Virus record (IMG/VR): IMGVR_UViG_3300009441_000008
Location: 5,005-69,004 of that record
Length of the DNA stretch: 64,000 bases
Source of the DNA: a virus
Direction: 5' to 3' (one strand)
Below the pieces are notes generated by a model that searched no databases, had not been told where the DNA came from, and was given only the letters and a program-made list of their open reading frames with translations. Numbering within the stretch: the stretch's first letter is position 1; the number at the start of each line of letters is the position of its first letter. The translations under genes and the position numbers were made by a program. Below are positions 1-64,000 of the stretch, one piece after another.

Positions 1-81
1 TGATGATGGAAATCTAACGATAAATCGGTTAACTCTTTTCGGTTCGTAGGGAACCGGCATTTTCATTAATAAATCTGCCAT
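1..81 (-). CDS. Tail tube protein (gp19-like), 5' part only
   Basis: ATG at 81 reads MADLLMKMPVPYEPKRVNRFIVRFPSS off the window edge; the EPKR.NRF start is typical of tube proteins; lies directly downstream of the sheath gene. Confidence 0.8.
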   Translation of the reverse strand, partial: MADLLMKMPVPYEPKRVNRFIVRFPSS

Positions 82-333
82 GTCTTTATATTTGTTTTCT
101 TTTAGTTATTCTTTATTATAAATATCTCTCTTAGTGAAATATTTTAAAATTTATTGTCAATTAAGTTGACTTTGTCAATTTTATTACGTATTTTTTATTT
201 ACCCAGTAATACTGGTAGCAAACTTTAAAAGATTTATAAGTTAATTATATAATATATATAATTATTATTTAAATATCAATTATTACTTGCATTATTCTGG
301 CATTATACTGGGTGTCATCTCAATTTTTACTTA

Positions 334-374
334 GAGGGGGAAATACTACAATGTATCTCCCCTTCTTTTTTTTT
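334..374. terminator. Intrinsic terminator-like hairpin at the 3' end of the sheath gene
   Basis: GAGGGGGAAATAC...GTATCTCCCCTTC followed by a T run on +. Confidence 0.6.
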
Positions 375-375
375 A

Positions 376-3198
376 TTATATATTCTCAAATGATGCTCCT
401 GTTGGAGTTATTAAGAATTCAACATCTATAAATTCAAGTGCTCTTGTTGGTTTGATATAAATCTTACCTCTAAGTGTGTTAGCATCGATATCTTCTGGAT
501 CATTCGATACAACTACACGGAATTCATAAAGTCCTCTTTCTTTTTTAATCGACTCCAAAATAGGATTAACCAATCTTAAGAACTCATTTCTTACTTGTTC
601 GTCATTTTGTTCAAATAACAATCTAACTGCAACTGCTGAAATTAATTTTCTTGCTCTTAACAATAATCTCCTTACGTTGATTCTATCAAGTGCTGATTCT
701 CTAACCTGTAGAGTTTTGTTACCCCAAATAATAGTACCTGTGTCTGAGAATGTTGCAATTGGATTAATTCTTGCTTTATATAAGTCATCTCTATTCTCTA
801 AAGTAAGTTTTTTCTTCGCTTTAATCGCGTTTACTAAACCTCTTGAGTAACCCGCTACTGCGAACCATGGGTAAGATACATTATCTGTTAGTGCAATATT
901 CTTTAGAACCTCACCTGTTGGTGGTAAGTATATCTGTGTTGCATTATCAGTATCACGTATTTGAATCCAAGGCCAGTAAGTGGCTGAATAGTTAGTATCC
1001 ATTTCTACAGTATCCAATTGATCAATAATTTCATCAACTGTATCTGTGTTAGGTGGGTTCATAATATAAAGTGAATCCGCTCTATCACCTTCAATCATCT
1101 CTATTGTGTTGTTAACCAATGAACTGTGGTTCAAAAAGTCAATACCTGGTGTTGCAAATATGTTAATATCAACCGACTCAGGATTAGAGAATGTTTCAAT
1201 TGCTTGTAAGTAAGCGTAGTAATCAGAATTTCCAATATCAGTACTAAATACACCACTATTGTTCGTGTCACCACTTACGTATGTATTTTTACCGTAGATG
1301 TAACCATCACTATTAGTTCTCGTACCTCTATAGATATCCCAACCATCAAATCCACCACCCATTGCTAATGTGAATTTTCTATATTGTTTAGTTTCCAATA
1401 AACCTTTATTAGTACCTTCTAAATCATATGATGTAGTTTTGTACGTAGTATCTCCCGTAATGGTTGATGCGTTTGTTGATAAGTGAAAACCGTAAGTTAC
1501 ATTAGAGGTTGTATTACCTTTATATTCTAAGATATCACTATCGAAACCAATCTGTGACGATATACCAAGAGAAACTTTTCTTATTTTATCTCCGTTCGAG
1601 ATTTTACTCTCACCGTTAGCAGTATAACCTGTTACGGTACCCGCTACATTGTAATCTGTTTTATAAAGTATACTACCTTGAATTGTATTACCTTGAGAAT
1701 GGGAAGTATATCCCTTGAATCCCGCTGGTACTGCATCTACAGGTGGGTTTACCGATAAGTTTAACATTACGAATTTAGACCTCAATTCATATTCACCATC
1801 TGAAGTTCCAATTTTTCTCGCTACATAACCTGGTAATTCAGGATTCATAGTACATCTTGTGAATTTCTCAAGTACATTTAAATTATCGTCTTTATCGTTG
1901 AAGTCTCTAATTACAATATCAAAGTCTCCTGTTTCAAGGTCAATGTTTTGAAATGTAATTTTAACTTGTGTGTTAGCCGCGTTACCATCAGAAATACTAA
2001 TGAAGTTAAATAAATCATTAACTGTTCCACCTCGTACTTCAGATACAACAACTGGTGATGCCGGTGTTTCCCACTGACCCACAAAACTATTACCTTCTGA
2101 TGTGTATGTTAATGGTGATATCTTTAAACCTCTTACTAACCCTTTTTCATTTAGAGTTTTTAATGTTTTAGAATAAACCTCATGTACATAAACAGGAATG
2201 TCTTTTTTATCTTTTCCAAATACCGTAGTACCTAAAACTTTAGTTACATATTTGTTAGATGATTGGTCTAAACTCAATGTGAATGTTTTTGCACCACTCG
2301 TTGAACCTGTCACATCTAACGTGAACTCACCTAATGGGTTACTTGAAATTTCTGAACCTGACGCCAATATGTTTGCAGATGCAGTAACTTCTAAATTAAG
2401 TGTCTGTCCAGCATATGAACCTCTTGATCTTAAACATGCCACTACTTGACCACCATATTCGTTTTCAACCGCAGCGTATTCATACTGTGTAATTTTCCAT
2501 CCTGCATTTACTCCGTCATAGAGAAAAAGATATCCATAAACACCATCGATAGTACCTAAACTATCTTTAAAGAATACGTTATACCAATTAGTGGTTGAGT
2601 TACTTCCAATAGGTCCCGTAACTTGATCCGATGTTACTAATCCTGCCGTGTCCGAAGACTCAACATGTCCAATAGTGAACCACTTACCACCAGTAACTGC
2701 AATATTTTCAATAAACGACTGTACTGTTGAACCGTCAGTAGCGTTCTTACCATTAAGATCTCCAATAAATGAAGATGTTGAAATGTTGTTAGTTGCTCCT
2801 GTAAGTGTGTGAGATGTTCCTGCTCCACCCACTAAGTCATCGGTGTCTACCGTTATACCACCTAATGTTTTTATCGATACAGATTGACCTGGTTTGTACC
2901 CTGTTAATCCTAATACTCTCGTTACGAAAAGTTGATTTGATTCTTGTAAATACGACTTCGCAACATACCCTAACTCATATTTTGGATTTCCATCCGAATA
3001 TTTAGTCGGAGAAGTTGGTCCGAAATATGTTTTGAATTCGTCAAAATTTCTTATTAGTATTGGTTCGAACGCTGGACCTTGTATGGTCTCTCCCGCTAAT
3101 CCCAATGTAGTTACCCCCACACTTTGAGCTACGAACGTTAAATCTTTCTCTGATGTATAAACACCTGGAGAAACGAATACTCTGTTTGAATTTGCCAT
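376..3198 (-). CDS. Contractile tail sheath protein (gp18-like)
   Basis: N-terminal FVSPGVYTSEKD; C-terminal PWFAVAGYSRG, INPI, WGNKTLQ, LDRINVRRLL, IKPTRALEFI sheath motifs. Confidence 0.95.
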   Translation of the reverse strand: MANSNRVFVSPGVYTSEKDLTFVAQSVGVTTLGLAGETIQGPAFEPILIRNFDEFKTYFGPTSPTKYSDGNPKYELGYVAKSYLQESNQLFVTRVLGLTGYKPGQSVSIKTLGGITVDTDDLVGGAGTSHTLTGATNNISTSSFIGDLNGKNATDGSTVQSFIENIAVTGGKWFTIGHVESSDTAGLVTSDQVTGPIGSNSTTNWYNVFFKDSLGTIDGVYGYLFLYDGVNAGWKITQYEYAAVENEYGGQVVACLRSRGSYAGQTLNLEVTASANILASGSEISSNPLGEFTLDVTGSTSGAKTFTLSLDQSSNKYVTKVLGTTVFGKDKKDIPVYVHEVYSKTLKTLNEKGLVRGLKISPLTYTSEGNSFVGQWETPASPVVVSEVRGGTVNDLFNFISISDGNAANTQVKITFQNIDLETGDFDIVIRDFNDKDDNLNVLEKFTRCTMNPELPGYVARKIGTSDGEYELRSKFVMLNLSVNPPVDAVPAGFKGYTSHSQGNTIQGSILYKTDYNVAGTVTGYTANGESKISNGDKIRKVSLGISSQIGFDSDILEYKGNTTSNVTYGFHLSTNASTITGDTTYKTTSYDLEGTNKGLLETKQYRKFTLAMGGGFDGWDIYRGTRTNSDGYIYGKNTYVSGDTNNSGVFSTDIGNSDYYAYLQAIETFSNPESVDINIFATPGIDFLNHSSLVNNTIEMIEGDRADSLYIMNPPNTDTVDEIIDQLDTVEMDTNYSATYWPWIQIRDTDNATQIYLPPTGEVLKNIALTDNVSYPWFAVAGYSRGLVNAIKAKKKLTLENRDDLYKARINPIATFSDTGTIIWGNKTLQVRESALDRINVRRLLLRARKLISAVAVRLLFEQNDEQVRNEFLRLVNPILESIKKERGLYEFRVVVSNDPEDIDANTLRGKIYIKPTRALEFIDVEFLITPTGASFENI

Positions 3199-3317
3199 TG
3201 ATTACTTTAGTTAAATATTTTTATTGTTTATTATAAATATCCTGAATTTTAGTAAAGAGACCGACAGTTTTCTATTTGGGTATATTTAAGGATCCTTTTT
3301 TATCTATATTTATCTTT

Positions 3318-3476
3318 ATGGGGAATAAAAACAGTAAAAACCTTAAAATAGGTGAAGAACATCATAATAAGTTAAAAAAATATTGTGATGTCAACGGATT
3401 TAAAATGTACAGAGTTGTTGAAAAGTGGATAGATCAACATTGTAAGGTTAAAAAAGACGACCTTTACGGGGAGTAA
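3318..3476 (+). CDS. Small basic protein, possible ribbon-helix-helix DNA binder
   Basis: KNLKIGEEHHNKLKKYC...MYRVVEKWI pattern; ATG 3318 sits 3 nt after TATTTATC. Confidence 0.5.
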   Translation: MGNKNSKNLKIGEEHHNKLKKYCDVNGFKMYRVVEKWIDQHCKVKKDDLYGE

Positions 3477-4709
3477 TTAGTGGAGATAAACCACACCTAC
3501 AATAGTACCAACACGTGGTGTACCTAATAAGGTTAGAGTAGTTCTACCTGAAACTTCAAATGCTTCACCTTCTAATTGTGTCAAACCATTTAGGTCAAAA
3601 CTAACCACACTATCAATTGCATTTGTTGTTGTGAACGTTAAAGACTCTCCCGTATATTCAAAATCTTCCGTAGAAACTTGTCTTGGGTTACCCGAACTGT
3701 CAATAAAAACATTTGATTTACCTTTATAATATTTTATTGTAATTATAGATCCCTCACCTGGTGGAGACGCAAAAGATATTTTTGAAGTATACCCAACGTG
3801 GAAAAAATCATCATCTCTTGTTTGAACAATACCGTTAATCTCAACAGTAAAAAGAATACCAATTGTTTCACCCACACTAAACACAGTATTGGTCCCGTCC
3901 GCAGTAAACTTAGCGATCGTGATCTCAATGTTTTTAGTCATAAATTTCTTTTCGTAGTTATTTGACTTTATGAATTCATTCATAAGGAAAAGTCGACTAA
4001 CTGCGGGTTTAATTTCAAACTCTTCTTCATCGATTAAGAAACCGAGTAATGTGAATTTATAATTTTGTAAATAAAACCTACGTGATTCAATATCAACAGG
4101 TGTGTTGTCTTCAACAGTGTCTAATACAATTGGAACATAATGTCCTTTAACCGTAGTATATGATTGTCGAGAAGAAAACTTTTGTAAAACAATTTGATTA
4201 AATTTATTTAAATCTCTAAAACGAGTACATAATATTGTTACTTCGTATGATATGTCAACCGCAACGGGTTGTGGTATTCTATATATGTCAGCACCCATCT
4301 GAGTACCATTCCATGTTGGTACAGATGCGTAATGAAATTGCTGTCTATCGGGTATTGTTCTTTGTAAACTTGGGTTAGTACCTGGTTGTACATCGGGTTT
4401 TCTTATTACACTAATAAATGGTATTTTTATATTACCATCTAAATCCGAAATATCCCACGTATTTGTGAATTCACCCCATCTTTGTAATGTGAGTATTTTT
4501 GGTATAATAGGTATTTCATCACCGTCAGAAACAACTTTAAAATTATTCTTAACAAATTCCAACATACCCAAATCTAAATCATCGTGTAAAACGGAATCTG
4601 GTAAATACGAATCCCCTTGGGTTATCTTATCTAAAAGTTCCTGTCTTCTGTCAACCAATTCATTTCCTTGGTAAACACTAATATCGTTTTTCTTTTTTGG
4701 GGTTGCCAT
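3477..4709 (-). CDS. Tail terminator/completion protein (gp15-like) with C-terminal beta-rich extension
   Basis: Position next to the sheath and neck genes; P.PV.VDISYEV...F pattern. Confidence 0.55.
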   Translation of the reverse strand: MATPKKKNDISVYQGNELVDRRQELLDKITQGDSYLPDSVLHDDLDLGMLEFVKNNFKVVSDGDEIPIIPKILTLQRWGEFTNTWDISDLDGNIKIPFISVIRKPDVQPGTNPSLQRTIPDRQQFHYASVPTWNGTQMGADIYRIPQPVAVDISYEVTILCTRFRDLNKFNQIVLQKFSSRQSYTTVKGHYVPIVLDTVEDNTPVDIESRRFYLQNYKFTLLGFLIDEEEFEIKPAVSRLFLMNEFIKSNNYEKKFMTKNIEITIAKFTADGTNTVFSVGETIGILFTVEINGIVQTRDDDFFHVGYTSKISFASPPGEGSIITIKYYKGKSNVFIDSSGNPRQVSTEDFEYTGESLTFTTTNAIDSVVSFDLNGLTQLEGEAFEVSGRTTLTLLGTPRVGTIVGVVYLH

Positions 4710-5221
4710 TATACTCCTCTAAATTCTACTTCTTGTGCCGGAACACATGTTATGGTTCTATAGAATGGTTTAAAACCAAACATATTATGTTTACTGTCGG
4801 ACGTTACCTTCCCATCGTTAGTTACCGTATAATACCTTACTTTTTCTTCTGTTTCAGGATAACCAATAAAATCACCGTACTTTAAATCAATACCTAAATC
4901 ATTTAAATGTTTTAAATAAACCGACAATGTTAAATTACCAGGTTCATTGTATCGAACCATACCACTTTTATATGTACTGTTCTTTGGTTGTTCTACTTTA
5001 ACTAACGCATTAAACTCCACAGGTGGGTAAAATTTTATTTGATCTTTACCAACTTCAGCATATACTGCATCGGTATCGGTACTATCATGATCAACACGAT
5101 AGAGAACCAACTTCATATTGAGGTCACCATGAAGGTATTCCTCACCCATTTGTATGTTCAGGTCAAAATCTTCAGTTGAGAAGAATTTACTCAGTCTTGT
5201 AATTGGAACCTTTTTACTCAT
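4709..5221 (-). CDS. Neck/head-closure protein (gp14-like)
   Basis: LYRVD..T.TD.VY.E and GDFI motifs; neck-gene context; ATG 5221 preferred as start. Confidence 0.55.
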   Translation of the reverse strand: MSKKVPITRLSKFFSTEDFDLNIQMGEEYLHGDLNMKLVLYRVDHDSTDTDAVYAEVGKDQIKFYPPVEFNALVKVEQPKNSTYKSGMVRYNEPGNLTLSVYLKHLNDLGIDLKYGDFIGYPETEEKVRYYTVTNDGKVTSDSKHNMFGFKPFYRTITCVPAQEVEFRGV

Positions 5222-5273
5222 ACACATAAATAGTTTAAAATGTCATTTGATTTCGTTATATTTAATATATTAT

Positions 5274-7031
5274 ATGGAAAGACAGATACCTGAAATAGAA
5301 GCGAGGGAAATTGTGACGGGATACACAGGTTACAATAACCAAATACTATCGTGGAAGAGAAAGTTTGAAACAAGTAAAAATCATACACTTACTCGACCAC
5401 AATCCGATTACGTACTCAAACATTGGGAAACAGTACCTAAAATTGCACGCAAATATGTTGAGATTTCTGAACACTTTGGGAAGAAAGTAATGGAAGATAG
5501 ATTACTACCTGAACCAGTACGGCACATTTGGGTGGAAAAACTCTTATGTGAGAGTGATAAAGCATTTAATATATGGGGTAACATCAATGTAGATTTACCA
5601 CACATGTCTATGTGGGTACCAAAGGCTGCTATTATACAGGAAGAAAAGACATTGGACAGAGAAGTTGATTACTCACCATATGACCACCGACCACCAATGG
5701 AACACCAAAAAACCGCAATTGAAAAACTACTTGCAAATAGTCATTTTATTTTAGCGGATGATATGGGTCTTGGTAAAACAACAAGTACTGTTATTGCTTC
5801 AATGGAAAGTGATGTAAAAAAAGTATTAATTGTTTGTCCTGCATCTTTAAAAATTAATTGGAAGAGAGAGATTGAATTTTACACTAAGGAAGAGGTTTTA
5901 ATTGTTGAAGGTAGAAAATGGGGAGCACAGTACAAGTACTATATTATAAATTACGATATTTTAAAAAATTTCCACACTACGGAAAATAACGTAGAAAGTG
6001 AGGGTTACCAAACAATAGTGAATGAAGGTTTTGATTTGGCAATTGTTGATGAGGCACATTACATTTCAAACTCAACAGCACAAAGAACTAAATTATTAAA
6101 CGATATTTTAACTAAAATCCCTAAAGTTTGGTTACTTACGGGAACACCAATGACATCAAGACCTATTAATTTCTATAATCTTCTTAAGATTGTTAAATCA
6201 CCTTTAACAATAAATTGGAAAACGTACGTAATAAGGTACTGTAAAGGATATCAATTTAGAGTGGGAGGTAGAAAAATATGGAATACAAGTGGTGCAAGTA
6301 ATCTTAATGAACTTAGAGACCAAACGAAAGCGGTGGTTCTACGAAGATTAAAGACGGACGTTCTTGATTTACCAGAAAAAATTATCTCACCAATATGGTT
6401 AGAGATGAAGAGTTCATTCTACGATGACGAATTAACGGAGTTTTTAAAGATCACAGAGGAACAAAAAACAAAAGAGAGTATAACGGTAACCCTTAATCGT
6501 TTAATGAGGTTACGTCAGTTAATTGCAATTGATAAGGTGGAACATACCTGTGAGTTAATTGATAATGTATTGGAACAGGACCGTAAAGTGATTGTTTTCA
6601 CTAATTTTACAGTTTCATTAGACATGTTAAGGGAGAAGTACAAAAAGAAATGTGTTGTCCTTGATGGTAGAATGTCAAAGGATGGTAGACAACAAGCGGT
6701 TGATAGATTTCAGAATGACCCTAAGGTAAAGATTTTTATTGGAAACATTAAAGCGGCGGGTGTGGGTATTACACTTACGGCTGCCGATGTTGTTATTATG
6801 AATGATTTATCGTTTGTACCCGCAGATCACTCACAAGCGGAAGATAGAGCATATCGTTACGGTCAAAAAAATAGTGTATTGGTTTATTATCCTGTTTTTG
6901 AAAATACTATTGAAATGACAGTCTACAATATTCTACAAAAGAAGAAAAGTGTAATTGATCAAGTTATGGGTGATGGTGAATATTCCGAAACTTTTGCTTC
7001 GGAGTTAATCAAGTCGATTGGTAAAAAATAG
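5274..7031 (+). CDS. SNF2-family (HARP/SMARCAL1-like) helicase/translocase
   Basis: LADDMGLGKT Walker A, VDEAH, LTGTP, GVGITLT and QAEDRAYRYGQ motifs; start at MERQ (5274). Confidence 0.9.
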   Translation: MERQIPEIEAREIVTGYTGYNNQILSWKRKFETSKNHTLTRPQSDYVLKHWETVPKIARKYVEISEHFGKKVMEDRLLPEPVRHIWVEKLLCESDKAFNIWGNINVDLPHMSMWVPKAAIIQEEKTLDREVDYSPYDHRPPMEHQKTAIEKLLANSHFILADDMGLGKTTSTVIASMESDVKKVLIVCPASLKINWKREIEFYTKEEVLIVEGRKWGAQYKYYIINYDILKNFHTTENNVESEGYQTIVNEGFDLAIVDEAHYISNSTAQRTKLLNDILTKIPKVWLLTGTPMTSRPINFYNLLKIVKSPLTINWKTYVIRYCKGYQFRVGGRKIWNTSGASNLNELRDQTKAVVLRRLKTDVLDLPEKIISPIWLEMKSSFYDDELTEFLKITEEQKTKESITVTLNRLMRLRQLIAIDKVEHTCELIDNVLEQDRKVIVFTNFTVSLDMLREKYKKKCVVLDGRMSKDGRQQAVDRFQNDPKVKIFIGNIKAAGVGITLTAADVVIMNDLSFVPADHSQAEDRAYRYGQKNSVLVYYPVFENTIEMTVYNILQKKKSVIDQVMGDGEYSETFASELIKSIGKK

Positions 7032-7877
7032 TAAGGAAGAGTCAAAAATGAAATATACATTATCACTATGTATTCTTTCAACTAAATCCATATCAATTTT
7101 AAAAACAATTATATCACCTCTATGGGTAAATGAAATATAATCAATATCCTTATATTGACTTATTGATGTGGTAACTTTTACTTTGTAATTACCATCTGAA
7201 GTAATTGACCATCCACCACATGATTTAACTTGATTCGTTTCGTTTCGATCTGTAAATTTTATTACACCATCGATACCTTTGAAATCTTGTGTACTTCCAC
7301 CTGTTAATATGTCGTCATCTTCATATCCAATTGAATCTGTCCATATTAATTTATGATTTGATTCTACTAATTTTTGAGACTTATTTCCTGCACCAACATT
7401 CTTCGTTTTAATATCATCTAAAGAGTCCTTTATTTTTCCATCTTCAAAAATCTCGAATCTATGATTATATAAATGTTCAGCAAATTCATTTATTGTATCA
7501 ATTACAGTGTCCTCAATAAAACCTCCGTCAGAATCTCTCTCATATGGTAACTCGTAACCGTACAATTCTTTTAGTTTCTTCTCTAAATATTTATGTTGTG
7601 TGTAACTTGTGTTTGTGTAGTTTATTCCACTCCTATGATCGTATTTGTCATTTTCGGGGTTATAATCATAAACACCCACTTCAGATGTACTCCCATCTGA
7701 TTCAATAATTTGACCGTATCGTGGTAATCCCCGATCTTCCCAAATAATTCTAACAATACCCATTATCTTCCAACTTAGTTTCTTTCTTAATGGACTTACA
7801 CTGTTAATGTATCTCCATATATCTAACTTAGATTTGTGTTTATTTCTGATTTTTTGTAATTGTTCTTCTGATACCAT
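7005..7877 (-). CDS. Hypothetical protein, probable C-terminal PD-(D/E)XK nuclease fold
   Basis: QDFKGIDGVI...NQVKS motif; own TATATTTG promoter at 7898-7905. Confidence 0.45.
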   Translation of the reverse strand: MVSEEQLQKIRNKHKSKLDIWRYINSVSPLRKKLSWKIMGIVRIIWEDRGLPRYGQIIESDGSTSEVGVYDYNPENDKYDHRSGINYTNTSYTQHKYLEKKLKELYGYELPYERDSDGGFIEDTVIDTINEFAEHLYNHRFEIFEDGKIKDSLDDIKTKNVGAGNKSQKLVESNHKLIWTDSIGYEDDDILTGGSTQDFKGIDGVIKFTDRNETNQVKSCGGWSITSDGNYKVKVTTSISQYKDIDYISFTHRGDIIVFKIDMDLVERIHSDNVYFIFDSSLLFFTNRLD

Positions 7878-7935
7878 AATTAAATGTGTGATTATTCCAA
7901 ATATAAACTATTTATATTAATAAATCAAGTAAGAT

Positions 7936-9054
7936 ATGCCAAGCACAATTATAACACCAACAAACAAAGAGAAGTTATACTCACAGGTTTTTCATCTTTT
8001 AGGTATGCCGATTCGTTCTATCGAGTTGACGGAAGAACAGATGGATACATTCCTTGAGTTAGCACTTGACGAATATGAACAATATGTAAGTGATTGGTTA
8101 ATCGAATCACAGTGGTCATCATTAGCTGGGTTAAATGTTGATACACAATCCTTAACAAGAGCGTTCACTACGAGATCGGTTGACTATGAAACACAATATT
8201 CACATGCATATTCTAAAATTGTGGGTCTTCAAACAGGTGGTGAGTCGGAGTTGAAGTTAGATAAAATACAATTGGTTGCCAACCAACAAATGTATGAAAT
8301 TGCTGCGGGAAGAGAAATAAACGAACTTCTTTGGTTTACAAGAGCAGAATTAACCGATTCAATCGTGGATCCATTTTTAGGTGGGTTTGGTGGTCTTGGT
8401 GGTGTAGGTTCTGGTGGTGTTGGTGGATTTGCACAAATGGGAACTTCAGGTTCTTACTTTATGATGCCAGCTTATGATTTATTGGCAAGAATGCAAGATA
8501 GGGGTTTAAAAAATCGTTTAATCGGTGGTGAACTTACGTATCGTGTTACTGCGGGTCCTGAAGGAAAAAAACACGTCCATCTTTATAATACACCAGGTGG
8601 TAGGTTTGATTTTGGTTCTGTACAGAAACATAACTATTATGTGTGGTATTGGTATTATGATACCCACGATCGTGATGACTGTTTAGCAAAAAACAAAGAT
8701 ATTATAAAGTTACCTTCTGATATTGAAACAGAAGAACTTACATGGGAGACACTTAACAGACCAGCACAGAATTGGGTACGTAAGTATCTAATTGCATATT
8801 CTAAAGAAGGGTTAGGAAGAGTATATTCTAAATTTTCAGGAGACTTAAGAGTTCCCGATAGTGAAGTTAAATTAGATTATAACTCACTTTTAACTGAAGG
8901 TAAGGATGAGAAAACAAAACTTGTTGAAGAACTAACACAACGATTGGAAAGATTACGTCCTGACAAAATGTTAGAGAGAAAAGGTAATGAAGCAGAAAAC
9001 TTAAATAAGTCACTTAAGTATAGACCATTCCAATCTCCATTCCTTGGAATCTAA
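7936..9054 (+). CDS. Head-tail adaptor/neck protein (gp13-like)
   Basis: LG.P...IEL.EEQ.D at the N-terminus; WV..Y..A..KE.LG.V.SKFSG near the C-terminus. Confidence 0.75.
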   Translation: MPSTIITPTNKEKLYSQVFHLLGMPIRSIELTEEQMDTFLELALDEYEQYVSDWLIESQWSSLAGLNVDTQSLTRAFTTRSVDYETQYSHAYSKIVGLQTGGESELKLDKIQLVANQQMYEIAAGREINELLWFTRAELTDSIVDPFLGGFGGLGGVGSGGVGGFAQMGTSGSYFMMPAYDLLARMQDRGLKNRLIGGELTYRVTAGPEGKKHVHLYNTPGGRFDFGSVQKHNYYVWYWYYDTHDRDDCLAKNKDIIKLPSDIETEELTWETLNRPAQNWVRKYLIAYSKEGLGRVYSKFSGDLRVPDSEVKLDYNSLLTEGKDEKTKLVEELTQRLERLRPDKMLERKGNEAENLNKSLKYRPFQSPFLGI

Positions 9055-9088
9055 AAAATAAGGGGGTATTATTTCAACCCCCATAAAT

Positions 9089-11857
9089 TTATTCCTCTAT
9101 TTCAAAATCTAATAGACTTCTATTGTGTTTAACCCAATGTTGGTCAATATGTTTAAGACTATCGTCTAAGTATAGGAAGAACGGATCCCTCTTTATTTTA
9201 TTCCAAAAAATCACCTCAGTTTCAGATAATGTCATCACATCATCATAGTTGTCTTGACCACCCTCTTTCATGGGGTTACCCGAATCTAACTTACATTGTG
9301 TAGGTGTGAAGTATTGTCTTTTCTCAGGATTATCTACCATTATATCGTTACGTATGTCAGGACTAAAGACAACCATAAGTGGTTCTATTCTTTTGTTAAA
9401 TGTATTTACGTATCGAGCAATGTTATATTCACCTTTCATTTCAGGATTGTCAGACATTTCTTTTTCAGTAATCATGTAACAATTAATTCTCACTTCATCG
9501 GTCTTTGGTTTCTTTGAAACATCACCGTGAGATTTAGCGGTACCATTATTAACATAGAATATTGTTTCACCAAGACCCGCATTATAACCATTAACCATAA
9601 TTAACTCCATGTGTGCCTTTCGAGACATTAAAGATCCACTTTTGGTTCTTTTCTGTATGTGTTTTTTATAATCATCTATTGATTGTTTAACTCTCGATTT
9701 ATTAGCAATCTTCGCTAATGGTATTTCTTGGTTGTATATGACTTCAATGTAACTGTAGTAATACTCAATAAATTCATGTCCTTTACCATCAAGTAATAAC
9801 CTTAAACCCTTATCAAGAAAATCAACAATATAACCTGAAAGATTTTTTGATTTAATTGTGTTACCTGTTAATTTAACACCACCATTTGGTTTCTTTAATA
9901 CATAGTTTTTCCTTGCGAGATTAATGGTTGCGGGACAAACATAATCAATATCAAGACCCATCTCACCTCTCATAAAGATATCGTTAAATTCCGCAGTGTC
10001 CGCTTCAAGACCCTCATATTCTTTATCCTTGACTACAAGACCATTTAACCCCTTACCTATGTACTTACGACTTTCCATGTCTTTAGGTGCAGAAAAGTTA
10101 ACACCATCCGTATCCATTACAAGTGGTTTATACCCAATACCTTGGAAATACATGATCATCATTCTAAGACTTTGTCTTCCGACACATGTGATAGTTTCAC
10201 CCATATCCATATCACCCCATGGGAATACGTGAGGTGCTGACAATGAACCAAAGTATGCATTAATGAAAATCTTAATTGGTAATTGTTTTCTGTTGTATTT
10301 TTCTGATAGTTCGGGATTTGTCTTATAGTGTTCAGCCGCCAATAATTTGTAATTTATACGAACATCTCGGAAGTACTTTAACATCGACTTCTGAACACCC
10401 ATCACATCACAATCGGGAAACACATCATACACTAACTGTATTGATGGATATAGTGAAGAGTAATCAAACTTAACTACGTTAGTCTCATAACCAACGTTTA
10501 GTAATCTTGACAAACCACCCGTTATTGGTCTACGTTCATCTTTTTTAGGTACTGCTAAATCATGTTTATATGACCACGCTAACATTATTAACTTCCATAG
10601 TGTTGCTGTTCCCATGGTAGAGACTCTTTCATAAGTTGCGGGTACAACCTTAGATAGTAAAAATGTTGATTGACTAAATGAATCGTCAACAACCATAGTC
10701 TCATATAAATCATCTTCAAGGTACTGTTCTACTATTTTTCTACCTGTCCAAACCTCATAAACATTTGGAAATCTTTCTAATAGGTTTTCAGTGCCAGGTG
10801 ACCCAATCTTTTTATACTTACCTGTTTCAGGATTCATATAAAAACTTTCATTATCAATATAGATGTTTGATATCTGTGATCCCTCAACATATACACGATT
10901 CTTCTTTTCGGCTCCAAGATATTTTGTGATATACTTTAACCCCCACGATTTAATGTCCGAGTTAATTGCTTGAGATCGACGAACAGAATGTGCAATATCA
11001 AGAATGTTCATTCCCCAAATAATGTGTTGTGTGTAGTATTCAACCTCATTGGCTAATTTTAACATTCCTTCACGTTCTTTAATTCCTTGAGCGTGAAATA
11101 TCTGAGTATGTTCTTTAGGGTTAATACCTAATATCTCACACCTCTTTAAAATAAAAGGAAAATCAAAGAATGATGAGTTATATCCAGCAATGGTTGTTGG
11201 TTTTAATTCCCTCAAGTGTTTAAAGAACTCTATGATACACCTCGCCTCACCATCTTCACCGAAAGCATCAATAATCTGAACAAAATCTCGATTATCCTTC
11301 ATCCCAATAAGAATTATCTTATCTACCTCAGGATCAAGACCTGTTGTTTCAATATCAAACACTAAACGATGAACGTCGTCATAATCTTCTAATCCCTTAA
11401 AGAGTCTTTTTTCTTTTTGAATGAGAAATTGTTCTTTTGGGTTTAACAGAATAAAATGGTTTCTTACATCTTCATCCCACGGATTAATACCACCTTGTCT
11501 GAAAAAATCCAACAAAGGTCCATAACCTTTGGTACTTTTCACGATGTAATTATAACCCTCCATAAGTCGTTGGTGACCTTTATCCTCTAACTTTTCGATC
11601 TTAATACCATATTCAATCATCTTTTTACGTTGTCGAGCTTTGTCTCTTCCGTAAAAATTTAAACTACTAATGTCATTAACCCAAAGAAATGGGGTTAGAG
11701 TATCCTTACGAATAATCTTACCTTTTTCAGGATCTTGGATAATTTTGTAAATTGTGTTTGTTTTGTACTCGTACTCTATACCTACGATATACTTTTCGGG
11801 ATCGGAACCATTGAGAAATTCCTCGATTACCTCCTGTGAGATTATCTCTTTAATCAT
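9089..11857 (-). CDS. Family B DNA polymerase with 3'-5' exonuclease
   Basis: FDIETTG (ExoI), YNSSFFD (ExoII), DYSSLYPS (A), KIFINAYFG (B), MDTDG (C); no intein apparent. Confidence 0.95.
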   Translation of the reverse strand: MIKEIISQEVIEEFLNGSDPEKYIVGIEYEYKTNTIYKIIQDPEKGKIIRKDTLTPFLWVNDISSLNFYGRDKARQRKKMIEYGIKIEKLEDKGHQRLMEGYNYIVKSTKGYGPLLDFFRQGGINPWDEDVRNHFILLNPKEQFLIQKEKRLFKGLEDYDDVHRLVFDIETTGLDPEVDKIILIGMKDNRDFVQIIDAFGEDGEARCIIEFFKHLRELKPTTIAGYNSSFFDFPFILKRCEILGINPKEHTQIFHAQGIKEREGMLKLANEVEYYTQHIIWGMNILDIAHSVRRSQAINSDIKSWGLKYITKYLGAEKKNRVYVEGSQISNIYIDNESFYMNPETGKYKKIGSPGTENLLERFPNVYEVWTGRKIVEQYLEDDLYETMVVDDSFSQSTFLLSKVVPATYERVSTMGTATLWKLIMLAWSYKHDLAVPKKDERRPITGGLSRLLNVGYETNVVKFDYSSLYPSIQLVYDVFPDCDVMGVQKSMLKYFRDVRINYKLLAAEHYKTNPELSEKYNRKQLPIKIFINAYFGSLSAPHVFPWGDMDMGETITCVGRQSLRMMIMYFQGIGYKPLVMDTDGVNFSAPKDMESRKYIGKGLNGLVVKDKEYEGLEADTAEFNDIFMRGEMGLDIDYVCPATINLARKNYVLKKPNGGVKLTGNTIKSKNLSGYIVDFLDKGLRLLLDGKGHEFIEYYYSYIEVIYNQEIPLAKIANKSRVKQSIDDYKKHIQKRTKSGSLMSRKAHMELIMVNGYNAGLGETIFYVNNGTAKSHGDVSKKPKTDEVRINCYMITEKEMSDNPEMKGEYNIARYVNTFNKRIEPLMVVFSPDIRNDIMVDNPEKRQYFTPTQCKLDSGNPMKEGGQDNYDDVMTLSETEVIFWNKIKRDPFFLYLDDSLKHIDQHWVKHNRSLLDFEIEE

Positions 11858-11928
11858 TGTTATATGTGTTTTTAATTAGTTGACACATTATCTTACACCA
11901 TCATTGGATGATGTAGTTAGTCTTGCTA

Positions 11929-11959
11929 CAAATATAACAATAAAATACTAAATAATCAA
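11929..11959 (-). promoter_or_regulatory. Bacteroidota sigma-A-type promoter for the DNA polymerase
   Basis: Minus strand TTG-N20-TATATTTG matches the -33/-7 consensus. Confidence 0.65.
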
Positions 11960-11974
11960 TTCCCGAAGGACTAA

Positions 11975-12343
11975 TTATATGATATTAATAAATAATTTTT
12001 CTTTGATTGGAACAATTAGTTTTTCGGTAGGTGCAAGATTTGTATCAAGAAATTGTATTGTTACAATTCCTTCGTACTTACCTTCTTCCGATGTTTGATC
12101 CTCAGTGAATCTATATGTAATGTAGTATTCGTCGGTGGTTTGGTCATACTTTTTGGTACGTGTTGTAAGATTACATATCCCACCCAAAATAACAGGAACT
12201 TCAGTCTCTACCTCAAACATATCGAATGTAATGTCCGAGTTCTCTAAAAGATCGTTAAATGAAGACTTATCATTTCGTCCATCATCAACTAACCTCATCT
12301 TTAATATTGGATCTGTTGACCCTTTTCTTATAAAAAATTCCAT
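11975..12343 (-). CDS. BppU-N-like virion adaptor protein
   Basis: F.IRKG.T.P.L at the N-terminus; ITYRF..DQT...G.Y.G...I.F. Confidence 0.55.
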   Translation of the reverse strand: MEFFIRKGSTDPILKMRLVDDGRNDKSSFNDLLENSDITFDMFEVETEVPVILGGICNLTTRTKKYDQTTDEYYITYRFTEDQTSEEGKYEGIVTIQFLDTNLAPTEKLIVPIKEKLFINII

Positions 12344-12394
12344 ATTAATAAATATTCAATCTATTTTTTTATTTACTATTTCACAATCTGTGTT

Positions 12395-13675
12395 TTATAT
12401 AGAGGGTGGATACGACGTAGAATTAACCAAACCTAACTGCCAATAAGTTTTACCACCTATTACCATACTTATGACTTGTGATGATCCTTCTACTATGTGT
12501 ATTGAATCTCCACCACCATATGGTGTTATTCCGTTCATAGTCCCATCCCAAGATCTAATATTCATTAGACTCTCAATTCTGTCTATTCTATTACATAACG
12601 TACGGATAGGTTTTTCAATATCATCATCGTTAATTATTATCCCACCATATAAAAGACCAACAATTAACCACTGATTAATATTTTCGTCGTATGTTAAAAC
12701 CGCCGAACCCGAGTCTCCCCCACTTGATGGGTAAAAACACGTGTCGCCGGTGGGTGTTGTGGATCCACTTGCCATTAGACTGAAAGTGTCGTTCATCTTG
12801 GTCGTCACGTCTACCCCTTGTTTTTTATAGTTTATAGTTATTGATGATGCAAATTGATCTCTAAATAATTTAACCACTCCTTCACCTTTACCACCGGTGG
12901 TTCTTCCCGCACTAAAATATTCTCTACCATCTTCTGATAAATATTGATCCAATTCTGGTGTTGTTGCAAATCTTGGAGCTACATTCATTGTGTTTATGTT
13001 GTGTTGTCTCCATGAAACATTGGGGTCTATCATTCCTTCATTAATTATTGCAATTGCACAATCAATATAGTTTGTGGGGGAACTTAATGGTTGGTATCTT
13101 ATGACTTGACCCACTGTAAAACCTAAATTAGACTTACCTGGTTCGTTAGGTTGAATCACGGGGTCGTTATGTACGTTGGTTTGTACACCCGATAAATTTC
13201 TCTCTGAAGTAATCCACGCATCATTAACAAGTACATGATTATTACTAACCCCAACCAAATGATTTGTTTCATTATCTACAGCAATAAAACCTAATGTACC
13301 AACATAATTACTTAATTTACTAAAATTAGTTACAGATACACCACCCATTATAGGTCTATGATCATCTCTATTAGTTGGGTCGGTTGTTTGCCAAGTATAA
13401 AAAGACGCGTCACACATTCCATATCCTTGAGGTCTTACAATACCTTCAACCACATCAGTTTTTAAAATTTCACCCTCATGAGTAATATTAGAAGGAATTC
13501 TTTCGTCTACAGGTATATCATTTAAATCTTTCTTTTTAGATACGGTATAAACTAATGATTTTTCATTTGTTAATTTACCATTCACGGTTTTAAAACCGTA
13601 TCCCACAGAAACAACGTCTTCAGATGTTGATTCATTTATGGATAATGTTAATTGTTGTAGTTGTTCGTTATTCAT
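12395..13675 (-). CDS. Trypsin-like (S1) serine protease
   Basis: Catalytic triad motifs SNNHVL, IDCAIA and GGDSGSAV; GRTTG. Confidence 0.85.
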   Translation of the reverse strand: MNNEQLQQLTLSINESTSEDVVSVGYGFKTVNGKLTNEKSLVYTVSKKKDLNDIPVDERIPSNITHEGEILKTDVVEGIVRPQGYGMCDASFYTWQTTDPTNRDDHRPIMGGVSVTNFSKLSNYVGTLGFIAVDNETNHLVGVSNNHVLVNDAWITSERNLSGVQTNVHNDPVIQPNEPGKSNLGFTVGQVIRYQPLSSPTNYIDCAIAIINEGMIDPNVSWRQHNINTMNVAPRFATTPELDQYLSEDGREYFSAGRTTGGKGEGVVKLFRDQFASSITINYKKQGVDVTTKMNDTFSLMASGSTTPTGDTCFYPSSGGDSGSAVLTYDENINQWLIVGLLYGGIIINDDDIEKPIRTLCNRIDRIESLMNIRSWDGTMNGITPYGGGDSIHIVEGSSQVISMVIGGKTYWQLGLVNSTSYPPSI

Positions 13676-13681
13676 ATCTTA

Positions 13682-16600
13682 TTAAGGTGTATGTACATAT
13701 ATGGTGTTATTCGCTGGTGTAGGATTAGGAGTTGCGTTTGGTGTACTTGTTGGATTTGGTGTTGGTGTTGGACACGTTCCACTCACATTAATCACACCAC
13801 GCATACCTGCGTGATTTACACATTGATACTGATATTGAGTAATTCCCACATCACATGGTACTTCCCATGTCAGTGTGTATGGATCCCCTGCATTCCACGT
13901 ACTCACCACATTAGGGAGTGGTGCTTCGTGCTGATCTAAACCATTAAAGTTAGTTATTTTTATTGGGTGTGTTTCAAGATCTGGTGCACTTCCCGTAACG
14001 TTTATTATTACTGTAGAACCACGATTAACATTGATACAACCAAATAAACCACCATTTCCATCTAAATCACTTGTTATGTATTTTCTGTCTGTGGTATTAG
14101 TGTTACTATCGTACTCAGTCTCTACGTTTATATTGAGAGGTGCGGCTGATATACAACTTACAGGTTCTACTGTTGCCGTTGGTGTTGGTGTTGGTGCAAC
14201 TGTTGATGTTGGTGTAGGAGTAGGTGTTGCGGTTGGTGTACTTGTTGGGGTTACAATTGAAAGGGTGTCAGGGTATATTGAGTCTTGTCGGTCATGAACC
14301 GTGTTCCCACTAATCCCTCTCTGAAGTCCGAACCTAAGATGGTATTCCTGTTGCCAATTCCAATTACACATGGACGTATATCGAGAACCGTATATAACAG
14401 TTCCATTGGAGTCTCTATATTGTGTTATTACGTAAACGAAATTCGTGATCCCATCAACGGGTGTAGAAACAGTAATACTGAGAGGATTTGAAGAACCATT
14501 TCCCTGTGAACAATCAGCAATAGGGTTATAGGTACCGACCTCAATCCAGTTCAATGTGTCGTCGTACTGATTTTGTGTGAGACTGTATGATTCTGAAACT
14601 TCAGTATACCATAAAGTTAATCCTGTAAGTGATGGTGTAAAATCTTGAACAGTACTAATATTTACAGTCGTTGTATACCCTGTAGGTGCAACTGTTGATG
14701 TTGGACTCGGGCTTGGTGTTGGTGTAGGATTAGGAGTACTTGTAGGTTCCACCGTTGCAGTTGGATCTGGTACGGGTGGGGTGTTGGTTTCTGTAATATA
14801 CAAATCTACCACGTCACTTGATGACAATGTATAATATTGGTATTGTCCACCAGGACCACTTCTAAGGTCAATCAAATTACTAAATGAGTATGTACCGAGT
14901 TGATTAGCTAAAGAACCGTTTAAGTAATACCACCCATAGTAAACCCCTCCACCTGTGGTTGGAATACTAATTCTTGCATTGTTGTAATCGGTGTCGAGAG
15001 TAATAACAGAATGGTGTGAATCACTATTTGGTTGTATTGTGTGTGTCCCCGAAGAATCAAAACTTAATCTATTAGACATTGCACCGTTTGACTTAACCAA
15101 TTTAAAGTCAGTTATTGAAAATGTTGATGATTGGTTGTAAACGTGTAATTTAAAACTACTGATATCTACAGTTTCCGTTGGTGTGGGGTTAGGGGTACTT
15201 GTTGGTGCAACTGTTGATGTTGGACTTGGTGTAGCACTTGGATATGGTGTTGGTTCTACCGTACTTGTAGGTGTAGGATTAGGTGTTGCGGTTGGTGTAC
15301 TTGTAGGTGTAGAACATGAGAACTGACTTACCGATGTTACTTGACTTAGTGCGTCCACACTAACCCATGTGTGACCTGATGCCACGGTAAGTGGACCAGG
15401 TGTCATATATAAACAAAATCCTTCATCGGTAAATAGAGTACCTGATGAGTCACGATATATGGTGGCTCCAACTTCTACGGTGTTTCCATTTTCGATAAAT
15501 ATATGTGGATACTGTTCATTCCCTTGGTTAGCTAAGACACCTGTAAGGTGTCCATCATTATCACACATCCACTGTGTCATTTCATTGAATGTTACGGTTT
15601 GATTATTAGTTTCGAATCTACCTCCAACATTACCATCTAAACTATTAGACTCAAAATAAGTTGCCACCTTAAGAATTCTTTCTAACGAGAGATTAAATGT
15701 ACTTGACGGTGTGGACTCCGGAGTCGATGTTGGACTCGGTGTACTTGTAGGTGCAACCGTTTCCGTTGGTGTTGGTTCTACCGTACTTGTTGGTGTGGGT
15801 GTTGGATCTGGTTCTACTGTTGGTGTAGGACTTGGGCTTGGTGTAGGACTCGGGCTTGGTGTAGGATTAGGAGTTGCGTTTGGTGTACTTGTAGGTGGAT
15901 CAGGTTCTGGTGTTTGTTGTGGTGTTGCATTTGGTGTTGGTTGTGGTGTTGCATTTGGAGTACTACTCGGTGTGGGTGTTGGTGTTTGAGCAATAACCTC
16001 TAATACCTGCTCGACAATCGGACCGGACGCACTACCTTCTCTAATAATAATTTGGTAAACCTCGTCGCCTTCTGTTAAACCATCTTCCACTGTTGTTATA
16101 GAAATTGAATCAGACATCGATAATGTTTCATTATATGTTGGTATTGTTCCTGAACCTGAAGGAATTACTCCTCCCTCAAAATCAGCAGCTACCGCCCAAG
16201 TCCATGGGTCAACGACAGCAACATCAACAGACCAGAAATATTCTGTTCCTGCAGGTACATGTTTGGTATTCAATATGTGATTAAATGTGGTACCGTCATA
16301 ATGTGTTGATGAAAGTATCTCCCAAACCGATGTTGGTCCAGAAGTTGCAATTGGTGTTGGTTGTGGTGTTGCATTTGGTGTCGCAGTTGGTTCTGGTATA
16401 TGATATCCCTCTAAGGTGGAAATTCTATCATTAAACGATTGTGAAACAATTAAATATGAAGAGGTAAAAGAATTAAACTCATCTCTAATTGATCCACTCT
16501 CAATTTCTAATTTGTCTAAACGACCGACAATAAGGGATAGGTCCACTGGTGATTGAGTTGGGTTAGGTGTTGGTTGTGGAGGTAAATCCCCAATTGTAAT

Positions 16601-17245
16601 CCATGAACCACTAACACTCTCAATCTTATTTAATCTACTCGAAGAAGAACCACTCTCAATTTCTAAAGAATCTAATCTATCGTTTGTGTTAAGGACATAT
16701 GTTCCAAATGCGTTGTCATTTTCTGTGTCAACACTATTAATTAAATCAACTATTTCTTTAAATGAATCTTTGTCCGCATCAGAAGATAATAAAATTGCAT
16801 CAATCCTACCTTTCTCAGTTTCGATTTGAGTAAGAAGTGATCCCGTCGCAATTTCTAAACCATCTAATGCATCTAATCGTATGTTTTGTTGAGTGTTAAC
16901 TGTGTTATTTGATGAACTATAGGTGTTAAAATATTCACGTAACTCAAGTAACTCTTGGTCAGTCGCATAATAATCATTTAATGAACCTGTAAATATTTCT
17001 ATAGAGTCTAAACGACCATCTGCTGATGATGTAAAGGTGTTTAACGATGAAACGTTACCTATCAGAGTATCGACCGAGGATGTAATTGACGAACTCGCAT
17101 ATTGAGGTGTCAACACAGAATTGATTTGGTCTTTTATTGCATCTAATGTGGTTCCAAAGGTGGTCCCATTTATTACTATTGGTATAATACCACTCCCACT
17201 TGGGGTTAAACTTGAACTTAATTCTGATATTTTTCTAAATGCCAT
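13682..17245 (-). CDS. Multidomain fibre/adhesin with coiled coil, Pro/Thr linkers, Calx-beta-like domain and C-terminal cupredoxin-like domain
   Basis: RKISEL start; SGS/RLD.LE coiled-coil repeats; PTPTP linkers; EDGLTEGDE; HP...[13 protein letters not shown]. Confidence 0.7.
15700..15990 (-). repeat. Low-complexity Pro/Thr/Ser linker repeats (longest of several in the fibre gene)
   Basis: Repeated ggtgttggt/ggtgtagga units encoding [14 protein letters not shown] and TPTSTVEP. Confidence 0.9.
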
Positions 17246-17255
17246 TGTATTGTTA

Positions 17256-18260
17256 TTAAAAAATTATAATGTCGTTATTTTCTGTTTCCATTATGTCGGA
17301 ACTTACTCCATCAATTATTAGACTTTCATCATTGTATGGTAATATTGTTTCCTCACACTTTTCTTGACACTCAATAATGTCGTACATTGGTTTGGTTGAC
17401 ACAATATAGTGGTGTCTAACCTGTAATGCGTTTAGAGGTTCCTCAATATATTTGATTCTTTTTAAATTAAAACTCGTCACACCTTGGTGTACTCCACCTG
17501 AACCTGTGGTTCCACCACCCCATGATTGGATAAATGGTTGAAAACCTCTTTTAGATGGTATGACTTCTTCCCAATTATCAATTTTATAGATAGGTCGACC
17601 ATTTAGGTATATTTTTAATACACCCAATCTTGCATATCTTTCATCATTCCAATCTTTGTTTAACTCTTCAATGTATTGGTAATTTTCTGTCGCTCCTGAA
17701 AGGGTTACTGCTCTTGGATTAGTTATCGTAGATCCTGTTATCAAATCATTCCACCCACCAGAATTTTCAATTTCACACTCGGTGTGTCTTAAGTGACGAT
17801 CAAATACAATTGTTATGTTAAAATCCTTAGAGGTACCATTTTCACAAAGAATTGGGGTTACTCCCGAATCATGATAAAAAGTTTCTTTATATGATTCGTT
17901 AACACAACTACCCGAATATCTATATGCGTTCCATTCAATTTTTCCATCAGAAGTAAAACCAAAGGAAAGGTTATTATCGGCATATAAAGATTGTTCATAT
18001 TCGTCTCTTACACCAAAAAAATAAAACACACTACCAACGGACCACGGTAAGTCATCTCTATTAAAAACAAAATCAAGTGTCCACCCTTTTTCAGGTCGTC
18101 TTTCGATTATGTAATCACATAGATCCGTCCCACCATGTTTGTTTATCTCATACGCCCACGGCCTTACATCTAAGGTACTGTCGATAGGACAACAGTCACC
18201 CGCGAGTTTACTACTGCACTCAATTAAATTAGTTGTAAAACCTGTGATATCTAATGGCAT
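17256..18260 (-). CDS. Hypothetical virion protein, possibly ConA/LamG-like
   Basis: WTLDFVF, LKIYLNG and beta-rich composition; late motif upstream. Confidence 0.4.
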
Positions 18261-18331
18261 TTTTACTTTTCTATATAAATAGTAAAAACATTAGTTATCT
18301 TCAGATAAAGAATTAAAATTATGTGTGGTCG

Positions 18332-19801
18332 TTACGTTATTGAATACCATACACGATCGACTACCAATCCAGTGGTCAAATCTACTCTCGTCAAAAGAAA
18401 TCTATTTTCATCAATAGTTAATGCACTGTTTGAGAATTGTTGGTTAGTACCTTCTGTTTCTGGTTCCAAAGTATATCCCGATAAATATTCATGATAAACA
18501 AGTCCTACATTCTTTCCGGCGGTTCTTGTTAATATGGGAGTACCTATCGCACCAATAATTCCATTAGTGTATTGGAATGTTCTTCTGTACGCCATTGTTC
18601 TTGAAGGACTATTAGAGTAATTTACCATTACAGTATTTGCGGAGTCATTAACTTTTTCATCGAACCAAGTTTGATACTCAGTCCAACCCTGAGGAGTGTT
18701 GTCGTAAGGTACTGTTACTATTCCAACAGTGTAAAGTTCTTGATATTTAAGATAGTTGGTGTCCTTAACAACCTCAATGTGGGTTACAATTCCATCAGTA
18801 CTTCTTATCAATGTCCATTCTCCATTTTGATTCTTAGCTATAAAGTGATACCTATCCCAAGAACTACCTTGTACGGGAGACATTCCGTCTGATGTAACTA
18901 CACCATCCATAATAGATGTTCCTATTGAGTCTTTATATATACTCATACCGACTGTCCAATCAGATATTGAATCCTCTTTAAATATAGATACGTCACCAAT
19001 AACAGATTCCCCAAACTCATCTTTGATAATTAAATCAATAATTTTCTCACTTGCTTGTTTTGATACACCACCAGCAAAGTGATAATGATTTCCTTCTAAT
19101 TCGGGTGTGTTTGATTGAAGGGTTGGGTGCCACCCTGTTACGTTTCCGTTATTTTTATCATACAAATATGAATGAACGACAACTTCTTCCAAACTACTTG
19201 GGTTTGTTTCGAATGTACCATATTCGGCAGTTCTAACTTTAAAGTCACCCCAAACTGTTTTGATGCTTTGACTTAATGTCCCATATCCGTTGTTGTAAAT
19301 TTCCCCTAAACCATTATTGTCTAAGTCAAATTTTATACTGTAAGTTGAAGATGAAGGTGGTGAATCGGTTTCCCCACTAATGGTACTATGATCACATATC
19401 ATAAAGTAATGTATTTCGCCAGGAATTCCTGTGTATGTGAAAAGGTCGTTATTTAAAATAAAATTTTCATAATCATGGACTACATTTCCCTCACTGTCTA
19501 AAATATTAAAATGATCGGTAAATTCGTCATAGTTAAATGTCACCGTTAAACTTGAATAAATGTAATTTATATCATTAATTCTGTTATCAAACTCACAAAG
19601 TTTAATATTTTCTATTGTAGAATCGTCATCACTTAAATCTTTTAATATAGGGGTATCAAACGTTATTGAATTAGTAAAATCCAACAATTTAGGGTCATAG
19701 TCGTTATTAAACCCCGCAATTTCGTAGTCATAAGTCTCTGAATTATCGAGCTCTACGTCCACACTTATACCTAAATTCCTTAAAATATCCTGACTATTCA
19801 T
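18332..19801 (-). CDS. Hypothetical protein, probably virion-associated
   Basis: Long ORF; late motif 5 nt upstream of ATG 19801. Confidence 0.5.
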   Translation of the reverse strand: MNSQDILRNLGISVDVELDNSETYDYEIAGFNNDYDPKLLDFTNSITFDTPILKDLSDDDSTIENIKLCEFDNRINDINYIYSSLTVTFNYDEFTDHFNILDSEGNVVHDYENFILNNDLFTYTGIPGEIHYFMICDHSTISGETDSPPSSSTYSIKFDLDNNGLGEIYNNGYGTLSQSIKTVWGDFKVRTAEYGTFETNPSSLEEVVVHSYLYDKNNGNVTGWHPTLQSNTPELEGNHYHFAGGVSKQASEKIIDLIIKDEFGESVIGDVSIFKEDSISDWTVGMSIYKDSIGTSIMDGVVTSDGMSPVQGSSWDRYHFIAKNQNGEWTLIRSTDGIVTHIEVVKDTNYLKYQELYTVGIVTVPYDNTPQGWTEYQTWFDEKVNDSANTVMVNYSNSPSRTMAYRRTFQYTNGIIGAIGTPILTRTAGKNVGLVYHEYLSGYTLEPETEGTNQQFSNSALTIDENRFLLTRVDLTTGLVVDRVWYSIT

Positions 19802-19806
19802 ACTCT

Positions 19807-19839
19807 TATAAATATCTTTCAAAACATTTGATATTTATA
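19807..19839. promoter_or_regulatory. Back-to-back pair of putative late promoters (TATTTATA on each sense strand)
   Basis: TATAAATA at 19807-19814 and TATTTATA at 19832-19839 between divergent genes. Confidence 0.65.
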
Positions 19840-19854
19840 ATAAAAGTATATTCT

Positions 19855-20586
19855 ATGAATAATTTTATAAAAGGGATAATTGAGGAGAAATTTACCTCTA
19901 AAAAACAACAACGTTTCTTCTACGCAAAGGCCAATGACGAGAGTTTGAGTAAGAAAGAAAGGGCTAAGTGGAAGAAAATGGCTGATAAACTGTCAGACGA
20001 CACTAACTTTGAAAAAATTCCTGAAGTTGCCGAAGAAGAAGGTGATGTGGATGAAATTGTTGATGCTAAAGGAAATATTCAACGAGGTGGTAAAGCAAGT
20101 GATGCAAATACAAAAGGTATAACATCAAGAAAAACCTCTAATCAAACAGCAAAGGGATATGCTGGTCAAATGGGAACACACGGTGTTCACGGAACTCACA
20201 CATCATTAAGATATTGGGCGGAATCAGATATGAGTAAGTCTCTTGGTTATGACGACACATTAGGCGATGACGATAATTTTAAAGAAGCATACAAACATTT
20301 TACGAAGGAATTGAAACTTACCCACGAAGATGCGATGGTAAGACTTGAAAAAATGGGATATGACCAAAAACTACCTGAAGATAAGGTTAGGTTAGTTGAG
20401 AACCCAAAGAAATTCATGAAGGACTATATGGAAACCGTCTTAACAAAGAAAAATAGTGATGATGAAATTTTAACTAATGAAAAAAAAGACATTAACCCAA
20501 TCATTAAGAGACAGTTAAGTTCTTTGAAAACGACACTCGGTAAACATAAACTTACAATTGATGACATAAAAGAATATCTAAGTTAG
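19855..20586 (+). CDS. Hypothetical protein, probable internal head protein
   Basis: ORF with IIEE leader and SKKQQRFFYA motif. Confidence 0.55.
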   Translation: MNNFIKGIIEEKFTSKKQQRFFYAKANDESLSKKERAKWKKMADKLSDDTNFEKIPEVAEEEGDVDEIVDAKGNIQRGGKASDANTKGITSRKTSNQTAKGYAGQMGTHGVHGTHTSLRYWAESDMSKSLGYDDTLGDDDNFKEAYKHFTKELKLTHEDAMVRLEKMGYDQKLPEDKVRLVENPKKFMKDYMETVLTKKNSDDEILTNEKKDINPIIKRQLSSLKTTLGKHKLTIDDIKEYLS

Positions 20587-20587
20587 A

Positions 20588-21079
20588 ATGAGTAACAGTA
20601 AACTACAAAATAGAATTTTTAAATTACCCGATAACGTATTCAATTACATTCACGGTGTGATAACGTCGTTGAAGGACAAATCTGTTGTGGGTGTTCAAAG
20701 AGCGAAAGGTTTAATTAAAACCAGAAATGTTAGTTACAGTCAGTTAAAATCAATTATATATGATTTAAAGAAACCCGAACTAAAAGATAGTATCCAATTT
20801 AAACTTATGGGTGGTGATCTAATGTTACAATGGGGAGAAACACATTTAAATGGTGAAAGAACTTTAATTAAGAATAATAAGAATTCTCAAAAGAGAGCAA
20901 ATGAAATTGGTCAACTCAACGATATTAGACAAAATAGTTTTTTAAAGAAACACACAAAAAAAACAAGTGGTCGTGTTCCTACTAATATGTTGAAATCTAA
21001 TTCTGATAAAACTTCCGTCTCTTCAATATCATCACTTGGTATTTTTGAAGAGGTAGAAAGAATAAAAGGTTTATTATAA
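20588..21079 (+). CDS. Hypothetical basic protein ending IFEEVERIKGLL
   Basis: ORF tightly coupled to its neighbours. Confidence 0.6.
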   Translation: MSNSKLQNRIFKLPDNVFNYIHGVITSLKDKSVVGVQRAKGLIKTRNVSYSQLKSIIYDLKKPELKDSIQFKLMGGDLMLQWGETHLNGERTLIKNNKNSQKRANEIGQLNDIRQNSFLKKHTKKTSGRVPTNMLKSNSDKTSVSSISSLGIFEEVERIKGLL

Positions 21080-22020
21080 TGGCAAGTCAAATACAATCAA
21101 TATCTGATAAATTTAGGGAAGACGCATTGGCAAGGAATGAGTATAAAAGTCTTAAATCCTATAACACAACACACCCCAACGCACTATCTGATGGTGATGA
21201 ATCGGGGAAAGGTGATAATAATGGAAAAATAGGTAGTAGTGTTGATATCCAAAGTAGGTTAGATGTTTTAGGTAGAAACACATATACAGAAACAAATGGA
21301 TACGGTACATCTCATGAAAACGCACTGTCTGATGGTGACGAATTAGGTCGGGGTGAAAACAACGGTAAAATTGGTACAAAATCAGACAATATCCAAAGAC
21401 AAGAAAACGTTAAAAGAAACTCTTATAATATCGATAATGGTTATAGTGTTGGTCATCCCAACGCAATATCCGATGGTGATGAATTAGGTAAGGGTGAGAA
21501 TAGTGGTAAAATCGGTGGTTTGAGTGATATTAACACCCGAACAGACAATACAGGTAGAAACACATATACTGAGGCGAATGGATACGGTACTTCTCATGAA
21601 AACGCATTATCTGATGGTGATGAACTGGGTAAAGGAGAAAATAACGGAAATGTTGGTGGTTTAACAGATATTAATACTCGAACAGATTTAACCAATAGAA
21701 ATACATATAACGACTCAAACGGATATAGTTTGGTACATCAAAATGCATTATCGGATGGTGATGAATTAGGTAAAGGAGAAAATACAGGAAATGTGGGTGG
21801 TTTAACAGATATCAACACAAGAATAGATAACACAGGAAGAAACGCTTACAACGAAAGTAATGGATATGATTCCACACACCAAAACGCATTGTCTGATGGT
21901 GATGAGTTAGGTAAAGGTGAAAATAACGGTAAAATAGGTAGTTTAACGGATATCAACACTCGAGTTGACGGTGTTAATAGAAATTTCTTTTCTGAAACTA
22001 AAACATACCCCGATTTTTAA
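21079..22020 (+). CDS. 47-aa tandem repeat protein (6 copies)
   Basis: Six H.NA(L/I)SDGDE(L/S)G(K/R)G(E/D)N units at 141-nt spacing. Confidence 0.85.
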   Translation: MASQIQSISDKFREDALARNEYKSLKSYNTTHPNALSDGDESGKGDNNGKIGSSVDIQSRLDVLGRNTYTETNGYGTSHENALSDGDELGRGENNGKIGTKSDNIQRQENVKRNSYNIDNGYSVGHPNAISDGDELGKGENSGKIGGLSDINTRTDNTGRNTYTEANGYGTSHENALSDGDELGKGENNGNVGGLTDINTRTDLTNRNTYNDSNGYSLVHQNALSDGDELGKGENTGNVGGLTDINTRIDNTGRNAYNESNGYDSTHQNALSDGDELGKGENNGKIGSLTDINTRVDGVNRNFFSETKTYPDF

Positions 22021-22766
22021 TGAAATTATTTAAAGACATATACAAATTCTTACTTGGGGAACAAGTTGCAACAAACAAAGATGGTGTACCTAAGTACTTA
22101 AACAACTCATCATCAAGACCGGGTTCTATTGCTAATGCAGTTAAAAAAAGAAACCCAGTGTCATTTTTTTATAACGGACCAAGAAATACGGTTCAAGCGG
22201 GTAAAAGAGTAAAGGCTGAGTTAGTCGCACTTGGTTTATCCAAAAAAGGGAATATGGTTGTAAGAGCGTGGGTTGACCAACCATCAAAATCAAAAACAGG
22301 TTTTCAAAAAGGTAATTGGAGAACCTTTATGGTTGGACGAATGAATCAAGTAGAAATATACGATGAAGAGACCTTCGACCAAAAAAGAGAAGGTTACAAA
22401 GAAGGTGATGATAAATCAATGTCTGTAACTTACGTTACTTCAGATTGGTCATCTACACCTGAACCACAAACTCAAGAACCTGTACAAAGAGAACCACAAA
22501 CTCAAGAACCTGAAGTGGAACCAACACAAAGAGAACCACAAACTCAAGAACCTGAAGTGGAACCAATACAAGGGGAACCTGAAGTGGAACCAATACAACA
22601 AAGAACATCTACGGATCTACCAGAACCAGAACCTGATAACACACCAAGTATTGAACCTCCAATTGTTGACGATAATGATGACGATGAGGATCAAGAAGAT
22701 AATAATTACGATAATTTGAATGAAAGTATTAATAGAATTAAGGAATTACTTTATAATTCAAAATAA
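22020..22766 (+). CDS. Stand-alone WYL-domain protein with acidic Pro/Glu linker
   Basis: A.KKR.PVSF.Y...G.R.....ALG....VRAW...WRTF.VGRM..VEI; no HTH. Confidence 0.7.
   Translation: MKLFKDIYKFLLGEQVATNKDGVPKYLNNSSSRPGSIANAVKKRNPVSFFYNGPRNTVQAGKRVKAELVALGLSKKGNMVVRAWVDQPSKSKTGFQKGNWRTFMVGRMNQVEIYDEETFDQKREGYKEGDDKSMSVTYVTSDWSSTPEPQTQEPVQREPQTQEPEVEPTQREPQTQEPEVEPIQGEPEVEPIQQRTSTDLPEPEPDNTPSIEPPIVDDNDDDEDQEDNNYDNLNESINRIKELLYNSK
22461..22600 (+). repeat. Imperfect in-frame tandem repeat (unit up to 42 nt) encoding REPQTQEPEVEPxQ
   Basis: gaaccacaaactcaagaacctg x3 and gaacctgaagtggaaccaa x3. Confidence 0.9.
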
Positions 22767-22796
22767 TATACTTATATTCTATATAAAATAGAACAC

Positions 22797-23435
22797 ATGG
22801 CAGAACCAGCAAGAATTAACGAGAATGACTTAATGAGAAAATTGGTCGGTGCAAAAAAAGTAATGAATAAAGTTGATGGTAATAGTTTCACAACAGGTAA
22901 TATTGACCCAAAGAGTTACTTATCATCACCTGAAGACCTCATGAAAGATACTACACCACAACAAACGAACTCATCTCAAACGAGCGCACCTCGTACAAAT
23001 TCAACACCCGTTAACACTGACAAGATCAGAAACTCTAAACTACCAAAGGCAATACAAGAAGCAATGATCAATAACCCAATACCACAAGCGGATGCAATTA
23101 GTTTAGATTCGACGTTAAACATGTCATTCCTTGATGGTGCAAAGAAACTAATGGAAAAAGAAGGTTTAACTAAATCAACTCAACTTGCACAACCACAACA
23201 ACCAACGGTTCAAAATCATGTTACAACTCAAACATCTACCCCACCAACATACAATGGTGATATTGCTTCAATCATAAGAGAAACAATCAAAGACACTTTA
23301 GAAGAAATTGTAGATAGAAAATTAGACCTACTTTTAAATGCGTCTAAAACGGCGTCAATTAACGAGAATCTCGTACTAAAAGTCGGGGATTCCATCTTCA
23401 GAGGTAAAATTACAGGAGTAAATAAAACCAAGTAA
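22797..23435 (+). CDS. Hypothetical protein
   Basis: 212-aa ORF; SKLPKAIQEAMINNPI motif. Confidence 0.6.
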   Translation: MAEPARINENDLMRKLVGAKKVMNKVDGNSFTTGNIDPKSYLSSPEDLMKDTTPQQTNSSQTSAPRTNSTPVNTDKIRNSKLPKAIQEAMINNPIPQADAISLDSTLNMSFLDGAKKLMEKEGLTKSTQLAQPQQPTVQNHVTTQTSTPPTYNGDIASIIRETIKDTLEEIVDRKLDLLLNASKTASINENLVLKVGDSIFRGKITGVNKTK

Positions 23436-23489
23436 AGGATTGATTTCCTAAGTTTTTTTCTTTATCTTTTGATATATAACTATTAATAT

Positions 23490-24719
23490 ATGTCAAAGAT
23501 TAGGATATTAGCTATCCCCTCAGATAATCACGGGGTTGGTAAATTTAGAATGTTGGATCCATTTACGTACATTGGAGATAAGTTTTCATCAGACGTGCAC
23601 GTGGATATTGTTTTCAACGTACCTAACGAGGACAATTACTTTTCAAACTACGACATTGTCGTATTTCACTCATTTATACATAAAACAAGTCACGAAGAAA
23701 ACGTGAAAAGGATTAAGTGGTTAAAGTTAAACGGAATCAAAGTCATTGCAGATACTGATGATTTTTGGAAAACAGACCATAGACACCCCAACCACGAAAC
23801 TTTCAAGAAAAATCAATTAGCTCGTAAGAGATCTGAACTATTGAGACTTGCTGATTATATAACAACAACAACACCTGTTTATAGAGATACTATAAAAAAA
23901 TTATTAGGTGTGGATAATGTTATGGTATTCCCCAACGCAGTTAACGAAGAAGATAAACAATTCCAACCAAAACCACTTGAATCTGATATGGTTCGTTTTG
24001 GATGGTTAGGTGGTTCATCACACGAACATGATTTATCATTAATGGGTGATGGGATCTCGAGAGTTCATAGGGAATTTAAGGGTAAGGCACAATTTGTTCT
24101 ATGTGGGTTTGATTTGAGAGGAACAATGAGAGAGTTAAATCGACACACTGGTGAGACTACTGAACGACCAATACGTCCTGACGAAACTGCATGGTCGAGA
24201 TATGAGAGTTTATTTACGGGTAATGACACTTCGTTGTCACCCGAATATAACGCATACCTTAAAACCTACACTAAGGGATCTTTTGAAGGTGAATTAGACC
24301 AACCATATGTTAGAAGATGGACAATGGATATAAACAAGTACGCAAATAACTACAATTACTTTGATGTTTCACTTGCACCCCTTGTTAAATCAGACTTTAA
24401 TGTTAATAAATCACAACTAAAGGTTATTGAGGCGGGATTTCATAAGAAAGCAATCATTGCATCCGAAGAAAATCCGTACCTTATAGACCTAATCTCGTCA
24501 ATTGAGAAAGGTGGTGGAATTAACCCAAAAGGTAATTCTCTATTAGTGTCATCAAATAAAAATCACAAACAATGGCATCAACAGATGAAAAGGTTAATCA
24601 ACAACCCTAACATGGTTACAGATTTAGGTGAAAAATTATACGAAACAGTGAAAGACAAATATTCCCTCTCCACCGTTTCTAAAAATAGAGTGGAATTTTT
24701 TAAATCAATTATTAATTAA
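23490..24719 (+). CDS. GT-B glycosyltransferase (GT4-like)
   Basis: DTDDFW, FPNAV, GWLGGSSH.HDL, DVSLAPL...FN..KS.LKVIEAG. Confidence 0.85.
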   Translation: MSKIRILAIPSDNHGVGKFRMLDPFTYIGDKFSSDVHVDIVFNVPNEDNYFSNYDIVVFHSFIHKTSHEENVKRIKWLKLNGIKVIADTDDFWKTDHRHPNHETFKKNQLARKRSELLRLADYITTTTPVYRDTIKKLLGVDNVMVFPNAVNEEDKQFQPKPLESDMVRFGWLGGSSHEHDLSLMGDGISRVHREFKGKAQFVLCGFDLRGTMRELNRHTGETTERPIRPDETAWSRYESLFTGNDTSLSPEYNAYLKTYTKGSFEGELDQPYVRRWTMDINKYANNYNYFDVSLAPLVKSDFNVNKSQLKVIEAGFHKKAIIASEENPYLIDLISSIEKGGGINPKGNSLLVSSNKNHKQWHQQMKRLINNPNMVTDLGEKLYETVKDKYSLSTVSKNRVEFFKSIIN

Positions 24720-24732
24720 AAACAGATAAATT

Positions 24733-24966
24733 ATGCATTATTTAGCAACAGTAGGTTACGAAATGGAACAATTAGACCGTGAAGGTAACCCAAGAATTAC
24801 AAAGGTTAAGTACGTCGTAGAAGCGGACTCAATAGAAGAAGCAACTATTGTATTAACAAAGTATCGTTCCGAAGATACAAGATCAAGTCAGAGTGTGGCA
24901 ATTGCAAAGATGGCAATTGAATGTATTCTAACTTCAGAACTTACACCACAATACTATAAAGGATAA
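24733..24966 (+). CDS. DUF4494-like small protein
   Basis: V.YE.....G.....K.KYVVEA.S..EA resembles the Bacteroidota DUF4494 N-terminus. Confidence 0.5.
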   Translation: MHYLATVGYEMEQLDREGNPRITKVKYVVEADSIEEATIVLTKYRSEDTRSSQSVAIAKMAIECILTSELTPQYYKG

Positions 24967-24969
24967 ATT

Positions 24970-25530
24970 ATGATATCTAAAGAACAGATTGAAAAAAACA
25001 AATCGAAACTTATTGAGACTTCTGAAAAGTATGGTGTTTTAAGTACACCACTTTTAGAGTTTTTAGGTGAAGATTTATTCGTAGCACCCGCATCTACTTC
25101 GTTAGATATGTATGGTGCTTACCCAGGTGGTTTATTGGAACACATTTTTGTGGCATCCAAATACGCCGTTAAAATCAACAGTATATTACCTGAGTCGTTA
25201 CAACAAGACATTTCAAGTCTTCTTAAGTGTACCATTCTTTCACAAATTGGTAAGGTATTTTTATTCAAACCAAATGAGAGTGAGTGGCACAGAAATAAAC
25301 TCGGTAAAATGTATGAGTTTTCTGATGATTTAGTATCAATGAAAGTCGGTGAAAGATCAGCATATTATTGTTCAAAGTACGGAGTGTCTTTAAGTGAAGA
25401 GGAATATCAAACAATTGTAAACTCAGACAAAGGAGATAATGACTTACAATCAAAATATCATTCCACACCATTAGCTCAAATTGTTAAACAAGGGTTTGAG
25501 TTGGCAATATTTGAACAAAAAAATGGATAA
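24970..25530 (+). CDS. HD-fold protein with degenerate metal site
   Basis: APAS...GAYPGGLLEH present; LLHDIGK replaced by ILSQIGK. Confidence 0.65.
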   Translation: MISKEQIEKNKSKLIETSEKYGVLSTPLLEFLGEDLFVAPASTSLDMYGAYPGGLLEHIFVASKYAVKINSILPESLQQDISSLLKCTILSQIGKVFLFKPNESEWHRNKLGKMYEFSDDLVSMKVGERSAYYCSKYGVSLSEEEYQTIVNSDKGDNDLQSKYHSTPLAQIVKQGFELAIFEQKNG

Positions 25531-26197
25531 GAAGAGCTTAGAGGAATACCTCAAAAAATTAGAAGGGTTTGAAAAAACACTGAGTCATGATGAAGAAAAT
25601 GTAGACGACGCATATATTAATGAAATTGCGAAAGTACTATCTGACTTATCAATGGACTCATTATCACACGATGAAGAAATCGGTAAAGAATTTAAAAACA
25701 GTGGTTTTACAGTCCCAAATAAGGACACAATCACTTTTAATCCCGAGGATGAATTCATGCACGCAACATTAAGGTGTAAGATTAAGTTAACACACCCCGA
25801 CGCTGTTGTACCACAGTATAGTAAAACAGGTGACGCTGGTCTTGATTTACAAGCAACCACAATGGTTATTGATAAAGAAAAAAACCAAATTACATATGGA
25901 ACAGGAGTGTCGTTAGAGATACCTTTAGGTTTCGTAGGATTAGTTTATCCCCGTTCTTCAATACGTAAAACAAAATTATCCCTAACAAATTCTGTTGGGG
26001 TTATTGATAGTGGGTATAGAGGTGAAATAATGGCAACCTTTAACTACTCAAATTCGGAATCCGATGAAACATATTCAGTAGGTGATAGAATTTGTCAATT
26101 AATGATAGTACCCTACCCCAAGATTGATTTCATTTTAAGTGATAACCTATCAGAAACTGAAAGAGGTGATGGTGGTTTTGGGTCAACAGGAAAATAA
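25523..26197 (+). CDS. dut: Trimeric dUTPase with acidic N-terminal extension
   Basis: AGLDL, PRSS, GVIDSGYRGE, GDRICQL, RGDGGFGSTG. Confidence 0.95.
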   Translation: MDKKSLEEYLKKLEGFEKTLSHDEENVDDAYINEIAKVLSDLSMDSLSHDEEIGKEFKNSGFTVPNKDTITFNPEDEFMHATLRCKIKLTHPDAVVPQYSKTGDAGLDLQATTMVIDKEKNQITYGTGVSLEIPLGFVGLVYPRSSIRKTKLSLTNSVGVIDSGYRGEIMATFNYSNSESDETYSVGDRICQLMIVPYPKIDFILSDNLSETERGDGGFGSTGK

Positions 26198-26222
26198 AGA
26201 ATAAGATTAATTAAAATTATTA

Positions 26223-26918
26223 ATGACGAAAAGAAATACAACAGTTAAGAAATCACACAAAGATCGGATTAGAGAAATCTTTAAGAAACCCCGAGAAAAA
26301 TTTCTTAATGACTCCCAAAAGGATTATTGGGATATTCTCGGTAATAACGAAATAACTCTTTGTTTTGGACCCGCAGGTGTAGGTAAATCGTTTATCGCAA
26401 TGAAAAGAGCGGTCGACTTACTATGGCAAGAAGATAACAAGTATGAAAAAATTCTTATCGTTAGACCAGCTGTTGAAGCTGAAGAAAAGTTAGGTTCGTT
26501 ACCTGGTGGACTTGAAGAAAAACTTGATCCGTATATTTTTCCATCGTATTACCTTTTAAATAAAATTATAGGTAAGGAACAACGAGAGAAATTAAAAGAT
26601 GAGGGTTATATTGAGGTTGCGGCACTTGCATATATGAGAGGTTGGAACGTAGATAATACTATACTTGTTTTTGAGGAAGCTCAAAATGCATCACCAGCAC
26701 AAATTAAATTACTTCTGACTCGTATCGGGTATAATTCAAAATTCTTCCTTTCGGGGGATTTAGATCAATCGGATAAATTTAGAGATAAAACTAAGAGTGG
26801 TTTATACGACGCAAAAAAGAGATTAACTGATTTGAATAATGTTGGTGTGTTCGAGTTCTCAAATAAAGATATTGTAAGGAATCCTATTATTGGTAAAATC
26901 CTAAAGAGGTACGAATAA
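26223..26918 (+). CDS. phoH: PhoH-family ATPase
   Basis: GPAGVGKS, RPAVE, LPG, YMRG, EEAQN, GDLDQSD, DIVRNP. Confidence 0.95.
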   Translation: MTKRNTTVKKSHKDRIREIFKKPREKFLNDSQKDYWDILGNNEITLCFGPAGVGKSFIAMKRAVDLLWQEDNKYEKILIVRPAVEAEEKLGSLPGGLEEKLDPYIFPSYYLLNKIIGKEQREKLKDEGYIEVAALAYMRGWNVDNTILVFEEAQNASPAQIKLLLTRIGYNSKFFLSGDLDQSDKFRDKTKSGLYDAKKRLTDLNNVGVFEFSNKDIVRNPIIGKILKRYE

Positions 26919-26958
26919 TAGACTTTACTTATAACATCAATATTATTATATTTAGTAT

Positions 26959-27609
26959 ATGGAAATTTACATTAGTATAGACGGAGTCTTACGTAACACA
27001 ATTGCAAAGTTTGATTATCATTATAAAGATCATTATTTAGATTCTGATCCTGAGGATTTACCTGAGGATGAAAAGGGGTATAAATATGACATAATTGAAC
27101 CTGTAAGAAATAATCATTTAATGGAGAGTTATAATTTCCAATCTAAAGACGAATTTGAAAACTTTACGTTTATTGACTACGCAGTTGAAATATTTGGTCA
27201 CGCAACTCCTTCATATGCAAAAACGTTCTTTGATTTAAATAATTTTATTTATACCAATAAAGAACATAACATAACAATCGTGGGATTGGATGAATTAGGT
27301 AAATCAAAAGCGTCTACTTTGTTCTTTCTATCGAGAAACGGATTTATGGGAAATAACATAAAATTCACTATGTCATCTGAGATATCGAATTTATGGAAAA
27401 AGTGTGACATATGGATAACAGATAACCATTCAGTGGTTGAACAATGTCCTAAGTCAAAAAAGGTTGTTAAGTTCAATACTGAGTACAATCAACACTTTAC
27501 AAATCCCTTAGAAATACATAACTTAACAGAAATAGATAACAAATGGTTGAAATATTCGGAGAACTTTATTATATCGACTTGGACAAAGTTACTGAGACGA
27601 GTGAGTTAG
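26959..27609 (+). CDS. HAD/5'(3')-nucleotidase-like protein with degenerate motif I
   Basis: ISIDGVL in place of DxDGVL; DIWITD; YN. Confidence 0.6.
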   Translation: MEIYISIDGVLRNTIAKFDYHYKDHYLDSDPEDLPEDEKGYKYDIIEPVRNNHLMESYNFQSKDEFENFTFIDYAVEIFGHATPSYAKTFFDLNNFIYTNKEHNITIVGLDELGKSKASTLFFLSRNGFMGNNIKFTMSSEISNLWKKCDIWITDNHSVVEQCPKSKKVVKFNTEYNQHFTNPLEIHNLTEIDNKWLKYSENFIISTWTKLLRRVS

Positions 27610-27845
27610 AGGTTGAGACTGTTGAACCCAAAGAGGGGGAAGAGGATTCAATACCAAGACATGATCAGACAATAAATGTTTTTAAGTACGACATTGTAAA
27701 ACAATGTATAGATACTTTATTAACTGAAGGTGGTGGAGGTGATGATATGATGGGTTTACTCGCATCGGATATATCAATACCATTTAAATTTGCATTTAAC
27801 ACCCTAATAAACTACGGAATTTTAGTAAAAAACGAAAATGAGTAA
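27543..27845 (+). CDS. Hypothetical protein
   Basis: 100-aa ORF within the operon. Confidence 0.55.
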   Translation: MVEIFGELYYIDLDKVTETSELEVETVEPKEGEEDSIPRHDQTINVFKYDIVKQCIDTLLTEGGGGDDMMGLLASDISIPFKFAFNTLINYGILVKNENE

Positions 27846-28908
27846 TCAAATACAAGAAAATATTGAAAAATTAGAAAGTGCTTTCAATAGATTGGAAAAT
27901 AACCAATACAAAATTTACTTTCTTACTTACGACACAAAGAATAATGCAAGAGCGGCAGTTAAGTATATTTACGACACAGTACTAACCTTGAGAGAGGAAG
28001 GTCTTGATGCACATATCTTAGTCGAAGACAAGGCTTACATTGGTGTTGAATCATGGATGGGAGATAAATATAAAGATCTACCGATCGTTACAATAAAGGA
28101 AGATCAAATTGAAATGGGTATTGACGATGTAATTGTTGTACCTGAATATTATTCCAATGTTTTAGAACAGTTGAAAGATGTAAAATGTACTAAAGTGATG
28201 TTAGTTCAACAGACTGAGTATATTTTTGAAACTTTACAGGTTGGTAGTAGATGGAGTGACTATGGTTTTGACAAAGTAATTACAACAACTAAATCATCTA
28301 AACAATATATACAGACAGTATTTCCAGAATCTATCATTTATATTAATCCACCAAAAATTAGTGACATATTTAAACCAACTGAATCGTTGACTAAACCATT
28401 CATTGCAATTAGTGCAAGGGATAGAGGACAACACCGAAGAGTTATTTCTGAATTTTATCTAAGATACCCACAATTAAGATGGGTTACATTTAAAGACATG
28501 GTTCAAATGTCTCACGAGGAATTTGCAAAACAACTACAAGAGTGTATTTGTTCTGTGTGGTTAGACGATGATTCAACCTTTGGGACTTTTCCACTTGAAT
28601 CTATGAAATGTCAAGTACCTGTAATTGGTAAGATCCCAACCACCGAACCTGAATGGTTAAGTGAGAATGGTCTATGGACGTATGATTTAAACAAGATTGT
28701 TGAACTACTTGGAACCTATGTTTTGGCATGGTTAGAAGGTGTAACAATCAATGATGAAGTTAAGTCTAAAATGTCTGAAACATTAATCCCATATAGTGCG
28801 GATATAATCGATAGTAACGTAATTTCTATATTTAATTCACTAAAGAACTCAAGAATTAAAACAATTGAAAAAGGGTTAACTAATTTAAAATCAAAAATAG
28901 AAGCATAA
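27838..28908 (+). CDS. GT-B glycosyltransferase-like protein
   Basis: DDVIVVPE; FGTFPLESMKCQVPVIG (GT4-like donor-binding motif). Confidence 0.75.
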   Translation: MSNQIQENIEKLESAFNRLENNQYKIYFLTYDTKNNARAAVKYIYDTVLTLREEGLDAHILVEDKAYIGVESWMGDKYKDLPIVTIKEDQIEMGIDDVIVVPEYYSNVLEQLKDVKCTKVMLVQQTEYIFETLQVGSRWSDYGFDKVITTTKSSKQYIQTVFPESIIYINPPKISDIFKPTESLTKPFIAISARDRGQHRRVISEFYLRYPQLRWVTFKDMVQMSHEEFAKQLQECICSVWLDDDSTFGTFPLESMKCQVPVIGKIPTTEPEWLSENGLWTYDLNKIVELLGTYVLAWLEGVTINDEVKSKMSETLIPYSADIIDSNVISIFNSLKNSRIKTIEKGLTNLKSKIEA

Positions 28909-29696
28909 TGAAGAATATTACAGTAATACTACCCGTACACAAATTAGACGATTTATATCACGAAATGTTATCTAAAGCAGTTGAGTCTGTTGAACAGTTT
29001 TTTGATGATGTCAAATTAGTAATTGTAGCACCTAAAGATGTGGTTGGAAATATCACATCAAAAGGTTTATCAGACAAATTAGATATAAACATAGTAACAA
29101 ATAGTGGTGACACAGGATTCTGTTCTCAAGTAAATCTTGGGATTGAAAATTGTGATACCGAATGGTTTTCAATCTTAGAGATTGATGACGAATTAACTGG
29201 TAATTGGTTAAGACCGTTTTTACAATATAAAGAGGTACACTCAGATGTTGATGTGTTCCTACCAATTGTGAAGGATGTTGATACTGAAGGTAAGTTATTA
29301 AATTTAACAAATGAGTCCGTATGGGCTTATGGGTTTACAGAGACACAAGGTGTGTTAGAGAATGAAGTTCTTTTGGATTATCAGAACTACCAAACGAGTG
29401 GTGGTTTTTATAAAACAGAAGTTATAAAAGAAAATGGACAGTTTAAGGACAATATTAAACTAACCTTCAGTTACGAGTTTCTTTTAAGATTAACACATAA
29501 CGGAGTCAAGATTATGTCAATCCCACAGATAGGGTACAGACATGTCAACTTCAGAGAGGATTCACTATTTTGGTCATATAAAAATGATGAGAAAAGTAAG
29601 TTAGCAACCAACGAAGCAACATTTTGGTTAGATACCGCTAAAAAAGAATTCTTCTTTAAAAATAAACGAGATGTAGCTTACGTTGAAAATAACTAA
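28908..29696 (+). CDS. GT-A glycosyltransferase (GT2-like)
   Basis: ITVILPVH, NLGI, ILEIDDE, YEFLLRL. Confidence 0.8.
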   Translation: MKNITVILPVHKLDDLYHEMLSKAVESVEQFFDDVKLVIVAPKDVVGNITSKGLSDKLDINIVTNSGDTGFCSQVNLGIENCDTEWFSILEIDDELTGNWLRPFLQYKEVHSDVDVFLPIVKDVDTEGKLLNLTNESVWAYGFTETQGVLENEVLLDYQNYQTSGGFYKTEVIKENGQFKDNIKLTFSYEFLLRLTHNGVKIMSIPQIGYRHVNFREDSLFWSYKNDEKSKLATNEATFWLDTAKKEFFFKNKRDVAYVENN

Positions 29697-30397
29697 TGCC
29701 AAGAAAAAGAACCCAAAAAATGTACTTTGGGGAGGACCAAGAAAAAGCGGTAGTACGATACTTAGAATCCGAAGACGATGATGAAAAAAATAAGATATTC
29801 AACGAATATTTAAGAGAACCTCTCAAAATAATGGTGGAAAGTATAATCCGTCGTTACAAACTTTATAGAAAAGATATGGAATTTGAAGAAATCCATACCG
29901 ATACAATGTCATTTTTAATCACTAAGATTAATAAATTTGACACAACTAAAGACTATAAGGCATATTCCTATTTTGGAACCATCTGTAAGAACTACTTGAT
30001 GGGTGCAATACAAAAGGACCATAAAGAACAAAACCGTTCTGTTTCTTATGAAGATATTTCTTCAAGATTAGAAGACCGTGCGGATTTATCTTATATAATT
30101 GATGAGGACATTATTGATTATAAAAAAGTCGTTATTAAACTAACAACCGACCTTGAAGAGTTTGTTGAAAAAGAGGAACTTAACGACAACGAAAGAAAGT
30201 TAGGTTACGCCCTTATTGAAGTGTTCTCAAATTTCGAACAAGTGTTTCAAGTTGGAGAAGGTAATAAGTTTAATAAGAACTTAATTCTTTTAGCACTAAG
30301 AGAAATGACATCATTAAGTACTAAAGAGATAAGAGTTGCTATGAAAAAGTATAAAAAACTCTACGAAGTACTGAAGATCGGTTTCATAAATAATTAG
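29696..30397 (+). CDS. Phage sigma-like late transcription factor (gp55-like)
   Basis: Region-2-like KINKFD...KAYSYFGTICKNYL. Confidence 0.65.
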   Translation: MPRKRTQKMYFGEDQEKAVVRYLESEDDDEKNKIFNEYLREPLKIMVESIIRRYKLYRKDMEFEEIHTDTMSFLITKINKFDTTKDYKAYSYFGTICKNYLMGAIQKDHKEQNRSVSYEDISSRLEDRADLSYIIDEDIIDYKKVVIKLTTDLEEFVEKEELNDNERKLGYALIEVFSNFEQVFQVGEGNKFNKNLILLALREMTSLSTKEIRVAMKKYKKLYEVLKIGFINN

Positions 30398-30415
30398 AAA
30401 CAACTATTTATTGGT

Positions 30416-30799
30416 ATGAGAAGAAGTAAAAATTTATTGTCTTTAGACACCGATTCCGCACTTGCATTGATGCAGGAAATTTACAATGACATTGTAGAAC
30501 AAAAACAAACCGCAAGTTTAATAACTAAAAAGATGTTGAGTTTTATGAAAGAGGCTGAGGACATGAGTGTTCTTGGACCCGTTATTAAAGAACAACAAAA
30601 GATTTTAAACGACTGTACTGAGAAGAAAATTTCTTTAGTGAAATTACAAAGTACACTGTTAAAACAATCAGGAGGATCGAATCCTGCGTCAGGTGGGGGT
30701 GGTAAATTAGACCTAACCGACGACGATAGAAAACTACTCGAAAAACTAATGAAAGAAGATGATGAACCAAGTGGTGAATCACAAAAATATCAGATGTAA
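30416..30799 (+). CDS. Hypothetical coiled-coil protein
   Basis: ORF directly after a late motif. Confidence 0.55.
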   Translation: MRRSKNLLSLDTDSALALMQEIYNDIVEQKQTASLITKKMLSFMKEAEDMSVLGPVIKEQQKILNDCTEKKISLVKLQSTLLKQSGGSNPASGGGGKLDLTDDDRKLLEKLMKEDDEPSGESQKYQM

Positions 30800-32703
30800 T
30801 GAGTGGTAAGATCAAAAAATTACGGAACCAGATAAAGTCCAAAATTGAGGTAATTAAAAAAATCAACGACACACCAGTAGATGGTGGTGAACTTTATGAT
30901 TTATACCTTGATGCGAAAGTAGACGATCTAAGTAAAAAATTCTCTTCTAAAAAAGATGCATTACTTGGTAAGTTCTCAAAAAAGAAAAAAGATAACCAAG
31001 GGGATATCTTTAGTTCTGTAATTGATATTGCATCTTCATTCTTAAATGATACAAATGCTAAAGTAGAATCCAACGATAAATTATCATCAAAAAATAAATT
31101 AAAAAAATACGCATTAGAATCTGCTGATATTACGGTGAAAGACTCTAAAAGAATCGTAAATGATGCAGTAAGAGAAGTGTTGTTTGTTAATACAGAAACA
31201 AGTATTTGTGGTGTTGAAACAGGGTTCCCAAGTGACACAATATCTATATCACCAAAAGAGTTTGATTTCTTAGAAGTCTTACAAGTTGATCCCTTAAGTG
31301 ATTTGGGTACGATTATGTACGAACAACCATCACCGTCAGTTGGTAAGGTTAAAATGAACCGAGATTTGTATGGTGCGTTTTCATCACCATATACATTTTC
31401 AGCGACAAATGGTAAGGATCTGTTTGATCTAAATTGGAATACGGCATCTCAAGAATACGATGTGTCGGGACTTAAACAAGGTTTGTCAGCACTTAAGGTG
31501 GGTGAATTTACTAAAGATTATTATTCGAGTATAGAAGGTCCAAATATGGACGACATTATAAGGAACACAATGCTTTTAACATTAAAGGGTGGTGGTGATA
31601 ATCCACCAATCGTAGACGAAGCCCTTAGTTTTCTAACTGAGTTGTGTGAAAAGTTATTTGGTTTGTGTGGGTCTCCTGATGAATCAAATCTTATACAAAC
31701 GACATCAAAAATGTTTAATGAGAACGATGTAGATGTGGAGTCTTATTTTGATTTTAATGATGTGGAAGGTATTGATGTTGATGATAGAGAAACTCGGCTT
31801 AGAAAAGTATTGAAGTTTGTGGATTGTGGTAATTTTGAAGTTCCTACATCAACTGAGAATTTTGAGGACTTTGTGTACTTATCGACGGAAACAAATAACC
31901 TAAGTGAGTTGTCCGATTCAATACTTGCAAATGCGGCGGCTAACGCAGCATTAAATTCGGGTAGTGATGTTCCACCCATACAATTTCAACTCGAGTTAAT
32001 TAGTGGTTTTATATTAAACCTACCTAAAGCGATTATAGGTAGTATTATATCTCCAAAATACATACTTCCAATTGTCCTTGCGTACAAGGCAGTTCAGAAC
32101 GTGACTTTGGATGATGTTAAAGACTTAATGAAGAAGTTATCCAAATTATTCTTTAAAATAATAAAGGATATTTTTTGGAGGTTTATACAAGAATTTTGGA
32201 AGTTAATCAAACGAGATCTATTATTGTTTGTTGCTGAGATTGCTGCAAAAATATTAGGTAAAAAATATAAGAGATTAATTGCAATCTTACTTTCAATTAT
32301 TTCTATTCTTAGAAAGATTTTAGCTAAGAATTTCGATAATTGTCTTGAGTTGTTCACTACCATAATACAAGCAATTACAAGTGCATTAAATCTTAGAGGA
32401 CCTTCGATTAATATCCCCGGTATAATTTTATCATTTTCTGATATCTTACCAGGGTATAGTACTGATAGGGCATATATGAATGCCGCTGAACGAATGGCCA
32501 AAGCGGGTTTAAATACCGGTGAAATCTATGGTGAAGCAAATGAACTGTTGGCATTTGGTAAAGCGCTCATTGATGGTAATTCTGAAGAGATTGATAATAA
32601 TTCATATATAAAGGCAGCAAGTAAATTTGTAGTAATACCGACACCCCTTGGTCCCGTACCATTACCGCCGGGTTACATAAGCGTAGCAGGAAAAATATTC
32701 TAA
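30799..32703 (+). CDS. Hypothetical structural protein with hydrophobic helices
   Basis: 634-aa ORF in the baseplate operon. Confidence 0.55.
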   Translation: MSGKIKKLRNQIKSKIEVIKKINDTPVDGGELYDLYLDAKVDDLSKKFSSKKDALLGKFSKKKKDNQGDIFSSVIDIASSFLNDTNAKVESNDKLSSKNKLKKYALESADITVKDSKRIVNDAVREVLFVNTETSICGVETGFPSDTISISPKEFDFLEVLQVDPLSDLGTIMYEQPSPSVGKVKMNRDLYGAFSSPYTFSATNGKDLFDLNWNTASQEYDVSGLKQGLSALKVGEFTKDYYSSIEGPNMDDIIRNTMLLTLKGGGDNPPIVDEALSFLTELCEKLFGLCGSPDESNLIQTTSKMFNENDVDVESYFDFNDVEGIDVDDRETRLRKVLKFVDCGNFEVPTSTENFEDFVYLSTETNNLSELSDSILANAAANAALNSGSDVPPIQFQLELISGFILNLPKAIIGSIISPKYILPIVLAYKAVQNVTLDDVKDLMKKLSKLFFKIIKDIFWRFIQEFWKLIKRDLLLFVAEIAAKILGKKYKRLIAILLSIISILRKILAKNFDNCLELFTTIIQAITSALNLRGPSINIPGIILSFSDILPGYSTDRAYMNAAERMAKAGLNTGEIYGEANELLAFGKALIDGNSEEIDNNSYIKAASKFVVIPTPLGPVPLPPGYISVAGKIF

Positions 32704-32906
32704 TGGATAAAGAAAAATTAGTAGAAATAGTATCAAGTCCCGATGTTAAATCTAATAAAGATTTAAATGAATGTTTGGAAATTTTAAATGATGAGTTTGA
32801 AAAAACTAAAACATTAATATTATCTCTTACAAAACATTTAGATGCGGTAGAAGAAGCATATGATAAAATCAATAATGAATTAAACGAAAGATTTAAAACA
32901 ATATGA
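32703..32906 (+). CDS. Small coiled-coil hypothetical protein
   Basis: ORF overlaps both neighbours. Confidence 0.55.
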   Translation: MDKEKLVEIVSSPDVKSNKDLNECLEILNDEFEKTKTLILSLTKHLDAVEEAYDKINNELNERFKTI

Positions 32907-34423
32907 AGTTAGTAAATTTAGGTATTGTTACGGATAATATAGATCCAAAAGGTATTGGTCGTGTTAGGTATAAAGTATTAGGTAATCAAACCTCACCATC
33001 ACAAGGTGCCGCTGCGTTTGAAGAGTGGGAACCACTTGATCCTTTTTGTGCCTCACCATTCCTACCAAACAATCTAAATTTCATACCAACTGTAGGTCAA
33101 ACAATTAAAATAGTACAATACGACCTTGAGAATGATTTAATGAACCAAGAATATATACCTGGTCCATTTACAACTATACACGATTGGAATTCACAGAGTA
33201 ATTCAGGACAACTTGAAAACACATCATTTGGTGTTGCAGTAAAACAAACGGGTAATATCTTTAATGGGAATGGTACGTATGTAAAATCTAATGCTAAAAA
33301 TTCGTTAGCTAAACATGAGGATTCCGCAATTTACGGTAAGTACGGTTCGGACGTTTTATTTACTGAGAACGGAGTTAGTTTAAGGGGTGGTAAACTACTA
33401 TCAAAAGATTCTGCAAATGCAAGGGAAAGGTCTGACTTAATAACACACCCATTAAGAGGTAAAAAACAAGCAACCTTAAGTCTTAAAAAATTCTCTTCTA
33501 AACAAGAGTTTAAAGAAGAAAAAGAAATTGTAGTTAGTATACCAACAAACAAACTTAACTACGTTATTGAATATGATCTTGATGATGTTACTAATCCAAC
33601 TAAAGTTAGTTGGTATATATATCACGTTAGAGAAGTATTTGGTGACGCATTTGCGACTAATGTGTTTACATCATCACACACACCCGATTTGACAAGTATT
33701 GAAAGTGTGACTTTAATAAATGAAGATAACACAACAACAACACCAACTTTCGTACAAACAGTTGATTCTAAGAAAGGTGCATATATCAAAATACGTAAGA
33801 CACTTTGTGATCTTCACGATGATGGATTAAAGATTAAGGATATTAAGATAAGTACAGATAGGTCAAAATATATCCATCCGTTTTATTTTCGTCCACGTCA
33901 ATCATTGGTAAGTTTAATTAGGTGGATGCCACCGTCTGATAGTGATTTTTTAGATAATATTAAACCATCATGTAACACGTCAGTATCTGAAGGTTCTGGT
34001 TTGTTTTGGAGTATTTCCGAACCATCACCAAAACCAAAAAGTGAGGAAAAGAAAATAACGGTTTTAAAAACTATTAGTTCAAGTGCAGAACAATCATTTG
34101 GTACTCTTGTTTCTGATAAAATCTACCTACTATCGACAGACGCAAACGAGGTGGGAAGTAAAACAGTTCCTTTCGATAAGTTAGACACCTATGAATACAC
34201 TCAAGAAGATCTTTTAACACGTATAGAACCTAACACATATGCAACGGTGCGTGGTGAAACTCTATTAGCGTTTTTAGATCAATTATATGTTGTTATGGCT
34301 GGTCACGCACACCAACCAACGAAACCAATGGTAAAAGATGCGTACGGTGATTGGAAAAAATTAGAAGTTTTACGAAATACTTTGAAAAATGACATACTAA
34401 ATAAGTCGATAAGAATAAACTAA
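32903..34423 (+). CDS. Baseplate hub/spike protein (gp5/VgrG-like OB fold)
   Basis: G.V.DNIDPKGIGRVR and P.VGQ at the N-terminus; VRGE.L...L...HAH at the C-terminus. Confidence 0.7.
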   Translation: MKLVNLGIVTDNIDPKGIGRVRYKVLGNQTSPSQGAAAFEEWEPLDPFCASPFLPNNLNFIPTVGQTIKIVQYDLENDLMNQEYIPGPFTTIHDWNSQSNSGQLENTSFGVAVKQTGNIFNGNGTYVKSNAKNSLAKHEDSAIYGKYGSDVLFTENGVSLRGGKLLSKDSANARERSDLITHPLRGKKQATLSLKKFSSKQEFKEEKEIVVSIPTNKLNYVIEYDLDDVTNPTKVSWYIYHVREVFGDAFATNVFTSSHTPDLTSIESVTLINEDNTTTTPTFVQTVDSKKGAYIKIRKTLCDLHDDGLKIKDIKISTDRSKYIHPFYFRPRQSLVSLIRWMPPSDSDFLDNIKPSCNTSVSEGSGLFWSISEPSPKPKSEEKKITVLKTISSSAEQSFGTLVSDKIYLLSTDANEVGSKTVPFDKLDTYEYTQEDLLTRIEPNTYATVRGETLLAFLDQLYVVMAGHAHQPTKPMVKDAYGDWKKLEVLRNTLKNDILNKSIRIN

Positions 34424-34453
34424 CAGATATTTATATAAGAAATACTTATAGAG

Positions 34454-35827
34454 ATGTCATACTATCGTTCATATTTTGAGAAAAACAACACAGTAATTAA
34501 GAACAGTCAGACTAACACTGCAAAGAATCCAACAACTGAGATTTTTTATGGTTCAGGGTTTTCTAAGTTCATTTTTAAAGTTGATTTCACCTCCCTTACA
34601 GAAAGAGTTGTTGGTGGTGATTACGTTATAGATAATAACTCAACACATAAACTACATCTTACAAATACCATTTTTGGTGACGAAACTTTCTTAGGTGCTA
34701 AAAGAGGCACTGGTAGAGAAAGAACAACGTCATTCTCATTAATTATTTTTAAACTAACAGAATCATGGGATGAGGGTGTTGGTTTTGATTATGAAGACTC
34801 AGAGTATGATTATACCACAGGTAATGACACTTACGATAAACGACCATCAAACTGGTTTAATCGAACAACCGCCGATACGTGGTCACAAGAAGGAATATAT
34901 TCAAATAATCCTACAATAATTGATACTATTACGTTTGACAATGGTGATGAGAATCTCGTTGCCGATATAACCGAATATGTTAATGGTATTATTGTTAGTG
35001 GTGATACGGATTATGGTATTGGTATTGCGTTTGCTACTGAGTATGAAGATTTAACTCAAGAAGTTGATCAATCCGTTGCGTTCTTCAGTAAATACACACA
35101 GACATTCTTCGAACCTTATGTTGAGACTTATTTTGATGATAGGATTCTTGACGATAGAGATAACTTCATTGAAAAGACAAATCAAAATCTTTATTTATAC
35201 GTAAATAAGGAAACCAATTTCTTTGACTTAGATAACGTACCAACAGTTGATATATTAGATTCTACAAAATCATCCATCTCAGGATTGACAGGTTTAACCG
35301 CTAAGAAAGTCAGAAAAGGAGTTTACGTTGTAACCTTCGGAATTGACGGATTAGTTTGTGATGGTAAAAGATTCTTCTATGATGTTTGGAAAGGGATCGG
35401 TGTTGAAAACAATGTATTTCCTGATATTACACAAAAGTTTGTACCTAAACCATATTCTTCTAAATTCAGTTTAGGTGAAAATCAAACAGAGGTGAATAAG
35501 TACGTTGTACAATATTCAGGTATTAAACAAAATGAAAAAATACAGTCGGGAGATGTAAGAAAGGTTAGTATAATATTTAGAACAATATCACAATCAACAA
35601 ATATTCTTTTTGATGAAGTGTTCTACAAAATATACATAAAAGAAGGTCGTACAAATGTCAACGTATTTGATTGGACCTACGCTGACGTTACAAATGAAAA
35701 TAGTTTTATGTTAAATACATCTGTCTTAATACCAAGAGAATATTACTTGGAAATAAGAGGTGTGAAACATAACGAAGAAATTACATACCCAAATGTAATA
35801 AAATTTGAAATTATCTCAGAAAAATAA
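34454..35827 (+). CDS. Virion structural protein (baseplate/tail-associated)
   Basis: WDEG.G.DY, SNW, DIT.YV and FFS..T.T.FEP motifs; late motif upstream. Confidence 0.55.
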   Translation: MSYYRSYFEKNNTVIKNSQTNTAKNPTTEIFYGSGFSKFIFKVDFTSLTERVVGGDYVIDNNSTHKLHLTNTIFGDETFLGAKRGTGRERTTSFSLIIFKLTESWDEGVGFDYEDSEYDYTTGNDTYDKRPSNWFNRTTADTWSQEGIYSNNPTIIDTITFDNGDENLVADITEYVNGIIVSGDTDYGIGIAFATEYEDLTQEVDQSVAFFSKYTQTFFEPYVETYFDDRILDDRDNFIEKTNQNLYLYVNKETNFFDLDNVPTVDILDSTKSSISGLTGLTAKKVRKGVYVVTFGIDGLVCDGKRFFYDVWKGIGVENNVFPDITQKFVPKPYSSKFSLGENQTEVNKYVVQYSGIKQNEKIQSGDVRKVSIIFRTISQSTNILFDEVFYKIYIKEGRTNVNVFDWTYADVTNENSFMLNTSVLIPREYYLEIRGVKHNEEITYPNVIKFEIISEK

Positions 35828-35838
35828 TACTTATTAAT

Positions 35839-36198
35839 ATGGACTTAAGACAAATCATTAAAAAAGAACTTAGTATTCTAAAAGAGAACAATCCAAAATC
35901 GGGAAATTACATGTTCTTCTCTAATCTACAACAGATTCACAGACAATGTGAAATTCTATTAAAGATGGATCAGTCAATGATTGATAATACATTATCAAAT
36001 GGTCATGATTGGGCTGATGATCACGTTTCAGTTGCAAAAGAAAATATGGACCAAGTCCTTGACTTCTTTATGAACGACAAAGAAGGTGAAATTGCGGAAG
36101 ATGAAGATCCATGTTGGGATACACATAAAGTGGGTTCACCCAAAACAAAGATTTCTTACAACACAGGTAAAAGAGTAAATAATTGTGTGGAAAAGTAA
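35839..36198 (+). CDS. Hypothetical protein, probable internal head protein
   Basis: MDLRQIIKKELSILKE leader; PCW...VNNCV tail. Confidence 0.55.
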   Translation: MDLRQIIKKELSILKENNPKSGNYMFFSNLQQIHRQCEILLKMDQSMIDNTLSNGHDWADDHVSVAKENMDQVLDFFMNDKEGEIAEDEDPCWDTHKVGSPKTKISYNTGKRVNNCVEK

Positions 36199-36845
36199 TG
36201 ATCAACGAAGACAAAATAGTTGGTTTAGTTATCAATAACCTTTTGGTTAATGATATTCATTTAAATGCACCTAAATTAAAGTCTTTATCCGAATCAAATC
36301 AAATAAATTTAAGTGAGGGTCTTAAACACCACTTAGACAACAACATTCCGATCACAGAAAACATCTATAGGGTCTATTCTAACGAATTCTTTGGTATATA
36401 CAATGAATCACGTCAGTTATATAATGAAGGTGTCTTAGAAGTCACCGGTGTGGATTTAGATCTAATAAAAACAGATTTAGGTCAAATAGGAATATTTGAA
36501 GGTGAAGAAGTGTACTTAGACATTCCATTCTTGGATAATGTTGAGGAATATCTTGTGGAAGTTAAACATAGAGGAAAGAATGTTAAGTTAAACAAACCAT
36601 TCAGAACTCCAAGTGGACCTAAAAAATTCGCGGTATACGTGAAGACACCTAAAGGCACTATTAAGAAAGTAACGTTTGGTGACCCAAACATGAGAATAAG
36701 GAATAATGATAAAGCGGCCGCTAAATCTTTTAGGGCACGACATAAGTGTAGTGAAAAGAAAGATCGTACAAAGGCGGGTTATTGGAGTTGTAATATTACA
36801 AGATATCGTAAAGCATTAGGAATAAAATCTTCAAACCCATGGTAA
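36198..36845 (+). CDS. Conserved phage protein with basic C-terminal domain (DUF6321-like)
   Basis: KKFAVYVK...KKVTFGDP...FRARHKC...AGYWSC. Confidence 0.6.
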   Translation: MINEDKIVGLVINNLLVNDIHLNAPKLKSLSESNQINLSEGLKHHLDNNIPITENIYRVYSNEFFGIYNESRQLYNEGVLEVTGVDLDLIKTDLGQIGIFEGEEVYLDIPFLDNVEEYLVEVKHRGKNVKLNKPFRTPSGPKKFAVYVKTPKGTIKKVTFGDPNMRIRNNDKAAAKSFRARHKCSEKKDRTKAGYWSCNITRYRKALGIKSSNPW

Positions 36846-36846
36846 T

Positions 36847-37353
36847 ATGAAATTATACGACTTAGTGGAGGATTATAATGATCCACCAGAATATCCTGAC
36901 ACACATGAAGGTTTCGTTGATTCGGAATTAGATGATGTTACAAACCTTTTTAATCTTGTGGGTTACGACCCATATAAAGTTAGTAGAGGTAGAGAACCTG
37001 GTTTTGGTTGTGCAATTGTAGAACACAAAGAAACTAAAGAAAAATACGCCTTACATGAGGATGATATTGACACTGATTATTATGTAGATGATTTTGAGGA
37101 ATTAAGTGACCGTGATGAGGATGGTCAATATTCTTATAAAGAATCAACAGATAATTCTCGTTTAGAATCTGATAGTTTTACTATGTACTCAACTATCTGT
37201 TATATGGACGGTAAGATTGCAAGTACATTTGATGAATACACTGAGGGTGAAAAAATACTTAAGTTAAAACAAGGGGTCTATGGTCAATTAAAAAATGGAG
37301 ATTCCGATTTTTATAAGTCAATAATAAAAATTTTTTTAAATAAAACATCTTAA
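36847..37353 (+). CDS. Acidic hypothetical protein
   Basis: 168-aa ORF. Confidence 0.55.
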   Translation: MKLYDLVEDYNDPPEYPDTHEGFVDSELDDVTNLFNLVGYDPYKVSRGREPGFGCAIVEHKETKEKYALHEDDIDTDYYVDDFEELSDRDEDGQYSYKESTDNSRLESDSFTMYSTICYMDGKIASTFDEYTEGEKILKLKQGVYGQLKNGDSDFYKSIIKIFLNKTS

Positions 37354-37661
37354 TGAAAGACAAATTCCCATTTCGTGAAATCGTGAGCTCTGACCACAGT
37401 GTTAGGGTATTCCCACAAACAACTAAAAAGACTGAATTAAAATGGCACTTCGATAATGAAGATAGGGAAATAACGTTTTTACACGATAGTGATTGGAAAT
37501 TTCAAATGGATGATAAACTTCCCATTAATATACATGAAGGTCTAAAGGTATTTATACCTGAAGGTGAATATCATCGTATTATTAAGGGTACTGACGATTT
37601 AAAAGTCAGAGTTAAGAAACTTAATAAAACTCGACTACTACCCCACACTCAGAAAGCATAA
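37353..37661 (+). CDS. Small cupin-fold protein
   Basis: WH.D.EDR...W.FQ.D...FIPEGEYHRIIKG. Confidence 0.65.
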   Translation: MKDKFPFREIVSSDHSVRVFPQTTKKTELKWHFDNEDREITFLHDSDWKFQMDDKLPINIHEGLKVFIPEGEYHRIIKGTDDLKVRVKKLNKTRLLPHTQKA

Positions 37662-38061
37662 GTAAAGAACGTTTTTGTTGTTCTTCCCACTTTCCTTGAT
37701 TTTTAGTAGTACACACTTCTTTACATACTATTTTTACAACCCCCGATTGTACTAATCCTCTTGCACAATCCATACAGGGTAATCCTGAGGTTAGATATGC
37801 GGTAGATTCTTTTAAAGATACACCAATACGTGCCGCGTTGTAGATTGCATTCCTCTCAGAGTGTTCAAACCAAAAGTATTTCTCAGGTCGTTCTTGTCTC
37901 TCATCTAATTCGTCATTTAAACCACGAGGAAATGAATTATAACCTGTACTGAGGATCTCTTTATCCTTTCCGACTATAACTGTACCAATTTTGGTATTAA
38001 TGTCCTTAGACTTCTCCTTTACTTGTTCCGCGATATTAATAAAATAGTCTGTCCAATCCAT
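37621..38061 (-). CDS. dCMP deaminase
   Basis: TGYN, HSERNAI and PCMDC zinc motifs; start at MDW (38061). Confidence 0.9.
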   Translation of the reverse strand: MDWTDYFINIAEQVKEKSKDINTKIGTVIVGKDKEILSTGYNSFPRGLNDELDERQERPEKYFWFEHSERNAIYNAARIGVSLKESTAYLTSGLPCMDCARGLVQSGVVKIVCKEVCTTKNQGKWEEQQKRSLLMLSECGVVVEFY

Positions 38062-38088
38062 AGTTAGAATATACAGAAAATAAAGCAT

Positions 38089-38120
38089 AAAAAAAAGGGA
38101 AGACAATGTCTCCCCCTTTT
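38089..38120 (-). terminator. Intrinsic terminator after the major capsid gene
   Basis: GGGAAGACA/TGTCTCCC hairpin with an A run (U run on -). Confidence 0.7.
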
Positions 38121-38142
38121 AGTATTAATAAATCCGTAAAGA

Positions 38143-39861
38143 TTATCTTAAAGTATCCAAACTGAAAGTTTGTAAACCTGCTACGTTGATTACACCAAAG
38201 TAACGGTTATTAACCATCTTCTTAGCATATCTCGTCATGATACCCTTTATCGGAGTAAAGTTGAACGGGTTATACATTGTAGGTGTTAATTGTAAAGGTA
38301 CGTAAGGTGCGTAGATATATCCAGCATCTAATAACGATTTTCCTTTATGTCCTACTAAGATTTTCCCAGCTGGGAAATAAGGATCTCTAAACACTTGGTA
38401 ACGTCCAGCTAAAGTACCAACTTTTTCAATACCCATATTGTATTGATCTTGTTCAGCACCAGCGTTAGATACGTGGAAGTACTCTAAATCATCGAATACT
38501 GCAGAAACTTCTGAAGAAACTACGATCCAGTTAGCACCACCTCTAAGTGTTGTTTTATGGATTTGAGCCGATAATTGGTTAATTTTAGTAATTAACGTTT
38601 GGTTCCAATCCTTTTGAGTGTATCCTTGTAGTGTTGCGTTTCCGGCTCCACCATATTTCCACTCATTGTAATCCCATTTAAGGTTCCAAGCTGCTCCTTT
38701 TCTTAAGTCTCTTAAGATCTCTCTATCAACCTCAGCTGCAATTTGCTCAGATAACAATGCAGTTAACTCAGCCTCAGCGTCGATATTATGGAAAGCAGAT
38801 ACATCTTGTGCTAATTCTGGAGACCAGCTAGCTCTTAATTTTCTCTCCGTTACAGATACAGTAACTGACTCTAAATCGAAAGATACTTCTCCGATTTCGT
38901 CTTCGAATTCTAAAGATTCGTAAGTTCTGTATGATACAATGAACTCAGTGTTTTGAACTCCATCAGCACCGTTAGTGGCGTCATTATAAGGTACAAATCC
39001 TGTTGTTCCGTAACTTTCTAAATCAACTTGTACGAAAATAACTCCGTTTTCATCACAAATGTCATTAAATTTTCCTGTAAGTCCATCTGATTTTTTACCG
39101 TAATCAACAATACCACTTCCGTATTTCTGAGTTACAACGTTGATTCCTCTTGAAACATTATCAAAAGTTATTTCAAAAGATGCTAAAAATTCTTCAGTAT
39201 CCATAACGTTTCCTGTAGGTCCCGCTAATTTACCAGCTCCTGCATTTGTGAAACCTGAAACAGCAATTATTACGTTAGATACAGCTGTATCACCTGCAGC
39301 AATTACTTCAGCCGTAGTAGTTGGAACTCCGTCAGCGAATGTTATACCACCGATACATACTCCATTACCAGCAACAACTTTACCTTTAGAATAGTCAAAT
39401 AGACCTTCATCAGCTCCGTCACCTTCTTCGTAGAATCTATCATAAAGATTTCTTCCTGAGAAGTCTCCGTTTACATCTTGTCCTGGTGATTTGAATGGTG
39501 CTCTGTGAGCTCCTCCAGCATCTCTGTCGGAAATGTTAGGTACGAAGTAGAACAATTTACCAATTGGTAAGTTCATAGCTTGTACAGAAACGATATCGTT
39601 AGCCAATAACTTAGAGAATACTCTACGTATAATTGGAAAAACAACTGTTTCGAATGAACCTGATGCATCTGATACAGCAGCTTCGTTTATTAAATAAGAC
39701 GCTTGGTTTTCATATAACTGTGCGATATTATCTTTTTGGTGACCTTCAAGACTTTCTAAAAATCCTAAGTCATCCCATTTTTTGATGGTATCTTCCTTGA
39801 TAACTCTTAGGTGTTTTAACCCAATGTTACCAACCATACCTGATTCTAATAATGCTCCCAT
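38143..39861 (-). CDS. Major capsid protein (gp23-like)
   Basis: FPIIRRVF, VSVQAM..P.G, RKLRA.WS.ELAQD, EAELT, YAPYVPL, TRYA. Confidence 0.97.
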   Translation of the reverse strand: MGALLESGMVGNIGLKHLRVIKEDTIKKWDDLGFLESLEGHQKDNIAQLYENQASYLINEAAVSDASGSFETVVFPIIRRVFSKLLANDIVSVQAMNLPIGKLFYFVPNISDRDAGGAHRAPFKSPGQDVNGDFSGRNLYDRFYEEGDGADEGLFDYSKGKVVAGNGVCIGGITFADGVPTTTAEVIAAGDTAVSNVIIAVSGFTNAGAGKLAGPTGNVMDTEEFLASFEITFDNVSRGINVVTQKYGSGIVDYGKKSDGLTGKFNDICDENGVIFVQVDLESYGTTGFVPYNDATNGADGVQNTEFIVSYRTYESLEFEDEIGEVSFDLESVTVSVTERKLRASWSPELAQDVSAFHNIDAEAELTALLSEQIAAEVDREILRDLRKGAAWNLKWDYNEWKYGGAGNATLQGYTQKDWNQTLITKINQLSAQIHKTTLRGGANWIVVSSEVSAVFDDLEYFHVSNAGAEQDQYNMGIEKVGTLAGRYQVFRDPYFPAGKILVGHKGKSLLDAGYIYAPYVPLQLTPTMYNPFNFTPIKGIMTRYAKKMVNNRYFGVINVAGLQTFSLDTLR

Positions 39862-39889
39862 TTTAAAATTTGTTTTTTTGTTTAATTTA

Positions 39890-41161
39890 TTATTTTATTT
39901 TTGACATTAATTCTTTCATTCTCGAGAATTGTGGACTTTCATATGCTTTTGACTCTGAAAGTACATCTTGAGATGAAGATGTTGTCGGATTATTTGAAGT
40001 GATCTTGTTTACCACTGATTCTGTTACGTTCTTAGACGAGTCTAATTCACCCTTAATTGTTTTATAGGTTGATTTAGATTCTGTTAAAGTTCCAACAGTA
40101 TCGAATCTCTTCAAAATATTTAATTTCTCATTACGAGTAGTTGAATGTTCAGTGAACAATCTTGTTGAATATGCTAAATTAGCATTAAACACAGCCACCT
40201 CATTAAGTTTGTCTTTGAATAGAACTAACGCCTTTTTATATTCGCCGTTTTGTTTTCTCAAAGTCTTAACTTCTTCGTTGATTGATTTTGAACCAGATTT
40301 GTATTTTGTCTTAGACTTAATACCCGCTCTAACCCCACCATGTGGATTAGATTTTGTTCTTGCCGCTTCGTCAACTTCTCCTTCTTGAGTGTCTTCCTCA
40401 GGAACCTCTAACTCAATTTCTTCCTCTTCAGAAAGGTCTTCGTCAGAAACTTCTTCAGAAACTTCTTCATCAGCAACTTCGTCATCACTTTCATCTAAGT
40501 CAATTTCATATACAACGTTGTCTTCTTCAGAATCATCTTCTTTGATTTCAGAATCATCACACCCTTCGGTACAATCTTCTTCTTCAGCAAGATCTTCATC
40601 AGCAACTTCGTCAGATACTTCATCTTCTAATTTGATAATGTATTCGTCGTCACCATCTTCAAGCTCAACGTTATCACCGTCTCTCTTAACTACTATTCCA
40701 TCCTCAGGTTTCATTGATTTGAATACCTTAAGAACTTCTTCGTCAGATGCGTCGGTCATATCAAGAACGTCTTGATCATCTTCTTCAGAATCAATTGCAT
40801 CAAACACATCATCCACGTCAGAATCTAATTCATCCTCTGTGTCTAATTCGTCATCTACAACTTCATCCTCTAAATCAGGATCTTCGTCGTCCGCTGGCTC
40901 GTCGTTTATCGAAGTTTCGTCATCGTTTTCCTCATCTTCACTGTCAAATTGTTCTGCAGCTACTTCAGGTATACCTTGTTCGTCTTCTTTATTAAGACTC
41001 AGATCTTCATCTGACTCTTCTTCTTCCATTGATTCTTTTAGCAATTCGTTTAGTTCTTCCTTCATGGTTGAAGCAAGTATACCTTTTGCGTTCGCTTTAA
41101 CTGCCTCTTCAAGATCTTGTACTTGAAGCAATGCTTGTTCTAAAATGGATTTTTTACTCAT
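39890..41161 (-). CDS. Prohead core scaffold protein (gp22-like)
   Basis: Highly acidic; LNEVAVFNANLAY; located between protease and MCP. Confidence 0.8.
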   Translation of the reverse strand: MSKKSILEQALLQVQDLEEAVKANAKGILASTMKEELNELLKESMEEEESDEDLSLNKEDEQGIPEVAAEQFDSEDEENDDETSINDEPADDEDPDLEDEVVDDELDTEDELDSDVDDVFDAIDSEEDDQDVLDMTDASDEEVLKVFKSMKPEDGIVVKRDGDNVELEDGDDEYIIKLEDEVSDEVADEDLAEEEDCTEGCDDSEIKEDDSEEDNVVYEIDLDESDDEVADEEVSEEVSDEDLSEEEEIELEVPEEDTQEGEVDEAARTKSNPHGGVRAGIKSKTKYKSGSKSINEEVKTLRKQNGEYKKALVLFKDKLNEVAVFNANLAYSTRLFTEHSTTRNEKLNILKRFDTVGTLTESKSTYKTIKGELDSSKNVTESVVNKITSNNPTTSSSQDVLSESKAYESPQFSRMKELMSKIK

Positions 41162-41244
41162 TTGTTGTTTTTTTATTTATTAATAAATACTTGTTATTTA
41201 AGAAAAAATTACTTTTATGGTGTTCTGATCAATAATAAATTGAA

Positions 41245-41928
41245 TTATTTATTTAAAAATGTATCCATCTTACCCATTAATCTCGACATTCTATCATCTA
41301 CTATTGGTTTTTCCTCTATACTCTCGGCGTATTTTTCTCTATCTGAAGGATCGTTAAACACATAAGCACCAGGTGTTGATGGTGATGACACTAAGTCAAA
41401 ACACACCAATTCGAAATCTTCCTGTACTATATTCTGTCCTCTTTCTGATTTTAATGACCCAACACCTCTTGAAGATATTCCCAATGTCACTCCATTCATA
41501 AGTAACATTGCGGCTTGGTCACCTTTAGTACTTACAATACCTGATTTTTTCCATCCAGGTGAAAGAAGTAATTTAATTTTTCCCATAAGTATCTTACCGT
41601 CCCACCAAGTCTCGGTGATCGTGTGTGATACTCTATCTAAATCTATAAGTGAAGATGATGGGTGGTTTAGTTCGTTTAACGCACTCCCTTTGTCAATAAC
41701 ATCCTTATACTTTTCCATTTCTCGTTTGAGAAGTTTCTCAGGATATATTCTACCGTTTTTATTTGGAGTGTCGTATTTCTGTAGAACAGCAAAAAGGATA
41801 ATGTCTTCTGAGAAGTCCACACCCTTCATTTCTGTTATTACTGTTTTATTTTCATCAGGAGACACGAAACCCGCATCATATTCGATGAGAATTCCCCTAC
41901 CTGTTTCTTTTGGACCTAATACTTTCAT
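41245..41928 (-). CDS. Prohead protease (gp21-like)
   Basis: NKNGRIYP, ELNHP, VSH, GISSRGVGS, FDLVSSPSTPGA. Confidence 0.95.
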   Translation of the reverse strand: MKVLGPKETGRGILIEYDAGFVSPDENKTVITEMKGVDFSEDIILFAVLQKYDTPNKNGRIYPEKLLKREMEKYKDVIDKGSALNELNHPSSSLIDLDRVSHTITETWWDGKILMGKIKLLLSPGWKKSGIVSTKGDQAAMLLMNGVTLGISSRGVGSLKSERGQNIVQEDFELVCFDLVSSPSTPGAYVFNDPSDREKYAESIEEKPIVDDRMSRLMGKMDTFLNK

Positions 41929-41969
41929 GTATGAATAGTTTTATTACTATAAATACATCGGTATCGAAG

Positions 41970-42395
41970 TTATTTTTTGTTTTTGTGAAAATTATACAAT
42001 AAATCGTTATTTAAACACTCGTCGATTATTCCAACCATAAGTGATTTCATATACAATTTAAGATCGTCGCTTTTAATTGATAAGTCTTTTAGAACATATA
42101 ATGTACATTCTAAATTCATAAACGATCTCTTTTCTTTTTTTATACCTTTAGTTCTAATGTCTAAATCGACAATAGACTGTGGTCGGAATGAATCACTGTT
42201 CAATCCACTTATTAATCTTTTTATGCCATTTCTTGATGACCTAACTACTGCGTCGTAATCCGTACATTCCTCATCAGGTTCGAGCCAAGAATTTAATTTT
42301 AAATATATAGTCTTTAAATCTTTGTGATTTATAGTTCCGTATCCAATCTTAACATCTTTGTAAGTACCTAAAGGAATAAATCTTCCTAATTTCAT
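41970..42395 (-). CDS. Hypothetical protein
   Basis: 141-aa ORF divergent from bS21. Confidence 0.6.
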   Translation of the reverse strand: MKLGRFIPLGTYKDVKIGYGTINHKDLKTIYLKLNSWLEPDEECTDYDAVVRSSRNGIKRLISGLNSDSFRPQSIVDLDIRTKGIKKEKRSFMNLECTLYVLKDLSIKSDDLKLYMKSLMVGIIDECLNNDLLYNFHKNKK

Positions 42396-42491
42396 TTAAC
42401 ATGTTTATTCTTATTTATGGTGTTACTAAAATATACACATTTAAATTCGTAATAACAAATTTTTTCATTATATTTATGTATATATCAAAAT

Positions 42492-42680
42492 ATGCTAATA
42501 ATAAAAGTAACGAACAACAACATCGATCAGGCGATCAAGAAATTACGTCGTAAAGTAAAGAATGTGAAACAATTAAATTCACTTAGGAATAAGAAACAAC
42601 ACATAAAACCTTCAGTCAGTAAAAGATTACAAAAACAAAAGGCGGTGTATATTCAAAAAATAAAAGATAAGGAGCAATAA
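42492..42680 (+). CDS. rpsU: Ribosomal protein bS21 (Bacteroidota type)
   Basis: MLIIKV...NIDQAIKKLRRK...LR....KPSV.KR....KAVY, 62 aa. Confidence 0.85.
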   Translation: MLIIKVTNNNIDQAIKKLRRKVKNVKQLNSLRNKKQHIKPSVSKRLQKQKAVYIQKIKDKEQ

Positions 42681-42754
42681 AAAACCTCCACGATTGATTA
42701 TGATATTTCAAAAGTGAAGGTTTACACCTCTAAGGTAGCAACCGTCAAGGAAAT

Positions 42755-43486
42755 CTAATTTAAGTTCTCTAATAATTCTTCTAAACGATATAAGTTGTAT
42801 TTCGTTTGTGTCATTTCGTTTATCTCCTTTTTTACCTCATCAGACTTAGATGTAAATCCATTGTCCACTTCAACTAAGGAATCTAAAGTACCGTTTATTG
42901 ATTCTTTTAATTCACCAAATTTAGTATTCAAATCCTCATTACTTATTGAGAGTATATCTTTTAATTTAGTTTTATCTTCTTCACTTAATGTTTTATCAAA
43001 ACTAATATTGAAGTTGTTTGTCAATACAGAATTTAGTAAACTTTCATTTACCCCTGTTTCTACTTTTAGTGTATCCGACACTTTACTTGTAGTTAAATGT
43101 TCAACTAAGAATTTCTTAGCAATTACCTTTTCAGAAATATTACCTAACTTATCTTCTGTTGAAAGTCTATCTAAAGACTCATACAACTTATTTGATTCAA
43201 CGTTAGTATCAGTTAATGATTCGTTCATTTGGTTAAGTACAGTACTTACCTCAGAATGTCTTTCTTTTAAAACTTTAGATAGTTCTTCCACATATAACTG
43301 TGCAGTTTCTTTATCGTCAAACGTTTTTGTTTCTAATTCCTCATAAAGGGAGTACATTTCTTTTAAAATCTCGTTCCCCATTATTGGTTTGAAGTGTTCC
43401 TTCAGGTTAGTTTTAAATTCACCCTTACCATAAGAGTTAGATAGTTTGTTTAAAACTTTGTTTTTTATATGTCCAAATGTTGTCAT
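42755..43486 (-). CDS. Hypothetical head-module protein
   Basis: 243-aa helical ORF directly after portal. Confidence 0.6.
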   Translation of the reverse strand: MTTFGHIKNKVLNKLSNSYGKGEFKTNLKEHFKPIMGNEILKEMYSLYEELETKTFDDKETAQLYVEELSKVLKERHSEVSTVLNQMNESLTDTNVESNKLYESLDRLSTEDKLGNISEKVIAKKFLVEHLTTSKVSDTLKVETGVNESLLNSVLTNNFNISFDKTLSEEDKTKLKDILSISNEDLNTKFGELKESINGTLDSLVEVDNGFTSKSDEVKKEINEMTQTKYNLYRLEELLENLN

Positions 43487-43488
43487 AA

Positions 43489-45327
43489 TTATTCTTTTAA
43501 TATGTCATTGAGTTTATTCTCTACCTCATAAATATTGCGTTGAGCCTTATCGATATCAAAAAGATCATCAAAATCTTTTGTTTCATCACCTAACATACCC
43601 AATATTTTAGATTTCTTACTTTCCGTTAATGTAGATTTACTTTTTTTCTTGTCTTCACTTAATGGTGCATCATCCATTGGAGGTGCGTCTGCACCACCCA
43701 TAGGAGGAGCTCCACCCATATCATCTCCACCACCATCCTCAGGTGCCATTGAATCGTCCATTGCTTGTCTATCCTTTTCAGGGATACCGTACTTCTTATC
43801 TACCTCATCAAACACACCAGTTCTCTTGATAATGTTTTGTGTGATACCTAATTCAGCACCAAGTGCTCTTTCAAGTCTTTGTTGTTGTAAATCAAGTACA
43901 ACGTCATTATCACTCATACCAAGAATATTCTTCTTACCCCATGTGTGTGACACTGGTTGGATACCAATCTGAGATTGATCAGAAGTAGCATCTTTGTATA
44001 ACGTAATCTTCTCTTTCCATTGTTCAATCCTTAATAAATCAGATTGTGCGGATGGATTGGTTAATGATAATGTAAAATTAGTAAGTTCATCTTCTAAACC
44101 TAAAAGATATAAATGTACTAATGCAATTTTATTTAACTCTTGAACAAGTGACTTCTGTATTCTATTAATCGTCCTTGCAAAACGTATATCCATTAATGCT
44201 AATGTTTTACCATCACCAACAATTTCCTCAAACCCTAAGAACGCCTTTGGTATTCTTAGTGCCGCTAATAATTTCTTTTGAATGTACTCAATATCCGCAA
44301 TCTCACCTAAGTTCTGTGCTCCTGGTAATGTTTCAATTGGATTTGTTTGAGATGGATCCCTTACAGGTATAAAATAATCTTGATCTACCGCCATTTGGTT
44401 GTATCTCATATCAACCTGTCCATTCGCAGGATCAACTACTTGATCTCTTTTGAATTTGTTTGCAACACGTTGTACATACGCCTCAATATCCTTATCGTCC
44501 ATGTTACCCACGAACACTTTAAACACTCTTCTTTCGGGTGCTCTTGAAGTTCTATAGATTAACATCGCATCTTCTGCAAGAAGTAGTTGTTTCCATATAC
44601 GTCTTACCTTATCCAACATTGATGTACCATATGGTAACTTTCTATCATCACCTAATAATCTGAAATGTGCAACTTCCCATGCTTGGAATTCCATATCCTT
44701 ATTTTTCCATGCAAAACGTAATTCACGTGTTTTCATGTTTACAGGTGTCTCGGCTTTGTGTACGTGAGACGCAGCACCTTCATGTCTTTCAATTTCAATG
44801 TTAGGTAACTGTTGACATCCAACAATTCCTTTTGATGGGTCAATCTTTAGATATACAAAGTTGTCACCGTACTTGGCAACTCCTCTACACCACATCTGTA
44901 AGTTTGTGTTAATGTCAAGTACGTTTTTAAATAAGTCATCTAAGATGTTAGTTACTCTTTTTGATTCAGAGTATATTGTTAGAATTTCTCCTTTTTCTGA
45001 AAGGGTTGTTGACTCTTCAGAATAGATATCTAACGATGCAGATATCTCAGGTGTGAACTCCATTGATTCGTAATCATAATATGCTGCCAATCTATTTGGT
45101 TCGTAATAAACCGATTGATTATATAGTGATTGGTCCATCTTGGCCCACTTGTCGGCAACGTATGTTGATTGTTTTGCTTGGAGTAACTCTCTTTCGTAGT
45201 CCTCTTTACTGTCTGTTTTTAACAGAGTATCTTTGTCGAAACGATATTGCGGTGGATTAGGGACATCATTTTGAAATCCGAACACCTTTGTTAACCTTTG
45301 ATAAACTGTTAAGTTTTTGTTTGCCAT
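43489..45327 (-). CDS. Portal protein (gp20-like)
   Basis: EDAMLIYRTSRAPERRVF, DYFIPVR, IETLPG, FARTINRIQ. Confidence 0.95.
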   Translation of the reverse strand: MANKNLTVYQRLTKVFGFQNDVPNPPQYRFDKDTLLKTDSKEDYERELLQAKQSTYVADKWAKMDQSLYNQSVYYEPNRLAAYYDYESMEFTPEISASLDIYSEESTTLSEKGEILTIYSESKRVTNILDDLFKNVLDINTNLQMWCRGVAKYGDNFVYLKIDPSKGIVGCQQLPNIEIERHEGAASHVHKAETPVNMKTRELRFAWKNKDMEFQAWEVAHFRLLGDDRKLPYGTSMLDKVRRIWKQLLLAEDAMLIYRTSRAPERRVFKVFVGNMDDKDIEAYVQRVANKFKRDQVVDPANGQVDMRYNQMAVDQDYFIPVRDPSQTNPIETLPGAQNLGEIADIEYIQKKLLAALRIPKAFLGFEEIVGDGKTLALMDIRFARTINRIQKSLVQELNKIALVHLYLLGLEDELTNFTLSLTNPSAQSDLLRIEQWKEKITLYKDATSDQSQIGIQPVSHTWGKKNILGMSDNDVVLDLQQQRLERALGAELGITQNIIKRTGVFDEVDKKYGIPEKDRQAMDDSMAPEDGGGDDMGGAPPMGGADAPPMDDAPLSEDKKKSKSTLTESKKSKILGMLGDETKDFDDLFDIDKAQRNIYEVENKLNDILKE

Positions 45328-45379
45328 ATTAATAAATATTATACTTTATAATATAAGGAAAATATATTAGTAAATAAAG

Positions 45380-47161
45380 TTATCTTGATCTATATGTTGA
45401 TTTACCAAATAACCAATTATGTTCCATGTACTGTTCCTTACTCGCATCTTTCTGTCCTATTGGGTATGGTGACGGGTCAGTACTCATAGAACCAATCGCG
45501 TCAAACGCAGTGCCATAGGAGTAAAACGACTTTTGAGTGTCATAAGTCCTTTCACTAAATACCCACGAATCTAACATTGCTTTGTTCGCTGTGTCGTTAC
45601 GTTTTAACTGTGTAAAACAAATATCTCCAACATACATCGCAATTGACATCGCCATAATTGCGTCATCATGTGCTCCTTTCATGTGGTCAGGTCTACCATT
45701 AACGTAAACAAATGTATTCAATTCATTTAATAGACGAGATGATTTTACTTTAAAACCATGTCTTAAGTTCTCTTCAAAACTTGCAACAATCTGAGTTCTC
45801 TTATTATTAAAACTAATACCAGGTATCTTCTCCTGTGCCTTTTTATTGTACTCCCACTTGTTTTGTGAGTTAACACCATCAATGTATTGGTCTTTGTAAC
45901 CTAACTCCTGTAATTTACGAGATGTTGCAATACCCATACCACCTGTTATATCAGTTGCTACGAACGCATTATATAGTGTTCCCCATTTATAAACAATAGA
46001 GGCTAAATCATCTGGTGGTATCATACCGACATATTCTAACACTTGTTCACCCTCATCAAAATCAATAATACATATTGAAGATGCATCGGCACTATCTCCA
46101 CGAGAAACGTCAACACCCATTATATAACGATGTCCCATTACAGGTTCTTTCCAAACCCATAATGTCGCTTGCATATATTTCTCAATTGGTTCGGTAATCA
46201 TTGTTTTCCTAATCTTCTCTTGTACGGTATTTGATATAACACCATCACCCGAACCTAAGAAATCACATTCTAATTCCTGTGCAATTTTTCTCTTATCGTA
46301 CTTAAATTTCTTTGCCATATTCTCAAACCAATGAGAATAAGGTTTGTAACCTAATTCTTGTAATTCTTCGTATCGTTCCCAACCTTCATTAAGTGTAATG
46401 TCCTCATCAACATACTGTTCTCTATTTAACATGTAATGAATAACGTCATCAACCTTTAACCATTTAAGGTCACCAGCATAACGAGGATCTTTAAACCACC
46501 TTAAATCGGTAATTTTAAAATCATTCATTTTTCTTAATGCTTGATCATATACACCGTAGTATATTGGGTCATAACCGTTAGGTGTTGAAATAAGTATTAC
46601 TTTACCACCCGTAGATAAGGATGCCATACATGCTCCCCAAAAATCATCACCAGCATCAATATACGCAGCTTCATCAAATACTAATACCGTTGGAGTGTAT
46701 CCACGAAGTGCATCTGATGAGGTAGCAACCGCTTTAACTTCACAACCGTTATTCATTCTAAAACGACTCTCTGAATTCTTATCAGGTGAAAACCCAACAT
46801 TCATCCACTCGGGCCATTGATCTAAAAAACCTCGAACCTTATTAGCCATCTCAATCGCAGTATCACGTTTGTTGGCAATAATTAGAATTCTTTCGGGGTT
46901 GGTGGGTTTTGCGGTTTGAATTCTTTTAGATAACCAAGCTGCGGTTACTGTAGATACACCCGCTTGTCTGTACTTACGGGTAATGTTTTCATTATAGTTA
47001 TCGTAATCATGTATAAGTTCAATTTGATCTGGAAATAACTCTAACGGCACATACTTTTTCTGTGTATTGTCAAATGTTTGTAAATACGTTTTAAGAGCAT
47101 AAGGAGTATCCTTCATGATCTTAGCGTATTCCTTAAGTTGTATTAGTTTATTCTTATCCAT
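45380..47161 (-). CDS. Terminase large subunit (gp17-like)
   Basis: KYRQAGVST, FDEAA, ISTPNG, QELEC.F, GVDVSRG, HDD. Confidence 0.95.
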   Translation of the reverse strand: MDKNKLIQLKEYAKIMKDTPYALKTYLQTFDNTQKKYVPLELFPDQIELIHDYDNYNENITRKYRQAGVSTVTAAWLSKRIQTAKPTNPERILIIANKRDTAIEMANKVRGFLDQWPEWMNVGFSPDKNSESRFRMNNGCEVKAVATSSDALRGYTPTVLVFDEAAYIDAGDDFWGACMASLSTGGKVILISTPNGYDPIYYGVYDQALRKMNDFKITDLRWFKDPRYAGDLKWLKVDDVIHYMLNREQYVDEDITLNEGWERYEELQELGYKPYSHWFENMAKKFKYDKRKIAQELECDFLGSGDGVISNTVQEKIRKTMITEPIEKYMQATLWVWKEPVMGHRYIMGVDVSRGDSADASSICIIDFDEGEQVLEYVGMIPPDDLASIVYKWGTLYNAFVATDITGGMGIATSRKLQELGYKDQYIDGVNSQNKWEYNKKAQEKIPGISFNNKRTQIVASFEENLRHGFKVKSSRLLNELNTFVYVNGRPDHMKGAHDDAIMAMSIAMYVGDICFTQLKRNDTANKAMLDSWVFSERTYDTQKSFYSYGTAFDAIGSMSTDPSPYPIGQKDASKEQYMEHNWLFGKSTYRSR

Positions 47162-47173
47162 ATCATTATATAC

Positions 47174-47201
47174 AAAAAAAAGTGGTCAATGGACCACTTT
47201 T
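47174..47201 (-). terminator. Intrinsic terminator immediately upstream of TerL
   Basis: AAAAGTGGTC-AATG-GACCACTTTT. Confidence 0.7.
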
Positions 47202-47206
47202 GTACT

Positions 47207-48541
47207 TTATACGGTTGGTCCGTCATCGTCATCATCAGGAGAAAGTGATATTCCGAGTGAACCTAATAAGTTATCAAACCCACTTGATTCATCGTCTTTT
47301 CCGTATTCTCTTTCGTATTCGTCTTCTTCATAATCTTCACTTTGTAAATCAGTGATGATTTGGTCAACCATGTTACTTATAATCTCTTTACCTAAATTAC
47401 TACCTTTCAATATTTCTCTTGAAACTTTAAAAAATTCATCATTATCTAAGGATGAGAATCTTGAGAATAAGTAATTTTGGATGTGTTTCAATTCCTCACC
47501 CATAATTTTTTCAGGATAAGACTCTCTAAATTTTTCCCAAATAACAGGACCTAACCTTAAATCCCATATCTCCGATGGTAAAGTATCTGTCGAATTCATA
47601 ACCATCTCAGCGGCACGAGGATCGTCAGGTAAACCTTTAGTTCCCATAACTTCCATAACACCTTTAATGAGTTCGTGAATTAATGCTGGAAAAAATACTG
47701 CAGTTGCTCTAACTGTTGGAGGATCTGTTTCAGTATCAACCTCTTCTTTACCCGCAAAACTTTCACCTTCCATACCTTTTTGTAAAACATCATCAGGTAA
47801 TATCCAATACATAAGATCGTTTACTGACATTAATATACCGTACTGAGTAAGGATGTTAGGGTTTTTTTCTTCTAATTCCGTCGCAACTAATTCAAACATG
47901 TAATGTCCTTTTTTGGATGACCCTTGAATTAATGAATTTATAAATCTTCTTTTAGCCGTCTCTTGATCAAACTGTTCAAATGCGTCGATAAAATCTTCCA
48001 CATCATCTTCAGCTTCATCAGCATCAACACCAAATTGTTGTTGTACTTCTTCTTCACTTGGTTCTTCACCTTGTTGTTGGAAACCTTCAGGTGAAATTTC
48101 ACCCATACCAACTAACTTAGCATCAAATTGTAATGATCCTTCAGGTAATGCCATTTCTTTCTTGACTAATTCTACCGCTAAATTCTCTAAATATTCTTTG
48201 TGTTCTGATTCGAACTGTAAAACACTACTTAACATTTGTTGCATAGTACCTACAAGAGACATGAATGTACCTTGATCGGTAACATTACCTTCGGTACCCG
48301 TATATCGTTTTACCTTCTCCACAACGTCTTTAAATCTCTTAGACGCCAATAACTCTTCCCAATTAGATGGTAACCCATCAGGGGTATCTTGTGGAAACGC
48401 AGGGTTATCTTTATAAGGTGTGTCTTGTGTTGAAAGTTTATCCTCAAGACCTGGTTCTATTCTTTCAGGGTTATTACCATAATCTACTGGCATTTCCTTA
48501 ATGTTTTTAATTGTTTCTAAAAGTGATTTTTTATTAATCAT
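47207..48541 (-). CDS. Conserved-looking hypothetical head-region protein
   Basis: 444-aa ORF; KRRFINSLIQG and HELIKG motifs. Confidence 0.65.
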   Translation of the reverse strand: MINKKSLLETIKNIKEMPVDYGNNPERIEPGLEDKLSTQDTPYKDNPAFPQDTPDGLPSNWEELLASKRFKDVVEKVKRYTGTEGNVTDQGTFMSLVGTMQQMLSSVLQFESEHKEYLENLAVELVKKEMALPEGSLQFDAKLVGMGEISPEGFQQQGEEPSEEEVQQQFGVDADEAEDDVEDFIDAFEQFDQETAKRRFINSLIQGSSKKGHYMFELVATELEEKNPNILTQYGILMSVNDLMYWILPDDVLQKGMEGESFAGKEEVDTETDPPTVRATAVFFPALIHELIKGVMEVMGTKGLPDDPRAAEMVMNSTDTLPSEIWDLRLGPVIWEKFRESYPEKIMGEELKHIQNYLFSRFSSLDNDEFFKVSREILKGSNLGKEIISNMVDQIITDLQSEDYEEDEYEREYGKDDESSGFDNLLGSLGISLSPDDDDDGPTV

Positions 48542-49143
48542 TCCGCCGCTTGTTTTAATTCAATACCTAATGATGCAAAACTTAGTTGTTTTGGTAACAC
48601 CGCTTTAGGTTTTGGTTTATGTTTTGGTTCAAACGGATTTTCTCTTTTTGGTTTACCTGGTTTTGTTGTTGGTTTCTCCCTTACAGGAGCATCCGTATCA
48701 GGTTCGGATGGTTGAGGTGATTGTTCATCAACTATATTACCATCTGAACTAAACATTCTTTTAGAGTCTCCTAACGCATCTGCACTATCAGATAATGAAC
48801 CAATCATTTCATACATCTCTTTCTTTGTTGTTACTTCAGGGTGGTAGTTAGATTTAACTAAACCTTCAACCCATTCGTTCACTTCATTAGTTTCGCAACA
48901 ACATGGTTCTTTTTCACACACTTCACATAATTCACCAACAGAATCTTCTTCGTAAGTAACAAATGCTTGTCCACCTTTTTTAGCTTGATCTATTGATGGT
49001 TTATCGTCTTTAGGTATGTTAAGTGTTTCTTCCGATAAAACTCTCTCAGATAGGTCTTTTAGTTGTTTATCTGTTAGGTTTGAAAGTAATTTCTCACTTA
49101 AACCTTCATTCATAAGTTTTTTTACTAATTCTGGTCTTTTCAT
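48538..49143 (-). CDS. Hypothetical protein
   Basis: 201-aa ORF with Pro/Lys-rich tail. Confidence 0.6.
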   Translation of the reverse strand: MKRPELVKKLMNEGLSEKLLSNLTDKQLKDLSERVLSEETLNIPKDDKPSIDQAKKGGQAFVTYEEDSVGELCEVCEKEPCCCETNEVNEWVEGLVKSNYHPEVTTKKEMYEMIGSLSDSADALGDSKRMFSSDGNIVDEQSPQPSEPDTDAPVREKPTTKPGKPKRENPFEPKHKPKPKAVLPKQLSFASLGIELKQAAE

Positions 49144-49544
49144 ATCCCCATTTTAAATTTTAAATCTTCTTTTATAAGTTTGTATCCACGTCCATCTAAT
49201 TTTTCGGTTACCTTTTCAAATTTCTCACCAAAAGAAAAAGTGAGACGTTCAAACTCACTCTCATAATCAAACTTTTCCCACCCTAAGGCTACAACACCAT
49301 CTACAGAATCTATAATACCGAAGTAATCAGATTTTTGTATAAGGTCGAGGTTAATGTCGGTGTTCTTCAACACTCCAACAGAATCCACATATTCTAAATC
49401 GGGTGAAAGTGATTCGGGGTATGTTGATGCTGGTACATGGTACCATTCCTCTATATCAAATTCTGTTTGACTACTGAAAATGAATTCATATTGTTTCTGA
49501 CCTTTATAGTCAGCTCCAATCTCATTGATATAGATTAATCTCAT
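49140..49544 (-). CDS. Hypothetical protein
   Basis: 134-aa ORF overlapping its neighbour. Confidence 0.6.
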   Translation of the reverse strand: MRLIYINEIGADYKGQKQYEFIFSSQTEFDIEEWYHVPASTYPESLSPDLEYVDSVGVLKNTDINLDLIQKSDYFGIIDSVDGVVALGWEKFDYESEFERLTFSFGEKFEKVTEKLDGRGYKLIKEDLKFKMGI

Positions 49545-49546
49545 AT

Positions 49547-50863
49547 CTACTTAAAGTATTTACTCAAAGTTGCGTCAACATGTTTGTTAATTTCACCTTT
49601 AAGTTCATCCAAATCAAGCTCAACATCCTCATCTAAATCAGAAACAGTTTCCGCCATTCCAAGATCATTTAATTTATTAATGTCAAATTCTCTTTTTTCC
49701 TCAATATCTTCTTCAGTATCTTCACCACCACTTTGGAATAGACTTAAAATAACATCACCATATTCCATTTTAAAAAGGTCATATAGGTCCTCGTATTGAT
49801 CATGATCCACATATTCATCAAGTAGTTGACTTATGAAGTTGTCACCAAATTCAAACTCATCACCATACTCTTCAGGGTTCATTTCATCAACAACTTCGGA
49901 ATATTTACCCGATAATGCTATCGTCTTAACTAAATTCTCTAAATTTGTTGAGTTATTTCCTTCTGACTCTTCTTGTTCGTCAACAATTTCGTCAGTATTA
50001 ACAAAACTTTCAAGTTTACCCATGATTTCGTCAAGTTCAGTGTCTTCATCTGAAGGAATTTCTTCATCACCAAATTCATCATCTGACACACCATCAATTG
50101 GTTCACCATCTTCGTCAAAATTATCAACAAAGTCTTCGTCATCTTCTGATACAAACTTTTCTGCAATATCTTCTCTATCGTCTTCGTCCAATGCATTTAA
50201 ATCGACAGCAGAAAGAATCATATTAATAACATACTTGATGTCATCACTTTCCATGTTGTCTTTAACATCTCTTAATGCTTGACCTAATTTTCCTGAGAAC
50301 TTTTGAACCTCTTCCATGTAATCAGATTTCTTACCTTCTTCATCTTCTAAATCGTCAGTTGGTAAGTCTTCAATTGGTTCGTCACCATCTACTGAGTCCA
50401 TTTCAGGTCCTTCAACAGGTGCATCATCAATTGGTGCGTCCATCTCTGGTTCTGCAGCAACTGGTTCAGCGGGAATATCTTCAACAGGTGCTGATGATTC
50501 ACCACCTTTAGATTTTAATACGTATTTTTTTGCTTCATTAAGTGTTTCTTGACCACTTATAAGTTCTAATCGTTTTAATGCTGATGAATAAGACGAAAAC
50601 CTATTTTTGTCTTTCATGAACATACCACCGATATAATCAAGGGATGATTCGTTAATACCTTTTTGTACATAGTACGAAGATCCTTCTTTAACAATACCAT
50701 ACATACCGTTGGTAGACTCCATAAGGAATTCCACTTTTTTGTGTGATTTGTTTTCGTTAATTGTGGACTTAGGGGTTCTACCATAGTTGGCAATTTCCAT
50801 AATCCTTTTTAATTTTTCATCTACAGGTAATTTTTCACTACCCAATGGTCTAAGTTTTGACAT
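49547..50863 (-). CDS. Acidic hypothetical protein, probable prohead core/internal protein
   Basis: Very acidic; several (I/L)NE sites; late motif upstream. Confidence 0.6.
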   Translation of the reverse strand: MSKLRPLGSEKLPVDEKLKRIMEIANYGRTPKSTINENKSHKKVEFLMESTNGMYGIVKEGSSYYVQKGINESSLDYIGGMFMKDKNRFSSYSSALKRLELISGQETLNEAKKYVLKSKGGESSAPVEDIPAEPVAAEPEMDAPIDDAPVEGPEMDSVDGDEPIEDLPTDDLEDEEGKKSDYMEEVQKFSGKLGQALRDVKDNMESDDIKYVINMILSAVDLNALDEDDREDIAEKFVSEDDEDFVDNFDEDGEPIDGVSDDEFGDEEIPSDEDTELDEIMGKLESFVNTDEIVDEQEESEGNNSTNLENLVKTIALSGKYSEVVDEMNPEEYGDEFEFGDNFISQLLDEYVDHDQYEDLYDLFKMEYGDVILSLFQSGGEDTEEDIEEKREFDINKLNDLGMAETVSDLDEDVELDLDELKGEINKHVDATLSKYFK

Positions 50864-50933
50864 ATTAGTATATTTGATTTTAACTTATTCTTTTATTATA
50901 AATACAACAATAACAGGAAAAATATTTAGTTTT

Positions 50934-51701
50934 CTATTGTTCTATGGATAATTTCTTATCGGTGAGTTTAGTTTGGATCCCCAACAACTCCCCTATATAA
51001 CCATTTCTCCTTAAAAGTTTGAAGGCTAAATTCTCATATGAGTATTCACCACCTTTGTCCAAACCACACTGTCTAAATGATTTTAATTTCTTTTTAACCT
51101 TAGATATGTCTTCAGAAACGTCATCTCCTTTCTCAAAAGATGATTTAATACCATCGATTAAATCCTCAAATACCTCCGACTTTTTAATAATCAATTCTTT
51201 ATCAATTGATTGGATTGTACGTTCAGGGGTAACCACCCATTCATCATTTAAGACAGAATAGATACCCGACGCTAAATGTTTTTCATTAACATCCTGTACA
51301 TATATCTCACAGTCGAACCCTTTTATTAATATCTCATGTTGTTTATTCCACAAACTTCTCTTACTATCAAAGAATTTCTTTAATAAGTCGAGGTTGTACT
51401 CTGTTTCGTTATAATCAATTAGAATGTGTAAATCAACGTCTGAGAACTTGGACCAATTGTAGTTAGCCAATGAACCTGTTAATATAATGTCATGTACAAA
51501 GAAGTCAATGTCAATAAAATTCATGAATTCTTCAGTAACGACCATTAATCTTTTTTTGATTTCATCAAGCATAAAAAATTCACCATCCTTTTCTCCGAAT
51601 ATGTCGGTGGACAGTGCATCTCTAATTTCAAATGATTTAACAATATCTTGATTGTTGCCAATCTCTTCGATTAACTCATCAACTAATTGAATGTTTTTCA
51701 T
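50934..51701 (-). CDS. Pol-beta-superfamily nucleotidyltransferase
   Basis: LTGSLANYNWS..SDVDLHI and a downstream EIYVQD. Confidence 0.8.
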   Translation of the reverse strand: MKNIQLVDELIEEIGNNQDIVKSFEIRDALSTDIFGEKDGEFFMLDEIKKRLMVVTEEFMNFIDIDFFVHDIILTGSLANYNWSKFSDVDLHILIDYNETEYNLDLLKKFFDSKRSLWNKQHEILIKGFDCEIYVQDVNEKHLASGIYSVLNDEWVVTPERTIQSIDKELIIKKSEVFEDLIDGIKSSFEKGDDVSEDISKVKKKLKSFRQCGLDKGGEYSYENLAFKLLRRNGYIGELLGIQTKLTDKKLSIEQ

Positions 51702-51943
51702 TATAATTTCTTAAACTCATAAGTCTTTGCAATACTAAGATTGAAAAACCTACCCTGTGATTCTGCGAGTCTTAATTTAGTAAACGCTTCCCACGGGACT
51801 TTATAATACTCATAACTTCCACCACTTTTAAACGTGACGACTAATGTTCCACCTTCCGTATTGTAAGATGCAGACTTTAAATTAGATGAATCGATTTCAA
51901 TTAAAATCTCTTTACCGTTGATTTTCTCTGATAGTATTGCCAT
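51701..51943 (-). CDS. KTSC-domain protein
   Basis: SSNL....Y.....L.V.FKSG..YEY..VP........AES.G.FFN..I. Confidence 0.9.
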   Translation of the reverse strand: MAILSEKINGKEILIEIDSSNLKSASYNTEGGTLVVTFKSGGSYEYYKVPWEAFTKLRLAESQGRFFNLSIAKTYEFKKL

Positions 51944-52051
51944 AATTTTTGTATTTTAATTTAATATAACAATTTATCACGATTTAATCAAGTCAGTCTG
52001 ATGTATATTATAAATATCTAAGAAATGATAAACCCCCTTACGGGGGCTATC

Positions 52052-52423
52052 TTAATTAACTGAAATTGTTCTTTGTGACTTTTTCTTCTTGGTTTTTGGT
52101 AGTAACACCCGTAAAACACCATCTTCAACCTTAGCGGTTATCTTCTTATCGTCTACATTTTCAGGTAAATCAAATACCCTACCAAATGAATTAACATACT
52201 TTGAGGTCTCTTCCGTCTTTTCGTGTGAAATTTTTAATTGGTTTTCCTCCACAACTATTGATATGTCTGATTTACTCAAACCAGGTACAATAAATTCAAC
52301 TAAATGTTGATTATCATCATAAGATTGATTCCACATAACTTGACCGTGTGTTTCACTTTCCTCTGCAATATCAAAGAAATTGTCCACCATTTTAAAGAAT
52401 GGGTCATTTTTAAATACTAACAT
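52052..52423 (-). CDS. Small heat-shock protein (Hsp20)
   Basis: PGLSKSDISI; F.R.F.LP..VD...I.A..EDGVL.V.LPK. Confidence 0.9.
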   Translation of the reverse strand: MLVFKNDPFFKMVDNFFDIAEESETHGQVMWNQSYDDNQHLVEFIVPGLSKSDISIVVEENQLKISHEKTEETSKYVNSFGRVFDLPENVDDKKITAKVEDGVLRVLLPKTKKKKSQRTISVN

Positions 52424-52595
52424 AATTTAACGTTTTTTTTATTTATTATTAATTCTCCTATTACAATATGAGTACCATTTTATGATATATGACATTTTGT
52501 CGGTATATCATAAAAAATCATGACTAAATGTCTTTTTAAAATAGATTTGACTTTTTGTATGATTTTCGTTATGTTTATACAAAACCTTATAATAT

Positions 52596-54611
52596 ATGTC
52601 TGTAGAATTTTTTGAAGAGGGAGCACCTCAACAACAACGTAAAGGAAAGAAGGGGAGTTCAACTCCTATTTTAGATAATTTTTCAAGAGATTTAATTAAA
52701 CTTGCTGAACAAGGTTTAATCGATCCAATAATCGGTCGTGATAAAGAAGTTAAACGTATTGCTCAAATTCTCTCAAGGAAAAAGAAGAATAATACCATTA
52801 TTGTTGGAGATGCGGGGGTTGGGAAATCAGCGTTAGTAGAAAAACTTGCACTTATGATTAATGATGGGACATGTCCCACTAATCTAATAGATAAACGTAT
52901 AATGTCCCTTGATTTAACATCATTAGTTGCGGGAACTAAGTACCGAGGTCAGTTTGAGGAAAGAATTAAGGCAATATTAAATGAATTACAAGACGCACCA
53001 AATGTAATTGTATTCATAGATGAAATTCATACAATGGTCGGTGCGGGAAATGCATCAGGATCAATGGACGCCGCAAATATTCTTAAACCAGCATTAGCGA
53101 GGGGTGAAATACAATGTATCGGAGCAACTACATTTGATGAATACAAGAAGAATATTGAAAAAGATAGTGCATTGGTTAGACGATTTCAAAAGATCATCCT
53201 AACTGAACCAACTACAGATGAAACAATAGATATTCTAAAAAACCTAAAAGATTCTTATGAGGATTATCACATGGTCGAATACCAAGATAATGTCATTGAA
53301 ACAATCGTTAGTTTATCTAAAAGATACATTACAGATAAACAGTTCCCTGATAAGGCAATAGATATTCTTGATGAATTAGGTTCTGAAAAGAAAATTAATG
53401 TGAAAATTCCCGCTATTATCGAAAAACTGAGAAACCAATCAGATCTAATTAAGTTGGATAAACAAGAAATGGTTAGGAATCAAGATTATGAGAAAGCGGC
53501 GGAACTAAGAGATAATGAGAAAAAGGTCATTAAGAAATTAGAGTCCGAAAAGAAAAAGTGGAGTGTTGAACAAAAGTTAAATAAGAAACCTGTTATTATT
53601 GATGATGTATATAATATCATAACCGAGATGACGGGTGTCCCAATCACTAAACTTGACACAAAAGAGACTAAGAACCTTCTATCATTAGAAAAGACAATAT
53701 CTAAGAATGTTATAGGTCAGGATAATGCGGTTGAGATTATCTCCAAATCAATTAGACGGAACCGTGTCGGTGTTAGAGGTTCTAACAAACCAATTGGGTC
53801 ATTTATGTTTTTAGGATCAACAGGTGTTGGTAAAACACACTTAGCAAAAACATTAGCTAAAACCTTATTTGGTGATCCTGATAAAATTGTTAGGGTGGAT
53901 ATGAGTGAGTTTATGGAGAAACACAACGTTTCTAAACTTATTGGGTCTCCTCCTGGTTATGTTGGATTTGATGAAGGTGGACAACTTACTGAGAAGATTA
54001 AGAACAACCCATTTTCTGTTGTCTTATTTGATGAGATAGAAAAAGGTCATAAGGATGTCTTCAACCTATTACTACAGATATTAGATGAAGGTCACCTAAC
54101 AGATTCGTTTGGTAGAAAAATTAATTTCACGAACACATTAATAATCATGACATCTAATATAGGTGCTAAGAAAGTTTCTGAATTTGGTGGTGGAATTGGA
54201 TTTAGTGATGATAGTAATAACGAAAAGATTAAAGATTCAATTATTAGAAAGTCTTTAAAGAATCAATTTTCACCTGAATTCCTAAATAGAATTGACGATG
54301 TAATTGTTTTTGACAAATTAGATAATAAATCACTAAAGAAAATCGTTCAAATTGAATTAGACCATTTAGGTAAAAGACTTTTGGAGAGTAACTACGAAAT
54401 TACATTTCATAAATCAGTCGTTGATGAAATCATAAACCGTAATTCTGAGGAAGAGTATGGTGCAAGACCCATAAAACGAATTATTCAGAACCTATGTGAG
54501 GATTTTATTAGTGATAAAATTTTAACGGGTGATATCACGAAAGAGATGGGTATTATATTAAAAATAAAAGAGGGTAATTTAGAAATTCTAAAAAATACCC
54601 CCCTTATTTAG
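52596..54611 (+). CDS. clpC: ClpC-type AAA+ unfoldase lacking the N-terminal domain
   Basis: Two Walker A motifs (GDAGVGKS, GSTGVGKT), KYRG and GYVG pore loops, UVR-like QDYEKAAELRD, IGF ClpP-docking loop. Confidence 0.9.
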   Translation: MSVEFFEEGAPQQQRKGKKGSSTPILDNFSRDLIKLAEQGLIDPIIGRDKEVKRIAQILSRKKKNNTIIVGDAGVGKSALVEKLALMINDGTCPTNLIDKRIMSLDLTSLVAGTKYRGQFEERIKAILNELQDAPNVIVFIDEIHTMVGAGNASGSMDAANILKPALARGEIQCIGATTFDEYKKNIEKDSALVRRFQKIILTEPTTDETIDILKNLKDSYEDYHMVEYQDNVIETIVSLSKRYITDKQFPDKAIDILDELGSEKKINVKIPAIIEKLRNQSDLIKLDKQEMVRNQDYEKAAELRDNEKKVIKKLESEKKKWSVEQKLNKKPVIIDDVYNIITEMTGVPITKLDTKETKNLLSLEKTISKNVIGQDNAVEIISKSIRRNRVGVRGSNKPIGSFMFLGSTGVGKTHLAKTLAKTLFGDPDKIVRVDMSEFMEKHNVSKLIGSPPGYVGFDEGGQLTEKIKNNPFSVVLFDEIEKGHKDVFNLLLQILDEGHLTDSFGRKINFTNTLIIMTSNIGAKKVSEFGGGIGFSDDSNNEKIKDSIIRKSLKNQFSPEFLNRIDDVIVFDKLDNKSLKKIVQIELDHLGKRLLESNYEITFHKSVVDEIINRNSEEEYGARPIKRIIQNLCEDFISDKILTGDITKEMGIILKIKEGNLEILKNTPLI

Positions 54612-54654
54612 TTAAAAACTTGACTTTTTCGGTTTTTATATATATTTATACATT

Positions 54655-54760
54655 CAAGGTTATCTTTGCCGATACACCTTTTCGTTTTTCACGTTAATAT
54701 CGGTGGTGTTGAAACCACTGTAGACCAAAAACCCCAGCAACCTTGTTGGGGTTTTATTTT
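54655..54760 (+). ncRNA. Candidate small RNA A
   Basis: TTGACT at 54620 and TATTTATA at 54643-54650 upstream; two hairpins, then a terminator at 54727-54760; no ORF. Confidence 0.55.
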
Positions 54761-54761
54761 T

Positions 54762-55643
54762 TTATAGACTTAATAACATATCAATAAGTTCCTGTTGTGG
54801 AAACATATCGGATTTATCTTTACGTGTATTGGTGTGTGTCCACAATCCTTTGACTCTACCATAATAAGCATCATCTTGAAATTCAAATGCCGACACACCT
54901 ATCTTACGAATAAGATCAGGTAAACCTTTACGTACGTCAATACCGTCTCTTTCTGATACCCAAAGAATCCATTTATGTAGTGACTCAATTTGTTTGTCAG
55001 AATATCTGTGCCAATCCTTATAACCTCTAAATGGTTGTGATAATGTAACTATTTGATCATCAGCAACTCTTGTTCCTGCGTATGTTTTACCATTCTTTAC
55101 GTATCCAAAGTTACATGTTTCGATAGCAACTGAATGTTCGTGCATGTACTGTGATCCATTTTTACCTAAGTGCCAACCATATGACCCCTCAGGAAATGAT
55201 TGTACAACTTCACCATCGTATTTGTTGTCATTCCCTTTAACGGATTGTCCACCTAATACGAATTCAGTAGCCACCGCACCTCTATTGTCTCGACCCCAAG
55301 AATCAATACAGTTATATGGGTTATTCCAACCCGCAGTGTGATGTATGAATACATACTCCTTATTTGTTGGTCCCGTTTTATATTGACCCACAGGTAAATG
55401 ATGTCTATTAATTATTAATCCGTTTTCTGTTGTGAATACCTTCTCCGAATTGTCAGTAGTAGCCAAACCCATAGCATCCCAAGTGGCAGGACCGACAATA
55501 CCGTCAGAGTCCAAACCATTATCAGACTGCCATTTTTTAACAGATCCCTCAGTTCCTTTACCAAAGACCCCATCTGCATGTATACCCAAGTATTCTTGTA
55601 GGTCTTTAACTTCATTCCCTCGTGTTCCATTTTTTAATAACAT
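54762..55643 (-). CDS. Endolysin: peptidoglycan-binding domain plus amidase_2-like domain
   Basis: V..LQ..LG..ADG.FG..T..VK.WQ...GL..DGIVGP.TW; IHHTAG; HTN..KDK.D. Confidence 0.85.
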   Translation of the reverse strand: MLLKNGTRGNEVKDLQEYLGIHADGVFGKGTEGSVKKWQSDNGLDSDGIVGPATWDAMGLATTDNSEKVFTTENGLIINRHHLPVGQYKTGPTNKEYVFIHHTAGWNNPYNCIDSWGRDNRGAVATEFVLGGQSVKGNDNKYDGEVVQSFPEGSYGWHLGKNGSQYMHEHSVAIETCNFGYVKNGKTYAGTRVADDQIVTLSQPFRGYKDWHRYSDKQIESLHKWILWVSERDGIDVRKGLPDLIRKIGVSAFEFQDDAYYGRVKGLWTHTNTRKDKSDMFPQQELIDMLLSL

Positions 55644-55668
55644 GTTCTTTAATTATTATACCTTAAAT

Positions 55669-55914
55669 TTATTGTTCTCCTTGTTCTCCACCTTTTTTCC
55701 CAAAGATTTTACCTACCTCAGCAATACCGAAAGATCCAAGAGTAATAACAACGAACGAATTATAAATAAATTCGTTTATAACAAGGTCCTTACCAAAGTA
55801 CCCCGTTAATAAATCTGCAACTGCAAATATTACCATAATTGCAAATGATGCGAAACCAACCACCGACTTCTCGTTGATATTATTCTCATCTTTAAAAATG
55901 TCTTTGAATGCCAT
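55669..55914 (-). CDS. Holin-like two-TM membrane protein
   Basis: Two hydrophobic segments; directly upstream of the endolysin; late motif upstream. Confidence 0.55.
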   Translation of the reverse strand: MAFKDIFKDENNINEKSVVGFASFAIMVIFAVADLLTGYFGKDLVINEFIYNSFVVITLGSFGIAEVGKIFGKKGGEQGEQ

Positions 55915-56061
55915 AACTTTTAAATTTTAATTAATTTTATTTTTACTTACTAATAAATATCGTAAGATTTTGAAATATCATAGGATTGACTATATCAATT
56001 TTTTTGTTTATACTTACTATACTATCGTTCTTTGACATAAATTAAATTAAAACTATAAATT

Positions 56062-56385
56062 ATGGAAAATTTAGAATTCATTTTGGGTATGTTTACATCA
56101 ATTGGTGTGCTCGGTTTAGGGTATGTTATAGTAGGTATATTTAAGGTAAAACAACGTTCCAATAACTTCGAGGAAGTTATAAATGGAACACAATTAAATT
56201 TAGAAAGTGACCGTGCAGAATTCCATCTTAGGATGGACGGTATAACAAGAGACTTACATAAAGAAGTCGAAGATATCTATCGTCATATTGACAGTAGGTT
56301 TGATAAGTTCGAGAATAGGTTAACTAAGATCGATAAGGATGGGTGTGAACCCGTAAAAACATCTAAACAACTATTGACTGATTAG
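56062..56385 (+). CDS. Membrane-anchored coiled-coil protein
   Basis: N-terminal TM segment; IDSRFDKFE coiled coil. Confidence 0.6.
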   Translation: MENLEFILGMFTSIGVLGLGYVIVGIFKVKQRSNNFEEVINGTQLNLESDRAEFHLRMDGITRDLHKEVEDIYRHIDSRFDKFENRLTKIDKDGCEPVKTSKQLLTD

Positions 56386-56411
56386 TCATAAATAAAGTTA
56401 AAGACGATAGT

Positions 56412-56440
56412 AGACCTCACAGAAATGTGGGGTTTTTTTG
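56412..56440 (+). terminator. Intrinsic terminator
   Basis: ACCTCACA-GAAA-TGTGGGGT followed by a T run. Confidence 0.75.
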
Positions 56441-56493
56441 TTTTATATGGGGAGGGTTGATTCAATAGATTTTTGTTCTTATATTATAATTAT

Positions 56494-56579
56494 GCCGTTG
56501 TGGTGGAATTGGTAGACACGAGGGACTTAAAATCCCTTGAACAGTAATGTTCGTGGCGGTTCGATCCCGCCCAACGGTA
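56494..56579 (+). tRNA. tRNA-Leu(TAA), CCA not encoded
   Basis: Acceptor GCCGTTG/CAACGGT; anticodon arm AGGGA-CTTAAAA-TCCCT; long variable arm; GGCGG-TTCGATC-CCGCC. Confidence 0.95.
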
Positions 56580-56585
56580 CTAATG

Positions 56586-56672
56586 AGAGAGGTAGTGAAG
56601 CTACAATGATATAGAAAAAGGTAAGGGTTAACCTCTATATCGTAGTAACCCCGAAAGACCCGAAACCTCTCT
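56586..56672 (+). ncRNA. Candidate pseudoknotted structured RNA between the tRNAs
   Basis: Nested stems AGAGAGGT/ACCTCTCT, CTAC/GTAG, GATATAGA/TCTATATC; loop GGGTTA complementary to TAACCC. Confidence 0.5.
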
Positions 56673-56680
56673 TTTTTAAT

Positions 56681-56754
56681 GGACGAGTAGCTCAGCTGGA
56701 TAGAGCATCTCCCTTCTAAGGAGACGGTCATAGGTTCGAATCCTATCTCGTTCA
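56681..56754 (+). tRNA. tRNA-Arg(TCT), CCA not encoded
   Basis: GGACGAG/CTCGTTC; TCTCC-CTTCTAA-GGAGA; ATAGG-TTCGAAT-CCTAT. Confidence 0.95.
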
Positions 56755-56782
56755 CAATAAAATTATTTTAATACTTATTTTA

Positions 56783-56941
56783 ATGGGACTTATAAACAGA
56801 AACGGAATTATGGAACTACGGAAAAAACAACTAACATCTGAAATACTTAAATTAAAGAGTGATAAAACTCAAGATTCTAAATTAAGGATTCAGAAATTAC
56901 AACAACAACTTGACATAATCCAAAATGGGAAACACAAATAG
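56783..56941 (+). CDS. Small coiled-coil protein (52 aa, not in the ORF track)
   Basis: MGLINRNGIMELRKKQLTSEILKLK...GKHK; TACTTATT 3 nt upstream. Confidence 0.5.
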   Translation: MGLINRNGIMELRKKQLTSEILKLKSDKTQDSKLRIQKLQQQLDIIQNGKHK

Positions 56942-57104
56942 TGAACAATTAGAAGAACTATTATATAGAGCTCACAGGTTAGACATATTTGACGAGTTAC
57001 GTGATCGTGTGTCCGAACTATCCACCAAACCCACACCAACTAATATGTTAGAAAGATATGAGACGTGTTTTCGTCAAATTGTTGAGGAGAGATCACAACA
57101 ATAA
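56925..57104 (+). CDS. Small hypothetical protein (59 aa, not in the ORF track)
   Basis: MGNTNSEQLEELLYRAHRLDIFDELRDRV...RSQQ. Confidence 0.55.
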   Translation: MGNTNSEQLEELLYRAHRLDIFDELRDRVSELSTKPTPTNMLERYETCFRQIVEERSQQ

Positions 57105-57142
57105 CCTTTTTTTATCTTTTTATTTTTCGTATATTAATCAGT

Positions 57143-57808
57143 ATGAATACAATTACAGTTGTTTGTTCAACAAGATCAATAAACCAAGATTACGTTGACC
57201 ACGTCAGGAAATTCTTTTCCCACCCAAAAAACCAATATATCTTTGTAGAGAATAATGGTGATAAATCATTAACCGAAGTTTACAACCAAGGGATAGAAGA
57301 ATCTGAGAATGATATTGTTGTTTTCATTCATGATGATCTTGAGTTTGAAACTAAGAACTTAAACCCCAAAATAATTAAACTGATCGACCGTAAGCCTGAA
57401 TACGGGATAATCGGCTTAGCAGGTACGGACAATTTGATAAGTGGTATGTGGTGGAATGATAAGGACTCTATGCAAGGACAAGTTGGACACATTAATCGTG
57501 GTAAAAGGTACATGTCTAAGTATTCACCGTCGTTTGGTGATGACTTAAAAGAGGTTGTGGTAATCGATGGACTATTTATGATGGTACATAAGAGAAGGAT
57601 TAAACATCTTTTCAATGTAGATTTCGACGGTTTTCACTTCTACGATTTACCTATATGTTTGTTAAATTACATGGAAGGTATAAAAATTGGGGTGACAACT
57701 AAAATAAAACTATACCACCTTTCAATTGGAGAGGTAGATAAAAAATGGAAAAAGAGTAAATTATTCTTTGAGGCACTCTACGAGAAGTATTTACCTCTTA
57801 AAGTTTGA
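57143..57808 (+). CDS. GT-A glycosyltransferase-like protein
   Basis: YNQGI, VFIHDD, GIIGLAG, DGLFM, FHFYD. Confidence 0.8.
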   Translation: MNTITVVCSTRSINQDYVDHVRKFFSHPKNQYIFVENNGDKSLTEVYNQGIEESENDIVVFIHDDLEFETKNLNPKIIKLIDRKPEYGIIGLAGTDNLISGMWWNDKDSMQGQVGHINRGKRYMSKYSPSFGDDLKEVVVIDGLFMMVHKRRIKHLFNVDFDGFHFYDLPICLLNYMEGIKIGVTTKIKLYHLSIGEVDKKWKKSKLFFEALYEKYLPLKV

Positions 57809-57852
57809 CTTTCCATTCCTTTATGTGTATATTAGAGTATAAAACAATTATT

Positions 57853-58119
57853 ATGAAAAAAATCATCGCATTCTTTAAAAGACTATTTGGTGTTAAGGCA
57901 GAGGTTATTGTAATCCCCGAACCAACTAAAAAGAAAAGAAAACCAAGGAATAAAAGAAAACCTAAACCTAAGGTAACTGAGGATATGAAAAAACCAATCC
58001 TTAATGAAGAACCTAAGAAAAAAAGGAAACCAAGACCAAAAAGAAAACCAAAACCAAGAACTGATGGTGGAGAACCTTATGTGAGTGGTAGTGGAAGACA
58101 ACATCACAACAAAAAATAA
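57853..58119 (+). CDS. Very basic Lys/Arg/Pro-rich small protein
   Basis: Amphipathic MKKIIAFFKRLFG start; two EP.KKKRKPR.KRKPKP-like copies. Confidence 0.6.
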   Translation: MKKIIAFFKRLFGVKAEVIVIPEPTKKKRKPRNKRKPKPKVTEDMKKPILNEEPKKKRKPRPKRKPKPRTDGGEPYVSGSGRQHHNKK

Positions 58120-58121
58120 AT

Positions 58122-58520
58122 GGGGGTGAGTTGGCATTGATTGGCGTTGTCAATCGTACGGGGCACGTAGTCAAACTTCATCTATGACTTTAATCCATGA
58201 TGGAAATTTTCAGACGGCAACGTTTATAGTGAAATGGCAGTATTAGGTCTTGTATCTGATAATGTCGCAGTTAACGCATAACTAAGTTAGTGTTAACAAC
58301 GGGTCGGTGGACATATACCTTGGAACAGAAGTCCTTAAAGTGTGACACCACTTAAAAGTGTTAGAGGTGTAAGGTCGTCTCTTTAAATAAGGATTGGACC
58401 GAGGATGTTAGTTTCCTCTAAATAACTTTCTATTTCGAAGTGTTAGAAAATACTGTTCTAAACGTGTAGTCCTTTATGGGTGAGACGAACAAGACGCGGG
58501 TTCGACACCCGCCACCTCCA
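58122..58520 (+). ncRNA. ssrA: tmRNA
   Basis: Acceptor GGGGGTG/CACCTCC+A with a G3:U wobble (Ala identity); T-arm GCGGG-TTCGACA-CCCGC; about 400 nt; internal tag ORF at 58216-58281. Confidence 0.9.
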
Positions 58521-58522
58521 CA

Positions 58523-58551
58523 AAAGGGAATCGTAATGGTTCCCTTTTTTT
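58523..58551 (+). terminator. Intrinsic terminator after tmRNA
   Basis: AAAGGGAATC-GTAAT-GGTTCCCTTT followed by a T run. Confidence 0.8.
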
Positions 58552-58566
58552 ATGTATTTAAAAGTA

Positions 58567-58851
58567 ATGAAGTTACCTGTAGTAGTAGTTTATAAAACAA
58601 CATACCGTAAAAAAGAAAAGTTTCACTTAAAGGTGTTTAGAGATGTGTACGTTGATGATGTCATTAGTACGACCAAAAGAAAACCTTTAATACCTGAGGA
58701 TTCCGAAATAGTTGAAATTGGGGTGGGAAGTATTTTTGAGGAACGTTATATGAAAAAGTATAAGATCACTAAAACAATTAAAGAGGAAACGACCGCGGAG
58801 AAAACAATGAGAGAATTACAAACTATTGTAAACAAACAAAGAGGTCAATAG
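58567..58851 (+). CDS. Hypothetical basic protein
   Basis: ORF after the tmRNA terminator. Confidence 0.55.
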   Translation: MKLPVVVVYKTTYRKKEKFHLKVFRDVYVDDVISTTKRKPLIPEDSEIVEIGVGSIFEERYMKKYKITKTIKEETTAEKTMRELQTIVNKQRGQ

Positions 58852-58933
58852 ACCTCTCTGCCGAGATAAGTTTCACTCTCCTTTCCGTTAATAATCGTTT
58901 ATCAGTTTTAGACCGACCAAAGTCCCAACCTCT
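58830..58933 (-). ncRNA. Candidate small RNA B
   Basis: Late motif at 58937-58944 on -, just after the terminator (58956-58985) of the upstream operon; own terminator AGAGGTC-TATT-GACCTCT-TTGTTT; no convincing ORF. Confidence 0.5.
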
Positions 58934-59007
58934 TCTTATAAATATCAGTTAGATCAAAAAAAAACCCCACCGAAGTGAGGTTATTTGTTAAATTTTAAAC
59001 ATTCTTC

Positions 59008-59682
59008 CTATTCTTCTGATATTGAAGTTTTTAAATTGGATAAAGATCCTTTTATATCCGCATTACATATTTTTTCAGCAAGAACCTCCCCAACTGATGA
59101 TGATCTCAGATATTGCCCTAAAGTCTGTTTTACAAAGGTAAATGCTATTGATCCTTCTTCAGTATCGTATGTTAGATATTCCACCACACCTTCTATTACC
59201 GAATCCACTATAGCAGGACCGTGTTTTTCACAGTTACTACCACCCTTAAACAGACCAATTATCTCGTTTATTCCTAAATCAGCAAAACCCACGGCTAAAG
59301 CACTGGCCAATTGACCCTTAAATCCAATAAGACCAAACATTTTTTTAATTACATATCCCCTAACCTGAGACATGATACCACTTCCTGCTTTAGATGCGAT
59401 GTTGCCACCGGTCAGGTCGGTACCCTCACTATCAGAATCTTTATCACCACCTGGCATTAAATATTTTTTAAGATAGTCAGTTATACCTTCGTCAAGAGAA
59501 CCTTCAATCTCCTCATCAGATTTACCCTGATCTTCTAAATCCGCTAATGCTTGTATTGCATTATCTAATTTTTCTTGATCTGAGGTATCTTCGTTTTCTA
59601 AAATCAAAGAAAATGTTTTGTTCATGGTATATCTCTCATTTAGAGTTTTCCTTACCATTTCTTGTATTAGTTTCTTATTCAT
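59008..59682 (-). CDS. Hypothetical protein, possible ejected/internal protein
   Basis: MNKKLIQEMVRKTLNE leader; amphipathic helices. Confidence 0.6.
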   Translation of the reverse strand: MNKKLIQEMVRKTLNERYTMNKTFSLILENEDTSDQEKLDNAIQALADLEDQGKSDEEIEGSLDEGITDYLKKYLMPGGDKDSDSEGTDLTGGNIASKAGSGIMSQVRGYVIKKMFGLIGFKGQLASALAVGFADLGINEIIGLFKGGSNCEKHGPAIVDSVIEGVVEYLTYDTEEGSIAFTFVKQTLGQYLRSSSVGEVLAEKICNADIKGSLSNLKTSISEE

Positions 59683-61804
59683 TGTCTTTGTTTTTTATGT
59701 CGTTAATTTTATCCTGATCTTTTTTAATTGATCTTTCTTTTCTTGCAATTCTTTTGGCATCTTTACTATCCGGTTTCCAAACATATTTACTACCATCTAA
59801 AGTTTCACGTTTCTTACGAAGTACTTTAAATCCTTTAGACGCCATGTAAAGGTTAATCGTCTTAAGTTGGTTATCAGTTAATTCATCATCTATTCTAAGA
59901 ACGTATCTACCAGCACTATACTTTAAGTCATTTGCAATGATACTATCAATTCTTCGACCATCAATTGTTTTTTGAATATTAGCGGCCATCACCACAGGGT
60001 CTATTTTAGCAATTACTGCGTCAGTGTCATAAATCTTTAAAGGAGCAAGTCCTTTAGGTTCTAACTTAGTGATTGGTTCAATTTTCTTTCTTGGTTCTGT
60101 AGACTTTGTTTTTTCATCCTTCTTCTCACATGCAACCATTATTTTATCATAAACTGATTTAGTTATGTCACTTTTCTCTTTTCCTTGATATAGGTTCCAT
60201 AATGCATTAGACGTTTTAGGTCCATAATAACCATCCACTTTTAATTCTGCGGGTAAACACTTCTGTATAGTTTTAATTTTATTACTAATACATCCATACT
60301 TAAATGGAAGGTCTTTACATTGTACGTACTTTACCTTACCAACAACAGGTGTGGTTTTACCACTTCCCCATTTAATAGTAATATGGGAAATTCCTGTTGA
60401 TGTGTTACCATCACCTTTTACATCAGAATCACCTTTCTTGTCAGAATCACCTGATTGGTTACCACCACTTGATTTTCCTGATGATAAACCAAGAAGACTA
60501 AGTAATTCCTTTTTTTGTTCTAACCCATTAAAATCTAAGTTTGTGAGACTATTAATGTCATCTATAACCGAATTACCGTGAAGTATAGGGTAGTTGTGTA
60601 TTATTGTTTTTATTGCTGTTTTACCCTTGTATGTTTTACCTACAACACCTTTAACGATGTTAAGTGCGTCTACCATATCAGTACTATCACCATCAAATAA
60701 ATCACCACTTAGGTTATCATTTAGGTCTTCAATAACAATACTCAATTCTTTCGATGTAATTTCACTTCCTGTTGATTGTTCCTGAATATCAAGACCTGAT
60801 GTGTTACATGACCAAGTACCTTTTTTAGAACCATCTCCTGTTTCAACAGAACCATCAACTCTAAAGATTAAACCACCTTGATCGTCGTATGAACTACCTT
60901 TTATATAATAAAGTACTGGATTACCTTTATCATCACTTTCAATTTTTACACCCTCGTCATCCCCTAAAGGAATTAAAATACATTTAAGAAAATCTACTTC
61001 AGGTTCAAAATCATCATTGTCCCATTTTGTAAGGTCCCCTAAACCCATCCATTCTTTCCAGTTCCAAGCGAGATATCCACCAAGACCCAATATAATTAAC
61101 CACTTTAGTGTCCACACCTTTACGACTCCCTTTACTGATGTTCTTACCATCCATTTAAGTAAACGTACGGTTCTCGATGATTTAGGTAGATTACCAAGGT
61201 TCTTCGCCGCGTTTTTATTCCCCTTAAGATATGATACTGTATCGTTATATACTTTACGAAGTCCACCTTTAGCCGCTTCAACACCAGTCTTAGTACCTGT
61301 TTTAGATACCCCTTTAAGTGCGTCTTGAAATTTCTTACTGTTTTTCGAAGCCTTGAGTATCTCAGTTGCTGCGATATCACTATAACCACTTTTCTTTAAT
61401 CCCGCTTGGGTCAGTTTCTTACCTTCCGTTGCATATCTTTTAATAAAATTTGGCATGGTGACAAAATCAGGGGCTAATTTCATGATTTGAGTGCTACTAA
61501 CATCTTTGGTTTTCATCACTCCAACAGCAAAATCACCTAATGCAGTAGGTTTTAAACTATTTTTACCTAACGCATAGATCACATCATCTGCCGTCTTCAT
61601 CCCAGTTATTCCTTTTGCGTTAAAAACTTTCACAACATCATCGGAAAGAGTAACGAGTCTTAGTTTTCCACTATTTTTAAGTCCTGCAATGGTTAGATCA
61701 TTGACCCCACCCAACAGTTTAAAGAATAATCCTTTTACGGCGGCGTTTTCACCTATTTCACTGGAAATGTTCGAAGATTCTCGTATAATATTAATTAACT
61801 TCAT
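59675..61804 (-). CDS. Large protein with TM segment and peptidoglycan-binding domain
   Basis: WLIILGLGGYLAW TM; IKTIQKCL...LKVDGYYGPKT..AL. Confidence 0.65.
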   Translation of the reverse strand: MKLINIIRESSNISSEIGENAAVKGLFFKLLGGVNDLTIAGLKNSGKLRLVTLSDDVVKVFNAKGITGMKTADDVIYALGKNSLKPTALGDFAVGVMKTKDVSSTQIMKLAPDFVTMPNFIKRYATEGKKLTQAGLKKSGYSDIAATEILKASKNSKKFQDALKGVSKTGTKTGVEAAKGGLRKVYNDTVSYLKGNKNAAKNLGNLPKSSRTVRLLKWMVRTSVKGVVKVWTLKWLIILGLGGYLAWNWKEWMGLGDLTKWDNDDFEPEVDFLKCILIPLGDDEGVKIESDDKGNPVLYYIKGSSYDDQGGLIFRVDGSVETGDGSKKGTWSCNTSGLDIQEQSTGSEITSKELSIVIEDLNDNLSGDLFDGDSTDMVDALNIVKGVVGKTYKGKTAIKTIIHNYPILHGNSVIDDINSLTNLDFNGLEQKKELLSLLGLSSGKSSGGNQSGDSDKKGDSDVKGDGNTSTGISHITIKWGSGKTTPVVGKVKYVQCKDLPFKYGCISNKIKTIQKCLPAELKVDGYYGPKTSNALWNLYQGKEKSDITKSVYDKIMVACEKKDEKTKSTEPRKKIEPITKLEPKGLAPLKIYDTDAVIAKIDPVVMAANIQKTIDGRRIDSIIANDLKYSAGRYVLRIDDELTDNQLKTINLYMASKGFKVLRKKRETLDGSKYVWKPDSKDAKRIARKERSIKKDQDKINDIKNKDNE

Positions 61805-61834
61805 ATGTGTTTTTTTTATAAATAGTTATTTTTT

Positions 61835-63109
61835 TTAAATGTCGTCATAATCCACAATTGCACCAGATAAGTCAATGTCGGGGATATCGTTCGTTCCTCC
61901 ACCTTTACTACGTCCATATGCGTCAATACCATAGGATAATCCCCCGACGACCGCAGCCGCTTTGGCACCTGTCTTAACAGCATCCATACCTGTTCTTGTT
62001 GGTAAACCACCAGATACTTTTTTAAAATTTTTAGCTGAATTAAGGTTGGAGTTTCTAATTAATTTACCACAATATGTTTGTAGTTTTTTAATTACGTTAC
62101 CTAACCCACCAAGAATACTACCGATCCACTTAAATCCTGCTGGCCACTTACCTTTAATGTGATTCGCCACACTCTTTAATTTACCAGCGGCACTCTTAGA
62201 TGCTTTAAGAATTTTTTGGATTAGTGCCTTTAGTTTAGGACTTTTAGCAACTTTCGATGCTAACCTGACACCTTTTAAACCTTGTAATGGTCTGAATATT
62301 GCTTTTGCACCTTTCGCAGCAACTGCCGCGAATACTAAACCAAGCATATCAAACCCTAAATCTAAGTATTTCCACATTTGATCTCTATCATCACCATCAG
62401 GCCAATCATTATTAACAATTTGGTATACGTCTAATGCGGTGATTAAACCCCACGCAACCATTTGAGCTCCCTTACCAACTTGTATGGCAACTAAAATAGC
62501 ATCTACTATCATACCTAATGTACTGTACGCTGCGTCTTTTAATTTCCTCAGTATAAATAAAACACCTCTACCAAGTAAACTCAATATCTCACTCCAATCT
62601 CCTTTAGAAATTGCAACACCCATCTTTTTAAGACCATCCCACGAATCAGTTGCGAATTTAGCAATTGATTTACCACTATCAACGACAGTGTCTTTTGCCC
62701 AATTACCAAAGTCAGCAAGACCATCACCAACACTACCCCAAAAACCTTCAATTAAAACGTCTCGAATTGCATATAGATCTGATTTATTCTCCATTAATGG
62801 AAGTTTTGCAACTCCTTCTTGTATCTCTTTATATTCCGTATTATCAATTTGGACATTACCGAATATAGTTTTAAAAGTATCTATAGAATCCCATAAGTAA
62901 CCCAATGCCTTCTGTTCTACAATATCAAATACATCATCATGCATTACAAAATATCTTTCATCTACCGATAAATGACATTCGAATAAATAAGATGGTCTTT
63001 GTTTAGGTAGTTCTCTTTCTGTCACCATCTGTAGAGATGGGTTCATGTAACCACTATAACCAATAAGTTGGTTATGTCTTTCTAAAATTAATCCTTTGTG
63101 ATTTACCAT
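61835..63109 (-). CDS. Protein with hydrophobic/amphipathic helices, possibly membrane-inserting
   Basis: LGMIVDAILVAI and MLGLVFAAVAAKGAK segments; Gly/Ala/Lys-rich C-half. Confidence 0.6.
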   Translation of the reverse strand: MVNHKGLILERHNQLIGYSGYMNPSLQMVTERELPKQRPSYLFECHLSVDERYFVMHDDVFDIVEQKALGYLWDSIDTFKTIFGNVQIDNTEYKEIQEGVAKLPLMENKSDLYAIRDVLIEGFWGSVGDGLADFGNWAKDTVVDSGKSIAKFATDSWDGLKKMGVAISKGDWSEILSLLGRGVLFILRKLKDAAYSTLGMIVDAILVAIQVGKGAQMVAWGLITALDVYQIVNNDWPDGDDRDQMWKYLDLGFDMLGLVFAAVAAKGAKAIFRPLQGLKGVRLASKVAKSPKLKALIQKILKASKSAAGKLKSVANHIKGKWPAGFKWIGSILGGLGNVIKKLQTYCGKLIRNSNLNSAKNFKKVSGGLPTRTGMDAVKTGAKAAAVVGGLSYGIDAYGRSKGGGTNDIPDIDLSGAIVDYDDI

Positions 63110-63342
63110 ATTGGGTTTGCTTTTCCTCTTGTTGTTGATTGTCCGACTGTGTCAGACCACTTAGTCACTGCAAGTTGATTAGCAGGACCTCTCTCAATAC
63201 CTGTTTCCCACTTCTTTGAACCTGCTGTTGTTCCAGCACCAGCATCACCAGTACCAGTCTCAGTTCCATCTTCCTGTTCACCCATCTCACGTTCGTTTGA
63301 TAGTATGTTTTCAAGTTGTTTTTCAGACACCATTATTCTCAT
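63103..63342 (-). CDS. Small hypothetical protein
   Basis: Late motif 4 nt upstream; two W....RG.AN repeats. Confidence 0.55.
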   Translation of the reverse strand: MRIMVSEKQLENILSNEREMGEQEDGTETGTGDAGAGTTAGSKKWETGIERGPANQLAVTKWSDTVGQSTTRGKANPIW

Positions 63343-63377
63343 AGTATATAAATACTTAAAAAATCATTTGAAATTAG

Positions 63378-63407
63378 TTGTGATATCAAAAAAAATATAT
63401 ATATTTG
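63378..63407 (+). promoter_or_regulatory. Bacteroidota sigma-A-type promoter
   Basis: TTG-N19-TATATTTG. Confidence 0.6.
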
Positions 63408-63411
63408 TAGA

Positions 63412-63621
63412 ATGAAAGTAAATAGATTGACACTTTTAATATTATTAACCTTGTTTTTATCCTCATGTGCGTGTTATCACTGTCCAAGAGTATATAAGAA
63501 TAGAGTTGGGGTACCCACATCTGTTGATGTACCTCTTAATAAGAATACAAAACAAAATAAGTATGGACCTAAGAAACCATACTATGGAAAAATAGAAACC
63601 CGTAAAAACAAAAAAAGATGA
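63412..63621 (+). CDS. Small basic lipoprotein
   Basis: Signal peptide with LSSC lipobox. Confidence 0.55.
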   Translation: MKVNRLTLLILLTLFLSSCACYHCPRVYKNRVGVPTSVDVPLNKNTKQNKYGPKKPYYGKIETRKNKKR

Positions 63622-64000
63622 AAAAAGTATTTTATTTAGTATTTTTTCTAATATTCGGATTATTCGGATGTGAGAAGTATGAAGAGATGAGTAATCCACA
63701 ACTCAACCTAAATGGTAGGTGGAGTGTGGTTGATATTGACGTTGTAATAACGGAAGTGAATTATGAAAGTGAGGTTACCGTCTTAGATGAATCCAAAGCC
63801 ACAGTAAGTAACTTCTATGTTGATTCGGTTGATAGTGATGGTAATCTAATTTTAAGTCAAGATTACGATAGTGTTATTATAAATCGTAGGTTTGATGAAT
63901 CATCAACCGAGTGGGAATTTGACTATTATAATTTATTGATTACTGATGGTATTGGTAGTGAAAGTATGATGATAAACTTTCCTTGTACTTACTGCACCGA
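63618..64000 (+). CDS. Lipoprotein, lipocalin-like (partial, runs off the window)
   Basis: MKKVFYLVFFLIFGLFG-CEKYEEMSNPQLNLNGRWSVV: lipobox plus L.G.W.V motif. Confidence 0.6.
   Translation, partial: MKKVFYLVFFLIFGLFGCEKYEEMSNPQLNLNGRWSVVDIDVVITEVNYESEVTVLDESKATVSNFYVDSVDSDGNLILSQDYDSVIINRRFDESSTEWEFDYYNLLITDGIGSESMMINFPCTYCT

Follow-up and report, generated by a model that had tools for sequence, protein, structure and literature searches.

Two mutually complementary candidate non-coding RNAs encoded kilobases apart in a marine jumbo phage, one of them resembling an rpsU leader

The window analysed here (the whole 64,000-nt stretch, taken from a viral record of IMG/VR) contains two candidate non-coding RNAs, A and B, each housed in a convergent intergenic gap and delimited by the following features.

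54656 to 54761, + strand: RNA A, candidate non-coding RNA of about 105 nt (covariance model R1, 19 distinct variants).
54637 to 54652, + strand: promoter-like motif of A, TATATATTTATAC, with the core TATTTATA at 54643-54650, invariant in the listed A loci.
54728 to 54765, + strand: intrinsic terminator of A (terminator scan, 54728-54755: 12 pairs, then a T run).
58830 to 58932, − strand: RNA B, candidate non-coding RNA of about 100 nt (covariance model R2, 26 distinct variants).
58937 to 58944, − strand: promoter-like motif of B, TATTTATA, just after the terminator (58963-58982, −) of a 224-aa ORF.
58830 to 58862, − strand: terminator-like hairpin of B with the interrupted U tract UUGUUUGUUU (RNAfold).

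The TATTTATA motif is also found, in the same orientation, upstream of the tail sheath, head-tail adaptor, and head protease genes, suggesting a late-type promoter motif of the phage that would be common to A and B. An initial annotation had described both units as ORF-less, each with a promoter motif and a terminator; the first two parts of this description stand for A and B alike and the terminator of A was called by the scan, whereas the hairpin of B was predicted but not called, and its U tract is poor. This hairpin overlaps the last codons of a convergent 99-aa ORF (58552-58851, +). No ORF is conserved across the relatives in A or B, because indels shift the frames, and a 33-codon TTG frame in A is among those disrupted by indels in relatives. 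A temporal switch, proposed at first from a TTGACT element of A, lacks support: of the 16 fetched loci showing the stretch upstream of A, 7 do not have the element, and A and B have the same late-type motif.

In related marine phage contigs, where 19 distinct variants of A and 26 of B were collected, the two units occur together in 11/11 records covering both sites, i.e., 9/9 viral contigs with a true B, the window, and a 248-kb contig of G015. The A-B distance is 4.1-5.3 kb in the window and in L006, L007, and L010, and 10.8 kb in G015; in four of the contigs with A alone (G005, G006, G008, and G019), no more than about 5.4 kb separate A from the end of the contig towards B. Within the window, R1 matches A at 113 bits with no second strong match, R2 matches B at 101.5 bits with no second match at E <= 1, and each covariance model recovers only its own family. 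Rfam 15, at the gathering threshold, returned only tmRNA and two tRNAs for the whole window and left A and B unmatched, and the best scores of a permissive scan were 30.7 bits in the A region (cut-off, 55) and 20.5 bits in the B region (cut-off, 47). These weak permissive matches mostly end at a terminator hairpin. No RNA pair comparable to A/B was found in the literature searched. RNA-library contigs from two runs of one study span both regions but, being strandless, without ends, and possibly inclusive of DNA, do not demonstrate transcription.

On the + strand, A and B share three blocks exactly where they had been placed originally: TCT(T/C)TGCCGA at 54663 and 58855 (block 1), CGTTAATA(A)TCG at 54692 and 58886 (block 2), and GACCAAA at 54723 and 58915 (block 3). 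Apart from the terminators, the predicted folds comprise four hairpins.

54656 to 54680, + strand: hairpin 1 of A, its loop holding block 1 (RNAfold, unpaired probabilities, consensus fold).
54701 to 54720, + strand: hairpin 2 of A, with a conserved GTTGAA loop (3/7 pairs changed on both sides).
58904 to 58930, − strand: hairpin 1 of B, its unpaired loop CTTTGGTCG holding block 3 (6/10 pairs changed on both sides).
58863 to 58880, − strand: hairpin 2 of B, in which SD-like purines are paired with TATCTC/TCTC (predicted fold, consensus fold).

RNAfold unpaired probabilities bear out the earlier placement of block 1 in the 5' hairpin loop of A and of blocks 2 and 3 in its linkers. Among 14 sequences of A, 390 of 390 cells were paired (100%), with 14 two-sided changes versus 4.9 in shuffles, and among 8 sequences of B, 96.7% of 246 cells were paired and 6 pairs were changed on both sides. 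The loop letters of B hairpin 1 were in the search pattern, so that their conservation in pattern-derived loci is forced, and B hairpin 2 is uninformative for or against, because its helix varies little. Hairpin 2 of A has no counterpart in B; read from the other strand, it would have A-C mismatches in place of G-U pairs. The consensus energy of A is -30.7 on + versus -18.8 on −, and that of B is -24.3 on − versus -15.5 on +. Since covariation and G-U pairs are strand-specific, A is assigned to the + strand and B to the − strand; covariation and consensus energies agree in this with the opposite-sense transcription units of the initial annotation. Comparison among the relatives supports A and B as real, separate, non-coding units that would be read in opposite senses. 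Together with the promoter motif and the terminator, this covariation also speaks for discrete transcripts.

It seems highly improbable that both would instead be paralogous 3'-UTR elements on the + strand (one belonging to the ClpC-like gene, the other to the 99-aa ORF), or that the pair would form a type I toxin-antitoxin system. Read-through into A is possible, since no terminator lies between the ClpC-like stop codon and A, and the hairpin at 58963-58982, called on −, also reads on + as a hairpin followed by TTATTTGTT; however, B folds worse on +, its G-U pairs turning into A-C, and the model of A does not detect B on + at E <= 1. As for a toxin-antitoxin system, neither RNA keeps an ORF, and the genes lie 4-11 kb apart without overlap. 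A cis-antisense or type I toxin-antitoxin arrangement was rejected on the kilobase separation, the broken TTG frame, and the lack of an ATG behind an SD-like element of B that is described below.

About 40 nt of A and B are mutually antisense, arranged in three colinear blocks, mostly in open regions, which correspond to helices I to III.

54662 to 54672, + strand: block 1/helix I, A side, ATCTTTGCCGA (ten core columns paired in 100/100 cells, 10 genomes).
58855 to 58864, − strand: block 1/helix I, B side, the RNA reading TCGGCAGAGA (alignment of relatives).
54677 to 54702, + strand: block 2/helix II, A side, CCTTTTCG ... CGTTAATATCG, an unstructured linker (unpaired probability about 0.6-0.9; aligned with the reverse complement of B).
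58880 to 58903, − strand: block 2/helix II, B side, an unstructured central stretch (alignment, unpaired probabilities).
54723 to 54729, + strand: block 3/helix III, A side, GACCAAA (alignment).
58915 to 58921, − strand: block 3/helix III, B side, within the loop of hairpin 1; the + strand reads GACCAAA (alignment).

In the alignment of relatives, helix I has 11-12 bp, helix II 8 bp plus about 10 interrupted bp, and helix III 4-7 bp, and the complementarity extends beyond what was originally described. The B side of helix I overlaps the 5' half of the B terminator stem, and ATCTCG(G/A)CA of B is kept in 26/26 variants, its letters being outside the search pattern. The anticipated base-pairing potential above that of shuffled sequences was indeed observed: the full-length A:B duplex reached -57.4 kcal/mol versus -37.2 ± 4.7, a value attained by none of 300 dinucleotide shuffles, and the core duplex had z values of -3.1 to -5.5, each reached by 0-2 of 200 shuffles, in 11/11 distinct genome pairs, all of which keep the complementarity. 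The cofold gain was -12.8 versus -6.9 ± 2.7 and was reached by 8 of 300 shuffles. Regarding the register, 478 cells were paired, versus 228-320 with the partner slid by 1-3 columns. Furthermore, five columns in helices I and II have only A or G on the B side, opposite an invariant U of A, which fits the earlier remark on G:U pairs.

On DNA the blocks are direct repeats in the same order and at similar spacing, as would suit operators or recombination sites, but such DNA-level sites in place of RNA pairing surfaces are barely credible here: no block occurs elsewhere in the window beyond chance, all lie inside units with strand-specific RNA covariation, and the differences between the A and B copies are biased to changes keeping G-U pairs in the proposed RNA orientation. 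Nothing spoke in favour of a two-piece catalytic or structural RNA, which had also been suggested.

With the A and B genes 4.1-10.8 kb apart, their complementarity is either maintained by selection or a relic. In the latter case, one gene would derive from a copy of the other, read from its antisense strand, and the RNAs would now be independent, each conserved for targets or protein partners of its own, with no pairing in the cell. We consider this reading unlikely, yet it agrees with several observations: apart from two large indels, A is colinear with the reverse complement of B, as diverged copies would be; the hairpin-2 loop of A and GGAGGTG of B are conserved without pairing to the partner; and both the advantage of cognate pairs and the similarity in blind searches are marginal. 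In a blind scan of 12,784 windows across the 64 kb, B ranked first after A's own antisense, at -47.0, with the next two at -46.8 and -45.2; B is thus only narrowly the best partner of A, and the blind genome-wide signal is weak. A gapped local alignment of A and B scored 36, tied by two unrelated windows, and an nhmmer profile of B picked up A's antisense strand at no better than E = 0.33, while that of A gave no match to B at E <= 100. No outstanding further target of A or B emerged within the 64-kb window. Cognate duplexes reached -47.0 kcal/mol versus -45.6 for non-cognate ones (permutation fraction, 0.03), and paired cells numbered 478 versus 474.0 ± 1.7 (fraction, 0.02), cognate pairs being barely better and the sign of co-evolution thin.

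Against a relic, the open stretches that stay conserved are largely the complementary ones, while the loops of hairpin 2 and of the terminators drift; across 10 genomes every cell of the helix I core is paired, the B-side changes opposite U are all A/G, and every record spanning both sites has A and B. On its A side, helix I shows a single change, C to U, for which B compensates with G to A; this C-G to U-A double change, of a kind that the initial annotation proposed to look for, was found in 3/11 genomes, with mixed states in none, and may represent a single event in one clade. Disruptive changes in helix II affect columns 53, 57, 59, and 60, in 1-2 genomes each, and the search patterns themselves dictated some portions of blocks 2 and 3 (sampling bias). 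In brief, the original observation is confirmed and its interpretation partly supported.

One further element of B bears on its possible function.

58874 to 58886, − strand: SD-like element of B; the window copy, GGAAAGGAGAGTG, is interrupted by one A (comparison of 26 B variants).

The uninterrupted AAAGGAGGTG is present in 21/26 B variants and the interrupted form in 4/26, that of the window included, and no ATG follows 5-10 nt downstream in any of the 26. The same 10-mer or a close form precedes rpsU in Flavobacteriaceae, where 28/30 loci have, ahead of the ATG, GGAGG (GGGGG in L207) in a purine-rich setting, and 10/30 the identical 10-mer. Likeness to an extended SD was judged by this 10-mer shared with rpsU leaders, a direct count against a 15-nt 16S-tail motif not being relied on. 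The extended SD is reportedly confined in Flavobacteriales to rpsU and read by bS21-less ribosomes (PMC9976891). In the window, only 4/57 ORFs have even a 4-mer SD core (background, 9.4%), and a phage bS21 ORF lies at 42492-42680, with a homologue above the Pfam cut-off in contig C1 of G015. Judging from these sequences, A and B belong to a clade of marine jumbo phages that encode bS21 and do not use SD, which points to Flavobacteriaceae-type hosts.

As in the rpsU leaders compared here, whose extended SD is a subject of PMC9976891 and PMC7797042 for Flavobacteriales, B has the 10-mer, extended to 12 nt in some variants, and often also the ACGAAA prefix; unlike them, it has neither a start codon at the due distance nor an ORF, a terminator stands about 25 nt behind the element, and the element is partly paired and, in the window copy, interrupted by one base. 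B would therefore imitate an rpsU leader without being one, having no start codon and being followed by a terminator-like hairpin. In the predicted fold of B alone the SD purines are partly paired, and in the A:B duplex the 5' half of the element is taken up by helix II.

In this context, we incline, with slightly better than even confidence, to regard A and B as a mutually titrating RNA pair, B being a decoy of the ribosome or of the rpsU leader and A its antagonist; the rpsU-like extended SD in B is what gives the pair a likely function. The data show that A and B are conserved, on which strands they lie, how they fold, that they are complementary with a single compensatory change, and that B is like an rpsU leader; from this we infer that they are transcribed and anneal in the cell, that B acts as a decoy, and which of the two controls the other. 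Both RNAs would be transcribed from late-type TATTTATA promoters on opposite strands and would anneal in trans via the three helices. Helix III, between the 5' hairpin loop of B and the open stretch of A just before the A terminator, would be the likely first contact; both unstructured linkers would zip up into helix II (8 bp and about 10 more), and helix I (11-12 bp) would join the 5' hairpin loop of A to B just before the B terminator. The expected outcome is mutual neutralisation by sequestration, with a double-strand RNase probably cleaving the long duplex. Of the two, B is more likely to be the effector, as it displays the 10-12-nt extended SD that Flavobacteriaceae keep for rpsU; without start codon or ORF, this element could bind to the 16S tail left free in ribosomes lacking bS21 or replace the rpsU leader, and A, by covering its 5' half through helix II, would switch B off.

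The logic could also be the opposite, although this is decidedly unlikely: A would be an anti-SD-like sRNA that covers the host rpsU leader and prevents the re-supply of host bS21, and B a sponge buffering A. As an rpsU-leader look-alike with no start codon, B would suit a target mimic, comparable to AgvB (PMC12197685), and CCTTTTCG of A is complementary to the ACGAAA(A)GG preceding GGAGG in several rpsU leaders; the strongest duplexes of A with a leader reach -21 to -24 kcal/mol. However, the mean of A against 30 rpsU leaders was no better than -13.5 to -15.9 kcal/mol (mean z against shuffles, -0.9 to -1.7), whereas its duplexes with its own B are stronger (-30 to -39 kcal/mol); moreover, nothing in these leaders corresponds to blocks 1 and 3 of A, and an extended SD is missing from the rpsU of the G015 bin, the one candidate host genome. 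This last point also weighs against the decoy reading, as do the interrupted SD of the window copy and the other variants like it, the partial pairing of the SD purines within B, and the poor U tract of the B terminator, which the scan did not call.

A and B are separate genes complementary over accessible stretches, as in a trans-encoded sRNA/anti-sRNA pair. The AgvB/GcvB pair was reportedly described by Tree et al. in 2014, and antisense control via short dispersed loop blocks is exerted by RNA I and RNA II of the par locus of pAD1. To our knowledge, Bacteroidota have no Hfq-type chaperone. In AgvB/GcvB (PMC12197685), a small RNA from a separate locus likewise pairs with and titrates another by imitating what this RNA or a cellular partner recognises, and there too the sponge is phage-borne; GcvB, however, is host-encoded, whereas A and B are both phage genes, kept together in every record covering both sites. 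In addition, the mimic there is a short seed, in contrast to the long three-block pairing found here.

The CJnc190/CJnc180 pair of Campylobacter jejuni, processed by RNase III, resembles A/B in joining an sRNA to a dedicated antagonist and in an extended complementarity suited to a double-strand RNase (PMC8687705). Their genes overlap, being cis-encoded, and complementarity is therefore automatic, unlike in A/B, whose genes are kilobases apart. RNA I/RNA II of pAD1 and the c4 RNA of P1 (for the latter, PMC12197685) share with A/B the dispersed blocks in loops in place of a continuous duplex; in both of them, one partner is an mRNA (of a toxin or an antirepressor operon) and the two genes are neighbours or share an operon, whereas A and B are both non-coding and lie at separate loci.

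The IMG/VR source record of 69 kb was estimated by CheckV to be 22% complete, and is consequently considered a fragment of a jumbo phage; GC content of the window is 34%. Two ORF-less units, RNA A (+ strand, 54656-54761) and RNA B (- strand, 58932-58830), had been proposed in the initial annotation as an sRNA/anti-sRNA pair sharing three colinear blocks, and the positions of all three blocks were borne out on the window sequence. The features of their setting are as follows:

42492-42680, bS21 gene encoded by the phage
52596-54611, + strand, gene of a ClpB/ClpC-like double AAA+ ATPase, flanking region A
54643, + strand, TATTTATA before A (motif scan)
54728-54755, + strand, terminator of A (called by the terminator scan)
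54762-55643, - strand, amidase gene, convergent, on the other flank of region A
58122-58523, + strand, tmRNA (Rfam), preceding the 99-aa ORF
58552-58851, + strand, 99-aa ORF, flanking region B
58937-58944, - strand, TATTTATA before B (motif scan)
59008-59682, - strand, 224-aa ORF, convergent, on the other flank of region B

Within the window there are 20 oriented copies of TATTTATA, at least 10 of them with an ATG within ~50 nt and in the same direction, and since the motif stands ahead of genes for the tail sheath, head-tail adaptor, and head protease, it was read as a late-type promoter element. At its 3' end, B presents a 12-bp hairpin predicted by RNAfold and followed by UUGUUUGUUU; this hairpin was not listed by the terminator scan, so that the B 3' end is less certain. 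Moreover, the terminator stem and U tract of B (58830-58851) run antisense to the convergent 99-aa ORF over its final codons, and thus B 3' conservation may partly reflect coding sequence. Elsewhere, a TATTTATA on the - strand (52009-52016 in + strand coordinates) follows a terminator-like hairpin, and the ~300 nt without obvious ORF at about 51702-52016 (-), ahead of a 255-aa ORF (50934-51701, -), are a candidate for a third non-coding unit, or alternatively for a long leader. Genes for tRNA-Leu(TAA) (56494-56580, +) and tRNA-Arg(TCT) (56681-56755, +) are located between A and B, and B lies ~300 nt downstream of the tmRNA, on the opposite strand; the latter was matched full-length by Rfam (72.8 bits vs a cut-off of 47) and was not called by ARAGORN.

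Regarding the host, a 4-mer Shine-Dalgarno (SD) core was found within 20 nt before the start codon in 4/57 window ORFs (background 9.4%), a rarity that is compatible with a Bacteroidota-type host. In the bacterial collection, the phage bS21 had a sole match, on a phage-like contig of 248 kb that belongs to a Flavobacteriaceae-labelled bin (G015); this contig (C1) is a near-complete relative of the window phage in one piece, and the bin, which is either mis-binned or a host hint, was not taken as a proven host. The bS21 phages of PMC9723584 resemble this clade, and the terms tmRNA, small RNA, sRNA, non-coding, and promoter were all absent in a term search of the paper. Among GenBank phages, blastn recovered no close relative over the region and protein comparison only distant jumbo phages, while the 224-aa neighbour of B had no relative among the viral contigs.

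Relatives of both RNAs were collected by sequence patterns. In viral contigs, the first and second A patterns returned true A in 17/17 and 24/26 matches, respectively (L190 and L193, found with the second, being coding false positives), and the B pattern returned true B in 9/19 matches in viral contigs and 46/49 in metagenome contigs, the other 10 and 3 being false. Likewise, blastn matches to B in contigs carrying only A, and recurrent 22-25-bit matches of the covariance model of B, did not represent B but other terminators or coding sequence. After trimming, 19 distinct variants of A and 26 of B were retained.

Both families behave as conserved structured RNAs. Among 14 A sequences, 100% of 390 cells were paired, cells changed on both sides numbered 14 vs 4.9 in shuffles, and three of the seven pairs of hairpin 2 covary; among eight B sequences, 96.7% of 246 cells were paired, with covariation in 6/10 pairs of hairpin 1. 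Consensus energies favour the proposed strand for A (-30.7 on + vs -18.8 on -) and for B (-24.3 on - vs -15.5 on +), and the G-U pairs of both RNAs are A-C mismatches on the unfavoured strand. Beside such strand preferences, the readings of A and B as DNA-level sites or as same-strand UTR elements fit poorly, and so does a toxin-antitoxin system, no conserved ORF having been found in relatives of A or B; a 33-aa TTG frame of A and GTG/ATC frames of B, considered as coding candidates, were not conserved. The covariance models of A and B gave strong scores for their own family only, and since the A model has no match to B on the + strand, the two are not same-sense paralogues. Neither region reached any Rfam family threshold, and ARAGORN assigned no family to either. 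Weak B-model matches (27-34 bits) were further observed in distant amidase-bearing phages (L024:7316-7414, L023:1845-1941, and L075:4370-4465), at the 3' end of the gene just upstream of the amidase; these stretches contain AAAGG(G)AGGT(G/A) and then a terminator, and possibly represent a further SD-like element that is not followed by a gene.

Among amidase-homologue loci, A was located at the same place in 8/80 and displaced by ~5.8 kb in two more (L003 and L004). In these two close relatives (amidase 95% identical), ~5.8 kb is inserted between the amidase end (2659 in L003; 1608 in L004) and A (8466-8571 and 7415-7520, respectively). Since A adjoins the ClpC-like gene in every locus, it is linked to this gene and not to the amidase. 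All nine viral contigs with true B also carried A, and both RNAs were present in the window and in G015. In the A-only contigs checked (G005, G006, G008, and G019), the contig breaks off within ~5.4 kb of A in the direction in which B would be expected, and 6/46 metagenome stretches with B also carried A, most others being short. The orientation was always convergent, A being followed by B on the opposite strand, at a distance of 4.1-5.3 kb (10.8 kb in G015).

When A was aligned with the reverse complement of B for 10-11 distinct genome pairs, a colinear likeness ran through all three blocks, interrupted by two large indels that correspond to the hairpin-2 loop of B and to hairpin 2 of A. Three intermolecular helices are predicted. 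In helix I, CUCUUUGYCGA in the 5' hairpin loop of A faces UCGRCAAAGG of B, and the ten core columns are paired in 100/100 cells. Helix II joins two unstructured linkers, CCUUUUCG with CGAAAAGG, followed by ~10 more pairs with mismatches; an additional match, of CGUUAAUAUCG with CGAUUAUUAACG, is particular to the window lineage. Helix III brings together the hairpin-1 loop of B and GACC(U)AAA immediately before the terminator of A. According to unpaired probabilities, most of these stretches lie in open regions, the exception being the B side of helix I, which overlaps hairpin 2 and the terminator stem of B.

The expectation of the initial annotation that this duplex would be more stable than shuffled controls held in 11/11 pairs, with core energies of -40 to -52 kcal/mol (z -3.1 to -5.5) that were reached by 0-2 of 200 shuffles in each pair. 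Furthermore, 478 cells were paired in register vs 228-320 after sliding the partner by 1-3 columns. Nested cofolding, a method that cannot represent loop-loop contacts, gave a modest gain only. A blind window scan for the partner of A was marginal (-47.0 for B vs -46.8 for the next window), the gapped alignment score of A and B (36) tied with two other windows, and the nhmmer profile match had E = 0.33; the blocks have no other copies in the window, nor did any mRNA there emerge as a clear target.

Two features point to selection for base pairing. In the helix I core, the only A-side substitution is C to U in three genomes (G001, L174, and L176), and the same three carry G to A at the partner position of B, the other eight keeping C and G; no genome is mixed, and the double change may have arisen only once. 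In helices I and II, variation at five columns is restricted to the B side, with A or G opposite an invariant U of A. Four columns of helix II (53, 57, 59, and 60) speak against such selection, each with disruptive changes in 1-2 genomes. The search patterns partly fixed blocks 2 and 3 and left block 1 of B free, where ATCTCG(G/A)CA occurs in 26/26 variants. Cognate pairs presented a slight, weak excess over non-cognate pairs. With this weak excess on one side, and the matched change in helix I on the other, a relic of duplication, in which A and B do not pair in the cell, seems unlikely.

B also carries an SD-like element resembling that of rpsU, the gene of bS21. The form AAAGGAGGTG, extended by AT in some, was identified in 21/26 B variants, and the interrupted form GGAGAGTG in 4/26, the window's own among them; in none of the 26 is the element followed by an ATG at 5-10 nt. 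In rpsU of 61 Flavobacteriaceae genomes, among the best 30 loci, 28 present, ahead of the ATG, a GGAGG (GGGGG in L207) flanked by purine-rich sequence, 10 have a 10-mer identical to that of B, several with the same ACGAAA prefix, and two lack the SD element, including that of the G015 bin (G015:C3:127052-127204, without extended SD). According to PMC9976891, extended SDs in Flavobacteriales are essentially confined to rpsU, where they are read by bS21-less ribosomes, resulting in bS21 autoregulation. Its authors speculate that bS21 phages might encode bS21-exchange factors, which host rpsU feedback would counter, and that such phages may interfere with this feedback loop. The 5' half of the SD-like element of B falls within helix II, and in the window lineage the A:B match spans the whole element with a small bulge; the SD-like purines also pair with UAUCUC inside B, in hairpin 2.

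On balance, we lean towards two late RNAs that titrate each other, with B as the likelier effector and A as antagonist. As a start-codon-less copy of the rpsU leader, B would capture the freed 16S tail of ribosomes without host bS21, and such a decoy would block the sole feedback loop of host bS21 during installation of the phage bS21; A would serve as a built-in timer or antidote, annealing to B and hiding the docking site. This specific role, with B as an RNA decoy that imitates the rpsU leader and takes up free anti-SD tails of ribosomes, and A hiding the site, is offered tentatively, as a rather doubtful possibility. In a weaker, mirror reading, host rpsU would be the target of A, and B would be the sponge of A; the mean energies of A against 30 rpsU leaders were -13.5 to -15.9 kcal/mol, compared with -30 to -39 against its own B.

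Metatranscriptome contigs of one study (RNA-library runs X1 and X2) cover A (54400-54800), a 3.8-kb contig of X1 spans B, and an X2 contig ends at 58863; strand and ends are unreadable in these contigs, which may include DNA. Zero cover over A or B in X5 and X6 contigs proves nothing. At the predicted A start (54654-54656), X1 and X2 contigs carry a three-base variant (TCA to CAC), and both stop at 54800, the next X1 contig starting from 54802, at the boundary of the convergent units. The strongest cover in all four runs compared was over the tmRNA stretch (58122-58523).

Bacteroidota phages frequently carry bS21, and the A/B pair, as a copy of the rpsU site plus its cover, would offer a concrete, testable molecule for the idea of phage-encoded bS21-exchange factors raised in PMC9976891. 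If the decoy reading is true, it would be a mechanism for bS21 carriage by the clade of the window phage, and B would be without known precedent as an RNA that titrates ribosomes via the anti-Shine-Dalgarno sequence. More broadly, A and B would form a compact two-RNA circuit in a phylum for which knowledge of RNA regulation is scarce. Literature searches returned no description of such an RNA pair, and within the literature searched it would be the first lytic-type phage case of an sRNA with a dedicated RNA antagonist at a separate locus. The nearest kinds are the sRNA/anti-sRNA pair of the prophage AgvB and GcvB, the cis-encoded antagonist pair CJnc180/190, and the multi-block antisense system P1 c4; in none of these are both partners separate, co-conserved phage genes, whereas A and B are.
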